From Schmidtea nova (taxonomy: Eukaryota): a stretch of DNA of 64,000 bases. The stretch covers positions 392,274,001 through 392,338,000 of the forward strand of contig CM097883.1 of NCBI GenBank assembly GCA_044892505.1. Reading direction: 5' to 3'. The notes under the pieces were generated by a model, which was given only the letters and a program-made list of their open reading frames with translations, made no database searches and was not told the origin of the DNA. Every line of letters begins with the position of its first letter. The first letter of the stretch is position 1. Both the position numbers and the translations under genes were made by a program. Below, piece after piece: positions 1 through 64,000 of the stretch.

Positions 1-329
1 ATTTTAGTTAGCGAAAATGTTAATTAATTTTGCAGTTTCGTGAATTTAAATTTTAGCCTATTTAAAATCTACACATTTTTTTTACTAAAACGCCGAGTGA
101 AATGCTGGTATTTACTGTCAATGACATCCCAATCTTGTCAATTTGTCTCAAATCATGATAGATATCTTACTGCAATTTTGGTTCATAATTAACCATATCC
201 GAATGGACTCCAAACGAGTGAAACACTAGCAATAAGTCATTATACATATATTTATAAATGCATTATGTTTGACTGATTCGATGATCACATATTCTATATA
301 GTGTTTGCATTTGTATAAACTTCGTAATC

Positions 330-830
330 ACTAATAACAATATCATGAACAACAACACTAATAATAAAAATTAATAATGATATTCATACTAATGCTTTTA
401 ATGATGATAATATGTTAATAATAATGACAATAGTACCAATAATAACAAACACAACAATTACTATCCCCACTATTATCATCATAATAATAATACATTATAG
501 TGATAATTTTATATTGTCATAAATAATTAATTTCCACAATACNNNNNNNNNNNNNNNNNNNNNNNNNNNNNNNNNNNNNNNNNNNNNNNNNNNNNNNNNN
601 NNNNNNNNNNNNNNNNNNNNNNNNNNNNNNNNNNNNNNNNNNNNNNNNNNNNNNNNNNNNNNNNNNNNNNTAATAATAATAGTAACATCAATAATAATGT
701 TACCACTAATTATAACAATAATAATACTAATTATAATTTAATAAATAATAATAATATTAATACTACTAATAATAATAGTAAATAATAATGACCATCACTG
801 CGACAGTAATGCAATAATAATAAATGATAT
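330..830. repeat. AAT-rich low-complexity/microsatellite tract containing an assembly gap (N 543-670)
   Basis: Degenerate (AAT)n runs on both sides of an N-run. Confidence 0.9.
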
Positions 831-1222
831 TTGTTTCAGCCAAAGTTTGCTTGTTTGCAAACGTTGGCTATTTCTTTGTGCGAGTTTGTGTGCGCATATT
901 TTCTTCCATTTGGCTATCTGCTCGCGTCTGTGTGCGCGTTTTTTCTCACCTTTATTGTCGTGTGCGTGTTATTTGTAATTAATATCATTATCAGCGTCTG
1001 TGTGCGCATTTTTAGTTTTGGTGCAGGTCTAATTGATTTGGATTATTTTGGAATTGTTTTAATAATCCAATTGGTAATTGGATTATTTTGGATTTTTTTG
1101 AATTGTTTAATTTTAATTTGAGATTTGGTTTTTTAGAAATTAATTAGGTGTTTTAATAATCAAATGGAAAGTGATATGCGAAATTTTAAAATCGAAAAGT
1201 ATTCGAGTTTTAGAATTAAAAA

Positions 1223-1828
1223 ATGTCGGTGTTGTCAAAATATTCCAAATTGAATTCCAAAGAGTCGTTTCTACTATTCTGTTTGATGATAAGAATATCT
1301 TTGAGCATTTACGAAGCAGGTTTAGATGGTAGGATTGTCCGATCTATTGTTCAAAGAGATGTTCAAAAGGTTTCGATTCAATTACTGAAATTTCTATTGA
1401 TTGCTCTTCCTGCTACGTTTGTCAATAGTTTTATTAGATTTCTAGAAAAGACATTATCGATTTGCTTCAGAACTAGGCTTGTGGAATATTCTTATGAACT
1501 TTATTTCAAGCATCAAACTTATTTTCGCGTGGAAAACATTGATTATCGAATTAAAAGGGTTGACCAAAGTCTCACAAAAGATTTCTCAGTATTTTCATCA
1601 TCATTAGCTCATTTATATTCTCAATTAACGAAACCGTTTCTGGATCTCTGCTTAATGTCATTTTCATTGTATGAACTTGCTCGAAATTGTGGAACTAGTG
1701 GAAGAATTCCATGTATTGTTGCTTCGGGAGTTGTTATTTCAACTGGAGAATTACTGCGATTTGACGATTGTCCCGAAAATCCTCTCGAAAGTCCATTTGA
1801 ATGTTGTTTATTTAGTTACGGAAAATAA
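1223..1828 (+). pseudogene. Truncated peroxisomal ABC transporter (ABCD1/ABCD2-like) N-terminal transmembrane fragment
   Basis: LDGRIVRSIVQRD, LLIALPATFVNSFIRFLE, FRTRLVEYSYELYF, DQSLTKD and HLYSQLTKPFLD match the ABCD transmembrane region. Similarity stops after GELLR (~1760), and no ATPase-domain exons are visible downstream. Confidence 0.8.
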
Positions 1829-2230
1829 TAAAAATTATTATTTGGCCTTTCATGTTCGAATCAGATATTAATAATAATTATAATTATGACACCACCAATA
1901 ATAATTATAATTCATCATAGTGACAATTTAATATTGATAGTGATAATCAATAATTATAACAATAATACTTTTAGTTAATATTAACAATGTTAATACTGAT
2001 AACGATATAAATAACAATAAGATGATAATATTAGTGCTCTCATAATGTATGAGGTTCATTTTTATAATATTAATAATTTTTTACATTATTTATATTTTAC
2101 ATTATTTATTTTTTTTTGATTTATTTAATTTATTTTGGGATGGGACGCCAAATCACAATGATTCAAAATACAATTTTATTAATCACTTAAAATATATATA
2201 TATGCATATGTTTTTTGTCCAATTTTAATC

Positions 2231-3658
2231 CTATTTTTCCAACTTCAATCTGTAACGAATAAACGTTTTTTCACGCCGATAAATAATCCCATTTACCGTT
2301 ATGGTTTCATTAGCTTCTATTTGTGAATATTTTCTTTTTCTATTTTCAAGGTGGAGGATCAGTCCATTTTCATATGATATTATAACTCTTGCGATTGACA
2401 AACCGGTAATTACCTCAACGTTTTCTTCAATTGCCTCGAGATTATTTTCAGTTGCCAACTTTAATTTCAATTTCCAATTTTCTAAATCAATTTCCATATC
2501 CTCTGTCAAATCGATTTGCTCTGCCATTTTCTCAATTCCTTCGGAAAGGACAACGGTTTTCGTAATCGCCGTGCTCGTCGTTGGCATTGCGTTTTTGGCA
2601 TGAGCTCTTCAATATTCCTCCAATGAATACTTCTTTGATGGGGTTGCTTTGGGAACTTCGATATCATCAATCCATGAATTTTCAATTTTTAGATATATTT
2701 TCCGAATGTTTTTGACATCCTCCAGGGCTGAATGGATGCGCACTTGCATTTCTTCGACCACAGTTTTTAGTTTGAAGAATTCACCTTTTCTCGATATTCC
2801 TTGCAATTGAAGTGCCTTTGCCGTGGATAAATCCCGAATGCCATATAATTGATTTGTCCAAATTTTCAAATACTGCAATTCCGCATGCAAATCATGGCCA
2901 ACCAATATTTTTCCAACAGTTAAATTCTGGATTTGTTTCATTTCCAAATATTGGTCGCATTGGTTCCTACTAGCAATTTCCGTGATGCCATGTATTCGTG
3001 ATTGGAAGTGTTGCATTTTTCCTCTTGGCGTGAGGTATATATTTTTAATTATTTTCCCGAAATAATTCATGATGGCGATTGACAATGGCACCATTTGTCC
3101 ACTTTCTAATGTGCCGTATTCTGCGTCAATAAACAATATTTTGCTTCTTATTTCTTCTTGGTTTAATTCTTTTCTTATAAAAGACAATCTTCTCTTCATC
3201 ATATATTCTGTTATTGGCAGTAATGTTGGAGCTGATGGCAATTCTGAATCAGCTTGCGGAACTTCTTTGCTGTTTCTGAATCTTGTTTCCAGTGCGATTA
3301 GTGCGTCTTCATTCGCCGATCTAAGCTGCTTTTTTAATGATTCCTCTCGCATTCTCCACGATGAACCTTTGTGCATTTCCCACCATATCTGCTGATTTTC
3401 ATTTATCATTTCAACTTTTCCTTTGAACACATGTAACGTGAATTCCTCTTCATTTCCTACTTTGCTATCTTCCATCAGCTTTGCTCCTCCCTTTCTACTT
3501 ACTCTCAGGATTCTTGTTTTCATTCTTCTGTCGTCAATTCTTAAATAAGTGGTATTTTTGTATTGTCATTGATTTGAAATGGGCCTTGTCCCATGTAGTT
3601 TCGATACAGTTTGAGGTACGCATCATAAATATTTGGGATCCATTGAATCTGTTCCATC
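2231..3658 (-). CDS. DEDDh 3'-5' exonuclease (REX4/ISG20-like) ORF with C-terminal extension; probably one ~470-codon ORF broken by a frameshift (~3550) and a TGA (2609-2611)
   Basis: ExoI FIDAEY, ExoII VGHDLHAEL and ExoIII IHSALED in ORF 2609-3523. ORF 2231-2587 is in the same frame, 7 codons after the stop. An upstream frame reads MEQIQWIPNIYDAYLKLY from ~3658. Confidence 0.75.
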
Positions 3659-4133
3659 ACTGAAATATTTTTAATTTTAAATTTTGTTTAATTTTAAAAT
3701 TTGACGTTATCGCCAAGATGGAGTACTTTGAGTATACCATCCTGGCTGATACAGGTATAAATAATAAATATTTAATAAAATTAATTACCTATTTAATTTT
3801 CTATTTAATTTTAATTTATTAATTTAGGGATTCCCTTATATTCCTAATATTATTTTTGTTCAACCAATCAAATCCGTTTCCGATCGAAAGCGCAAATTTT
3901 ACAATAAATTACATAAATATGGATAAAAGAAAGTTCATACTATTACAATACTAATATTATATTATAATTGCATGCAAAATTAAATTTCTCACTATACAAA
4001 CGTTTCCTCGTAGACAATCCACGGTCTTGATGTTCTGTTGACGTAATGCATGATTGTTTATTCTTTGAAAGCAAATCAGTAGTGAGAGAAGAATAACAAT
4101 GAGAAATGGTGTTGCACTAATAACAATAGTTGA

Positions 4134-5170
4134 TCAAATGATACGTGTTTTTGCATTGGCATTCGATGAAGATGATACGTTTTTTAGAATTGTCACATCA
4201 TAGATATGAGAAGGAATGATTGTCGTTTGAAATTTTTTTGTCATATTTTTATATAGATAATTGTTTTTTGAATCATCAATATCAGTAATGTTATAGGAAA
4301 CTCTAACAAGTTTGTTTTCGACAAGAGTGATCTGCCATTGTTTGGAATGAGAAGTAAATCGATAATATTTGATTTTCATCATAACAAATTTTGAATTCAA
4401 TATAGATCTTAATCTTTAAAAATTTAAAATTTGATGTGAAATGTTGCTTGTTAATATTGCTTGAATTTTTCCGCAATAATGAATTTCGACTTTTTTATTA
4501 GCTTCCGCTTGTCGGAATGCGTTTAATTTCTGATTTTTATATTCAAAGATGACTCGATTTGTTTCATCCTCCAATGCCACCGATTGTTGAGTGGAATAAA
4601 TCTTGAACCATTGATTATCAATTTCAGTACCATTTTCCCGTAATGCCTTTTCGTAATAATGAATGACGAGATTATATTTTTTAAGCAATTCTAAATTAAC
4701 ATAATGTACATAAGGTTTCTTGAGATTTAGCGTATCGATCATGTACTTTTCGAAAATAATTTTCACTTGTTGGGATTCCTGGGGTTCCCAATATACGTTG
4801 ATACCTTTTAAAATTGGTTCTATTGTACTCTACTATTTAATTTTTTTGTCCAAAATTCAATTTCAAATTGATGTTGTATTTTTGTATTATTTTCCTGATA
4901 TTGCTGTTGGGTTATTAACCAGGGATATTTGTAATTCATTGTTAACTCATGCGCAACGTACATATTGTTGTAAAAATTCAACTTTATTGGTGGATCAAAA
5001 TAATTTAATAAATAATTTATTTTTATTTCGTCTCTTGGTTCACAATGATAGACCCATACCATTTGGGTACATATTGCATATATATCAATTTTTTCTAAAA
5101 GTGGAACTCTTTTTATTGCATACATTGGAAAGATTCTAGTTGAAATTGTTCCCAAAACATTTATTATCAT
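4134..5170 (-). CDS. Fragmented accessory ORF(s) of unknown function directly 3' of the Gypsy pol
   Basis: Three consecutive same-strand ORFs (4820-5170, 4416-4766, 4134-4400) start 5 nt after the pol stop; no domain recognised. Confidence 0.45.
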
Positions 5171-5175
5171 TACTG

Positions 5176-7962
5176 TTATTTATTATTATTACTGATATAT
5201 CCCAATGATGCGGAGTTTTTGGAACCCCTTTGTTTGCTGATCATTTCATCTTGCGACTTTTTCTTTTTTGATCTTAGTTGATATTTATTGTCATCCATAA
5301 CTGGCACTTTTTTGCATCTATTAGCATGAATGATAATTGTTCCGGCCTTTTTATTATTTTGTGACCGTAGTTTTAAATTAGTTTCAGTTGTATCACATAC
5401 AAGATATGGTCCTTTAAATGATCTTTGTAGTTTCGGTGATAAACCCTTAGCTGGCTCTGGTTTGTTTACATAAACCAAATCTCCTATTTCAATACCAGGA
5501 ATTCTTGACAAGGCATCTGCATTTGCATTAGATATTGTGCGATATTTAATTTTAAAATCATATTCCTGTAGAGCGATTGACCATCTGATCAGCTTACTGG
5601 CTGAATCTATGCTTCATGAGCCATTGTAGTGGATTATGATCTGTATATACAATAAATTTCCTACCTATTAGATATTGTCTGAACGTGGTTATTCCATAAA
5701 CTAGTGCTAACGTCTCCTTTTCAATGGTAGAATAATTCTTTTCAATGTTCTACTAGCATAGGCAATAACGTGATCTTTCTCGCCGTCAACCTTTTGTCCT
5801 AGTACGTCGCCTAATGCAAAATTACTTACGTCCGTCATTAAGATGAAAGGTATTTTAAAATTTGGGCATCTCAAAATCGGCTTTCTAATTAGACTTTCTT
5901 TGAGCAAATCAAATGCTTCTTGCTGAGCTTTTGTCCATTTAAATTGAGCTTGTTTCTTTAATAGCGTATTCAAAGGTTGTGCCACATGTGAAAAACTTTT
6001 AACTAGCTAATCCAAGAAATTGTCGAACTTGATCTGCATCTTTAGGAATGGGATAATTTTTAATTTTCTCTACATTTTCTGGGTTTGGTTGTAATCCATT
6101 GCGTGAAATAATATGACCAACATAAATTACTTTTGATTTCCCCCATTCACATTTTGAGGGTTTTATTTTCAAATTTGCCTCTAATAATCGCTTGAATACT
6201 GTTTCTACATCCTTTAGGTCTTCCTGAAAACTACTTGAAAAAATTATTATGTCATCAATATCAACTAATGCATGTGGAATGTCACGCAAGACAAAATTCA
6301 TACCTCTTTGGAACGTGGCTGGCGCTCCTGTTAAGCCGAATGGTAATACATTAAATTCATACAAACCTTTGCCGTCTGAAAATGCTGTTTTTCTTCTATC
6401 TTCTTTTACTTTAAACTGATTATATCCTTTATTTAGATAAATTACTATGAAGAATTTCACTTCTCCCATTTGATCAAACATTTCTTGTGGAACTGGAATT
6501 AAATAAGTATCTTTTCTCGTAACTTGATTTAATTTTCGGTAGTCAACACAAAATCTTAAATCACCGTCTTTCTTTTTGACAACAACTATTGATGATGAGA
6601 ATGGTGATGAACTATCTCGTATTATTTTTAATTCTTTCATTGCTTTGATTTGTCGATCGCTTTCTTCTTGATGTATATATGGAATTCTATACGGTCTTAA
6701 TTTAATAGGTGTTTCATCGAGGAGTGGTATCTCGTGTTCTATCACTTGAGTAAGTCCCAAATCATATTCATGCCTAGCAAACACTTTGTCGTATCTTCTC
6801 AGTAACGCCGTGAATTCTCGTTTTTGTACCTTGGTTAGATCGTTGCTAATAACTTGTAGTTTTTTATAGATTTTAATGTTCCGTGGTAACTTGATACTTT
6901 TCTGTTCTAAATTTTGTTAACCTTCCCAGCTTGGTTTTGAGTTTTATTTGAATGGCTTTTGAGCTATGATTTGCTATTTGTACTGGCATTGTTTGATCCT
7001 TGATTTTTACTATCTCATCACACATTGGTAAATCATATTTTTCTACTAGCTTCTGCTTTAGCTCAAATATACATTCGTCATCTGATGCATCTGTTACCTT
7101 AGCATAACATATTACTTCGCTTCTCGCTGGCAATTCCACTGCTTGATTTAAAAAGACTTCTTTGTTTTTAATTTTACTGGGCTGTTCTTTTATTAATTTT
7201 CCTGTAGTTAAATCAAGAGCAATTCCTTGTAATTGTCGCATAACATCCATACCAACTAAACATATTACGGGACTTTTTCTTATCTCGGTTACATTATGCG
7301 TTATTTCTTTATCACCGATAATTAATTTAGCTTCTAGTTTACCAAATACATTTAAACAGTTCTGTGACATTGATTTGATCTTTTTACCCGTTGGTTTCAT
7401 ATTTAATCTGTCTTTACGCGTTAACATTTTGTCTGACACTATTGTGTGACTTGAACCTGAATCCAACAAGGCTTCAACCGCTCTTTTATTAAACTGTATA
7501 TTTATTCGAGTTTGTTTGGCTTCTCCTCCCCTGTTCATCAGCACATAACTACATGGTAGTCCAAGCATGTTTTTCGTTCAATTTCCGCACTTGTTGGCTC
7601 AATATTTTCTAATTCAAATTTGATATGATCTACCGGTTTCATTTCCTTTAATTTTTCACTTGGATATACATTGCTGTTGGCACGAATGTTGGTGTATACC
7701 ATTTTGTTAGAGTATCAATTCCACTCGGCTTTGGTATTGGTTCAAGTAAAAATGTTGATTCTGGCTTTATTTCGCTTCCAACTTTTCTTTTTTGAAAATA
7801 TTTCGGTTCATTTTTATTTTTGTCATTACCGTCATTCTTGTTATTATTTCTGTCACCAAATTCACATAAGGATTCCTCGCTCTTTTGATGGCTTTTCAAT
7901 TGTGCTTTCACACTTGCCATTTCTTTATATTGATAGTAGGGATAGTGAGGACTCAAGGCCAA
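5176..7962 (-). mobile_element. Degenerate Ty3/Gypsy LTR retrotransposon: gag remnant, aspartic protease, RT, RNase H, integrase C-terminal GPY/F module only
   Basis: Protease LLDSGS (6873-7568). RT with RFCVDYRKLN, PFGLTGAPATFQR and LVDIDD (5999-6784). RNase H with TDVSNFALG, DHNPL and NADALSR. Integrase tail SPKLQRSFKGPY (5176-5511). Frameshifts and stops are present; no LTR pair was found. Confidence 0.92.
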
Positions 7963-8549
7963 GCCATTTATCCCTAAATTGTATATATTATGTAATAATT
8001 ATACAGTTTACCCCATCTCCCACCCGCCCTTAAAATTGTGTAATACCTTTTTATTATTTTGTAATCGTTACGTAATTATTACAAAACTTTATATAGAACT
8101 TGAAATTCTTACATAATTCAATAATTGTTATGCAATTGATGACGTTATGCTGTAATTTATTAATTTTTATTTATTTTTCATAATTTTTACAAAAAATATA
8201 AAATAAATTAATTTTTTAAAAATTTTTTCCAAAACTTTCAAAAATGCTCAGATTTAAATAATTTTTATACCAATCTACTGGGAATTCGATGGCGAACAAA
8301 AAAGGGTCAAAAAGTAAAAACATGAAAAATTGGTCTTCTCCGGTAAATTTATTGTGAAAAAACCTTACTTGGTTAAAACTGGTTAAAGTTCAAGAACTTT
8401 TACATATAAATAATCAGAATTTAACGCTCAACAATAAAAAGTGATATTAACTAGAAAAACAACAAAAAACAAAGTATTTAAAAAAAATAAATAAATAAAA
8501 CTTTATTTAAATAAATCTTATCATCTTCAGGCAAATTGTTCATCAACAG

Positions 8550-9080
8550 CATCTTCACGCACGCCCATGATTCACGCCCACATCAATTCCCTTATAATGT
8601 CCATAAGCCAGACTAACATTTTTTCCCACCCAAAGTCTTTTGTCGTCAAGATTAGTCAAGGCAATCTTAGAAGATTTATTAGTAGAGTTGATGATTCTTA
8701 CTAACTATTCTCGACTGATCAACAGAAACTATTGAATTATTATTTTAACAATCCAGATACGACTGATGATTCAGTTTAGTATCCTTCAATGTTATACCCT
8801 TAGCCTTAATGCACTCTTCATTACCTAAAAGACTATAACACTTTGACCTAAGGAATACCCACTCATCATACTTGAATCCATTATTCTCGTCTTTGAATTT
8901 ACCAATGACGGAATCTAGGTTCCTAATATATAATTGGTGATTCGGATCATAATTAGAAGTGTCAAGTAAGTTATCTCTTATCATGGCCGGTAAAAGAATA
9001 TCAAGCTTACAATTTCTAATCTCAAGAAAAAATGAATCGGTGTCACCAGCAACGATGTTAATTTCGCAGTTGAATTCGTT
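8550..9080 (-). pseudogene. Protein-primed family B DNA polymerase, C-terminal remnant
   Basis: AGDTDSFF (motif C), LDTSNY, IGKFKDE, FLRSKCYS, KAKGI, then frameshifted KIALTNLDDKR..AYGHY. The N-terminal bulk is missing. Confidence 0.88.
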
Positions 9081-9146
9081 ACGATATAAAAAACAATAAA
9101 AAACACAATTTTTAAAATAAATCTTTATTTAAATAAATCTTTAGAA

Positions 9147-9528
9147 TTAATTTGTATTGTAAAGGCCATCATAGTATGCCTTTCTCATTTCAGCAGCCAA
9201 GATATGCACAGATTGTTGTCTTTTAAAATCGTGGCAACAAGCACATCCATTGGTGCATGAAACACGCATTGATTCCTTACAAACAATGCAATTTTCAACG
9301 CCCTTGACTCCAGCTCCAAGCACCATATCATAATGCATTTCAAGCAACTCCTCGATATTTATCCCTCTGTATTGGTAAATTTTATGTACCAACAACTCGG
9401 GGGCTCAATAATCGAGATTAGTTTTAATCTTTGGATATAAATCTTGGATCTTTTTGAAAAGTACTTCGAGCAAATAAACTAAAAGAATAAATTAATATAA
9501 AAATAAAAATACTCTTACTTTTAGACAT
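9147..9528 (-). CDS. Small Cys-rich Polinton ORF with a predicted 40-nt intron (9479-9518) and a frameshift
   Basis: ATG TCT AAA A|GTAAGA..TTTTAG|TT TAT TTG gives MSKIYLLEVLFKKIQDLYPK. After a frameshift the frame reads SRLLSPELLVH...CIVCKESMRVSCTNGCACCH. Confidence 0.5.
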
Positions 9529-9578
9529 TTTCAAATTTTCACAATCAATGAGTAACAATTAATACAAACAAAATTTAT

Positions 9579-10013
9579 TTAATTAATTAATGTATTTATT
9601 TCATTAATTATATTTTCCACATAATTTTTAAAATCCAATGTTTTAATTCCAAGCATAACTACTTTTCCGCTGCCAAAGACATTGACACATACTGGATCAA
9701 ATTTCTGTAGACGTAATGCTGGAAATATTTCTGGTTCGAACCAACAACGACATTTCTTTTGTATATCGTATAAATTAATAAAATTGCTGACATCGACCGT
9801 CACGGTAATTGATTGAATCTCTAAATTTTTAATCTTGAACTTCAAATCCCCCGGCTTTAGCGGTTGTTTGCATCCCATTACCCGACACTTGCCAGATTTG
9901 AAGAAGATGATGGGGTACTTGCCGCTTCTGTCAACAACTTGTTTCGGTTTGCCACTCGGGAATATCATGCCGGGAACTAAACATTTACTTTTATAATTGA
10001 TGTTGCTCAACAT
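9579..10013 (-). CDS. TATA-binding-protein-like protein, 144 aa (copy 1)
   Basis: Second TBP repeat IQSITVTVDV..FEPEIFPAL..VNVFGSGKVVMLGIK; first repeat IIFFKSGKCRVMGCK. Confidence 0.88.
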   Translation of the reverse strand: MLSNINYKSKCLVPGMIFPSGKPKQVVDRSGKYPIIFFKSGKCRVMGCKQPLKPGDLKFKIKNLEIQSITVTVDVSNFINLYDIQKKCRCWFEPEIFPALRLQKFDPVCVNVFGSGKVVMLGIKTLDFKNYVENIINEINTLIN

Positions 10014-10214
10014 TTTTGATTAATTAAACAAATATAAACAAAATTAATTAATTAATTAAAATGGAATTAAGAAATGATGCCGTATATCAAATAGTAGGAC
10101 CCAGCGGGAGTGGGAAAACCTTGTTTGTATGTAAATTATTACAATCAAAAATGTTTAAATCGCAATTCAAATTTTCACAATCAATGAGTAACAATTAATA
10201 CAAACAAAATTTAT

Positions 10215-10649
10215 TTAATTAATTAATGTATTTATTTCATTAATTATATTTTCCACATAATTTTTAAAATCCAATGTTTTAATTCCAAGCATAACTACTT
10301 TTCCGCTGCCAAAGACATTGACACATACTGGATCAAATTTCTGTAGACGTAATGCTGGAAATATTTCTGGTTCGAACCAACAACGACATTTCTTTTGTAT
10401 ATCGTATAAATTAATAAAATTGCTGACATCGACCGTCACGGTAATTGATTGAATCTCTAAATTTTTAATCTTGAACTTCAAATCCCCCGGCTTTAGCGGT
10501 TGTTTGCATCCCATTACCCGACACTTGCCAGATTTGAAGAAGATGATGGGGTACTTGCCGCTTCTGTCAACAACTTGTTTCGGTTTGCCACTCGGGAATA
10601 TCATGCCGGGAACTAAACATTTACCTTTATAATTGATGTTGCTCAACAT
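10215..10649 (-). CDS. TATA-binding-protein-like protein, 144 aa (copy 2)
   Basis: Identical to copy 1 except S9G. Confidence 0.88.
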   Translation of the reverse strand: MLSNINYKGKCLVPGMIFPSGKPKQVVDRSGKYPIIFFKSGKCRVMGCKQPLKPGDLKFKIKNLEIQSITVTVDVSNFINLYDIQKKCRCWFEPEIFPALRLQKFDPVCVNVFGSGKVVMLGIKTLDFKNYVENIINEINTLIN

Positions 10650-10696
10650 TTTTGATTAATTAAACAAATATAAACAAAATTAATTAATTAATTAAA

Positions 10697-11318
10697 ATGG
10701 AATTAAGAAATGATGCCGTATATCAAATAGTAGGACCCAGCGGGAGTGGGAAAACCTTGTTTGTATGTAAATTATTACAATCAAAAATGTTTAAATCGCA
10801 ATTCAATAAAATTTATTGGCATCGTGTGCTGATGAAGAACATGGATTGAATCAAGATCAGTTTTGTAAATTAAAAATGACTAATATAAAAGGTTTTGATA
10901 AAATTGGTCATCTAGATTAAAACAAGGTGATGTTAAAATTATCGATGACTTGTATCAGGAAGCCAATAAAGAAAAAGATTTCAACAATTTATTTACAAAA
11001 ATTAGTAGACACTTGGGTGTTACAGTTAATTTCATTGCTCAAAATTTATTCCATCAAGGTGGTAGTCATAGAACCCGGAATTTAAATGTACAATATTTGG
11101 TTATATTCAAAAACCCCCGAGATGCAACAATTATTGATTTTCTTGCAAGACAAGCATACCATAATGATAGAAAATTTTTACTTGATTCATTTCAAGATGC
11201 AACTAAAATTCCTCATGGATATCTGTTTTTCAACTTTACACAACAATGTGTTGATGATTTACGTATAAGAACTGATCTTTTCAATGAAAAAGGTATAACA
11301 GTTTATAAACGAAATTGA
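10697..11318 (+). pseudogene. A32/FtsK-like DNA packaging ATPase (frameshifted)
   Basis: MELRNDAVYQIVGPSGSGKT (Walker A), IIDD (Walker B), SRHLGVTV, QNLF, FKNPRD and HGYLF. Two frameshifts lie between ~10820 and 10910. Confidence 0.9.
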
Positions 11319-11537
11319 AATCATTAAATTAATTAATTAAAATGTCATTCAAAAAAGTCGTTGTTTAACCCGTTATTGGAAAATCCGATAAACAACAAAA
11401 CTTAAAGGTAAAGAAGATGTCATTAAAGAAGACATCATTAAAGAAGATATCATTGAAAAAAGAAGTCAAAAATCAAGAAATCAAAGAAGAAATGGATTAA
11501 ATTATAAACAAAACAAATTGTGAAAAAGCTGCTAATA

Positions 11538-11869
11538 ATGAAAATTAAACGCAGTTTACCATATTTGATAAAAGCTTGATAAAGGCTCCAATTAATAAAC
11601 GTATGACAATCTTACAGGCTTTTCCCCCATTTGTTATAGGTGATTTGCTTGAGGTTATTGTCAATGTAATTCGTGGTAATGTAAATATTAGTAAAGCCAA
11701 AAGATTACGGCTACAAAAACATAAAAGATCAATTTTATCACTAGTCAACACTAAAAATCGTAATCTTATGCGTAAGATAATTTATAAACCAAATGGCGGT
11801 TTCCTAGGTACATTAATTCTAATAGTATTATCAGCTATAAGTGCAATTTCATCATTAAATGGGAACTAA
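11538..11869 (+). CDS. Basic core/protein X-like Polinton protein with GGFL motif and hydrophobic C-terminal helix
   Basis: NVIRGNV..RLQKHKR..PNGGFLGTLILIVLSAISAIS resembles the adenovirus pX/Polinton GG-cleavage tail. An 11-nt tandem duplication near 11565 shifts the N-terminus. Confidence 0.6.
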
Positions 11870-11928
11870 AAATTCAATACCCGATAAACATAATTTAGAC
11901 TTAAATATATTAACATCTTGTTGTAACA

Positions 11929-13025
11929 ATGAAGGAAACATTAACCAAAAAGAAGGTAACCAAAAATCAATTAAAAAAGATTTGGACAAACCCAAAAGAT
12001 CCCGATGGGTTTGCTGGGGTAAACAAAATTTCAAAAAGAGTAAATAATTCAAAGAAAGATACGCAAAAATGGTTATTTGATCAATTAGCATATAGTTTAA
12101 ATAAACCAATGTTGAAAAGATTTCCTACACGAAGTTACAAAACAATTGGTGTTGATGATTTGTGGCAAATGGATTTAATGGAAATGATACCTTTTTCAAA
12201 AATTATTAATGGATACAAGTATATTTTGACTTGTATTGATGTGTTTAGTCGCTATGCACGTGCAGTTCCAACAAAAACTAAATCTGCAAATGAAATGGCT
12301 GAAGCTATAAAAACTTTATTTGCAGATGGGAAACCTCGAAATTTACAAACTGATTTGGGTAAGATTTTAATTTAATTTAAATTTTATTCTAGGTAAAGAA
12401 TTTTATAATAGTAAAGTTAAAGAAATTATCAAGGGTATTAATCATTACTCGGTATTTTCACAATTCAAGGCAGCTGTTGTTGAAAGATTCAATCGAACTC
12501 TGAGAGATAAATTGAAAAAGTACTTTGTTTTTCAAGGAAATAAAACTTGGATAAATGTTTTGCCTAAATTGATTTAGTTATAATTTTTCTCCCCATAAAG
12601 GAATACAAGGAAAGCGACCCATTGATGTTTATTCTACAAATAATATGGATAGTTGGTTATCTGAACAAAGAAAATCAATAAAGAAAAAGCCAAAATACAG
12701 GGTCGGTGATCATGTTAGAATCAGTAAAATCAATGGATCCCCCTTTATCAAGAATTTTGACAATAATTGGAGCGATGAAGTTTATCAAATCTCGAAAATC
12801 AATACAAATCAGAACCCGGTCATGTACTTTATTACCGATTCTAAAAATAATGAAATCAGTGGGAAATTCTATGAACAAGAGTTACAAGTAATTCCAGCCC
12901 CATCAGTATTCAGAATTCAAAAGATTTTAAAAACCAGAATGGTTGGCAAATATAAACAATATTATGTTCAATGGCATGGGTATGAAAAACCCACTTGGAT
13001 ATCTGAAAACCAATTGATTAAATAA
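11929..13025 (+). pseudogene. Polinton retroviral-like (rve) integrase with C-terminal chromodomain; 34-nt intron 12359-12392; frameshift ~12573
   Basis: WQMDL, CIDVFSRY, spliced QTDLGKEFYN, VERFNRTLR, KYRVGDHVRISK, chromodomain YYVQWHGY. Confidence 0.92.
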
Positions 13026-13030
13026 ATATT

Positions 13031-14056
13031 ATGAAAGAAAACCAGTTTTATATGATTTTGCCTAGCAATGCATGCCCTCTTATTTATCCTAATAATGAAG
13101 CTAGTAATTTATGTAGAATTTCAAAATCCGATTTATTTAAATAGTAATGACGATTGGGAAGTTGCTTTGATTGATTTTACTTTTGTATATAATTTGTTCC
13201 CGTATTATAGTAATTCTTTTATTCAAATTGAAACTTAAAGAGAAATTCAAGAAATTAGTTATTTGAGAATCAATAATCAAAATAAATCATTCCAAGTTAT
13301 AGTTTCTCAACCTAGTTCAGACACTGATGTATTTATTGAAAAATATGAAGATTTGGTGTTTGTTTGCCCACATGTTCCATTTAAAATTACATTTCCAGAT
13401 CTTGAACATGCAAAATGTTTTGGATTGGAAAATACAACAATTACAAGTGAAAATGATCATTATCGCTTAAAATTACCAAAATTCACTAATGATAATAGTC
13501 TTGAACAATTTGGAATTTTATTTAATTATGGCATTAAAACTGTTAATGATCATTATTTTCAAGAAGAATTATTCATAACGTCATTACCCGAATTGCAAGG
13601 ATATTTAATGAAAATTAATCCATCTCCATTTAAAGAAATGAAACTTGTCAATAATGAATTGGTTAAAATTATTCTTCATTATAATATTTAAAAAATTACT
13701 TTTGATTCAAATTTAACCAAATCTCTGGGTCTACAGAAACAAATACAGAAATAATCGGTGTAAAAATTCCCAAAATTTTACAACTTCATCAGCAAATATT
13801 CATTTACAGCAACATTATCGAACCAGTGACTGTTGGAGATGTACGAGTTCCCCTCCTAAAATCAATTTGGATCAAGAAATATGACCAAGGTGAAGTTGTA
13901 CAAATTGAAATAAAGAATCCAATGTATTTGCCGATTTCAACATCAACTATAAACAACATTGAAATCAATATTCGTGAAGACAGTGGAAAATTAATTAAAT
14001 TTTCAAAAGATACAAAGACTCATTTGACTCTATATTTTCGTAAAATAAATGATTAA
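13031..14056 (+). pseudogene. Minor capsid (penton-like) protein, paralog 1, with stops and frameshifts
   Basis: FYMILPSN..WEVALIDF N-terminus and FIYSNIIEPVTVGDVRVPLL..IEINIREDSGKLIKF..LTLYFR C-terminus. Confidence 0.75.
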
Positions 14057-14441
14057 AAAGGATTTTTGTGTAAATTTACCAAGCAATTCTTGCCCATTGA
14101 CACATCCTAATAATAAAGCTGGAAAATTCAATGTTGAATATCAAAACCCGATTTATTTGGATGGTAGTTGGAAAGTTGCTCTTATGGATTTTACTTTTGT
14201 GTACAATGAATTTCCGTTTTATAATAGTTCAAGTATAAAATTTACTAGAAGTGAATTACATTCTAGTTATGAATATTTCAATTTTAACCAACAAAAGAAT
14301 GAATATGATATTAGTCACGATTCTAATTATTATTTGATGTATATTGATGGCAATATTTTAAATGTAAATTGTAAATATTTTCCATTTAAAATAATATTTG
14401 ATAGTGTTGAAGAAGCTAAAAAATTAGGGTTTCTAATTTAA
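14049..14441 (+). pseudogene. Minor capsid (penton-like) protein, paralog 2, 3' truncated
   Basis: FCVNLPSNSCPLTHPNN..QNPIYLDGSWKVALMDFTFVYN is paralogous to the start of paralog 1; its ATG overlaps the end of paralog 1. Confidence 0.72.
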
Positions 14442-14888
14442 ATTTAAACCCTTCCATGAGTGATTGTCCTTGTTATTATTTTTGTTAATTTTAAAATTTC
14501 ATTTTTGATAATATGAAGAGAAATTTAAAATAATGAAAGAAAATTAATTTCGAAAAAAATCAATAACTAATCAAAACTAAAACTCCTCCAGAAACTTCGC
14601 AAATCTTTCAAAAGATCGGTGTAAATAAAAGTCAAGATGGACTACTAAAGAAATGTGCCATAAGTAATATCGCACACTGCCAAGCGATGGTACTTCCACA
14701 AGAATGGTATACTACCCACCTTTGACGACGATCATCTCTTTATTAAAGATAAAAATTGATATAAATAATCTTTCTTTTTTTCTCATTGAGGTTTGTCATT
14801 GTTGCAATTACCTTGATGTATAAAAGTAGCTTATTTTATTTTTTAGGCATTCACTTCTCCAAGGACCGGGTTTTATTATATATAATTA

Positions 14889-14892
<4 letters not shown>

Positions 14893-14942
<50 letters not shown>
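14893..14942. repeat. (TA)n microsatellite
   Basis: Perfect TA run. Confidence 0.95.
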
Positions 14943-14948
<6 letters not shown>

Positions 14949-15386
14949 TCTTGCAAATATTTAGATGGAATTGATAAGATTTAGCTGGGATCGGAAAGAT
15001 GGCTGTAAATATTGCGTTAGTAGTGAATTGCCTAATCTCTAGTTCTGATGACTCGCTGCTGCAACTCTGGAAGCCTTTCGCAACTAGCACGCGACACTAT
15101 TCTTGTATGTTGTAGCTATCAATCCTATATCAGTGGTGTACCTGGCAGACTCATCAAAAGACATATTAAATTGAGAAGGAGCTGTTATCCGAAGAAAACC
15201 ACATATAATGCCTGGGACAATTCGGGCAGTTGCAAATGACAATAGAGTCGAAAATATCTCGACAATTACATTGATTTGATTGATCTCTTTCTGACTCTTG
15301 TTGTTGTATATTGCCTGTTTGGCGTGCTTCATGCTGAGCATTGTCATCATGTAAATTTTCAAATTTTATTGTTAAATAAAACTTTT

Positions 15387-15680
15387 ACGGTACTTACGTC
15401 ATCTAATAAGACGTCGACTTTTCTCACCATTCTCCAATATTATGTTTTCTATATTCCTCCTTACCTTAATTTGTTTGCCATCCGATTACTTACATAACTA
15501 ACGGTACTTACGTCATCTAATAAGACGTCGACTTTTCTCACCATTCTCCAATATTATGTTTTCTATATTCCTCCTTACATTAATTTGCTTGCCACCCGAT
15601 TACTTACATAACTAACGGTACTTACGTCATCTTATAAGACGTTGACCTTTACTCTTCTCTTACCCTTCTCCAATATTATA
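15387..15680. repeat. 114-bp tandem repeat, two full units plus a diverged partial unit
   Basis: ACGGTACTTACGTCATCT recurs at 15387, 15501 and 15615. Confidence 0.9.
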
Positions 15681-15989
15681 GGAACTACGCGTAAGCTTAT
15701 CCACTGCTCCTTTTTCTCGTTATCCGGTTGATCAACTCCTAAATACGTCAATTTAGTTTTATTTTTCCAATAACTTCAACGTTTTCACCAGCCCTCACAC
15801 TGTGCAGCCAATAACTGTGTTTCTTAACACACTCTGATACCAGATTCTGGTCGCGCCCACTCTAAAATATTTTTAAAATTAATAAAATAATAATTAAAAT
15901 AATTAATCGGGTGCTTGATCGCTATGAGAGATTGTGGGGCGAGCCTGGAAGCCGTTAGACGGTCTTATCGAAATCTATATAAATCTTAT

Positions 15990-16620
15990 ATGATGGCAGA
16001 TTTAGCAAACTTAGAAATTAGAAACATTTTGAAATCTTATGGAGAAGAAATTGGCCCAATTACTGCAACCACAAGAAATATATATTTGAAAAGGATTAAA
16101 GACTTTCAAAAAACGCAAAACTTCGAATAGTATGAAATCAGAACAAATATTGACAAATAAAACCAATACTTTACTAAAATCAAACACAACAATCCCACAA
16201 ATGACACAATCAAATATATTGAATATAAATGGAAATCACGGAAATAAATATCAACGTCATGCAAACATTGAAACTCAAACATCATTTGGAACACCGGGAA
16301 ATGTTAATAAATCGATAAACCTACCGCAAAGATTGAATCAAAAAGAGAGAATAACAACAAAGCAAAACGAATCTTGTTCAAGCTCAGATTCAGATTTCCA
16401 GACTTTTGCAGCAAATAATTATCAAAAAGGAACAAAGACCAACAATTAGTCACCAATGCCACAATATTACCGACAGGATTATGACAACAATTCAATTAAA
16501 TCAAATAATAACAGGAATAATAGTCCAAATCAAACAAAAGCTGATGATGATAACAGCAATAACAGCAATAAAAAATGGAAATCTGGCAATTCTGAATGTC
16601 CAGAAATTCGTGTAAAATGG
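15990..16620 (+). pseudogene. LEM-domain inner nuclear membrane protein fragment (frameshift and stop)
   Basis: MADLANLEIRNILKSYGEEIGPITATTRNIYLKRI is a LEM motif, followed by broken S/N/T-rich frames. Confidence 0.7.
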
Positions 16621-16933
16621 TATTATGCGTGTAATTGTCTGTGTGCGCGTCTGTGATATGTGGTGGTGAGATCTATTGGTTTTGGGGGTGCGCACACAGA
16701 CGCGAGTTGTTGAAGTTGGATTTCTGCGTATTTTCTTGTGATGATGGAAAGTTGGATTTAAAAGGATTTTTTGGAAATTATCGAATTAAAAGACTTATTG
16801 TTTTTTGTTTTACTACTTCACTTTTTTATAAGGTGTTTTGGAGAGATTTGGAATGATGAATAAAAATCATAGAGGTTTTGAATTTGTTTGATATGTATTG
16901 CTTGTGAAATTTTAGATTATTAAAATATTTGTA

Positions 16934-17929
16934 ATGCCAAAATCAGTTAATAAAAAAAATACATTCAGATTTCAAACGTTTGAAGAGTTTAAAGTAGATA
17001 CTCTATTGAAAAAGAGATCAAAATTAGATGACAATAACGAAAGCCATCTAACACTACGTTTCAGCAAATGGACAAATTTGAATTGCAGCTTGGAACTCAT
17101 TGAATTAAGAGATAAACTCGGATCAAAGATATTAACCTTAAATTTATTATTATTAAAGGATCAGGAAGTTGTAAATATTCTATTTGAAAGCCTTGAAAGA
17201 TGCACTTCGAGATCATGTATAGCAGTAACGGATTTGTTACAGCATTTGGTTTGCGATATTCGGCAGGATTTTTTGTCTTATTTAGAGAGATCTTTCGTTT
17301 TAATAACCTCAGTCATTGAGCGAGTTGAAAATGACGCCGATATGTTACTGAGCGCATTCAGTTCGATTGCACATATTTTATCATTCTTAGAGCGTCCTTT
17401 GATTAAAGACATTGAACAACTGTTGCTGCTAATTATACCGCTTCTTTTTCACCAGCGAAAAGATTACATTCGTAATTTTATTGCACAGAGTTTAGCTTAT
17501 TTGCGGAGGAAAACCAAAGATTTTAAATATATTTTTACAAAGAACATTCTAGTCGATCTAATTGATGGAAATACCAGTGAAATCTATTCCAATGCTGCTG
17601 GTCTCAATCAGATTGTTGTGTTCCTTTTCCTCGTTTCAGATACCAACAATTCCTGCGCTAGAGTGCGAAACGCGTCTTTTTATTGGAGATGCATAGAAAA
17701 CAGCTTGCCTCGAGTGATGGTATTTCTGAATCAATCTTGTCTAGCGATTGCTAGTGATATGTTTACCAATCCCGATAGATATCCTTTGTCGGATCGTGAT
17801 GAGAATCTCAATTTGTCAATGATTAAATCTCGCGTTCTGAGTCCAAAAAGGAGGAAATCAAACGGAGCTGGATGCGCCGATCCAGATTCATTTTCCAAAA
17901 AAATCGACCGTAAATTCACTGTTAATTAA
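16934..17929 (+). pseudogene. UTP20: UTP20 (U3 processome) N-terminal fragment fused to unrelated sequence
   Basis: NTFRFQTFEE, KWTNLNCS, LVCDIRQDF, SIAHILSFL and YIRNFIAQSLAYL match the UTP20 N-terminus. Similarity is lost after ~17600. Confidence 0.7.
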
Positions 17930-18437
17930 GGGCACCATAGACATTTAAGTTATATTAGTTATATGTACAAAAAAATGCAAAAATACTACAAATAAGAACA
18001 AAAGTTAAGTGTACTTTAGAAGACCAAAAAAATAAATTCCGAAAAACAAATAACAAAACAACCCTTTAATAAAAAATATTCCTCAACCAGCCGAACATGC
18101 AAAGGAAAATCTCGATAGATAAAGATAAATTCGAATTTTTAAATTAAATTTACATAGATATACAGAAGATCATAAAAACTATTAATTTTAGTGAAGATTT
18201 CCAATAATTTAGCCAGCAAATGGGTATTAAAGTATCAGAAGCATGGTAAAAGAAACTCAATTATTATTTTTCAGTATTGACATTTATAAGTAAATTTAAA
18301 ATATGCTAAAATGCTTAAAAACATAATAAATATGTTATTGATTTCCCAATTGACTTTTATTATATTTTTATTCGCTTTATTTAGAAAAATTAAAATCAAG
18401 AAAGAATTTCGAATGAGAAAATAGCATTAAAATATAT

Positions 18438-21400
18438 TTAATCAGATAAAACAACATCATCATCCAAGGGTGCGACACCGAGTCGAGCTCGCACATTCGC
18501 GATCGTCAGTTCATGGAATAAATGCCTAGTGACAGCTGGAACTCTGACCCGCAACATCTCCTCATTTGCATTACCGTTATCCGTATTGTTCTCACAGAGT
18601 TTACATCTCCAACTGTTTTCTTGACTCGCCCCCCCGTTAGCTCCCTGCATGAACCAGGGAACGCGGTCCTGTACCGGCCGGTAATAAGAATGAACAAAAC
18701 TCTTGCAATTCTTGCAGTAGCGCGCCACGACCTTGTCTGAGTTGCAATCGATGATCCTGTCTTGCAGGCAAAAGGTAGCGCCATGGGATAGCAACCCGTC
18801 GCGTTCCATTTCCCCCAAACGAATACCCCCTCCTATCTTCCTGCCCTTCACCGGCTGCCGAGTAGTACTATCGATTTTCCCAATTGTCCTCACTTGGTAC
18901 TTGTCCTCCACCAAATGCCGCAGCCGCTGGTAATAGACGACCCCCATGGTGATTTCGTCATTGATCATGCGGCCCCTGTACCCGTCATAGCACCGCTCGT
19001 AACCGAACCCGTCATAATGGCGCGATTTCAAGCCCGCCATGTACTGCTCGACAATGTCCGCCGATTGGAAGGCGGTCGAGTCGATCGGCTGCGAGGAGAG
19101 GGCGGCGAGCTTGCCTGCGATGAACTCGATCATCATGCCGACAGTCATTCTGCTGGGTATGCTGTGCGGGTTGAACAGCTGGTCCGGCACGATCCCGTCC
19201 TCCGACATGGGCATCTCAGCCATCGGCACCTTCAGGCTGTTGACTCCCTTCTGCCCGTGCCGACTGGAGAACTTGTCCCCGATGTCCGTGTTGCGCAACA
19301 GCTTGATGCAGATGGTCGCGCAGCAGGTGTTCCCGTTCAGGGAGGCGCTGATCACGTAGCCGATCTCGTTCTCCTTGTACTTGGTGGCCTTGGTCTGGTC
19401 GGTCTGCGCGCAGTATTGCGCGTAGATGTTGCTCTTGCCCGGGATCAGCTTGATGCCGATCGGCGGCAGCCCGTCGCTGTCCAGGTCCGGGAACACCTTC
19501 TTGCCGCATCCGAGCACGCTCTCGTCCAACCGACCACGTTCCGGGGTCAGATCGATCACGTAGTTCTTGTAGATGGCGCAGCGGCCCATCCCCCGCTCCA
19601 GGCTGTTCAGATTGATGACCATAGCGTCCTCCATGTCGTATGCGGTGTAGCTGGCAATCGCGACTATTGGGTTGTACCCCAGCGGCCGCTTCTTCATGTC
19701 GTATTCATCGTAGGTCTTTGATCTGGTCAGGGGCACCTGTGGGGTCAGGAAGCAGTACAACTTGTTGTCGGACCGATACCGAGTCGTGTAGTAGGTGAAC
19801 CCCATGCTCTGCTTGCTCATCTGGCATTGGTAGAGATTTCTGGGCGACGGGTTGTAATTCTGGTACGGGGTGAACCCGGCGGTGAAGCTGTACGTGGATT
19901 CTGGACTCAACTCCTGGTGGGTCACTGACAGGTCTTCGTCGCCTCCCGCTTCCGTGTTGCAGGAAATATCGAGATAAGTCTGCTCGAACGTTCCGATATA
20001 CTCGATGACTGGCCGATCGAACATGATATTGTAAACCGGGCGCAATAAGCGACCGGAATTGGTGAAAATAAAAAGTCCGGGAAATTGCGCTGCGGTTGTG
20101 GAGATTTGTTTGCAGACGATTTCCGTTGTACTTGGCACTGGAATTGCAGGATCTGGGAATATTTTTCTATATCGGATATGGTTGGCGAGATCCGGCGCGT
20201 TTTCGTCGTAAATAAATCCGATCAGTTTCCCGTTGAGCATTACGCAGATGTATTGGCTTTTATCTGGAAGGTCTTTCATTCGTTTCAATCCTATTGTATT
20301 TTGTCTCAGGAATCGTTCGAGACTCTCTTCTTCGGCAAGTGGAGCGGATGTTGATTGGACCATTGTGTTGACACTGAAATGGTTCAATAATCCACATGGG
20401 GTACCGTCGGGGGTGTGCACTGGACACACAAATCCCCAACTTTCCGGTAACAAGCGACGAATCGTTGACGATTTCATTTCGATGAAGAAAGCTCCTCTGT
20501 GAAATGCACGGAAATTGGCAATAAAACGATAGAAATTAATATTATCAGTCAAAATTCTCAGGCCAGTATTTTGTTTGACGCCTGGAACGACTACCGAACC
20601 CAGGTTGCCAGTTGATAGCAAATAAAGCATTGGGTGTAGTATTTTTTTGGATTCTTTGAATGACGCTCTTACAAAATCTAGAAAACGAAAAATAATAGGA
20701 ATATTGTTGATAATAATGAATAACAATGATTGCCCGTCATCCAGCATATATTATTTATTGATATAATAATTTTTATTGATTTAAAAAGACAATATTTAAT
20801 TCATTCTAATATGTACCTAACATATATAAAATGCCACTGTCTCTTGGTCATATAATTTTATAAAAATTACTGTCATTTACCGAGTCATTTACATTTACTT
20901 TTTATATAAATGCTTTAACCCTTAATAACCTAGAGTTTCAATTTTGATACCAATCTTTTAAACCTAATGTTCACATTACTATTAGTTTTTTTTTATAGGT
21001 TGGCTGTTCGTATTTTACTGTTGTATAATATTCTTTCCAACGAAATTAAAAAAAAAACAAATGTCATTATTCATCTAGGCCCTCAAGCAAACACAATAAT
21101 ATTAAAAAAAATCACTTTCGTAAATCAGGCTACTAAGGGTTAAATAGAAATACAAAAGTTTATAATATTTAAATTATTTTTTAATTCTATCGATTATATT
21201 AATTCATAATTATTAATTAAATGTTCATAACTTTCTTAATTAAGCGAATTGAAGAAAAACGTTGCAAGGGGAAATTATATGAATATTCGATGACTGCTGG
21301 ATTCATGACAATGGAAATTATATGGTATTGTAATACTTGTGTAGACATTTTAATTTGAAAATTATTGAAAAATAAGAATTATTATACAATTAAGCATTTA

Positions 21401-22797
21401 ATGATTTTCTACATTGTCAGAATGACCAGTTTTTAGATGACGATAATAATAATGTATAAATAAATAAATTTATTTTTTCAGTTAGTTAAGTGAATTAAGA
21501 TAAATAAAAAAACTCATTACCTTTTACACCTTTGTTGGATTTTTTGCTCATCAATATTTTGACCATTGTGTCAATTTTAGCGAGATAGTTAACAAGAGTC
21601 AACCGAAACACTTGCTGAAAAAGTGAACCCGGTGTGAGAATCTCCTGAAAATTGAGAGTATCTGTAGACTCTTGGCAACAGTTGTCATTGACAAAACTGT
21701 GTAATTTCAACACCATAATGAGAATCAAATCATATTTCTCTCGGTAATCTTTGACGTTGATAGCGATATATTCATCAATAAACCATCGTCCTGCTTCAGC
21801 ATTTGTATACCATGACGGAATCCGAAGAAATTCCCGGAATTTGCTACCAAGATATTCTAAACACGAAATGTTCGTGGTGAACTGTCTCTCTTGTTGTGAA
21901 AACCGATTAAACATCATTGTCAAAGCTTCTATTATAGAAAAATCGTCTTTTGATTTCGGAAAATCAAGAAACATGTTGAAAAAGGAAATATTTTGAAGAG
22001 CTTTCAAAATAATTGGTAAAGGGATCTGGAAATATTTCTTACCGATTTGCAGCTGGAAATCCGGACAAGTGTTATCACGCCAGAATATTTTCATTTCACT
22101 AGTAGTCTCATCGTCCCGGACGCATCGAATGTAGACCTGATGCCCGGTTCTGTCTGTGCCGACCTTTTGGTGGGATTTGTACTGGACAACTGGAAAATTA
22201 CGACGGGTTTGCACAAGATATCGCAGCATGACTTGATTTCCTTTTACAATAAAATATCCACCGACTTCATCATCTTCTTCGTTGTGTTTTATTAGGTCTT
22301 TATCGCCCAATCTATGTAAATGACACAGATTTGAACGGAGCATTATTGGGATTGAACCAATTGTTTCTGTGATTGTATCTACTAGGACATCATTTATTGA
22401 TAAAGCTACAGTCATTGTAACTTTCCCTTCATATGTGAGATTCATCCGGCGGCACTAAATCGTTTTAAACAATTAAAATAATCATTGACAAATCAAAAGT
22501 TAATTAATGAATTGAAAATAGCAAAATTTACCTCCCAAGGATAAAGAGTTCTTGTATTGTCAATTGAGCATTTTGGTTTATGAATGATAATATTCTCAAC
22601 GACAATTTTAACTCTTTCTCCAGTTCCCAGTTCGAACTCTGTTGGTTTTAAATTTTTTAAAATGTTTCGTATTCCAGGTTTTAGAAAGCCATTGAAGGAG
22701 TCTATGTAGTCGCGAGTAAAATCTTGAATTTGCTATTAAATTTAATTTATTTTTAAAGTATGAGGAAAAACAAATCAAAATATACCCTTTTCTCCAT
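18438..22797 (-). CDS. POLR1B: DNA-directed RNA polymerase I subunit RPA2, ~1128 aa; exons 22797-22786, 22732-22532, 22454-21521, 20677-18438
   Basis: GT-AG introns join in frame. Motifs YPWECR, GDKFSSRHGQKG, NPHSIPSRMTVG, YYQRLRHLVEDK, GGIRLGEMERD and a C-terminal Zn ribbon. Pol I-type features PESWGFVCPVHTPDG and NPSPRNLYQCQM. Confidence 0.95.
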
Positions 22798-23377
22798 AAT
22801 ATTCGTGAGAATTTAAAATATTGTACTAGGTAATATTTAAACAAATATCATAAAATAATTTTTAGAAATGAATTCATTTAAAATAATAATATATTTTTAT
22901 AATAATAATTTTTAAAATCAATAAATATTTAATTTCTTGAATTTAATTAAGTATGTATAAAAATTTAAATAAAATATGTTTTTTTAGTTGATTGTAATAT
23001 ATTTGTTGGGCAAAAACGGAAATTTGTTTGAATAGCGCAATAATACAGCATGTAGAGAGCGCGCACGAAGTAAACTTAAAATTCGATCGAGAAAAACACC
23101 AAGTAAAACACAGTAATAACATAACACATAAATAATTAAATAAAACACGTTTAAAAATTAAAATGAACAAATCTAACGAATCCAATTAAAGGATATAATT
23201 TTATAGTGCAATAAATTAAGAATTACTTTGAATTAATTCATGAAAACTACCTACACTAAAATCATCAGGAAATATATTGATGCTAAAATAAATAACAAAT
23301 GGTTAACTAATGTTTATGTGATGGGTTGTTGAAAGATAGGAGCCATAGAAACAGTCAAGGTCAGTAGAATTTAATAA

Positions 23378-23845
23378 TCTATTGAGCTGATAGAACCAAA
23401 ATTTTTATTTTTTTAAATGAGTCGAAAATACACAAGCAAGTAAAAAAGCTTATTTAAAATACACGATAATACATCAAGTGTTGGGTAAAAATGTGTCCAT
23501 GTAATTTTCGTTTAAAGCGAGCGAAAACATAACATTTAAGAACCACGCAAATAATTGAGCAAATACCAAGTAAATAAAAGTAATTTAACAAGAAATATAA
23601 AAATTATTATATGAATGGGTTTTGGAATTAAGTAATTAAAATTATTTTATTAATTTAATTTTTAAATTTAATTTAACAATCTATTGAGCTGATAGATGCG
23701 AAAATTTTAATTTATCGAAAATACACAGGTACGCGATAAGCTTGTTTAAAAAACGCGATGATACATCAAAGGTTGGGTAAAAACTGTGTTCAAATAATTT
23801 TTGTTTAAAGCGAGCGATTACATAACATTTAAAGACCACGTAAGA
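23378..23845. repeat. Two diverged direct repeats of ~170-190 bp upstream of RPA2
   Basis: TCTATTGAGCTGATAGA...TTTAAAGCGAGCGA..CATAACATTTAA shared at ~23378 and ~23681. Confidence 0.7.
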
Positions 23846-26013
23846 ATATATATATATATATATATATAAATAATTTAGCAAGCACAAAGTAAGGAAAAGT
23901 AAGGAAAAAAGAATGAAAAAAAATATTAAAATTAAAATTTAAGTTAACCAAACAAGAAGCAAGAAGTAAATACGAGGAAACATAAACACACCAAATTAAC
24001 AAAAACGTCAGGTAAATTTACAAGTCAGAAAAATACTGAAAATTTTATAATTGATTTAAATAAAAAAAATTCTTTTTAAATTTTTAATAGTTTATATGAT
24101 AAAAATTAAAAATAAAAATAAATTATTTAAATTTTGTGTAAAATACTGAAAATTTTATAATTAGTTAATTAAATTTTAAATAGTTTAAATGATAAAAATT
24201 TAAAATAAAAATTTAATTATATTATTTAAATTTTGTGTAAAGTATAAAAAATTTTTTAATAAATAAAATTATTTTAAATTTTAAATTAAAATATAGATTT
24301 ATATTCAGTAAAATAAAAAAAATTCTTTTTAAATTGAATAAATTAAATGAAAAATTGATATAGAAGTTTTTGTTTAAAAACATTAATTTAATTAAATATC
24401 GAAAAATAGTATATAAGCAGCTACCATTTTCAGTTGAAATTAGAATTTAGAAAAATTTTCACGAAGACACTATTTTTTTCTGAAAAATTTAAAGAAATCT
24501 ATTTAGAATTTCATAAAATTCTAGTAAATTCTCGAGTGGTTTTATCTTGATTTTGGTAGAAATTTATTTATTCTCTTCAGTTGGGGAATACAGAGGGCAC
24601 ATGGATCGCTGCGCAAAATATGAGAGACGAGAATCAGTACTGGCCATTAATTGGTATGTCATATTAATTTCTTTTGTTCTATTATTGAATGTATCATCAG
24701 CACTCACACATTTGAAGTTCAATAAGTTATTCACTCTGACAATTCTCGATGAATAAATATGCGCCAATAAAAATTATTTTTTTTTATTTTCTTCCATACC
24801 ATCCGAGTCGTAAACAAACTGTAACATTTCCAGTATATTTGCGATGCAAATAAGGTCACATAGGCCGCAGGATGGGAGATGATTCCCCGCAAGTTTAAAT
24901 CTACGGGTTTGACGTGAATATCCAGCTTTGGCTTCATGACTGCACAGATGCAGGAGATCGACAGAAGTTGGATACACAAGGCCTTTATATTAATTGAAAG
25001 TTTTCTTTAAAGTATATTTATTCTGTGTTCTAAATAAAGATTTTCTTATAAATAACAGGAAAATTTATTTAGAAACAGTATTAAAGTCTTTAAAATACGA
25101 AATAATTGACAAAGATGCAAGAATGTAGTATATTTACATGAGATTATATTAGAGTTATGGTTGAAAGAAAGAATAAATGATTTAGAATGCAATAAAATGT
25201 TTTTTGTCAAACTTAATTGATAAGATTTCGAACGAAATAGTTGTATCATAAATTTTTTTGGGTTTCACATTTGATCTCTTTTTATTTATATCAATAATTT
25301 TCATAAATCAAGTGTGATAAAGGCTGTGCCGAAATATTGTGTACTTAACCGCCAAAATATTTTTATCTATAGTCATACATTTATGAAATAGCTGTGATTA
25401 TTATTTATAAATTATGCTTCACCAAATTTAGTTCGTTTGGTTGACATTAATAAATTTGATATATTTTGTTTTGTGAATAATAAATAATTAAATGGAAAAA
25501 ATTAACATTCGAGTTCAGCATCGAAAATGATGATACTGAAAGGACAATTTCGTTTAATTTTATATATTTTATTTATTTATGATGAAATTTTAGTTTCAGG
25601 ATTTAAAAAACAAATGATATACGAAATAAAATAAAAGTAAAGAATCACAGATTATATTTATTTAATAATAAAAAGAGGCGCAAAAATCCAAAAAGTTTAA
25701 ACTTCAAGTCCTGAGATTATCGAAAGATCTGAAAATAGAAAAATCAATATTTAGTTCACAAACAAATTGAAATTAATTTACCGGTTCAGTCATTCGTGAC
25801 TTTATTCTTATAAAAGCGAAGAGTCCTTAATATTAGGTAGTTAAAGGCCTCTTCAACTCTCCTCTCTCTCTAGAAAAAAGTGAGTTGATGGGAAAAAAAC
25901 TTTTCAGGCATTTTTGAACTGAAATCTTTTCTGAATATTTTGTATAGGATTTTCTACTTTCAGATTTTCTTCAAGTAAAAAAGGACTCTGATTTTTTTGA
26001 ACTGAATAACAAT

Positions 26014-26833
26014 TGTTGGGCTATGGGGTTGTTGGTGAAGTTTCAAAATTACCAATCAAATTTCTGTCTCCGAAAGCGTGCTTTATTAATCAATAGAATA
26101 GCAATTACAACATGAATCTTTATTGATATCACAACTAGTCTCACAATTACACTGGCACACTCAAGAAATAATCTGAGCAATTATACAGTGCTTTTTACAA
26201 CACTATTGTGAGGAATAGTAGTGGTATATAATTTCTATCTAACGATCACCGACTACTGATTTAGATTTAATAATGGGTAACTAACTATTTGTTTTCTTTA
26301 CTCTGACTTGAAATTCGGCTCACAACCTTTCAATAAATATTTCAATTATATCTAATAATAAACTTCTGTTGCAAATTCTCGCCTTAATACTTCTCCACAA
26401 AAGTCTCCGCAAAAACCTCTCCGCAAATTTCTGTCTAAAACTGTTGTCTCTTTCTTTTTATAGTTTGCCATTCTCCGTCACTTGTGATGATTTGCTTTTT
26501 TCCCATTCCTGCCGCTGGCATTTCCAATTTTCTTGTTTAGCTCCCGTAATTGCCCATAGCCGTTCGGCACTCAGGATAATTTTTTGTGTTTTGTGTTTTG
26601 TTTTCCAATTTCTGAATTCATTTCTGTTTTTTTGCATTTATTAATTATAAGTGACCTTTCTCCCCTTCGATGTTTAGTTGCTTTTCTTTTGTTATTCCTT
26701 CCTCATTTCCCAATTTTGTGCTTTTCTTTTTTCTTCTCTGAACTCCAGAATGCTATGTCAATATTCATATCGGTTTTCCCCCAAGATATTCAAATTGTTT
26801 ATTATATTATTTGTTATTTAGGTATCCTCAACA
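26014..26833 (-). mobile_element. Solo-LTR-like repeat; inverted homolog at ~50880-51625
   Basis: TGTTGG..CAACA termini; extended similarity to 50.9-51.6 kb on the opposite strand. Confidence 0.6.
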
Positions 26834-26869
<36 letters not shown>

Positions 26870-27107
26870 TATAACAATTAAATTATAGAGAATATATTAT
26901 GAATGTATTATTTTGACAATCCTCTATACTAACAGCTTTCTAATCAATCAATCAAACCAACTAAATAATTAACAAATACTTAATTCAGCCAACAAACTAA
27001 TACCTCCCAATCAGTGAATAAACAAACCAAGTACTCACTAACTAACTACTTCTACACATAAACCAACTAGTTCTACTTCTTAATCATATAGCAATCAACC
27101 AACAAAT

Positions 27108-27440
27108 TGTTGGTGTATGTGTTGTTAAAAATTGCTGTCACTAGAAATTATGTTAACCTGCCCACCATCATAAAAATGTAAAATCTCCGTCACTTGTGTA
27201 CCCATAGTTACTCCTTGGTAAACTATGCTGGTAATGCACACAGTGGTGCGAGAATTCAATAAGTAGGCGAGCTATGTTACCTAAACTACTGCTCATTGTA
27301 TTCTCTCTTTCGAGTTTTTGCTGTTGATAGAAGAACTTACTGTATCTTTCAAAGGTCCTCTTAAACTTTTAAACTCATAACTTGCTATAACACCGCTTAA
27401 TGATATTTAACATCTACGCCTATCTATTTCCCAGAATATT
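27108..27440 (-). repeat. Dispersed LTR-end-like repeat family (other copies ~34608, ~35826, ~37495)
   Basis: Shared GTGTACCCATAGTTACT..TGGTAA..GAATTCAATGAGCAG blocks. Confidence 0.7.
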
Positions 27441-28513
27441 TGAATACCCCACCTATAATTCTTAGTTCTATTCGCAATTACTCCATATTTCCCTTTTTTC
27501 GCCTCTTTTTGCGAGTATTTAATTTTCGACGTATTAAAACAAGTTTTTTATTTCAGTTCAATCAGTCTAACAAAACTAAAAATTCACTCTATACACATTA
27601 CCCAACCGGCAACCAAGTGCTTACTTACCAACTAGTTCTTCACATTAACCAACTAGATCTACAAATCAACCAACTAGTTCTACTCATTAAACCTATACCA
27701 ATCAACCAATACACTACCAATTTTCTATATACACAAGCATTCCACCAACAAACTAACAACTAGTTCTTTACAATCATCAACTTCAAATTAGTCATCAAAA
27801 TACCAAAGAGCTCGATGTATACTATCTATTAATCAATCAAGCACCTACTAAAATGTCTTTGTACATTTTGTTCTATGTAACTAAAAACAATAATTTTTCA
27901 GCTGAAGATTTTGCTAAATTATTAAAAGACAAATATGTATTATAAATTTCACAAAAAACATTTTGTTTTTCAATTTTATTTGCGCTAAGTGTGTCTGCAT
28001 CTTTTCATCTATTCCTTTCATGTTTGTTTTGTTTAATTTGACTAAGCCGACTTTTATTTCAGACGATGTGTTCGACAGCGAACCTCAATTTGACTTAGAT
28101 AAGGTTCCCACTGAAACTGTTATCATAAAACAAAATTTCAATTTCCATGAAAATTCATTTGACTTCTACGAAATCGCATTTACTTTTGTCACAAAATTTA
28201 AGCTTATATTCCAAATTATTATTTCAGGCGCTACCGCAAACTTCCGTTTTGAATATACTAATCCCGCCGAAGCATCATTCAATTGAGTAAATTGTGAGAC
28301 GATGGGCAGTTTTATCGATATTCATAAAAATGTTGAATTATTAATACAAAATAGAATATCTCTTTCTGACTGAAAGTCATACAATTTGAAGTATCGGTCT
28401 TCACGTAGACCTCGTACAAAACAAAATCTCACAAATCTTCATAAACTATGCAATCAGTCTGCCAGCTTTACTAATGAGGACATCACCAATGAAAATCAGG
28501 AAACCAACAATAT

Positions 28514-29381
28514 TGTTGAGGATACCTAAAAATTAAAATTAGATAATTATAAAAATGATTTGGGGAAATTAAAAAAATAAAAGGAATGCTGTCCCAGAAT
28601 TCTGAGATGCGGGAGTGAAAGAGTGAAATCGAAAAATGAGAAGAAAATATCAAAAATCAATGAAATCAAACAATGGAACAAATAAAGGTCATTATTAGTC
28701 AACAAGTACAAAGTTAAAAGAAAAAACAAAATTTAAAAACAGAACATAATCTTGACAGATAATCAAAAATAGGAGAAGGATTAACCGTACGAATTGGAAG
28801 AGATTTCCAAGATAACATTGACAGGACTAAAATTAAAATTCTTAGCTAATTTCTTTTCTCTAATAAAATTTTCTCTCCGAAACAATTTGCCTTTTAAATC
28901 TTTACCAAACCAGACTTTTGCTTTCCCTTTTATTGCTCACCATTTTCTGGATCTCGAGATAAATTTTGTTTTTCCGGATTTTTCCTCCAGCATACGTCAC
29001 ATTATTTTCCTAGATCCCACATTATCTCTGACATCTGTCAAGATTTGCCGTTTCTCTCTTTTTGCTGATCCGCTCTTTTTTCTGTATTCCTGATATCTCT
29101 CACAATCTTTCAAGATATAACTTTTCTTCTTGCTTTTGTTTTCCAATTTTGAAATTACTTTCTGCTTCTGTTTTTGTACTTGTTAATAATTACTGACCTT
29201 TTCCTGATTTGTTGTTTGATTTCTTTGATTTTGTTATCTTTTCCTCATTTCTCCATTTTTTGTTTTTCTTTCTTCTTCTCCAATTTCCAGAAGATCGTCT
29301 CATTTTTCTTATTGGTCTTCCCTCCAATTATTTTGTTTATTTATGATGATATTTAATTTTATTATTTAGTTATCCCCAACA
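28514..29381. mobile_element. Fold-back element with ~250-bp imperfect inverted arms related to the 26.0-26.8 kb repeat family
   Basis: TGTTGAGGATACC.. and ..TTATCCCCAACA termini, mutually inverted arms, flanks ATAT/ATAC. Confidence 0.55.
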
Positions 29382-29749
29382 ATACTTACAAATGTAGTTA
29401 ATTCATATTAAAGCAGTGTGTTATATACAGATTATGTGTTTGAATGTTTTTTTAATTTCTAGGAAATAGGTTACACGATCCCGAGTGACCGAAGGAGGTA
29501 ATGGATACCGGGACCAGTGCGAACGCATCAGCGCTATCCCATCGGCTCTGGAAATCTAGTTATATATTTACCAAAGTTCTAAGTATAACTTTTGTAATAA
29601 AAACAACATCTAAATTTAACCAGCTTCCGGTTGGTGTTGAATACAAAATAATTGATTATGTTGATTTAACCGGGAATTTTTAACCAATCAAGGAATGACT
29701 TTGGGAAATATAAATATTAAAATTATTACTTTCACTTCATACAAACAAA

Positions 29750-30664
29750 ATGAAATTATTATTTCTCCTGTCAATGGCTATTCAGTGCCAATCGCAGATG
29801 TTATTCATCGGTAAGATGACATGCGTATTTACCGTAGCGAATGTGCTAACGGCGAACAACATTTTCGATTGTGCGAACAAATGTATTGTAAGCAATTGTC
29901 AATTGTTCGTTTTCGATGGAGCAACTAGCTGCAAATTCTACTTGTTCCAACAGACCTGCCAATCAGACACAACGTGCACCTATGTAAAGGCCTTCTACAA
30001 CAGTAACTCTCAAGATAATGTAAGCTTTGTCATTATAATGATTCCACAGAAGTCAAATATATATATATATATATTTTAGTTTTCCGCTCCAAATACGGCC
30101 AGATTTCAATTATTGAAAGGAATAAATTTCCAGCTGCCTTCAAGTTCATTATCTCCCTACACCATTACCAATTCAGCAAAAACGGAACCTGTACTGGTTG
30201 GACCTTCTGGTGGAGTACAGATTGGAGCTGGGAATAATAACAATAGTAAAATGATAATCTGGTACACCACGGACCTCATTACCAACATGAATTCCCGGAG
30301 TTCAGCCATGCAATTTCTAGCAAATAATATCGTGAAATATCTAACTCTTGGTAGGTGTGCTTGGTATGGCAATTGTTATGCACCTATTGAGAACTACAAA
30401 AATTTTGTCGGGGTTAGAAACATGATTTTCGGGGTTGTTCCAACTTCTAGTTTCAATCTTACTGATTTCCAAACAAACAGTCAACTTTATCAATGGCACG
30501 TCACAATGACGGGAAATTACTTTACGAGCACCATTACAAATACGATAAGAGATTTATTAAGTTCTTATGGGTATTGCGCTTCGTATGCATCTGGAGTATT
30601 GGTATCCATAATTAGTGACAATATCTGCAATCCGGTCACTGTTATTCCCCAACCGTGCTTATGA
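29750..30664 (+). CDS. Secreted protein (~284 aa) with N-terminal PAN/Apple-like domain and unrecognised C-terminal domain; intron 30020-30079
   Basis: Signal peptide MKLLFLLSMAIQCQS and DCANKC..NCQLFVF..SCKFY pattern. A 60-nt GTAAGC..TTTTAG intron joins the two ORFs in frame. Confidence 0.75.
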
Positions 30665-31506
30665 TATCCTTTCGATAGGATCTGCACACGATGGCAATAA
30701 AGATAATCTCAGAACTGATTGCAACGTCCCCTGTTCGAACTGCGTTTACTTATTCAAATTTTACTCTAAAACATCTTTACCTTTTTTCACACATTAAGCT
30801 GCAAATATATTATGAAATTGTCAAAAGTTTTTATCATTAATAATATTTATATAATAATAATAATAAAATTATAATTATAGTCATAACAATAGTAATAAAT
30901 AATAATAATATTAATATAATAAAAATAAAATAATAATAATAATAATAAAAATAAAAATAATATTAATATAATAAAAAAAATAATTNNNNNNNNNNNNNNN
31001 NNNNNNNNNNNNNNNNNNNNNNNNNNNNNNNNNNNNNNNNNNNNNNNNNNNNNNNNNNNNNNNNNNNNNNNNNNNNNNNNNNNNNNNNNNNNNNNNNNNN
31101 NNNNNNNNNNNNNNNNNNNNNNNNNNNNNNNNNNNNNNNNNNNNNNNNNNNNNNNNNNNNNNNNNNNNNNNNNNNNNNNNNNNNNNNNNNNNNNNNNNNN
31201 NNNNNNNNNNNNNNNNNNNNNNNNNNNNNNNNNNNNNNNNNNNNNNNNACGAGTTGTACTTTATGTTCAATTGTTAGCTGACCGAAGCATCAGATAAGGT
31301 ATGTTGGTCCAGATAAACATCTGACTCTTGTCCGTTGCTCTTGTCCGTGGACAATTGTGTATTCATTTAATATTTATATCAACTAGAAAAATCGACTTTG
31401 AAATTAATATTTATAATTAATATATAAAATGAGTCAATAAAATATATATTTATGTTTGAAGACTTTATAAAAATGAATAAAAAAAATATATATATATATA
31501 TATATT

Positions 31507-34500
31507 TCAACAAGATGTTCCGAAACAAGGTTCCGATAGAAATAATTCCGGACAAGCTGGACCACCATTTAGCGCTGGTCTAAGCACAGATCGCCACATA
31601 AATTTCTCCCCAACACCACAAGTCGTAGAACATGGACCCCAATGTGACCATTCAGAGACTTTACAAGCTTTGATAGGAGCAGTTTTCATAAAGTCAATCT
31701 GATCTGGCATGCAAGCCTTGATGCATCCGTAATACGATGGAAAGTTATTACTGTTCCCATCACAGCCGGTGTACTTGAACTGTCTACAACGTCCGTTTCT
31801 GTTGTCATAATAATATCGTATTTCAGGCTTCATTGTATTATCACAGTTCATTCCGCCGTATTTTACTTCAAGTCGACATTGGCTAGCTATAGCTGGGACT
31901 TTCTTTCGTCTATCTGAATTCGACTGAGACTGAAACTGTAGATGAGCCATTTTGTCTTTTCTCCACTGGGGAAGTGCATTTACTGCTTCTAAACAAGTCT
32001 TTTCGCATGACATTTTCGACGGAAAGTTATTTAGACTTCCTTTGCAACCAAGGTATTTAAAAGGCAAACAATTATGTTTGGCAGCATCATAAAAATACCT
32101 TGTTACAGGTTTGCCGCATTTGCTGCCCATTACTAAGCCTTCACTGCATATAATCACTGGATCACATAATGCGGTGTCTTTATTGCACCGTTTTTCTTCC
32201 GCAATCTCTAGTCGTTTTTCATGTTTCTGGAGACATTTTTCTTTTTCTTCAATTCTAGCAAACATTCGAGATCTTTGTTGGTATCCATGCATTTCGCAGG
32301 TTGCATTGCATGGTCCCCATCTTGACCAAGAAAGGAGGCTACATGGTGCAGAGAAATCACATGAACGTTTTCTCCCTTCACATGTCTAAAATTAATATAA
32401 ATATTATCATTACTCTTTAAATTTATACAAAAAAAAATTATTTGAACCAATATATTTGTGAAAAATTTACACTTGTCGTAAGAGAATAAATTATGCCTCT
32501 ATAAATATAGAAAATCGATTTTCAAATAACATTGAAATAAAAATTACATGTTTATTTAAAATTAAAAGTTATGGTAAATTTTCAATTTTTTAAAGATCCA
32601 GTTTAACATATTATTTATGTTTCACAAAGAAATGATAGGGATACAACCATCTATCACTTTAGTAGTAGTTATGTTCCTAGAAATTGGTACATCAGCTGTC
32701 ATTTATTATATCCAAATGAGACATATTTTAAGTGGAGTTAGCAGTAATTTAGTAAGTTTCTGTTATATTTTAAATATTAAAATGATATTTTTAATTTTTA
32801 AATTAAATATAATTATGCGTTTTTATAAAAATTTGAGCATGTTTCTAATTTATTTTGTTAAAAGGTAATATTTTAAAAATATTTATTTAAGGTAAATTTT
32901 ATTTAAAGGATAATTTATGTCTTTCTATGAGATTCTTCAACACGTAAAATCGTCATTAGCTTTCGGAATAACCAAAAAATTTCAAAAAATTATTTTTTTT
33001 TAAATTTAAAATTCCCGTAATTAACGGGAAATTTTTATGTCCAGTTAATTTATGTCCCCACGTGTGTATTTTTGTTATATGATTCTTGTGTGTCGTGTGT
33101 GTGCGTTTTTTGACCTAATTTATTATTCTGCTCTACTATAGTATAAGCCCGTAATTTATGACTGCTCTTAATTTTTGTCAATATCTGCAGTCGGTATGTA
33201 TTTTTTATATATAATTTAAATCATTATTATAGATAACCTTAATTGTTGTCGGTCTCACTCTTGATTCAAATTAAATTAAAACTATAAATAAGCAACATTC
33301 TATACACACGCAAATTACAGCGTAAAACCAGAAATAGATCTATATAATTTTTGCCGCAAAATCTGGGACATATTATGTTTGTATGTATATAATATCTATG
33401 TAAAAGATGTGTAATGCGCATTAAATATATAAATAGTAATGATAAAAATTTTAAATAGTAAATAAATATGGTACAGTATACCTTGAATCAGGTGATAATT
33501 TGTGATTTGTTTTTTAGAGTAAATAAATCTGTTGTGTTGGATTTCGATTATTTGATTTATAAAGAAAGGACACGAGGAGTCAGAGATTAACGGCTTACAA
33601 AATAATAACCCAACCAACCTCTTACTGAGATATGACGAAAAGAATATTTAGTTAAGGATTTGCATTATTTGTTATAAACCTCTTAGGCTTATTAAAATTT
33701 TCCAAACATTAATAATATCAAATTCATATTCCTCTACTTCTTCAATATCTTCATTATCTGATGAAGCATCAGGAAATTGACTACTGAATATATCATTACG
33801 ATCTTAAATATTTCTTCAATAATATTTTTCTTACTAAATTATCAGAGATGGAAAAGATAATTTCATAATTTCATAATTTATTTCATTATTTCATAATTTC
33901 ATAATTTGATTCATAATTTCCTAATTTATTTCATAATTTCATAATTTATTTCCTAATTTATTTCATAATTTCATAATTTATTTCATAATTTCATAATTTA
34001 TTTCATAATTTCCTAATTTATTTCCTAATTTATTTCATAATTTCATAATTTATTTCATAATTTCATAATTTATTTCATAATATCATAATTTTATAATTTC
34101 ATAATTTCATAATTTATTTCATAATTTCATAATTTTATAATTTCCTAATTTCCTAATTTATTTCATAATTCCCTAACTTCCTAATTTATTTCATAATTTC
34201 ATAATTTATTTCTTAATTTCCTAATTAATTTCATAATTTCCTAATTTATTTCATAATTTCATAATTTATTTCATAATTTCATAATTTATTTCATAATTTC
34301 ATAATTTATTTCATAATTTTATAATTTACTTCATAATTTCACAATTTCCTAATTTATTTCATAATTTATTTCGTAATTTCTTAATTTATTTCATAATTTC
34401 ATTTATTCCATAATTCCCTAATTCCATAATTCCATAATTCCATAATTCATTTCCATAAACCATATCACAATTAAAATCATCAAGAGTCATAGTATTAGGA

Positions 34501-37500
34501 ATTTCCTATTTATCGATTTCTACTTGTATATCATTTATTTCCCAAATTTCAATTTTGATTACTTCATTTGATTATTCCGAGGCCACAACATATTCCTTTA
34601 CACAACATATTGGTGAATGGGTCGTTAAAAGTTATTGTCACTAGGGTTACCGTAACCCACACATCTTTATGAAAATATTAAATTTTCCTCACTCGTGCAG
34701 CTCTAGTTACTCTTTGGTAAATACGTCATAAAAATACCCAATAGTGTAAAAGTTCAATGGGCAGCTGAGCTTTGTTGCCAAAACTACTCGTTGCATTATT
34801 GACAAAAAATCAATTTTTCCTTTAATTAAACGGAAATTGGATATTTTTAAATAAAATAATTATTTCATCCATTACAAAATAATTGAGTTATTTAATTAAC
34901 CATCTTGTTCTAAAATAAAATTGGGCAGGGGTTAAGCTGATTGGCCTTTTCTTAATTTTTAGACTAAGAAATGGACAATTAAAACAATAAATCAATAATA
35001 TTATGTCTATCTTTTATGCATGTGATGTATTTTGTAAATTTTTCAAACAAAAAATTATTTAATTATTAAAAATACAATTTAAAAAATAACCGAACAAAAT
35101 TTTAATTATTCATAGATGGTTTGCCAAATAGAAGTAAATAAATGAAATAAAGTCGTTACCTATAAAGTCGTATATATAGGTAAAGATACTGGTATTTGTT
35201 TAAGTCAGTTATTATTTAGTTAATATATTTCAGCACTTACTTTAAAATGTACATAGCAAGCGTGTAATATCGCAGTGTCATTCGTTTTCTATTTATGAAA
35301 AGCAAGAGTAGCGAAAAAGTCAAAACAGAGCTGAGTAGAGAACATACAGTTCCTATTACTCGAAACTTGTTCAAAAAATAAGAAATCTCTGAAAGAAAAG
35401 AGAAAAGTGTGCGTGTTTTATTACTTACTCTAATGTTCCATTCACGCAAGTGAAGTTTCAATGGGCACAATTGAGAGTTGTGGATTTAACGTGCTTCACC
35501 ATCCTTACAGTCCTGATTTGGCTCCATCGAATTTCTACTTGTTTATTACCTCAAGAAATCCCTAGAAGTCCAACAGTTTGCAACAAAAAAACTATTTGAA
35601 AGATGCAGCAACACATTTTATGGGTGAAGTCTCAGAATTTCTTCAAAATCGCCTTCTAAAATTTGGTTACACACTGAAAAACATTTGTCAATGTAAATAG
35701 ATATGACTTGCTTATTGTAAATACTAAATTTATTTGCGTTCATTTATTTATTTCTATGCAAGTCTCACTACCTATTGGGCGCACCATGTAATTATGCATT
35801 ATTTTGTTGCAGTAAATCTTTAACTATTGTTACTAGAGATTATTGTAACCCACAAACCATGAAAATGATAAATTTGTCTCACTCGTGTACCCATAGTTAC
35901 TCATTGGTAAATACGTTAGAAATGTACACTGTGCGTGAAAATTCAATGAGCAGCTGAGATTTGTGGCTAGAACTACTCCTCATTGAATTCTGTCTTTTGG
36001 ATTCCTGATGCCGATAAAAGGTCCTACGTGCATAATTTCTTTATCTTTCTAAGGTCCTCTTAACTTATTTATTCATATCTTTAAAAACATCGTCTATAAC
36101 TAACCATTCTCTACATCTATTTGTCTTTTCCTTTACACCCATTCATTTCTCAAAAGATTTGACAGCGTTCCGCCTGCATTTTTCCATCTAAGTTATAAAT
36201 GTCCTATCTTTACTTCAAAGATTTTCACAGGATTCTGCCTGTATTTCTTATGCTTCAACTTCAGGAGTTTACATTATTTCTCCTATCTAGTTTAGCGCTG
36301 GGTAAGTCTGCAAAACCATGTCAAGCATGTTCCGCTTATTCAAGACTGTCAAAGTCCCCGAGAAATCTCTGAAGACTCGGTTTTATTCAATTTAAACAAT
36401 TTTAGTCAGAGCATTAAAATACTGAACAAAACAAGATAACAGTTTTTTACTTCAAATATTTATTGCAAATTTCAATTAAGCTTCACAAATATAAAGTACA
36501 AAAATATATTAAAATTTTATAAAAATTTTAAAAATTAATATGTTCTAGAGTAAACTGGTATGGTTGAACGCAAAATTGAGAGAAAAATCCGAATATAATA
36601 ATAAAAATTTAGTGAATGGAAGATAATAAGGAAAAAACAAATTAATTAACTTATAGAAAGCTCGAGCCAATTGGAAACCCAAAATAATGGGAAGCCCGAG
36701 CGGTGTGGGAAACCCGGGATGTGAAGAAATTCGTATGGAAAGCCTGGGTAATGAATAAAATAATTAATATCATTTAGAATAGATCAGCTAGAGAGCTGGT
36801 CAGGAGAACTGTTCCGGAATTACGTAAATAATTGTCAAACAACAATCAAAATGGTTTGACAGCGACAATATAAAAAAGAGAGTTGTTAAAATCAAAAACG
36901 GCAAAAACCTGGAAACAGAGCCGGAGTGTATACCATTGATTTACACAGGCCCGTTCTTTGCGGGAGTGCAGAAAGTGCCCGCACGTGAGCCACCAAGTCG
37001 AAGGGCGGCCGCCGACCAGCTATTATTATATTTAAAAAAATAAAATTTTTAAAAAATTGATTTTAATTTGGAGTACTAAACTGTAAAAAAATCAATGTAA
37101 TAATATCCATGGTTTTTTGTATTCTTTCCATTCAATAGATTCAGATATTTTTAAAAAATGTTGCTTGGATTTGTAAGTTTTTCTACAAATAAATGTTAAG
37201 GATATTATAGAAAAAGACTTGAATGGTTTTGAATTATTTAACGAAATATAACGTTTTAGGGAATTATTTCTAACTGCGGTAAAGTCTGTAATGACTTTGA
37301 ATTACATCCTTAATATCCTCATTTCCCAATTTTTCAAAAGCGATAAGAATTTTTTAACACTGCCTGTAACTGTAGCATCTGGAGAAAGAAGTTTTCTAAG
37401 TAATTAAATCATTTACAACGGAGTTCAAGTACAGTGACAATTATATTTTTTTTGAAAAATCAATAAATTTGTTATGTTGGATTTTTATCAATTGACACGA

Positions 37501-40500
37501 ATAGTCAGAGAGTAACCAACTATTTCATTATAACCCAACAAAATGATCAATTTCCCTAATTCGTGTACCCATAGTTACTTTCTGGTAATTTATGTTGGTA
37601 ATGTACACAGTGGTGCGAGAATTCAATGAGCAGTTGAGCTTTGTTGCCAAAAATACTCCTTAGCGTATTCTCTCTTACGTGTTCGTGATTGTGATAGAAA
37701 GTCTTACGCACATAATTACTCTTTATTCTAAAATTCCTTTAAGTTCATCAACTCTTAACTTTCTATAACATCACTTTACGATATTTAACATATGCACCTA
37801 TTTAATTACCAAAATATATGGATAGCATCCCACCTATACTTCTTAATTCAATTTGCATTTACCTTATATTTCCATTTCACCCTTATCGACTTGTATAATT
37901 TAAAAAGACGATGGTCAGAAGTTTCGACCCAACTGTTAGGTCCAAGAACCTCCACTCAATCGGGAAATCGGGCCGATGGACCAACAAATTTCCTCCTAAA
38001 TCAGTTTATTAAAGGAAATTCAAATGAGCCAGAATATGATAAAATTCAGCAAACAAAATTATAATACAAATATTTATTATTAATTACGAATAAACGCTTA
38101 ACAATTATCATAGAAAAAGGCACAACAAAACATGAAATATACGTGTCGATTCCTGTTCAATTCGTTCCACAAGAATATATAAATATTGACTAGTACTGGT
38201 TGAGAGTGGTTGTCACAATGTCCAAAAGTTCAAGATTGAAAATTGGTTAAAATAATGATTTTTAGAGGCCAATCTATACTAATTTTATGTCATGCCTACG
38301 CCTTTTATTTATTAAATAGAAATATTTATAATTTAATTTGTATATTTATTTTAATATTTAAATTAATTATTTTAATGAATTATTTATTTGTTTTTCAGTA
38401 AAATTAGCTTTATAATTTATTTTCTAAATATTTATTTTTAATTCTAATAAAATATGTGTGTGTTCAATATGGCGTCATTTTGCGCACGTTAATTGATTAA
38501 ATAATTGAATTTTTTCTATTTTTGTCCCTATCTCTGCTATCTTACGATATTTTAATGGGGATTTCTTCTAAAATTTTCAATAAATTATACTCTTTATTTT
38601 CATATCAATTTTATTTACGATCACTCTCTTTTGTATATAATTTGCGAACAATGATCTTCCCCCATTCAATTCTCATGTAGTCTTTTGTATGTAAATTTGA
38701 CCTGCATTCAAATTTTGTGCACTTTATTGAGATGTCTATTTTTTAATCGTTTTATCACTACCTATATTGACTTATGAAATGAAATTCGTATTCCTGTAAT
38801 TTGAGCTTATTAATACTTTAATATTCTATATATTTTTGTGTTATTTTTCTGCTTAATGCTCTTATGTGTTATCTTGAATTAAAATTCGCTACTTTTTCGA
38901 CGCTTTACTAGAAAACTTTTATTTTACTTCTACCAGCACAAACATCCAAACTATTCCAAAAAAATTCAAAATATAAGTGTTCATAGCATGCTGCACATTA
39001 ATTTTTAAATTCTAAGCTCTTATCAACAACGCTCATATTGATTATTAATATTTTTTGATAATATTTTAAATTAGACATACTAATTTTTCTCTTATAGCTT
39101 TATTGTGANNNNNNNNNNNNNNNNNNNNNNNNNNNNNNNNNNNNNNNNNNNNNNNNNNNNNNNNNNNNNNNNNNNNNNNNNNNNNNNNNNNNNNNNNNNN
39201 NNNNNNNNNNNNNNNNNNNNNNNNNNNNNNNNNNNNNNNNNNNNNNNNNNNNNNNNNNNNNNNNNNNNNNNNNNNNNNNNNNNNNNNNNNNNNNNNNNNN
39301 NNNNNNNNNNNNNNNNNNNNNNNNAAATTTAACTTATTCATACCCGACTTTCAAGCAATGGCAAGTGACGACATAATTCTGTCTTAGCATTTTTCAACAT
39401 ATCTCGTGACCTCAACTCTGTTCCTATGCCGCAAGTAACTGAGCATTTCGTCCATTCACTCCATGGAGAGGTTATACATAAAAACGTCGCCATGTTTGCC
39501 AAAGTCGGATCATCGAGCGGATTTTTCTTATTAACATGTCGCCGTTTTTTTGTCAAACTATTTCCGTCAAATTGAGCATTTCCGTTTTTATTGGAATTCA
39601 TTTCTGTAAATTCCTTCACTTGTTTTGCGCTCATTTTCGTACATTCCCAATTGTGTTTTGGTTTGATCTTTTGATAAGTTACCCGAGCAACTGGAACATT
39701 TGCAGTGAATGGAAATTCTAGAAATGTCAAATTGAAATAAAACTTTACAGTTGTTTATTTTACCAGGCATTATTGTAGTGTTGATAATTCTAATTGGATC
39801 GGGAATATCTTGTCTGTCTGAATTTTCTGGGAAATATGTGAACCCATTTTTAATTCCCGCATCAAATGGAAACAGATCCATGGTAAAATTTTCCTTCCAA
39901 GTGCAATCATTCATGCACATGTCCACTGCTGCTACTCCAGTACACCAGTCGGGACTAGGGCCCATCATTGTGAGAAAACTAAAGAAATGATGTGTACGAT
40001 TAACTGATATGAATCCCGATCTACTTTGCTCAATCTCATCTTCGTTCCACATGCCTGAAGTATTAAAATAACTCTTCAAATGCGGCTTTATTGCTTCTTC
40101 TGCGAATTGCTGTTTCAGAACCGTGTTATCTCCATATGAGCAAATACTCTGAACAGCCTGACTTGCTTGACCACCGTTATAATATATAAAGTAATCTCCA
40201 GTATGAGTTGCACCTATGAGATTTGTCCAATGAATCATGCTCTTGTGTTTTGGCCAATCTTTTGGATGAGTTTTCTTTGACCATAGTCCAATAAATGTTA
40301 CTCTATACGACGCTGCTCCACAAGCACAACATTCTTTCACCATAGGTGTCATCTCGTCGAAAGGTCTAGATATTTTCATGCCTTTTTCCTCATCACCAGC
40401 CATTTTATACATTTTTGTAGGGCACATAACTTTTATTAAACCTCCGGTACTTTCATAAACCATGAAATCAAATTTCACTACTTGAGCTTCGAAACGAATA

Positions 40501-40967
40501 CATTTTATTGGATTATGCGGTGCTATCCAGATCGCCTCAACAGAAGTTAGAAACATATTATGATGACTATGTATCCTGTTAGGACAATCATAATCGACGA
40601 TACCATATTTTCTACTAATAACAAAATGACCATGTCCTTCATCAGAAATCATCTTTAGCTTTTCCATTTGCACAGAATCCTCCATTTCAAATGTCGCAAA
40701 TATTGAAAAGTCTTTAAAGTCCATGCCATACATGGCATTATTCAAAATAATTCTATAACTTTCTCCAGGTTCGAATCTGTCCGCCATCCTGCCTTTCATG
40801 TCTCTAATTACTATTCGAAATTCTCCATCTTTCATCATTACCTTTTGGTATGTCTTTTTGTGCATTTTCAAACAATTGCTTTCGGTGTCCTTAGCGAAAC
40901 CTTCCCAGAATGCCAATTGAAGACATAACATCCACAGGACATTCGAAAATAATATACAAATTTTCAT
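31507..40967 (-). CDS. F-spondin-like protein: signal, reeler, spondin_N, TSR, TSR, two Kunitz, TSR; exons 40967-39764, 39717-39344, 32385-31507
   Basis: CCACGAASYRVTFIGLWSKKTHPKDWP, GPSPDWCTGV, PFDAG, WSEWTKCSVTCG and two Kunitz FKY.GC.G..NNF motifs. Splice junctions are in frame. The ~7-kb intron contains an N-gap, so further exons are possible. Confidence 0.92.
33862..34455. repeat. TTTCATAAT / TTTCATAATTTA minisatellite in the spondin intron
   Basis: Dozens of 9-13 nt degenerate units. Confidence 0.92.
35113..35790 (+). mobile_element. Internally deleted mariner, same family as 43895-45183
   Basis: YRSVIRFLF N-terminus, YSPDLAPSNF remnant, right TIR AGTCTCACTACCTATTGGGCGCACCATG plus TA. 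Confidence 0.75.
36946..37420 (+). mobile_element. hAT transposon remnant (dimerization domain)
   Basis: FLTLPVTVASGERSF at ~37350-37400; GC-rich CAGGCCCG.. terminus-like sequence. Confidence 0.65.
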
Positions 40968-41673
40968 AACTAATTTCGAATGATCTTAACTGAAATGTGG
41001 ATGATTTATATTATTGAATCAAATCTTGTAAACAGGAAGGAGAAGTGTTATTTGATATTGGTCACACGGTGATGTAACTTGCATGAATAATGTCAATGTC
41101 TCATGAAGTTGTTTATTTTCGAGCTTTCATTCATATATTTACTGATGGCTTTCACATTTAATAACACAATCAACTACAAGAACATCTAGGTGATTTAAAA
41201 AAAACCCAGAAAATGGAAAGAAAATTTTAACTTTCAAGAACTATCTCAAGATGCTCATATGAAACTCTTGCAACATTATTTATATGAATAATTTTCATAA
41301 TTGTATGACAATACATCAAAATCTTTTGATTGTCAAATACACAATACTTCGGCACAGCCTTTATCAAGTGTTTATTTCACTTGATTTTTTAGAATCAAAC
41401 GACAACAAATAGAATCATATTGAAAATGTCATCCAACAAAAGTCCATCAATTAAAGGCAATTTATTCAATTATTCACGATTTGAGAATAAAACAATACAT
41501 TATATTACGGGAAAAGAGCACATTATTTTTAAACTAGAACATGAAGTAATGGAATATAATATAGAAAAGAAAAATATTCTTTTTGCAGTATATCAAATAT
41601 TTTATTAGATATATTCTTTTGGGAAACTAAATTCGGAAAATCATATTTTATGTGGGAAATATACTCTTAAACA

Positions 41674-42441
41674 TGTTGGGTTAATAAGGTGTAGTCGGTA
41701 ATATCTGACTCATGTGTTCTCTTTCAATCACGAAGATAAGTGAAACCCAACACAATAACTTTTTATTTTTCAAATGAACAACACTTTTAATCACAGAAAG
41801 TTATGAATTTTCTGCACTCTTCCGCGTAAGGGTTGAACACCCAATGGGATATCTCCCTCTCTGGTACGCAAGAAGATTAAATTCAAATTCTACCTTTGGT
41901 TTTCTCTTAACGTTTCCTCCAAATAGCTTCTACTAGTTTGCGAAATTCTCTTTATTCTTAAAATTTATCTCCGTCTACTCTGGCGATATCGGCAATTTGC
42001 TCTCAGTATATATACTACCTTTTGTTGTCATCCCGTCGGCCTAATTGGATCTGTCGAAAAATAAAATAATTAAATTTGTTTGACCGCCGCCTAATTGAGT
42101 TTCGCTGCTAATGGGTTCTCGGCTCTTCCCGGGGCATCCTTGCTCATTCAATTTATTTCGATAATTAAATGATTTTGTTGATGCCCCGGGTTTCCCATTA
42201 GCTCGGGTTTCTCATTAGACGATTAATTATTTTTAATTAATTTGTATTTTCTTAATTTTTCTTTCTGGGGGTCCCTTTCAATTTTATATTCCCATATTTG
42301 AATCTTTATTTTTGACTTTCATAAATTTTTAATTAATGTTTGCACTTTAATTATTGTTTTTCCAAATTTGTAATTTTATTGATTTGTACATAGCTTTTGT
42401 GATTTAACTTTTATTTTCTGTTTATTTTAACAACCCCAACA
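41674..42441 (-). mobile_element. Solo LTR, 768 bp, 4-bp TSD AACA
   Basis: TGTTGGG..CCCCAACA termini flanked by AACA/AACA. Confidence 0.85.
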
Positions 42442-42647
42442 AACAGAACAGAAAGAATATAACTGATTTTGTAAATCAATCAAACCATGCGTATTTTCGT
42501 ACTTATTCTGGTGATCAAAGTATGTCCTGAGCTCCCAATAAAGTTTGCAAGACTGTGTAGAATGACTATGGCAGTGGATAACAGGAAAGAGAAAATGTTT
42601 GAAGTTTGGTATGCCTATAATATAGAAAGAGCAGCAAAATCGATTCT

Positions 42648-45537
42648 AGGACTGTTCATCAAAACGAATTTAATTAATATTGTTTATTTTATGTTTTGGT
42701 TCAAATATATTTTAACCCAATCTAATTTACATGAATTTAAAGAATGATATTGGTAATAATATTAGGGTACGTATTAACCGTGGGCTTAAACATATTTGAT
42801 GGGCACAAGAATTTGCTGTGCGCGAATTAAAACAAATCCGTGCGCCAAATTTTATTATTTGTGTTCTAGATTAAACATTTTGGAACGCTTAGAAAAATAT
42901 ATTTGGGCTAAAAAAATCAATATGAAATACTAAAAATATTAATATTTCATATTAAAAAATTAATGAACTGTAAAAAACGATTTCAGAATTTTATTTTGCA
43001 TTAAAAATCATGATGAACAAAATGGGTTCCGTTACAAAACAATTGAACTTTTATTTTGATTTTTGAACCTTTCTTGATATTGATGTTGTTAATAATGAAT
43101 AAGCCTTTGGTGGTCGACCACGACCTGTTTTGGCTGGATGAGCCACATATTGAAATGGTCGATTTAGTGACAAAGTCATAACAACAATCGCTACGACCGG
43201 CTGTTCTGTAGCTTCTTTTTGGTTTTGGTCTGTTTGGTATTCAAATGCCTTCCGAGAAAGAGCAGGACGACCCCGTTCCCGCTTTGCCCCAATCTCAAAT
43301 ATTTAGCCAGGTTTGGGATAATAAGAAATTTTAGACGAGAAGCTAAGCCAATTAGATGCTTGCAAATGTAGTTCTTCTGGTACGCTGGTACTTTCCATTT
43401 CTCCAGTTTGCATCATCTGAATATGCTTGGAACTCGATGTGCCAAATAGAGAATATAATGTTGTGATACTAATCAAATGATTAGAACTCAAAGGTTTTCG
43501 TGAACATGGTTTTGAACCATGTCAAACCTTTTGAATTATGACGGCCTCCTTGGATCAATCGTATGATTTAGTGAAATCTTTTGTGCCAATGGTGTGTTCT
43601 GTGATAAAGATTTTTGGATGATTTGATGAATTGAGGTCACGTTTTAATGACCAATCCTGGTAATTTTGTTTGCTTTTGTAATGAATCCTGAACTTGGGAT
43701 ACATCGATTGTCTTTCTTTCAAAACAAAGAAGAAGCAATGGAATGGCTCGGAAGAAATCAAAATTTAAAAAATGGTGGTATTATCAACTCAAATGACCAT
43801 TATTAACTAGAGTGAATATAAACATATTTTTAAGCAACCATGTTTTATTTAGTTAAGCACCCAAATAATATTAACCCATAATATTATTATATTACGTGGT
43901 GCGCCCAATAAGTCGTGAGACTAATATAGAAATAATAATAGTAAAAAATTTGATACAGACATATTTAAACTTCAACATATATAGGTAAAGAAAATGTATT
44001 TTGTTTTAATAATCCATTATTGTTTAAGTATATTTTTGCGAACAATTGAAAAATGCCTCTGGAAACTATTCAATACCGTAGCGTTATTTGCTTTCTCTTT
44101 CTGAAAGGAAAAAATACAGAAGAGGTTCTTTCTGAACTGAAAGCTGTTTACCAACAAGAGATCTCATCCACAGCAACAATTTATCGTTGGTTCAATTACT
44201 TTCAGAGTGGTAGAACCTCCGTGGTGGACGAAGGAAGATCTGGTAGACCCTCAGAAATTGATGAAAAAATAACGCAAAAGCTGCAGACAATCGCGCAAAA
44301 CGAGAGAAAAATAACGACGAGAGAGCTCACAGCCCGTCTAAATGTGAGCAAAGGCACTGTGCATACTCTCCTCACTGAAAGTGGTATTCGAAAACTATGT
44401 TCCCGTTTTGTGCCACGCTTCTTAACGGTGGAAATGCGACAACGACGCTTGGAATGCTGCTTGGAGGATCTGCAGATCAAGATCAATGTTGGAGACCGTT
44501 TCATTGATAATATCATCACTGTTGACGAGACACCGTTGTCCCTTTATGTCCCCGAATCTAAAAGAGAGTCTCAAGAATGTAAACTACCAGGAGAAAGCAG
44601 CTCACTGAAAATGCGGTCCTCAACTTGCCACCGAAAGGCTCTCATGCTGACGGTGTTTTGGGACGCCAATGGCATTATTCTGACTGACTGCTGAATCCGG
44701 CGTGAAGATCAATAGTTCTTACTACTCCAACATCGTGCAGCAAGCAAGGAAGGCACGACGCAAGAGCAGAGTGTGTGATCTCTATTTTCTACACGATAAT
44801 GCTCCTATCCATACCAGAAGCGTTTCCATGGCCAAAATTGAGCGTCGTGGGCTCAATTTGCTTCCCTTTCCACCATGCAGCCCCGATTTGGCTCCCTCCG
44901 ATTTTTCCTGTTTAACCATCTTAAGAAGCATCTGCGGGGCCAGGTGTTTGACAACAAACATGATTTGAGATCAGCCATGGACAGTTTTCTGGGAGAAAAG
45001 CCTCCAGAATTCTTCAAAAACTCCTTCGAAAACCTCGTTATTCGCTAAGAAAATTGTGTCAGTGCAGAAGGAAATTATTTTGAGAAATGATGCCTATTTG
45101 CCATGCTTGTTCTAATTACAAAGTTTTGTGTTGATATCTTAAGTCTTTCTATTTTAGTCTCACGACTTATTGGGCGCACCACATATGTATGTTTAAATAT
45201 TATTTCAAATATATTTCAACAAAATCTAATCAACATCATTTTAAAGAATAATAATAATAATATTTATGGTATTATAATATTAGGTATAAATTTTAATATA
45301 TTCTGTTTCCACCTTGAACTACTATACTTAAAAATATAAAATATGAGGCAGCATAATTCATTCAAAAACAATGAAACAAAATTCTAGCTTTCTATTTTGT
45401 TGTTTTTGGTACGGTTTTAGTCCATATATAAGTTCAAAATGGCAAACATCAAATTCATGTAAATTGAATTGGGTTAAAATATATTAGAATTAAAACATAA
45501 TAAACAATATTAATTAAATTCGTTTATGAACAGTCCT
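42648..45537 (-). mobile_element. MULE-like element with ~100-bp inverted termini and SWIM finger/AT-hook remnant
   Basis: Inverted repeats at 42648-42745 and 45450-45537; minus-strand CKHLIGLASRLKF..RGRP at 43.25-43.37 kb; no TSD found. Confidence 0.55.
43895..45183 (+). mobile_element. Full-length mariner (D,D34D), 1289 bp, inactive transposase 44053-~45090
   Basis: ~30-bp TIRs GTGGTGCGCCCAATAAGTCGTGAGACT, TA TSD, TVDET, HDNAP and SPDLAPSDF; frameshifts and a stop. Confidence 0.95.
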
Positions 45538-47739
45538 TTGATGAACCATCCTCTTCATGAATAGTTCGCATACCCAAAATAACCATGAAGATTGATATTT
45601 GTGTTTGGCGGACGTTAGAGGCTTAAATCGGTTTAAGAAAGCTAAGAAGAAGTATCCAAATTTGGATAACAGTTTATAGGATCAAAGAAAAGAAGTTTGT
45701 CCAACATTTCATACAAGAAAAATTTCTTTTTTATTGTATGAAGTTTCTGGACTTCTTAGCCATCTTGGATTACATGTATATCAGCCAGAAGATTGGTGAC
45801 TATTCACTAATGGATTTAAATTGAAGTTTGAAGTATGTCTTACTCTACAAAGTTAATCCATATGTAGTCTATCAAGTACCCTAATTTCATATGCATGTAA
45901 GATGAAAGGGAGAAGAAATATCATTAGGTGAAAATGTTTGATCTATGAGATAAAACACGAGTGTCGGTGCAGCTAACATCATCAATGAGCCTCTTATTAA
46001 CAGATGGTAATCATTTTGTAACCGCTTTAATTCAAACATGGATTTTTAAAACAGTTCATGAAAGAATGGAGTATTTAAAACATTCATTGATTGAGCAATG
46101 AATAATTGAAGGCAGAATTATTCTAAGGTCTTCAGATTCGCAAGATCATCAATTATTTCAGCTTCATTATTTTCATGAATGTTGGCAAGGTTTACACTTG
46201 GCACAGTTATGTCGCACCAGTGAAGAATTTATTGAGCTGATAATTATGATGAATTTGTGAAACCCATGCTCTATAACTTTAAAGGTCTTGGATACAATAT
46301 GGATATAAAAATACACTTTCTTCACATTCATTTAGAGCAGTTTCCGGGGAATCCAGGCCATTTTATCGAGGAACAAAGATAAAGATTCCACTAGAATACA
46401 ATGACAATGGTAAAAAGATGTCAAGCATATGATGACAGATTACTGCTGATCTCTCCAGTGCAAATCTCCTGCTGAAGCAAATAATAGAAAATCAAAGAAA
46501 CTCTCTTTCGTCATAAATATTTTCTGATTTCGTTCTAATGTTTTCATAATACATTAAATCTTGTTTCATTTAAGCTTGGCTATATTCTGTTAAAATTTGG
46601 AACTTTTTAGGAGGCAGTAAAATTATAGAAGCGATTTCAAAATTTCCACATGTTTTACATTTTCTGAATAGAAACAAAATTATCTCAAAAAATAGATCAA
46701 ATTAAACAAAACGACTGCCAGTTTCAAGTTCAGTGTGCTGTTTAGAACAGGGCTTTAGCTGTAAAATCAACAAAAAATAATATAATTGAATACAAATAAA
46801 CTATTAAATAAAAATAGCAATTTATTCAAATAAATAAAATAACACCATTTTTTTAAATATATTATTGCAATATATTTCAACAGCTCAGATTTCATCATCA
46901 GACTTTACACAATTTCAATAAAATAAAAACTAATACGCTTATTAGTGATTACATAATCACATGTGCACGATCCAATACAACTTTTATTAACCCTGGTAAA
47001 ATAAATTTACAACCCTCAAAATGCATGTAGATATTGCATTTTGTATGTTTATTTTAGGATTAAATGATTTTATCATCAAAGCCTCACAATTCACACGTTC
47101 ATATTAATTTAAAAAACCCCTAGAAAGTATAATTAGTAATTTTATAATTACTAAAGTTAGATAACAGCTTTTAAAAATTATAACAATTTATTTGTAGTAA
47201 TTAAATAATATCGAAAAACTAAAAACCGCCATATTTATTATAATGTTGGATACATGAAGACTAACAAAGACATTTAAGATAGATAAACAATACAGAATAG
47301 AAATTAAAAAATATAGAATTAATGATTATGTTGACCGAACTGAGAACAAAAAATGCGTAATCAATTGCAATTAAACCGATGTCAATTTATTGATGTTGAC
47401 AGTATTAGGGATTGTAACAATACTCTTCATTCATAATATGTTCATTTATAATATGTTCTTCATTTATAATATATTTTTTTTTAAAAAGTAGGATACTGGT
47501 TTGCATGGCAATGGTATCTTTTGTTGAAGTTTGTCGGTGGAAAATTTGAATTTATTGGCTAGGGAAAATGATGTTTAACGTCTTCATAAAATGTGTTTGA
47601 CTTCGATCATGCGCCCGTGAAGCTCCCTAGATACTTCACGTTGGAAGTGAGCATATCGACGAAGGCTGAACAGACAAGTGAGAGGCCTAGGCTGTGACTA
47701 TTCCCTTTTCGTGCCCACTCGGGTTCTGACCGTTAGAAG

Positions 47740-48601
47740 TGTTGGGTATTTATTTGGTTAAGTCGGTTTTTTTCTGACTCCTCGGTGTTCTTATTAAAAT
47801 CAATGAACAAGACCCAACACAGTAACCTTTATTAATAATCAATCTAATACACAATTGTCTTTACAAATTATTTAACTGTTTTTCAGACTTTTCGCAAACG
47901 CGCAGGGATATGTCTCTCAACAGCAGATGTCCCTTTCTGGTGCGCGTGTTAACAAATGAATTTAAATTAGAGTATCACTGACCTCGTCGCTCTTTTTACT
48001 TTTCACACTTTCCTTTAATCAAGATGCTTTTCTTTGCTTCGACCGTAATTTGCTTTTTTGCTGATTTTGCCTCTTTTTATATAAAATTTTGAGAGTTGAT
48101 TTATTTGTTTTCGTTCGTTAAAATGGTAAATTGCCCGTTAAAAGCCATTAAACCGTCAATTTTTAATCTCGAAATTCCAATTTACATTCTGAGGTAATTT
48201 AGATGCTAATTGACATTTGCCTCCTGCCTTGGACATTAATTTTAAAGGCAATTAACTTGTCACCTAGGGTTCGCCTCATCGCTCGGGTTCACCATTGGCT
48301 CGGGTTTTACGTTAGCTCGGGGTTTCCATTAGCCAATTACTTCTTAATTAATATTTTAATTATTTCTTTCTGGGACCACCCCCCCCCTCGATTTTATTTT
48401 TATATATTTGAATTCGTCTCATCAATCGGCATACACCCTTACCAATTTCCCCCGCCATATGTTGATTTTTAATTTTCTTAATTTTTAATTAATGTTTTCT
48501 TAATTTTAATTAATTTATAGATTTTTGTGATTTTATTAATTTCTATTTATTTTTTTTTAATTTTCACTTTATTTTTAAGTCACTTATGACAAACCCCAAC
48601 A
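47740..48601 (-). mobile_element. Solo LTR, flanks GAAG/GAAT
   Basis: TGTTGGG..CCCCAACA termini; close relative of 52856-53670. Confidence 0.82.
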
Positions 48602-49696
48602 GAATGTATTATCATTCGTATTCTCTCACTCGGGTCACTTTCAGATGTATTACGCCTCTTCGCTCAACGAACTACATTAGTAGCAACTCTGATCGAAAAA
48701 CTATCAACTATCTCTACCAAAAATTTATTATCTATTACAAAATTCGCGTGAGTTCTATAAGAGTATGATTTCATCCAGCAGGTCTAGTTCTGACATCCAG
48801 CTTAGCACTATTGTTGATTTCATTTATTTCTTCCATTCGACTAATAATATGCACCATTGAAGTTCTTTCTTTTGTAATTTTCTGCATTTTCTGAATTTTT
48901 CCTAATAAAAGTAATGATAATTTTACTTGGACGTTGGGAACTCTCTTTGTGATGAGAACACTGTTTGTGATGAGAACTCATTTTGTGATTGTATTTGTAT
49001 ATTATAGGAATTGACTTTTAAAAACTCAAAGTTAGATTAAAATACAAGTATTTTGATATATTAGAAAAATTCATTGAGTAATTAGTTGAAAATTAATGGA
49101 TTTTACACTTGTAAAGATTTTGAAGAACTTCCTACAATTAAATATACAGGAGAAATGATGATCGTATTTTTTCATTTTACAGTCACTTAATGCATTTTGC
49201 AATAACTTAACTCATTTTACAATCAATTAACCCATTTTCTATCATCATGAAGTACCCATAATTATTGATTAATAAATGATTGATTAATAAATACAGAAAT
49301 TGTCAATATTTTTTACTAGTTTGTATTAAATTAACTCTGAAATAATAATTAAACTTTATAAAATTGATTAATATTTAAGGGAAGATTGAAAATATACATG
49401 TTTTTGAATACCACAATTGTATGATACATGCAATACAAGTGTATGACATGAGTAATACACGACATATTCAATACAAGTGCACTACAAGTGAATGACACAA
49501 GCGTAAAATGCATCACATTGATTTATATCAACAATTGAGACTTGAAATATGATGAGTAATCCAGTAGTTGAACCCTATGAACAGAACTTTATTAGCAGAA
49601 CCCTAATAGCAGAACCTCTTGTGATGGATTTTATATACAAAAGCTTCATCCGATATTTAACTGACAAATAAGTGTATGTGTGTAAATAATTAGTAT

Positions 49697-50449
49697 TGTT
49701 GGGTTATTATTCTATTTAAGATCGGTTTCCTGACCTGACTCCTAGTGTTTCTTTAATTATCGAAATCAATAAAACCCAACACAGAACAATTTATTTAACG
49801 TCACCACAAATTACACTTCTGTTTTTCACTAGGAAGTACAAACTCGATAATTTGTACTCTATTCCGGATTCGGATTTGATTCTCTAGTTATGATGGTTAT
49901 AAAATATTTTCCTCACTTTGTCTCTTCGGTTTTCGCAAGATCTCTCTTTGTTAATTTTCAAACAATGTCCTCTGCTTTGCGCTGCCTTTTATACCTCTCG
50001 CAAATGACAATTAAATTTTATCAATAACTAAAAGTTACCTAATCTCGAGCTTAATTGGTCGAGCTCAGGTGGATTTTCCCTAATTGCCCTGTGCAATTTC
50101 CCGACTTTGATCTCTCGGGTCTCTACTGCGCTCAGGCTTCCCTTATCACCCGGGTTTCCCATTGGCTCGGGCTTCAAATTGTCTCGGGTTTCCCATTGAG
50201 CGATTAATTAAATTAAATTTGCTTGTTTTAACTATATAACTTTTTCTGGGGACTCCTTATTAAATTTCTATTATTATTTTTGGGTTCTTCTTTTGATTTG
50301 GCATTCAACCATACACGTTTCCCCATATGAATATTAATTTTAAATTTTTGATAAATTTTAATTAATTTTTGCCCTTTTATTTATTCTGACATTTCTTTGC
50401 TTTTATTATTCTTTCTTGTTACTTTTGTGATTTTATACTAACCCCAACG
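49697..50449 (-). mobile_element. Solo LTR, 4-bp TSD GTAT
   Basis: TGTTGGG..CCCCAACG termini flanked by GTAT/GTAT. Confidence 0.85.
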
Positions 50450-52855
50450 GTATGTTTACCAGTTATTTCTCATTTATATTTTAAAATGTCCAACTTCACA
50501 TCAAATTGTAAATTTTGATTATTTTTAATTCATTTTTAACATTTATTTTAGAAAAACTAAAGCAAATTTTAATTAACAAGGAAGGGGAGCTTTATCAATG
50601 TCTTTTAAAAAATTTGATATACTGGGCACCATGAATTATGCCATTTCGAATATGGATGTCAACCGGGAAAGATCTCAATGATGTTTTATTGGATCATTGA
50701 AAGACGATTGATCAGGAACTATTGGTAGTAATATATCATGAATCTTGTGTATATCGATGTGAAAAATGCGTTGATTGGCCAACTGTCATCAACTGAGACC
50801 CCAATTGACATTTTAATAAAAAAATCGTTAGTATAAAAATATATTTGAATTATCTAAAAGGTGATTGAGACAGCATCCTGAAACTTGGAGAAGAAAACGG
50901 AAAAACAAAAACAATTGAGTAATTAGGAAGGATTAATAAAACAAAATAAATTAAACAACAAGGCAGATAAAGATCACGTATAAAACAGAAGGACTTCCTA
51001 AATTGGAAAACAAAATCGGCTCCTATACGATGTCACAGATAACACGGGAACTGAAAAAAATTTGGAAAATGCCAGAGGCAGAAATGAAAAAAACAAATTA
51101 TCCCGAGTGCCGACCTGTTATCGGTAACACGGGAGTTTGAAAAAAAGAAAATATCAGAGGCAGGAATGGGAAAAAACGAATTATCATGAGTGCCGGAGAA
51201 AGGCCAGCTATAAAGGGGAAAGATATCAGTTTTATGACAGATGTTTATGGAAAGAATTTATGGGACAAATTTATTGGAGAATTTAGTGGGAAATCTATTA
51301 AGAAATTTATTGAGATCAGTTTGTTGAGCCGACTTTCAAGTCAGATCAAAGAAAACAATTAGTTGGTTGCCCATTGTTAAATCTAAATCGGTAGCTAGTG
51401 ATTGTTAGACGTAGATATTATACAAGCGTGTTATTATTCACATAAGTACTGTATAGGTGTCTCATATTATTGAATGATTGTATCAGTGTCATTGTGAAAA
51501 CCAGCTGTGATATCAATAAATATTCCTGTGTTTAATTGTTATTTTGTTGTTCAATAAAACATGCTTTTGAAGTCAGAGATTTGATTGGTAGATTTTCAAT
51601 TTCACCTACAACCCAAAATATTATTCGGGAATACGACACATTTGGTAAGTGAGAAAAGCACGAATATCAGAAATCTAATATTAGCAAATCAGAAGTGTAT
51701 CAAAAATGGAAATCTACCCTTGGTAGACCTGCGCATATCGCTTGGATAAACATGAGTGCAGATTGTTTTGCAGAAATTTGAAATTGTATTAATTTCTAAT
51801 TGTGTAAATTGGTGTAATTCAATTAAATTTATTGTGTTGGGTTTCCGTGATTTTCAATTATAGGAGCACAAGGAGGCAGATAATAAACCCACTCAAAGCA
51901 AACAACAATTTATATATATATATATATAAACATAAATTGATAAAATAATAAAGATAATCAATCAATATCAATGACTAGTTCGCAATGAGTCCAGCATATA
52001 ACAAACAGAAATCACCTGCTCATAATCAGCATCCGACAACATGTGGTAAAGTTGTTTCAATTCGAATCAGGTTTCTTCTTGAGCAAAAATTATACATTTA
52101 TATTTGAGGATTTCACTACGGTAAAATCGAATTGCCGGCAAAATCAAGTGAAATAAAACCGACGTAGTGTCATTTTCAGAATAAATTAACTTCTAAAAAT
52201 CGAATTACGACTGTTAAAAAATGACAGAAACCGTTCAAAAATATACTGGAGGTAGATTAGTTGGCAATTGACTGACTAAATGCCTTTTAAAGAGGCTAAA
52301 ACGCGTGTTGTGATAAAGAGAATTTCGTTGGACATTTACAAGAACTACTACATCGTTGCCATTGATATCATTCTCCAAGCATTTTGTAAATGCAAAGAGG
52401 AAGTTTAGAGAAATAACCATAATGTTTGTCATATTTTATTTGGTTTTATAACAAAACAGATATTAAGGTCATTTTTAAAACATAAGATGATAAAAATTAT
52501 AATAAACAAACAAAATGAATTAATTTGATATATTGAAATTTTAGCAAATTATTGTGTAATTTTTGTAAAATCAAAATTTATTTCACAATTTCTTTCTCTT
52601 TAAAAACAGATAAATATTTGTGAAAAAATTCAATAATAAAAATGCGTCTAAGTAATAGCGAATTTATTTAGTCATTAATATATTTTGTTCAGTGTCGTAC
52701 CTAGGGTAAATGGCGCCTATGGCAAACACCGATCTTGCACCCCTCCCCGACGATAGGTTACTTACGTTTTATTTTGCGGAAAATAATATTGTTTTAAATA
52801 CAAACACTGATTAACAGCTATTTTTAAAAAATCACGAAATAAAATTTTATAAACA

Positions 52856-53670
52856 TATTGGGTATTTGTCGGTGTTTATCTGACTCCTCAGTGTTCTTAG
52901 TAAAATTAATAAACAAGATCCAACACAGTAACTTTTATTAATAATCAATCTAATACACAATTTTCTTTACAATTTATTTAACAGCTTTTCAGTATTCTCT
53001 GACAGGCGCAGGGATACGGCAGATGTCCCTTTCTGGTGCGCGTCCTAACAAATGAATTCAAATTAAAATTTCACTGACCTAGTCGTTCTTTTCAATTTTC
53101 GCGCTTCGACCGTAACTGGCGTTTTTACTGATTCTGCCTCTTTTTATATGAAATTTCGCTAGTTGATTTATTTGTTTTTCAAATGGCAAATCGCCCGTGA
53201 AAGGCTATTAATCGTCAATTTTTAATCTTGACATTCCAATTTACATTTTGAGGCAATTTAGATGCTAATGTCATTTGCCTTCTGCCGGGAACATTAATTT
53301 TCAAGGCAATTTACTTGTCACCCCGGGTTCGCATCGCTCGGGTTTTCCTCATTACTCTGGTACTCCATTGGCTTAGGTTTTACGTTAGCTCGGGCTTTTC
53401 ATTAGCCAATTAATTCTTAATTAATATTTTTATAATTATTTCTTTCTGGTACCCCCATCGATTTAATTTTTATATATTTGAATTCGTCTCATCAATCAGC
53501 ATACACCCATACCAATTTCCCCCGCCATATGATGATTTTCAATTTTCTTAATTTTTTGATTAGTGTTTTTGTATTTTAATTAATTTGTAGATTTTTGTGT
53601 TTTTATTAATTTTTTAAAAATTATTTTAAATCTTTACTTTATTTTAAGTCACTTATGACAAACCCCAACA
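52856..53670 (-). mobile_element. Solo LTR, 4-bp TSD AACA
   Basis: TATTGGG..CCCCAACA termini flanked by AACA/AACA. Confidence 0.85.
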
Positions 53671-54251
53671 AACATATGAATAGATATATGATATTCATCA
53701 AGAAATACATCATTTACAAATTTCACTTCAATATCCTCATAGTAAACAAATTAACATTTTTATTAATGTTTCCNNNNNNNNNNNNNNNNNNNNNNNNNNN
53801 NNNNNNNNNNNNNNNNNNNNNNNNNNNNNNNNNNNNNNNNNNNNNNNNNNNNNNNNNNNNNNNNNNNNNNNNNNNNNNNNNNNNNNNNNNNNNNNNNNNN
53901 NNNNNNNNNNNNNNNNNNNNNNNNNNNNNNNNNNNNNNNNNNNNNNNNNNNNNNNNNNNNNNNNNNNNNNNNNNNNNNNNNNNNNNNNTCAATATGAGCA
54001 ACCAATAATTGAATACTTGAACATCCTCGAGGCTTATAATTATACTTATATAATAAATTCAATAAAACCGCATCGGGACAAATACATATATGAGTTATTC
54101 ATCATCATCACAATCCAGCCAGTTAAATGCAATGCATAAACAAATAATCAGAGAAACACAAAAATGCAATCCAATAAAAGACTGCTCACGAGTTGCACCA
54201 CACAAATCAATAACACGAAGAAAATAAATATTCCTATACACAAAACTGATT

Positions 54252-56540
54252 TCACAATTCCTCCCTTCCGTTGTGCTCGTAAATTTCCTCGTCATGGTAA
54301 TCTGACTCAGAATGGGGCTGATACTTTTGTGTGTGACTGTTCGAATGATTAAGGTACTTGTTATACAACTCCAAGGGTTTTGTTTCCCAGAATTTATGAA
54401 ATGATATCGACTTTTCTGTCAGAATCCGTTGAGATGAATAATCTTCCGGTCGAGCTTGATGGAACAAATGGCTATGGATCAGCGACTGATTCGCGTCATC
54501 TAACCACATCCCTAGTGTCATATCATCCGGCCAATCATTGCTGTTGCAGAAAGTGAGCTTAGAAATTTTCCTCACCACAGACATGGATAACACAATTCTA
54601 TGTATGATTGATCAATGATGGAAATGAGGAACATGTAAGCATTACCCACTACCACCAGTGAGATAATCATATCCAGATCCGTACCATGACATGTATGCGT
54701 ATCGTTCTCCTAACGCAATATGCTCATCCATTCGATAGCAATATAATAATTGCCTCAGTCGCGGAACGCTACTCACAAAAAATTAAAAGGCATTCCGACT
54801 CAAATGCATAAAAATGATACCTTAGCAAAGTATCATCATCGACAATGACTAAGAATTTTATTTTATTCCACTTTGCGTCATCAGCAATCATCATTAATAT
54901 GCTTCTTAATTTGGCACAATGTCCTGAATGATAGATAAATCATCTTAACTGGGGAGACTTAACGGAGTATCGGATTTTTATAAGGCAATTGCCACATGGT
55001 ATATCGTAATGCGGGAAAAACCATAAAATCGACTTGGGGGAGGTGAAATCTGGCAGTAATAAGAATATTGACACAAGCAGAAATACAGTGAGATATGGAA
55101 AATTTACATGAAACAAAGGATTTTCTAGAGCAAAGATTCTTAACATTAAATTTGCTAGAGGCACACTAAATAAATCTTAAAGTTTTCGTGGTATACCTTG
55201 AAAGACTTAATAATTTTGATGACATAAAAGTTGTATATTTATTTAAATTGCTTTAATAAATCAAAGATAAAGAAGCTCGCATTTAGTCGTAAATTCGAAG
55301 AATTCTCAATCACTTTGAAAACGTTATAAACTTTTTCAATGTATTTTAAATATTTTCTAAACACCTTACGCCATTATAGCGAATAATACAGATAGAGAAT
55401 CACATTTCTAGGGAAATATTACAGTTAGAAATTGAACATTTCTTTAATGGATTTTGATATCAGATTCAGAAATAAATTTTGACAACATTCGAAATAAACC
55501 TTTTAAAAAATGAGAAAGACTAGAAGTATATCGAGAAATAAATGCAGTTCATATATCAAGCTTCTATAGAAATAAGAAAAATATTAAGATACTGCAATCA
55601 GCAAATTTCTTTCTCCTTTTCATCATTGTCAAATAATATTAATATTAATAAACTATTAAATAAAAATGGCAATTTATTCAAAAAAATAAAAGAACACAAT
55701 TTTTTAAAATATATTATTTAAATATATTTCGACAACTCAACTGTCATCATCAGGCTTTAAAAAATTTCAATAAAATAAAAATTGATCTTATTTATACGTT
55801 TATTAGTGATTACATAATCACACGTGTATAAATCAATAAAACTTTTAATAACCCTTGTAAAATTAGCTAACAACCCTCAAAATGCATGTAGATGTTGCTT
55901 TTTGTATGTTTATTTTAGGATTAAATGATTTTATCATCAAATCTTCACAATTCACACGTTCACAATAATTTCCCAACTCCTAGAAAATATTTATGAACCT
56001 GTGAATTGTAATGTTTTGATGGTAAAATAATTTAAACCTACAATAAAATAAAAATACAAAATGCAATATCTACATGCATTTTAGGAGTTTTTAATTAAAT
56101 TTACTATGGTTAATAAAAGTTTTATTTTATTGTGCACTTTTGATTAAGTAATCACTAATAAGCGTATAAATAGGACCAATTTTTATTTTGAAATTTTTAA
56201 AGCCTGATGATGACAGCAAAGCTGTTGAAATATATTGCAATCATATATTTTAAAAAATTGTGTTCTTTTATTTTATTATTAATAATAATAATAATAATAA
56301 TTATTATTATTATAATTATTAATATCAATAATTTCTATAATGGTAAGACTATAGATCAAAATTTCTTTAAATAAGTACACAATATTTCAGCACAGCCTTT
56401 ATCAAGTGTATATTTGATAAAGTCTGTGCCAAAATATTGTGTACTTATTTAAAGAAATTTTGATCTATAGTCATCCATTATGGGAATTATTGATATTAAT
56501 AATAAAAAAAGATCAAAGGTGATAAAAGATAATTATGATG

Positions 56541-56621
<81 letters not shown>

Positions 56622-59600
56622 TAATTATATTACACTTGATAAAGGCTGTGCCAAAATATTGTGTACTTGTTTAAAAAAATATCAAATTTTAAATATTAAA
56701 TATTATTTAAAAATATAATTTTAATTTACTAAAAATCAATCTAAAATTAATTTTAATATTGATTATTTAAATCAATAATTTTCATATTAATAATTGTATA
56801 AATATAGGTCAAAATAATTTTTTTTGGTATTTTACGTTTATGATATTTTGGCACAGCCTTTATTAAGTGTGTATACAAGTGGAAATACACACTAGATAAA
56901 GGCTGTGCCGAAATATTATGTACGTAACATACCAAAAAACCCAAAAAAATTTGATCTATAGTAAAACCACTGTGAAAATTATTGATATACTAAAAAGAGA
57001 TCAAAGGTGAAACGGAAAGATAATTATGATAATATTTTATAGTTTCTGGAAACGCAAAGCTTCAAAAAACTCAAATATTGAATAATACAATGTGAAGCAG
57101 GTTCCGATAGATGAAATTTCCATAGAACGAAATATTAAGCCATGTGTACATAAGAGAATTTTAATCGGATTCCTTGAAAATGTGAACAGTGATAAACTAT
57201 ATTCCCATTTAGACAAATTGAAATATAATACAATAGAAATACACACTTGATAAAGGCTGTGCCGAAATATCGTGTAATAAAATTTAATTAATGTAAAACG
57301 CCACTCATATAACATCCGTACTCTATATTTCTTCAGGTATTGAGAATAAAACTGTTAAATTCAATTTTTTGAAATAAATTAAAAATTACAATTTCATAAA
57401 TTTTAAATATTATTTTAATTTTAAAAATCAATCTAAAATTAATTTTAAAATGATTATTTAAATTAATAATTTTCATATTAATAATTGTATGAGTATAGGT
57501 CAAAATAATTTTTTTGGTATGTTACGTTTACGATATTTTAATGACCAAAAAATTTTTTTGATCTATAGTCTTACAAATATTAATATGAACATCATTGAAT
57601 TATAATGGAAGGCCCCAAAGGCATCGTCAAAAGCTAGGCCAGTTATAAATATAAATATTTAATAAAATATAAATACAAAAGATATCTAACCGGTTTCAGT
57701 ATTCGGAACTCCAGTGGAAACCGATGGAACTTTTCGGTCGGCTACTTCAGCGAAATACAAAATGTTTTCCACATCAGGTGTCCATGTACTTTTAATTGTT
57801 ATTACTATATTCGATATCAATTGTGCAACAAATATCAAAAGAATTATATTATAGAAATAAATGACTTTTAACTATAATTTGTAGGACAAAATGCTACAAA
57901 GACTAATGATAAGGGCATAAAGATACAAGAACTGACTGATAAGGAAATAATGGTACAAAGACTATGAAGCGGTAAAAGGTTCAAATGATAAGGATATAAT
58001 GGTACAGTGACTAAATGATAAAGATCCAATAGTACAGGGATTCCTCCAATATTGTAAAATTGGCTAGAAGTTTGATTTTCTTCTTTAAAGATTCGGTATT
58101 TGCTTCAAATTTAAGTCCCTGGAATTCTATTTGAATAGTGTTATTTTGATACATTTTTAAATAAAAAATAATCTTTTTTCGTAAATTTCCATTTAACTTT
58201 TAATACATTTTATAAAGAATAAAATCATTTCTGATAAAAATTTATTGATAAATTCCATCTTAATGACTTCCTGTGTCACAACTTACTGCTTCATTAATAT
58301 ATTCAGTTTGCTCAACAGCGCTGCATTCTTTTTCTACTTCGACACAATAATCAAATTCAAGCTCAAAAAGAGAAGTTTAATCTTTTAACATATGTTGAAG
58401 AATCATTTAGTTTATGAAACAAAACGTCCGCTCCATTAGATGCGATTCCACATCTTTCAAATACCCTTTCAATTGATTTAGATTGTATAGAATTACATGC
58501 AGTAATAATAATATTAATGATTTGTTGATATGAGGGTTTTTACCTATATCCTTTTACTGCACATTCGTCCAGTTCTTCCCTTATCCAATTATCTCATTCT
58601 CTGCACAATGCAGTCATAAACTAAGCTTTTATGACAACATCTAAAGACTATCAAATGAATAGTTTTTTTATTGAACTACATAATCTTTTTGTGTTCCATA
58701 CGAAACCCAAATTAAAAGAGACAATACATTTGTAAAATATATTCTCATCTACTAAATACTGTATTCATCCATTCTTTCGCAAATTATAATCCGTTATTTC
58801 CCTTTTATTTTCTGAAACTACTGCCTTTTTACTTAGAATCGTTAATGTAGGAAGTTTTTTAACCCTCGTCATATGATGATTGGCCGTAGTAAACGTATAT
58901 GCAGGCTTATTGCCAGACATAAATTATGCCAATTTTCCTACATCCAGTGTCTACCCTTCAACATTTCTGAACCCTTGAAATGAAGTATACAATTTCTCGC
59001 CATATCAGAGACGTACGGAACTTGCATTATGCAATTATAAAAAATATATGTTGTTTCATCTTTTTTTGGATCACGATTAGATATTTGTCTGTGGTGAGTG
59101 ATGTGGTGTTATGAAATTTCGAATCTTTTACTTCAACCAAATAAATAATTATTACTTCTTTAAAGTTTATCTGGTAAAATTATTCCGAAATTTTGTGAGA
59201 GAATATGATACTGAAGAATTTTATAATAATGACCTTAAATGATTCCTTCCGCTTTTAAAGAATTTGAATAACTTTTCATAAATCTAGAGGGTAAAAACTT
59301 TACATCCTTCTCGCACGACGCCTATTTTTTGCTTTTTCTGAAGCCTTATCATCTTTCTCTAACCATCTCCAAAATCTTTTCCCTTATATCCCAGTTTGAA
59401 TTTTAACTTTTAAATAATTTAAACTGATTAAGAAATTTAATTTTTTCTTTAATGGTGTAAAACTTTCATTCTTTTGATATCTTTTCGACGATTAGTTATG
59501 ATAGAATAATACATGAATGTATATCTTCTTTATCTTTCTCAACCGTTCGTTTATAATTCTTTTCGGGGGACATTTTTTAAAATATAAATTATTCAAAAAA

Positions 59601-60207
59601 AAATAAATATAAAAGTTAAATATATTTCTTTTTACACTAGATATGTTAATTTTTTTGTACCAAATAAAAGCCCAGCTGAGTCTTTGTTTCGTGGGAAATC
59701 TAATTACAGGCCCTCTTGGACTTTTATTAGGGGCTTATTTTCTGGGAAGCCCGATAAAAGGATTGAATTATAGGGACACAAAAATGACATGATGTTAAGT
59801 ATGACCAAATAATCTACGCTAAATGAAGGGAGAACCTAATGTTTGATAACGTTATGATTAGAATGGTATAGATGGAAGAAGCTGATAAATTAAATGGAAA
59901 TACTTAATTTCTAGTTAAAATGGAAATTCAGATTTTTAAACAAACTTCGAGATCGAAAAAACTTTTTGCAAGTCTTAACGACAACCAAAAATTCGGACTG
60001 ATCAATCATGGATGCCTGAAAACGAAATATATATGCCTCAATTCTATTAGTGAACCCAATAAAAATCCAACTCACACAACTTGGTAGATAAGAAAACTGT
60101 GTAATCCACACAGCACAATACTCGTCCGGTTCACTCTTCAGACAGAACTCACTGTTGTTCGACATTTGGAAATCAGAAATCAGCTTCTCTCGAATAAATT
60201 TCACCAT
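54252..60207 (-). CDS. B3GLCT: Beta-1,3-glucosyltransferase (B3GLCT/B3GALTL), 3' exons 60207-60076, 60015-59946, 57804-57691, 54923-54821, 54769-54646, 54597-54252; 5' exons not found
   Basis: VVVKTCKKF, KSTW, GVPNTETGHCAK, VIVDDDTLL, LGERY, DDMTLG, FHQARPEDY, ISFHK and C-terminal REEL. All junctions are GT-AG and in frame. Confidence 0.9.
55683..56275. mobile_element. MITE-like hairpin with ~270-bp inverted arms; single-arm copy at ~46800-47110
   Basis: 55683-55930 is the reverse complement of ~56040-56275. Confidence 0.7.
56340..57560. mobile_element. Cluster of a TA-flanked MITE family (TIR CACTTGATAAAGGCTGTGCCGAAATATTGTGTAC)
   Basis: At least six TIR copies in both orientations; additional copies at ~25315 and ~41345. 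Confidence 0.7.
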
Positions 60208-60460
60208 CTGCAATCAGACATTACTGTAAACAATTTACACGGAATAAGATGGGATAGTAAGCTAATAGGAGCTGATTTATTCATTTATAAAGGATCGGAA
60301 TTTATGGCGGGGACGACATAAATAAAAGGAACCACGAGAAATAGCCCATAATTAAATGCGAAAAGCAATTAAATGTGTATTTAAAGAAAATTAATAATTA
60401 ATTATTCGTATATGATATAGGAAATCGGAACAAAGATAGAATAAATTATGGGAAACAAAA

Positions 60461-60990
60461 CATGGGCTTGGATTAATATTTTAAGGCCATTATCAGAGGC
60501 AAAAAATGAGGCTCCTTCCCTAATTTTATGTAGAAATTTCTATTAAATTATTTAACTTAAACACGTGCATAATATATAAATATTATTATAATGTAAAAAA
60601 AAACAAACCAATAAGTTTAACAAATGAAGCAAATCAAAAAAGGCCATCTAAGCAATTTTCCAAATATAAAGTTAGAAATAGTATTATCAAAGAACAAGCT
60701 ACGAAGTTTGTCATTTTGACTGAAAAAGATTGTAAAAGAATCAAGTCTTTTTTGAGTCAGTTGTTTGATATTCATTTTTGATTCGTTTTCATTTGCTGAA
60801 AGATCATGCACCGAACAATTCGTAATCAAAAGTCAAAACAATTCTAAAAGCTGCCTCAACATTAGGAAATACAGACTGTGCTTTTTTTCGCACTCTTTTC
60901 AATTTTTCTAAAAGTTTAAAGCCCCCTGAAAGCTAGGCACCAAGCTTCAGCCTATCTAGCATATTTAACTTAATGGTAAATCCGGCACTG
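60461..60990 (-). mobile_element. Internally deleted hAT element
   Basis: CAGTGCCGGATTTA terminus; frameshifted FPNVEAAFRIVLT..SFSK.KRIKNE..TQKRLDS dimerization domain. Confidence 0.7.
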
Positions 60991-63640
60991 GAAAACAACA
61001 CGATAGAAATGTTTTTTTCGGTAAATGCATGAAAGAGAATGAAGTGCACAAATTAGTATAAAACATCCGTTCTGTAAACCAACTGAACTTTTGAGTGTCA
61101 TTACCACAACACGATCAATGATAGTCAGGAGACCAAGCCTGGTGAAATCCGGACAGTACAAATACTATCGTTTTATTTACAAGTGACAACTGAGGAATTT
61201 GTTATAAAAAGATTGTTATAAAGAAGATATCGTTTAAAATTATTTTAGCCAAATGTCATTAATTGTCGGGAAAATATCAATAAGAAAAGAAAGGTAAACT
61301 CGTAAATTCTGCTTTTAGCTTCAGGTAAAAGAAAATTAAAAATCAGAAATCAGAAATATTTTAAGGAAAATTTATTATTTTAGGGATAAATATTATAGTC
61401 ACGTTGTAAAGTGTTGGAATTTAGCAGCAAAGAGATCGAGATTGAAATTCGTAATTTCCCTAAATTGCACAAGAAGCCAGTAATTGACGGACTGTTGTAA
61501 TTCATTAATCAAAACCCAACACACGTAAACAGTATATTGGAAACCTTCGTTGCTAACATTCGTTGGATGGAGGATTAAATAAAAATCTTCAAAATCAGAA
61601 GTTTTCTAATTTTTGCACGCAGCCAACCAAATATTTCATTCGCGAAAGTTGTACTCGGACAATTTTTAAAAAAATGGATGTAATAAATATTTCGCAAATA
61701 TCCAAATGCATTTAATTGTTCACAAAAGTTTTATTCACATGTCAGAAGGAATAAAAAATGTGCAAATATTGAGAAAAACCGGATGTTTTAAATGCTAAAT
61801 TAACATAAGGTCCATTTAAAAATAATAAATGGACAAATTTATTCGACAATAAATAGTCAAATTTTACAAAATATTTATTTGGATAACCATCTTTTATTAA
61901 TAATAATAATTTTAAAAAAAATTATTCATTACAGAAGAGAAACTACCGCTATTTTCAAATTATTAAATTTAAACATTATATAGAATTGAGGTAACTTAGT
62001 CGTATTTTAACCATTTCCTAACGGGTTTTTGTTAAGAAAAATAAAAGTTCGAAAAGTTTTAACTTCGATTATATTTTATTAAATTAGATGTCAGTTTAGG
62101 TATGAAACACATTGCAACAATTTGGTACTTGTTACTTTTATTCATATACATTTGAAAACCGCCTTCTATAATTTTATCAATAACCTATTGATATTTGATA
62201 TTAAAATAAAGATCTAATTAAGCTATTTTAAAAACGGTTTAAAAAGTCGAAACAATTCAATCTGTTGGTGAATTAGAGCAAAAAAAACTAAAATCCAGCC
62301 GTCCAATCTGAAATGGTTAATACATAAATATTTGGAAAGATCATTGGAAATGCTATATATTTTTTACGCTGAGATTCCAAATATTCCTAATAATGCACAT
62401 TACTCTTCGACAAACGGTTTGATATGACAATTGAGAAAGCTGAAACCGCTTCTTACATGTAAACCCAAGACTGATAATGTGTTAGGAGATTACGGCCATA
62501 AAACTTGTCTTTCGAGAATCACACCGCACAGACTGGAACCTTGGTATTCAATTCAGGTAGCAATATTTTCTAAGCCAACAACCTTGGAAAGTAGCCTTAC
62601 GGCATAATATTTAGGATCTTCTTCTTAAATACTTAGAATCAGCTATTTTTTAATTTCAATTGGATTTTTTATTTATATAATAATTGTTTTATTTTTTTTT
62701 CGCAAAACTGATCTCCATTAATATCAAATATACAAAATTTATATTACCTTTCACTTTTAATCAACAAAATGACATTTGTAATTCAATTTTTCCAAAAATC
62801 AACTTTTCTCTATCGAGTGATGCATAACTTATTCAATTTTACCAATTATTTCTTTTGGAACTGCTCTTTATCTTTATAACTAATATTTCAGAAATGCATT
62901 TGTTTTTTTATTCAGTTGCAAATTTGAAAACTTATTATTTGGAATGTCATTATTGTTAAGTGATGGAGAAATTATATAATTATTAACAATACTAACCCAC
63001 ATCCTTTTATATCTCAAACATTTATATTCAGTTGTCTTATTTAAATGAAATATTGAAGGATTTCCTATCTAAAGTCAATGTTCTTGAATACCCTAATTCA
63101 ATAAGACTTTTTTTATTGATGTTTGTAATCATGATTTTTATTTAAAGAGTAACATATTTTTAGAATAACAATTTTATATATTTTTTTGTGTCATTTATTA
63201 CATTATTCATCCTTAAACGCTATCGTGGGGTATAGTTGACGCTACAAAAGCCAACTAAACTCCATTATATTGTTAATTTCTAAAACTTTGGTCATCAATT
63301 AACCTTTGAATAATATTGTTGGATTCGGCTGACACTCACTATCGTAAGATTTAGCGAAATCGAAAGATACAATTTATGGGTAATACATAACTATTGGAGG
63401 CAAAATTTAAAATTCTACAATAATATAAAATAAATTCAATTTTATAAATATATTTAAAATTAAAAGTTATTGTTAAAGATGCTTTATTTTACCATAAATT
63501 TTAATTTTAATCGACAACATGGCATTTATAAATCAACATTATTTAAAAAATCGACTTATCTATCAAAACATGCATGTAGGGTGACCAACTTGTTGAAGAA
63601 CCAATCGGGACAAAAAGCAGAACAATTAAGTTTACTACTA

Positions 63641-64000
63641 TTAGGTTGTCCGGAATGAAATATCCGAATAATATATAATCATTTCAAATCATCATAACTT
63701 TTTTTGTATAAAATGTATTTCTTTATTTTAAAGTTCATTAGAAAGCGCCTATTTCAAATTCACATGTTAAGTAAGATTTATAATAATTTAATTACTATAA
63801 ATTTCATTTGCAAATGGGAATGTACAAGTTAGAAAATCACGATTTGAGACTTCTTTTTAATATGAGTGGAAATCGAAGAACAATTCAGTTGAGGCGGAAA
63901 GGAATATTAATAAGGCTTTTGGTGAGCGATACAGTTAACGAAAGAACTATTAAGCGTTGGTTTAAAATAATTGGTTGACGGAAAAATTGATATCGAAAAT
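63641..64000 (+). mobile_element. 5' end of a second mariner family, cut by the window edge
   Basis: TA plus TTAGGTTGTCCGG TIR; degenerate YEWK..AERNINKAFGE..TVNERTIKRWF HTH. Confidence 0.7.

Follow-up and report, generated by a model that had tools for sequence, protein, structure and literature searches.

The window analysed here is a 64,000-nucleotide stretch of the Schmidtea nova genome in which positions 9579–10649 hold, on the minus strand, two open ORFs of 144 codons each, both TBP-like (TATA-binding protein-like) and both lying within a Polinton copy (Table 1). An earlier note on this DNA had described a single intact 144-aa ORF with two TBP-type repeats, and while the ORF is real, two tandem copies of it span the interval. 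The two arms of the underlying duplication (9530–10170 and 10166–10806) differ by one mismatch and overlap by 5 nt at their junction; because the duplication is absent from all 28 sister copies fetched, with no second TBP copy within 1.5 kb in any of them, we take it to be private to the window locus. The Polinton copy itself runs from 7935 to about 14433, lacks the major capsid, protease and pPolB genes as well as the right end, and is decayed, with its main part 94–97% identical to one sister copy. Placement of the TBP ORF next to the packaging ATPase, as the earlier note had it, holds, whereas the "pPolB remnant" on its other side is part of the left terminal inverted repeat, which carries a copy of the pPolB 3′ end; these roughly 150 codons stay open at the left end of most sister copies. 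Nor can the openness of the TBP ORF among broken neighbours serve in itself as evidence for selection, since the ATPase is whole in 27 of 28 sister loci and the insert that interrupts the integrase is common to 13/13 genome copies; the neighbours were broken by decay of the window copy alone. That insert (42–44 nt, GT...AG, found in 0/10 outside relatives) reads as a probable intron, which would imply nuclear Pol II transcripts.

Table 1. Features of the Polinton copy in the window (positions are those of the whole stretch).
Feature	Position	Strand	Basis
Left terminal inverted repeat, AGTAG end at 7935, diverged	7935–9087		blastn to both ends of whole sister copy
pPolB 3′ end copied in left inverted repeat, broken here	8530–8984	-	sister-copy comparison
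Small Cys-rich frame	9150–9404	-	no Pfam match
636-bp tandem duplication covering TBP gene, spacer and ATPase codons 1–36	9530–10806		self-comparison, sister copies
TBP-like gene, copy A (Ser9)	9579–10013	-	ORF list, Pfam
TATAAACA box, duplicated copy, before ATPase stub at 10061–10168	10033–10040	+	read in sequence
TBP-like gene, copy B (Gly9), head to head with ATPase	10215–10649	-	ORF list, phmmer, Pfam, model
Candidate late-promoter box TATAAACA, 27 nt before ATPase ATG	10669–10676	+	motif scan
A32-like packaging ATPase, three pieces in window copy	10697–11318	+	PF04665 above cut-off in sister copy
TATAAACG box, 37 nt before short basic ORF	11304–11311	+	read in sequence
TATAAACA box, 34 nt before pX-like gene	11503–11510	+	read in sequence
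Adenovirus pX/mu-like core protein gene, start broken in window copy	11538–11869	+	Pfam, sister copy
GATAAACA box, 45 nt before integrase ATG	11883–11890	+	read in sequence
rve integrase with chromodomain, interrupted by short intron-like insert	11929–13025	+	Pfam, copy comparison
TATAAACA box, 79 nt before putative minor capsid gene 1	12951–12958	+	read in sequence
Putative minor capsid gene 1, broken in window copy	13031–14056	+	assigned by position
TATAAACA box, 100 nt before putative minor capsid gene 2	13948–13955	+	read in sequence
Putative minor capsid gene 2, cut off; element copy ends here	14049–14433	+	sister comparison

Around the Polinton copy, its left end abuts a retroelement remnant (2231–7920, minus strand) that contains a reverse transcriptase (5999–6640), an aspartyl protease (6873–7568) and a 304-aa ORF (2609–3523) with a weak DEDDh exonuclease match. 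The host genes flanking these insertions include an ABC transporter fragment (1223–1828, plus strand) and a frame at 15903–16446 (plus strand) that may resemble a LEM-domain protein. Further along, 18438–20747 (minus strand) is an ORF for the second-largest subunit of host RNA polymerase I, whose third-position GC moves from 0.36 to 0.94 and back to 0.43 within one frame in a genome of 30% GC.

Turning to the family as a whole, which is young, we scored the best 150 of 19,084 candidates in the 1.25-Gb own genome, a best-scoring subset and no random sample, and found all 150 TBP matches stop-free, 143–144 residues long and 96–100% identical. Seven copies traced end to end measured 15.3–15.8 kb with one of 17.8 kb, and all seven possessed AGTAG...CTACT termini, inverted repeats of about 1.3 kb and perfect 6-bp target duplications. 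Their gene order begins with the left repeat (carrying the pPolB 3′ copy), the Cys-rich frame, TBP and the divergently oriented ATPase, continues with a short basic ORF, the pX-like gene, the integrase and two putative minor capsid genes, and closes with a 135-aa ORF, the major capsid gene, the protease, pPolB and the right repeat. Pfam matches support the ATPase (PF04665, 27.8 vs cut-off 22.8, sister copy), the adenain-like protease (PF00770, 25.1 vs 21.3, sister copy) and the rve integrase (PF00665, 32.9 vs 32.6), while the protein-primed PolB exceeds the cut-off (PF03175) in sister subfamilies whose PolB is 52–83% identical to that of the window family, the N-terminal PolB frame of the window family itself matching Endonuclease_7 only. 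For the major capsid protein, no sequence-level match was found, and its predicted model (pLDDT 75) is a double jelly roll with a Foldseek E of 7e-14 to iridovirus and mavirus capsids; the putative minor capsid proteins had no Pfam match and fell only into unnamed Atlas clusters.

Several other arrangements were seen among these elements. PolB-only palindromes, in which two pPolB genes are inverted and neither virion genes nor TBP are present, occur at L201-L202 (1795–17548), L203-L204 (2101–16892) and L213-L214, with near-perfect 7-kb inverted repeats in L201 and L203, and L205 is likewise PolB-only; possibly, these palindromes are non-autonomous replicating derivatives. An element of another TBP-bearing subfamily is apparently nested in the integrase region of a window-family copy (L035-L036-L137, G000:C1:521779301-521809300), and five TBP-bearing units repeat in tandem every 8.3 kb or so at G000:C1:569597074-569630675 (L008-L012).

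Evaluating the 144-aa product by profile and structure searches, the checks that the earlier note had proposed, confirmed a TBP-fold protein in the predicted model. Pfam TBP (PF00352) matched at 48 bits against a cut-off of 22.9, over residues 64–139 and thus repeat 2 only, and phmmer against the PDB returned 35 sequences at E<=1, every one a TBP (best 2z8u, E 4e-11). The AF2 model, built with 91 aligned relatives, reached pLDDT 97.2 and displays the two-repeat saddle β-sheet; Foldseek against the PDB gave its top 44 matches at E<=0.001, the matches listed being TBPs, and VIA aligned 144/144 residues of the model to TBP (yeast 66–239) at Z 13.0 and rmsd 2.5 Å, with Z 6.8 for the best unrelated row. 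Repeat 2 is complete in the model, whereas repeat 1 consists of four strands with no helix in residues 1–80, such that both of its helices are gone, the shortening noticed earlier is borne out, and the canonical feature of two helices per repeat is absent. In TBP, the helices missing here carry the contacts to TFIIA, TAF1, Brf1 and Mot1.

At the residue level, we numbered positions after yeast TBP, anchoring repeat 2 by alignment of the host TBP exon to yeast 184–216 and repeat 1 by motif and the VIA aligned range, and counted conservation over 91 aligned TBP-like proteins. The FEPEIFP stirrup (residues 92–98) and both repeat-2 phenylalanines, F97 (F190, 90/91) and F113 (F207, 91/91), are kept as the earlier note had read them, and so is the F116 equivalent of repeat 1 (F38, 90/91), with F99 missing (K22 in a register that is less sure there). 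Hence three of the four intercalating phenylalanines of canonical TBP are retained, the F99 column being P, K or R across the 91 proteins, and F18 (55/91) might substitute. By sequence, the acidic stirrup that serves TFIIB is likewise kept (E93 81/91, E95 89/91), along with P98 (P191, 78/91), whereas the paired asparagines N69/N159 are not both present, N4 (N69) being found in 80/91 and position 68 (N159) being S or T in 91/91. Other DNA-face residues were replaced and then fixed, namely R44 (V122, 90/91), M46 (T124, 91/91) and N111 (L205, 91/91), and likewise T/S70 (V161, 90/91), N6 (V71, 67/91) and R101 (I194, 64/91). V71, V122, T124, N159, V161 and L205 are DNA-contact positions in Table 1 of PMC12529657, and PMC1636458 lists I194, V203 and L205 as positions changed in the yeast altered-specificity mutant TBPm3 and describes a yeast TBP variant that discriminates against C at downstream positions. 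Since these contact residues are fixed and non-cellular, the DNA face of the element protein is strongly constrained, yet unlike the cellular one.

Placed against cellular TBP (PF00352), the element protein shares the saddle fold over its 144 residues, a complete repeat 2 and the equivalents of F116/F190/F207, N69, P191 and the acidic stirrup. It differs in being about 30 residues shorter, in lacking the repeat-1 helices and F99, in the replacement of N159, in polar residues at V71, V122, V161 and L205 and Met at T124, and in its 24–29% identity and separate clade. Judged on its residues and predicted model, it is a member of the TBP family that fails three canonical features (the helices, the fourth phenylalanine and the asparagine pair).

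The gene is widespread. Head-to-head TBP and ATPase genes were found at 28/28 sister loci, and with the 150/150 intact scored matches this answers the earlier suggestion to look for intact Polintons of the same arrangement. Elsewhere in the same genome, other subfamilies, 55–80% identical, occur and the ATPase adjoins TBP in 20 of 23 further TBP loci; own-genome copies picked by ATPase alone possessed TBP in 7/7 cases, two more in that set having been picked by TBP and left out of the count, and those picked by PolB possessed it in 6/6 where a virion module was present, the four others being PolB only. Scanning metagenomes yielded 77 TBP loci, five of them in a distinct canonical-like set of which three were placed with non-element TBPs in the tree, and a Polinton core gene was visible at 33 of the 77, most others being short contigs. 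In a profile search, the number of clusters (50% identity) was 57 at E<=1e-30 and rose to 718 at E<=1e-10, ordinary TBPs then being included. The position of the gene varies among Polintons, in that it may precede the ATPase, on either strand, or follow the capsid module or PolB, and the correlation of TBP with ATPase distances (r 0.82, 22 loci) reflects shared history only. As a separate observation on the own genome, 143 of 150 PF00352 matches, among those listed, fell in a score band where 23/23 inspected were of element type; when TBP paralogues are annotated in this genome, most PF00352 matches will be element copies.

Comparing copies revealed purifying selection: dS was defined for 27 of 52 own-genome pairs, which gave dN/dS of 0.08–0.25 (pairs that are not independent, as some copies were fetched twice), and 49 metagenome pairs had a median of 0.19 (maximum 0.42); the ATPase gave 0.02–0.08. 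The phylogeny with host TBP that the earlier note had called for, run in quick mode on 79 rows after 11 fragmentary or multi-repeat proteins were dropped and element proteins thinned, set 54 element TBP rows on one side of a branch with SH-aLRT 99, in which P rows were labelled by sequence signature and only the locus rows independently. The host TBP exon, 29% identical to the element TBP, groups with eukaryotic TBPs, outside the single clade of element proteins, and the tree singles out no source of the gene, Nucleocytoviricota included, its forks near the base of the non-element side being open. Two outcomes named in advance as fatal, absence of a TBP fold and a host fragment confined to this locus, are thus contradicted, the latter because of the intact matches, the TBP genes in sister loci, the selection and the separate clade. 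Altogether, a real TBP gene, to judge from these comparisons, is widespread and under selection in Polintons.

We next consider the upstream regions, in which an oriented (T/C)ATAAACA box recurs. ATAAAC lies within 70 nt before the start of 43/43 ATPases, and after dereplication the box was found in 24/24 ATPase upstream regions (shuffle mean 2.4, max 8) at a median of about 35 nt before the ATG. Dereplicated regions of other genes had it less regularly, with pX 8/11, major capsid (MCP) 8/10, integrase 7/13, minor capsid 6/12, protease 3/5 and the 135-aa ORF 1/8. In a set of 70 late upstream regions, 17 had no box within 70 nt; on the reverse strand of late-gene upstream regions the box count was 0. 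In an unbiased ranking, the hexamer of the box came top (40/45 vs 4.1 in shuffles). The base before ATAAAC was T in 33, C in 17, G in 3 and never A, that after it was A in 47/53, and position 7 of the box is fixed as C. A run of TTAATTAA before some starts was tried as a motif candidate and dropped as not general outside the own genome.

The TBP gene is preceded by something else, its upstream regions having the box in 2/45 (shuffle 1.8) and, in the dereplicated count, in 2/53 (shuffle 2.3). Among metagenome TBP upstream regions, a TATA followed by an initiator-like TCA occurred in 16/45 (shuffle 0.8) and was absent from 29/45, as against 1/33 late genes, and in the window family the 47–63-nt TBP-ATPase spacer had no such TATA-initiator pair on the TBP strand. 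Because TBP's own promoters use canonical TATA and late genes the box, we distinguish two promoter classes in one element. One distant clade has mostly CATAAAC and differs at TBP positions 103, 109 and 121, which is a single event; a C2H2 zinc-finger gene (L113:2457-2849) and a phospholipase A2-like gene (L122:2-358) were also seen in this clade. Sharing of the box by most packaging and capsid genes suggests that the element may use the TBP-like protein for its late genes, and the earlier idea that Pol II is redirected to element promoters gains a specific candidate in this oriented box.

Elements without a detected TBP offer a comparison of limited reach. Nine PolB-picked viral contigs, all from distant elements, were devoid of TBP matches, and their 6 ATPases and 3 capsid genes lacked the box. 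Among 54 PolB-picked MAG contigs, 11 carried an ATPase or capsid gene and one of these (L234) a TBP; L234, the only TBP-positive element outside the own genome that was picked without using TBP, has the box before MCP and lacks it before the ATPase. The other ten contigs gave 12 starts, 10 after two duplicates were removed, with the box before 0, and two more rows without an ATG. Overall, the box preceded 0 of 19 distinct ATPase or MCP starts in TBP-negative controls, which are distant or partial elements with several starts uncertain, a comparison weakened by a chance rate of about 1 in 10 per start (from shuffles); ten of these starts come from partial contigs in which absence of TBP is not proven, and only four controls are strong animal-type matches. 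No close TBP-negative Polinton was found in scans of viral and genome contigs, the phage collection and the own genome: ATPase and MCP scans of viral contigs returned 0, 2 weak and 0 loci, the ATPase scan of genome contigs 0, the phage collection no match, and a search of the own genome with PF04665 nothing at E<=1e-8. MAGs G001 and G002 had no TBP-family match, which is no proof of absence. Because a close TBP-negative relative was not found, box and gene may simply be co-inherited.

Viral TBPs with which to compare this one exist. KSHV ORF24, as described in PMC12529657 and its preprint (10.1101/2025.08.25.672222), also has a viral TBP fold with a polar DNA face, polar at V122, T124, V161 and L205 too, and in that account the herpesvirus vTBP pairs with a non-canonical late box, TATTWAA, where the element has its candidate (T/C)ATAAACA. 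ORF24 differs there in being multidomain, with four phenylalanines, direct binding of Pol II, five other viral factors and no acidic TFIIB residues, whereas the element protein is 144 aa of TBP fold only, with three phenylalanines and the stirrup kept. It is also not close to BcRF1 in the structure search (E 0.011), and the likeness is probably convergent: the proposed action would resemble that of the herpesvirus viral TBP by analogy, without membership of that family. Nucleocytoviricota TBP homologues share the viral TBP fold and are the top BFVD matches (E 1e-7 to 1e-3), but these are 186–547 aa long and 9–17% identical. In many cases giant viruses encode an RNA polymerase of their own, and none was among the mapped ORFs of the Polinton.

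Adintoviruses, or MELD viruses, share the Polinton gene set according to the available part of Starrett et al. (2021, PMC8502044; bioRxiv 10.1101/697771), whose Fig. 5 legend carries a TBP label for adintovirus-like PolB elements. That label belongs to the section on non-animal datasets, stands in the legend alone, and may denote this TBP family or another; nothing on TBP structure, spread or promoter was found in the available text, and a term search of the supplement gave no TBP match. The earlier statement that no Polinton TBP had been described therefore needs amending for the label in this legend, and stands insofar as no discussion of one was found in the same source. Within the literature covered, to which subscription journals and Repbase do not belong, no account turned up of an element-encoded factor linked to a late promoter in Polintons, and the part of PMC12220804 available held nothing bearing on the subject.

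Bringing these lines together, we consider it probable that Polintons have long carried this gene, and that it encodes a pared-down TBP of altered DNA specificity acting as a late-promoter factor. In such a scheme, as the promoter motifs suggest, host TBP and Pol II would transcribe the TBP-like gene early from a TATA-plus-initiator promoter. Its product, given the fold and residues, would bind the minor groove of (T/C)ATAAACA through three intercalating phenylalanines and a polar, re-tuned sheet, and the kept acidic stirrup points to recruitment of host TFIIB and with it Pol II, such that transcription of the ATPase, core, integrase, capsid and protease genes would start near their ATG. Most speculatively, loss of the repeat-1 helices might keep the protein from host TBP complexes and regulators.

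Differing from canonical TATA by one base (TATAAAC against TATAAAA), the box may instead be a variant TATA read by host TBP or a paralogue, leaving the element protein some other role, such as one at the termini or at promoters that are used early or tied to replication. A solved structure that by its title has wild-type TBP on a C(-25) variant (1qn3), the several TBP paralogues of the host, the lack of a close TBP-negative control and the boxless ATPase of L234 all fit this explanation, which we nevertheless hold unlikely, as position 1 of the box is C or G in 20/53 with position 7 fixed as C, the TBP gene's own promoters use canonical TATA and thereby define a second class, and the box is absent from 19/19 TBP-negative starts. 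For the record, the host loci in question comprise a canonical TBP with divergent paralogues (L141/L144, L142/L146, L143/L145) and four TFIIB-family loci (L140-L146, L284-L288), and introns interrupt the region of interest in the TFIIB-like genes. A protein acting mainly as a decoy, tying up TFIIB or other TBP partners and lowering host transcription, would be in keeping with the acidic stirrup and with the loss of one phenylalanine, N159 and two helices, which could weaken DNA binding; yet the most conserved residues are the new ones on the DNA-facing sheet, needless for a pure decoy, and because of this, and with the box left without explanation, we regard a decoy as decidedly improbable.

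A variant rather than an opposite of the late-promoter-factor explanation is that its reading of the box depends on a second protein encoded by the element, much as ORF24 requires ORF34 and further factors. Repeat 1, its back being bare, could offer a surface to such a partner, and two unannotated accessory families, present in 24/78 and 23/78 TBP-bearing loci (L057:2738-3082, L090:5843-6352), are candidate partners or early regulators; but no accessory family extends across all clades, though most contigs are short, and the TFIIB stirrup is kept, unlike in ORF24, so we give this variant a very low probability. Of the accessory ORFs, 7/11 had no Pfam match and 0/11 were TFIIB-like. ATAAACA also fits the forkhead consensus, and TATAAA and CATAAA are polyadenylation variants; many boxes do lie near the end of an upstream gene. 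A forkhead site or polyadenylation signal unrelated to the TBP-like gene is even so disfavoured to the point of being barely credible, since the 70 late upstream regions contain ATAAACA in 47, GTAAACA in 0, the reverse in 0 and AATAAAC in 0, and the box also stands before ATPases arranged head to head with TBP, where no gene lies next to them upstream on the same strand. That the window holds a recent host TBP fragment or neutral passenger finds nothing in its favour beyond the duplication private to this copy, and we count it refuted, with next to no chance of being right, by the intact matches (150/150, best of 19,084), the 29% identity to the host TBP exon, the branch (SH-aLRT 99) that sets 54 element rows apart, and the purifying selection.

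Returning to the late-promoter factor, a named protein with an 8-bp candidate target makes the proposal testable by gel shift (TATAAACA vs CATAAACA, TATAAAAG and TATAAATA) and reporter. Virus-encoded TBPs were known already, and this element TBP with its concrete candidate target appears to be a new variant, one in which a virus would have adapted TBP to late genes for a second time, apparently independently. As a natural TBP with seemingly altered specificity and missing helices, it asks which parts of TBP initiation needs. If the proposal is true, protein and box would form an orthogonal TBP-promoter pair of natural origin, this viral late-transcription system would be much simpler than that of herpesviruses with its complex of six proteins, and the shift from TATAAAC to CATAAAC with three repeat-2 changes would amount to a readable specificity code. 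The proposal bears on how Polintons time capsid-gene expression and on whether they need a helper virus: if true, it would be evidence that these elements express virion genes in the nucleus with no giant virus as helper. For a broad Polinton clade, it is possible, if short of probable, that a self-contained early-to-late switch may be run by one 144-residue TBP, reduced to its DNA-binding sheet and TFIIB stirrup, re-specified for (T/C)ATAAACA and, through loss of two helices, freed from host regulators.
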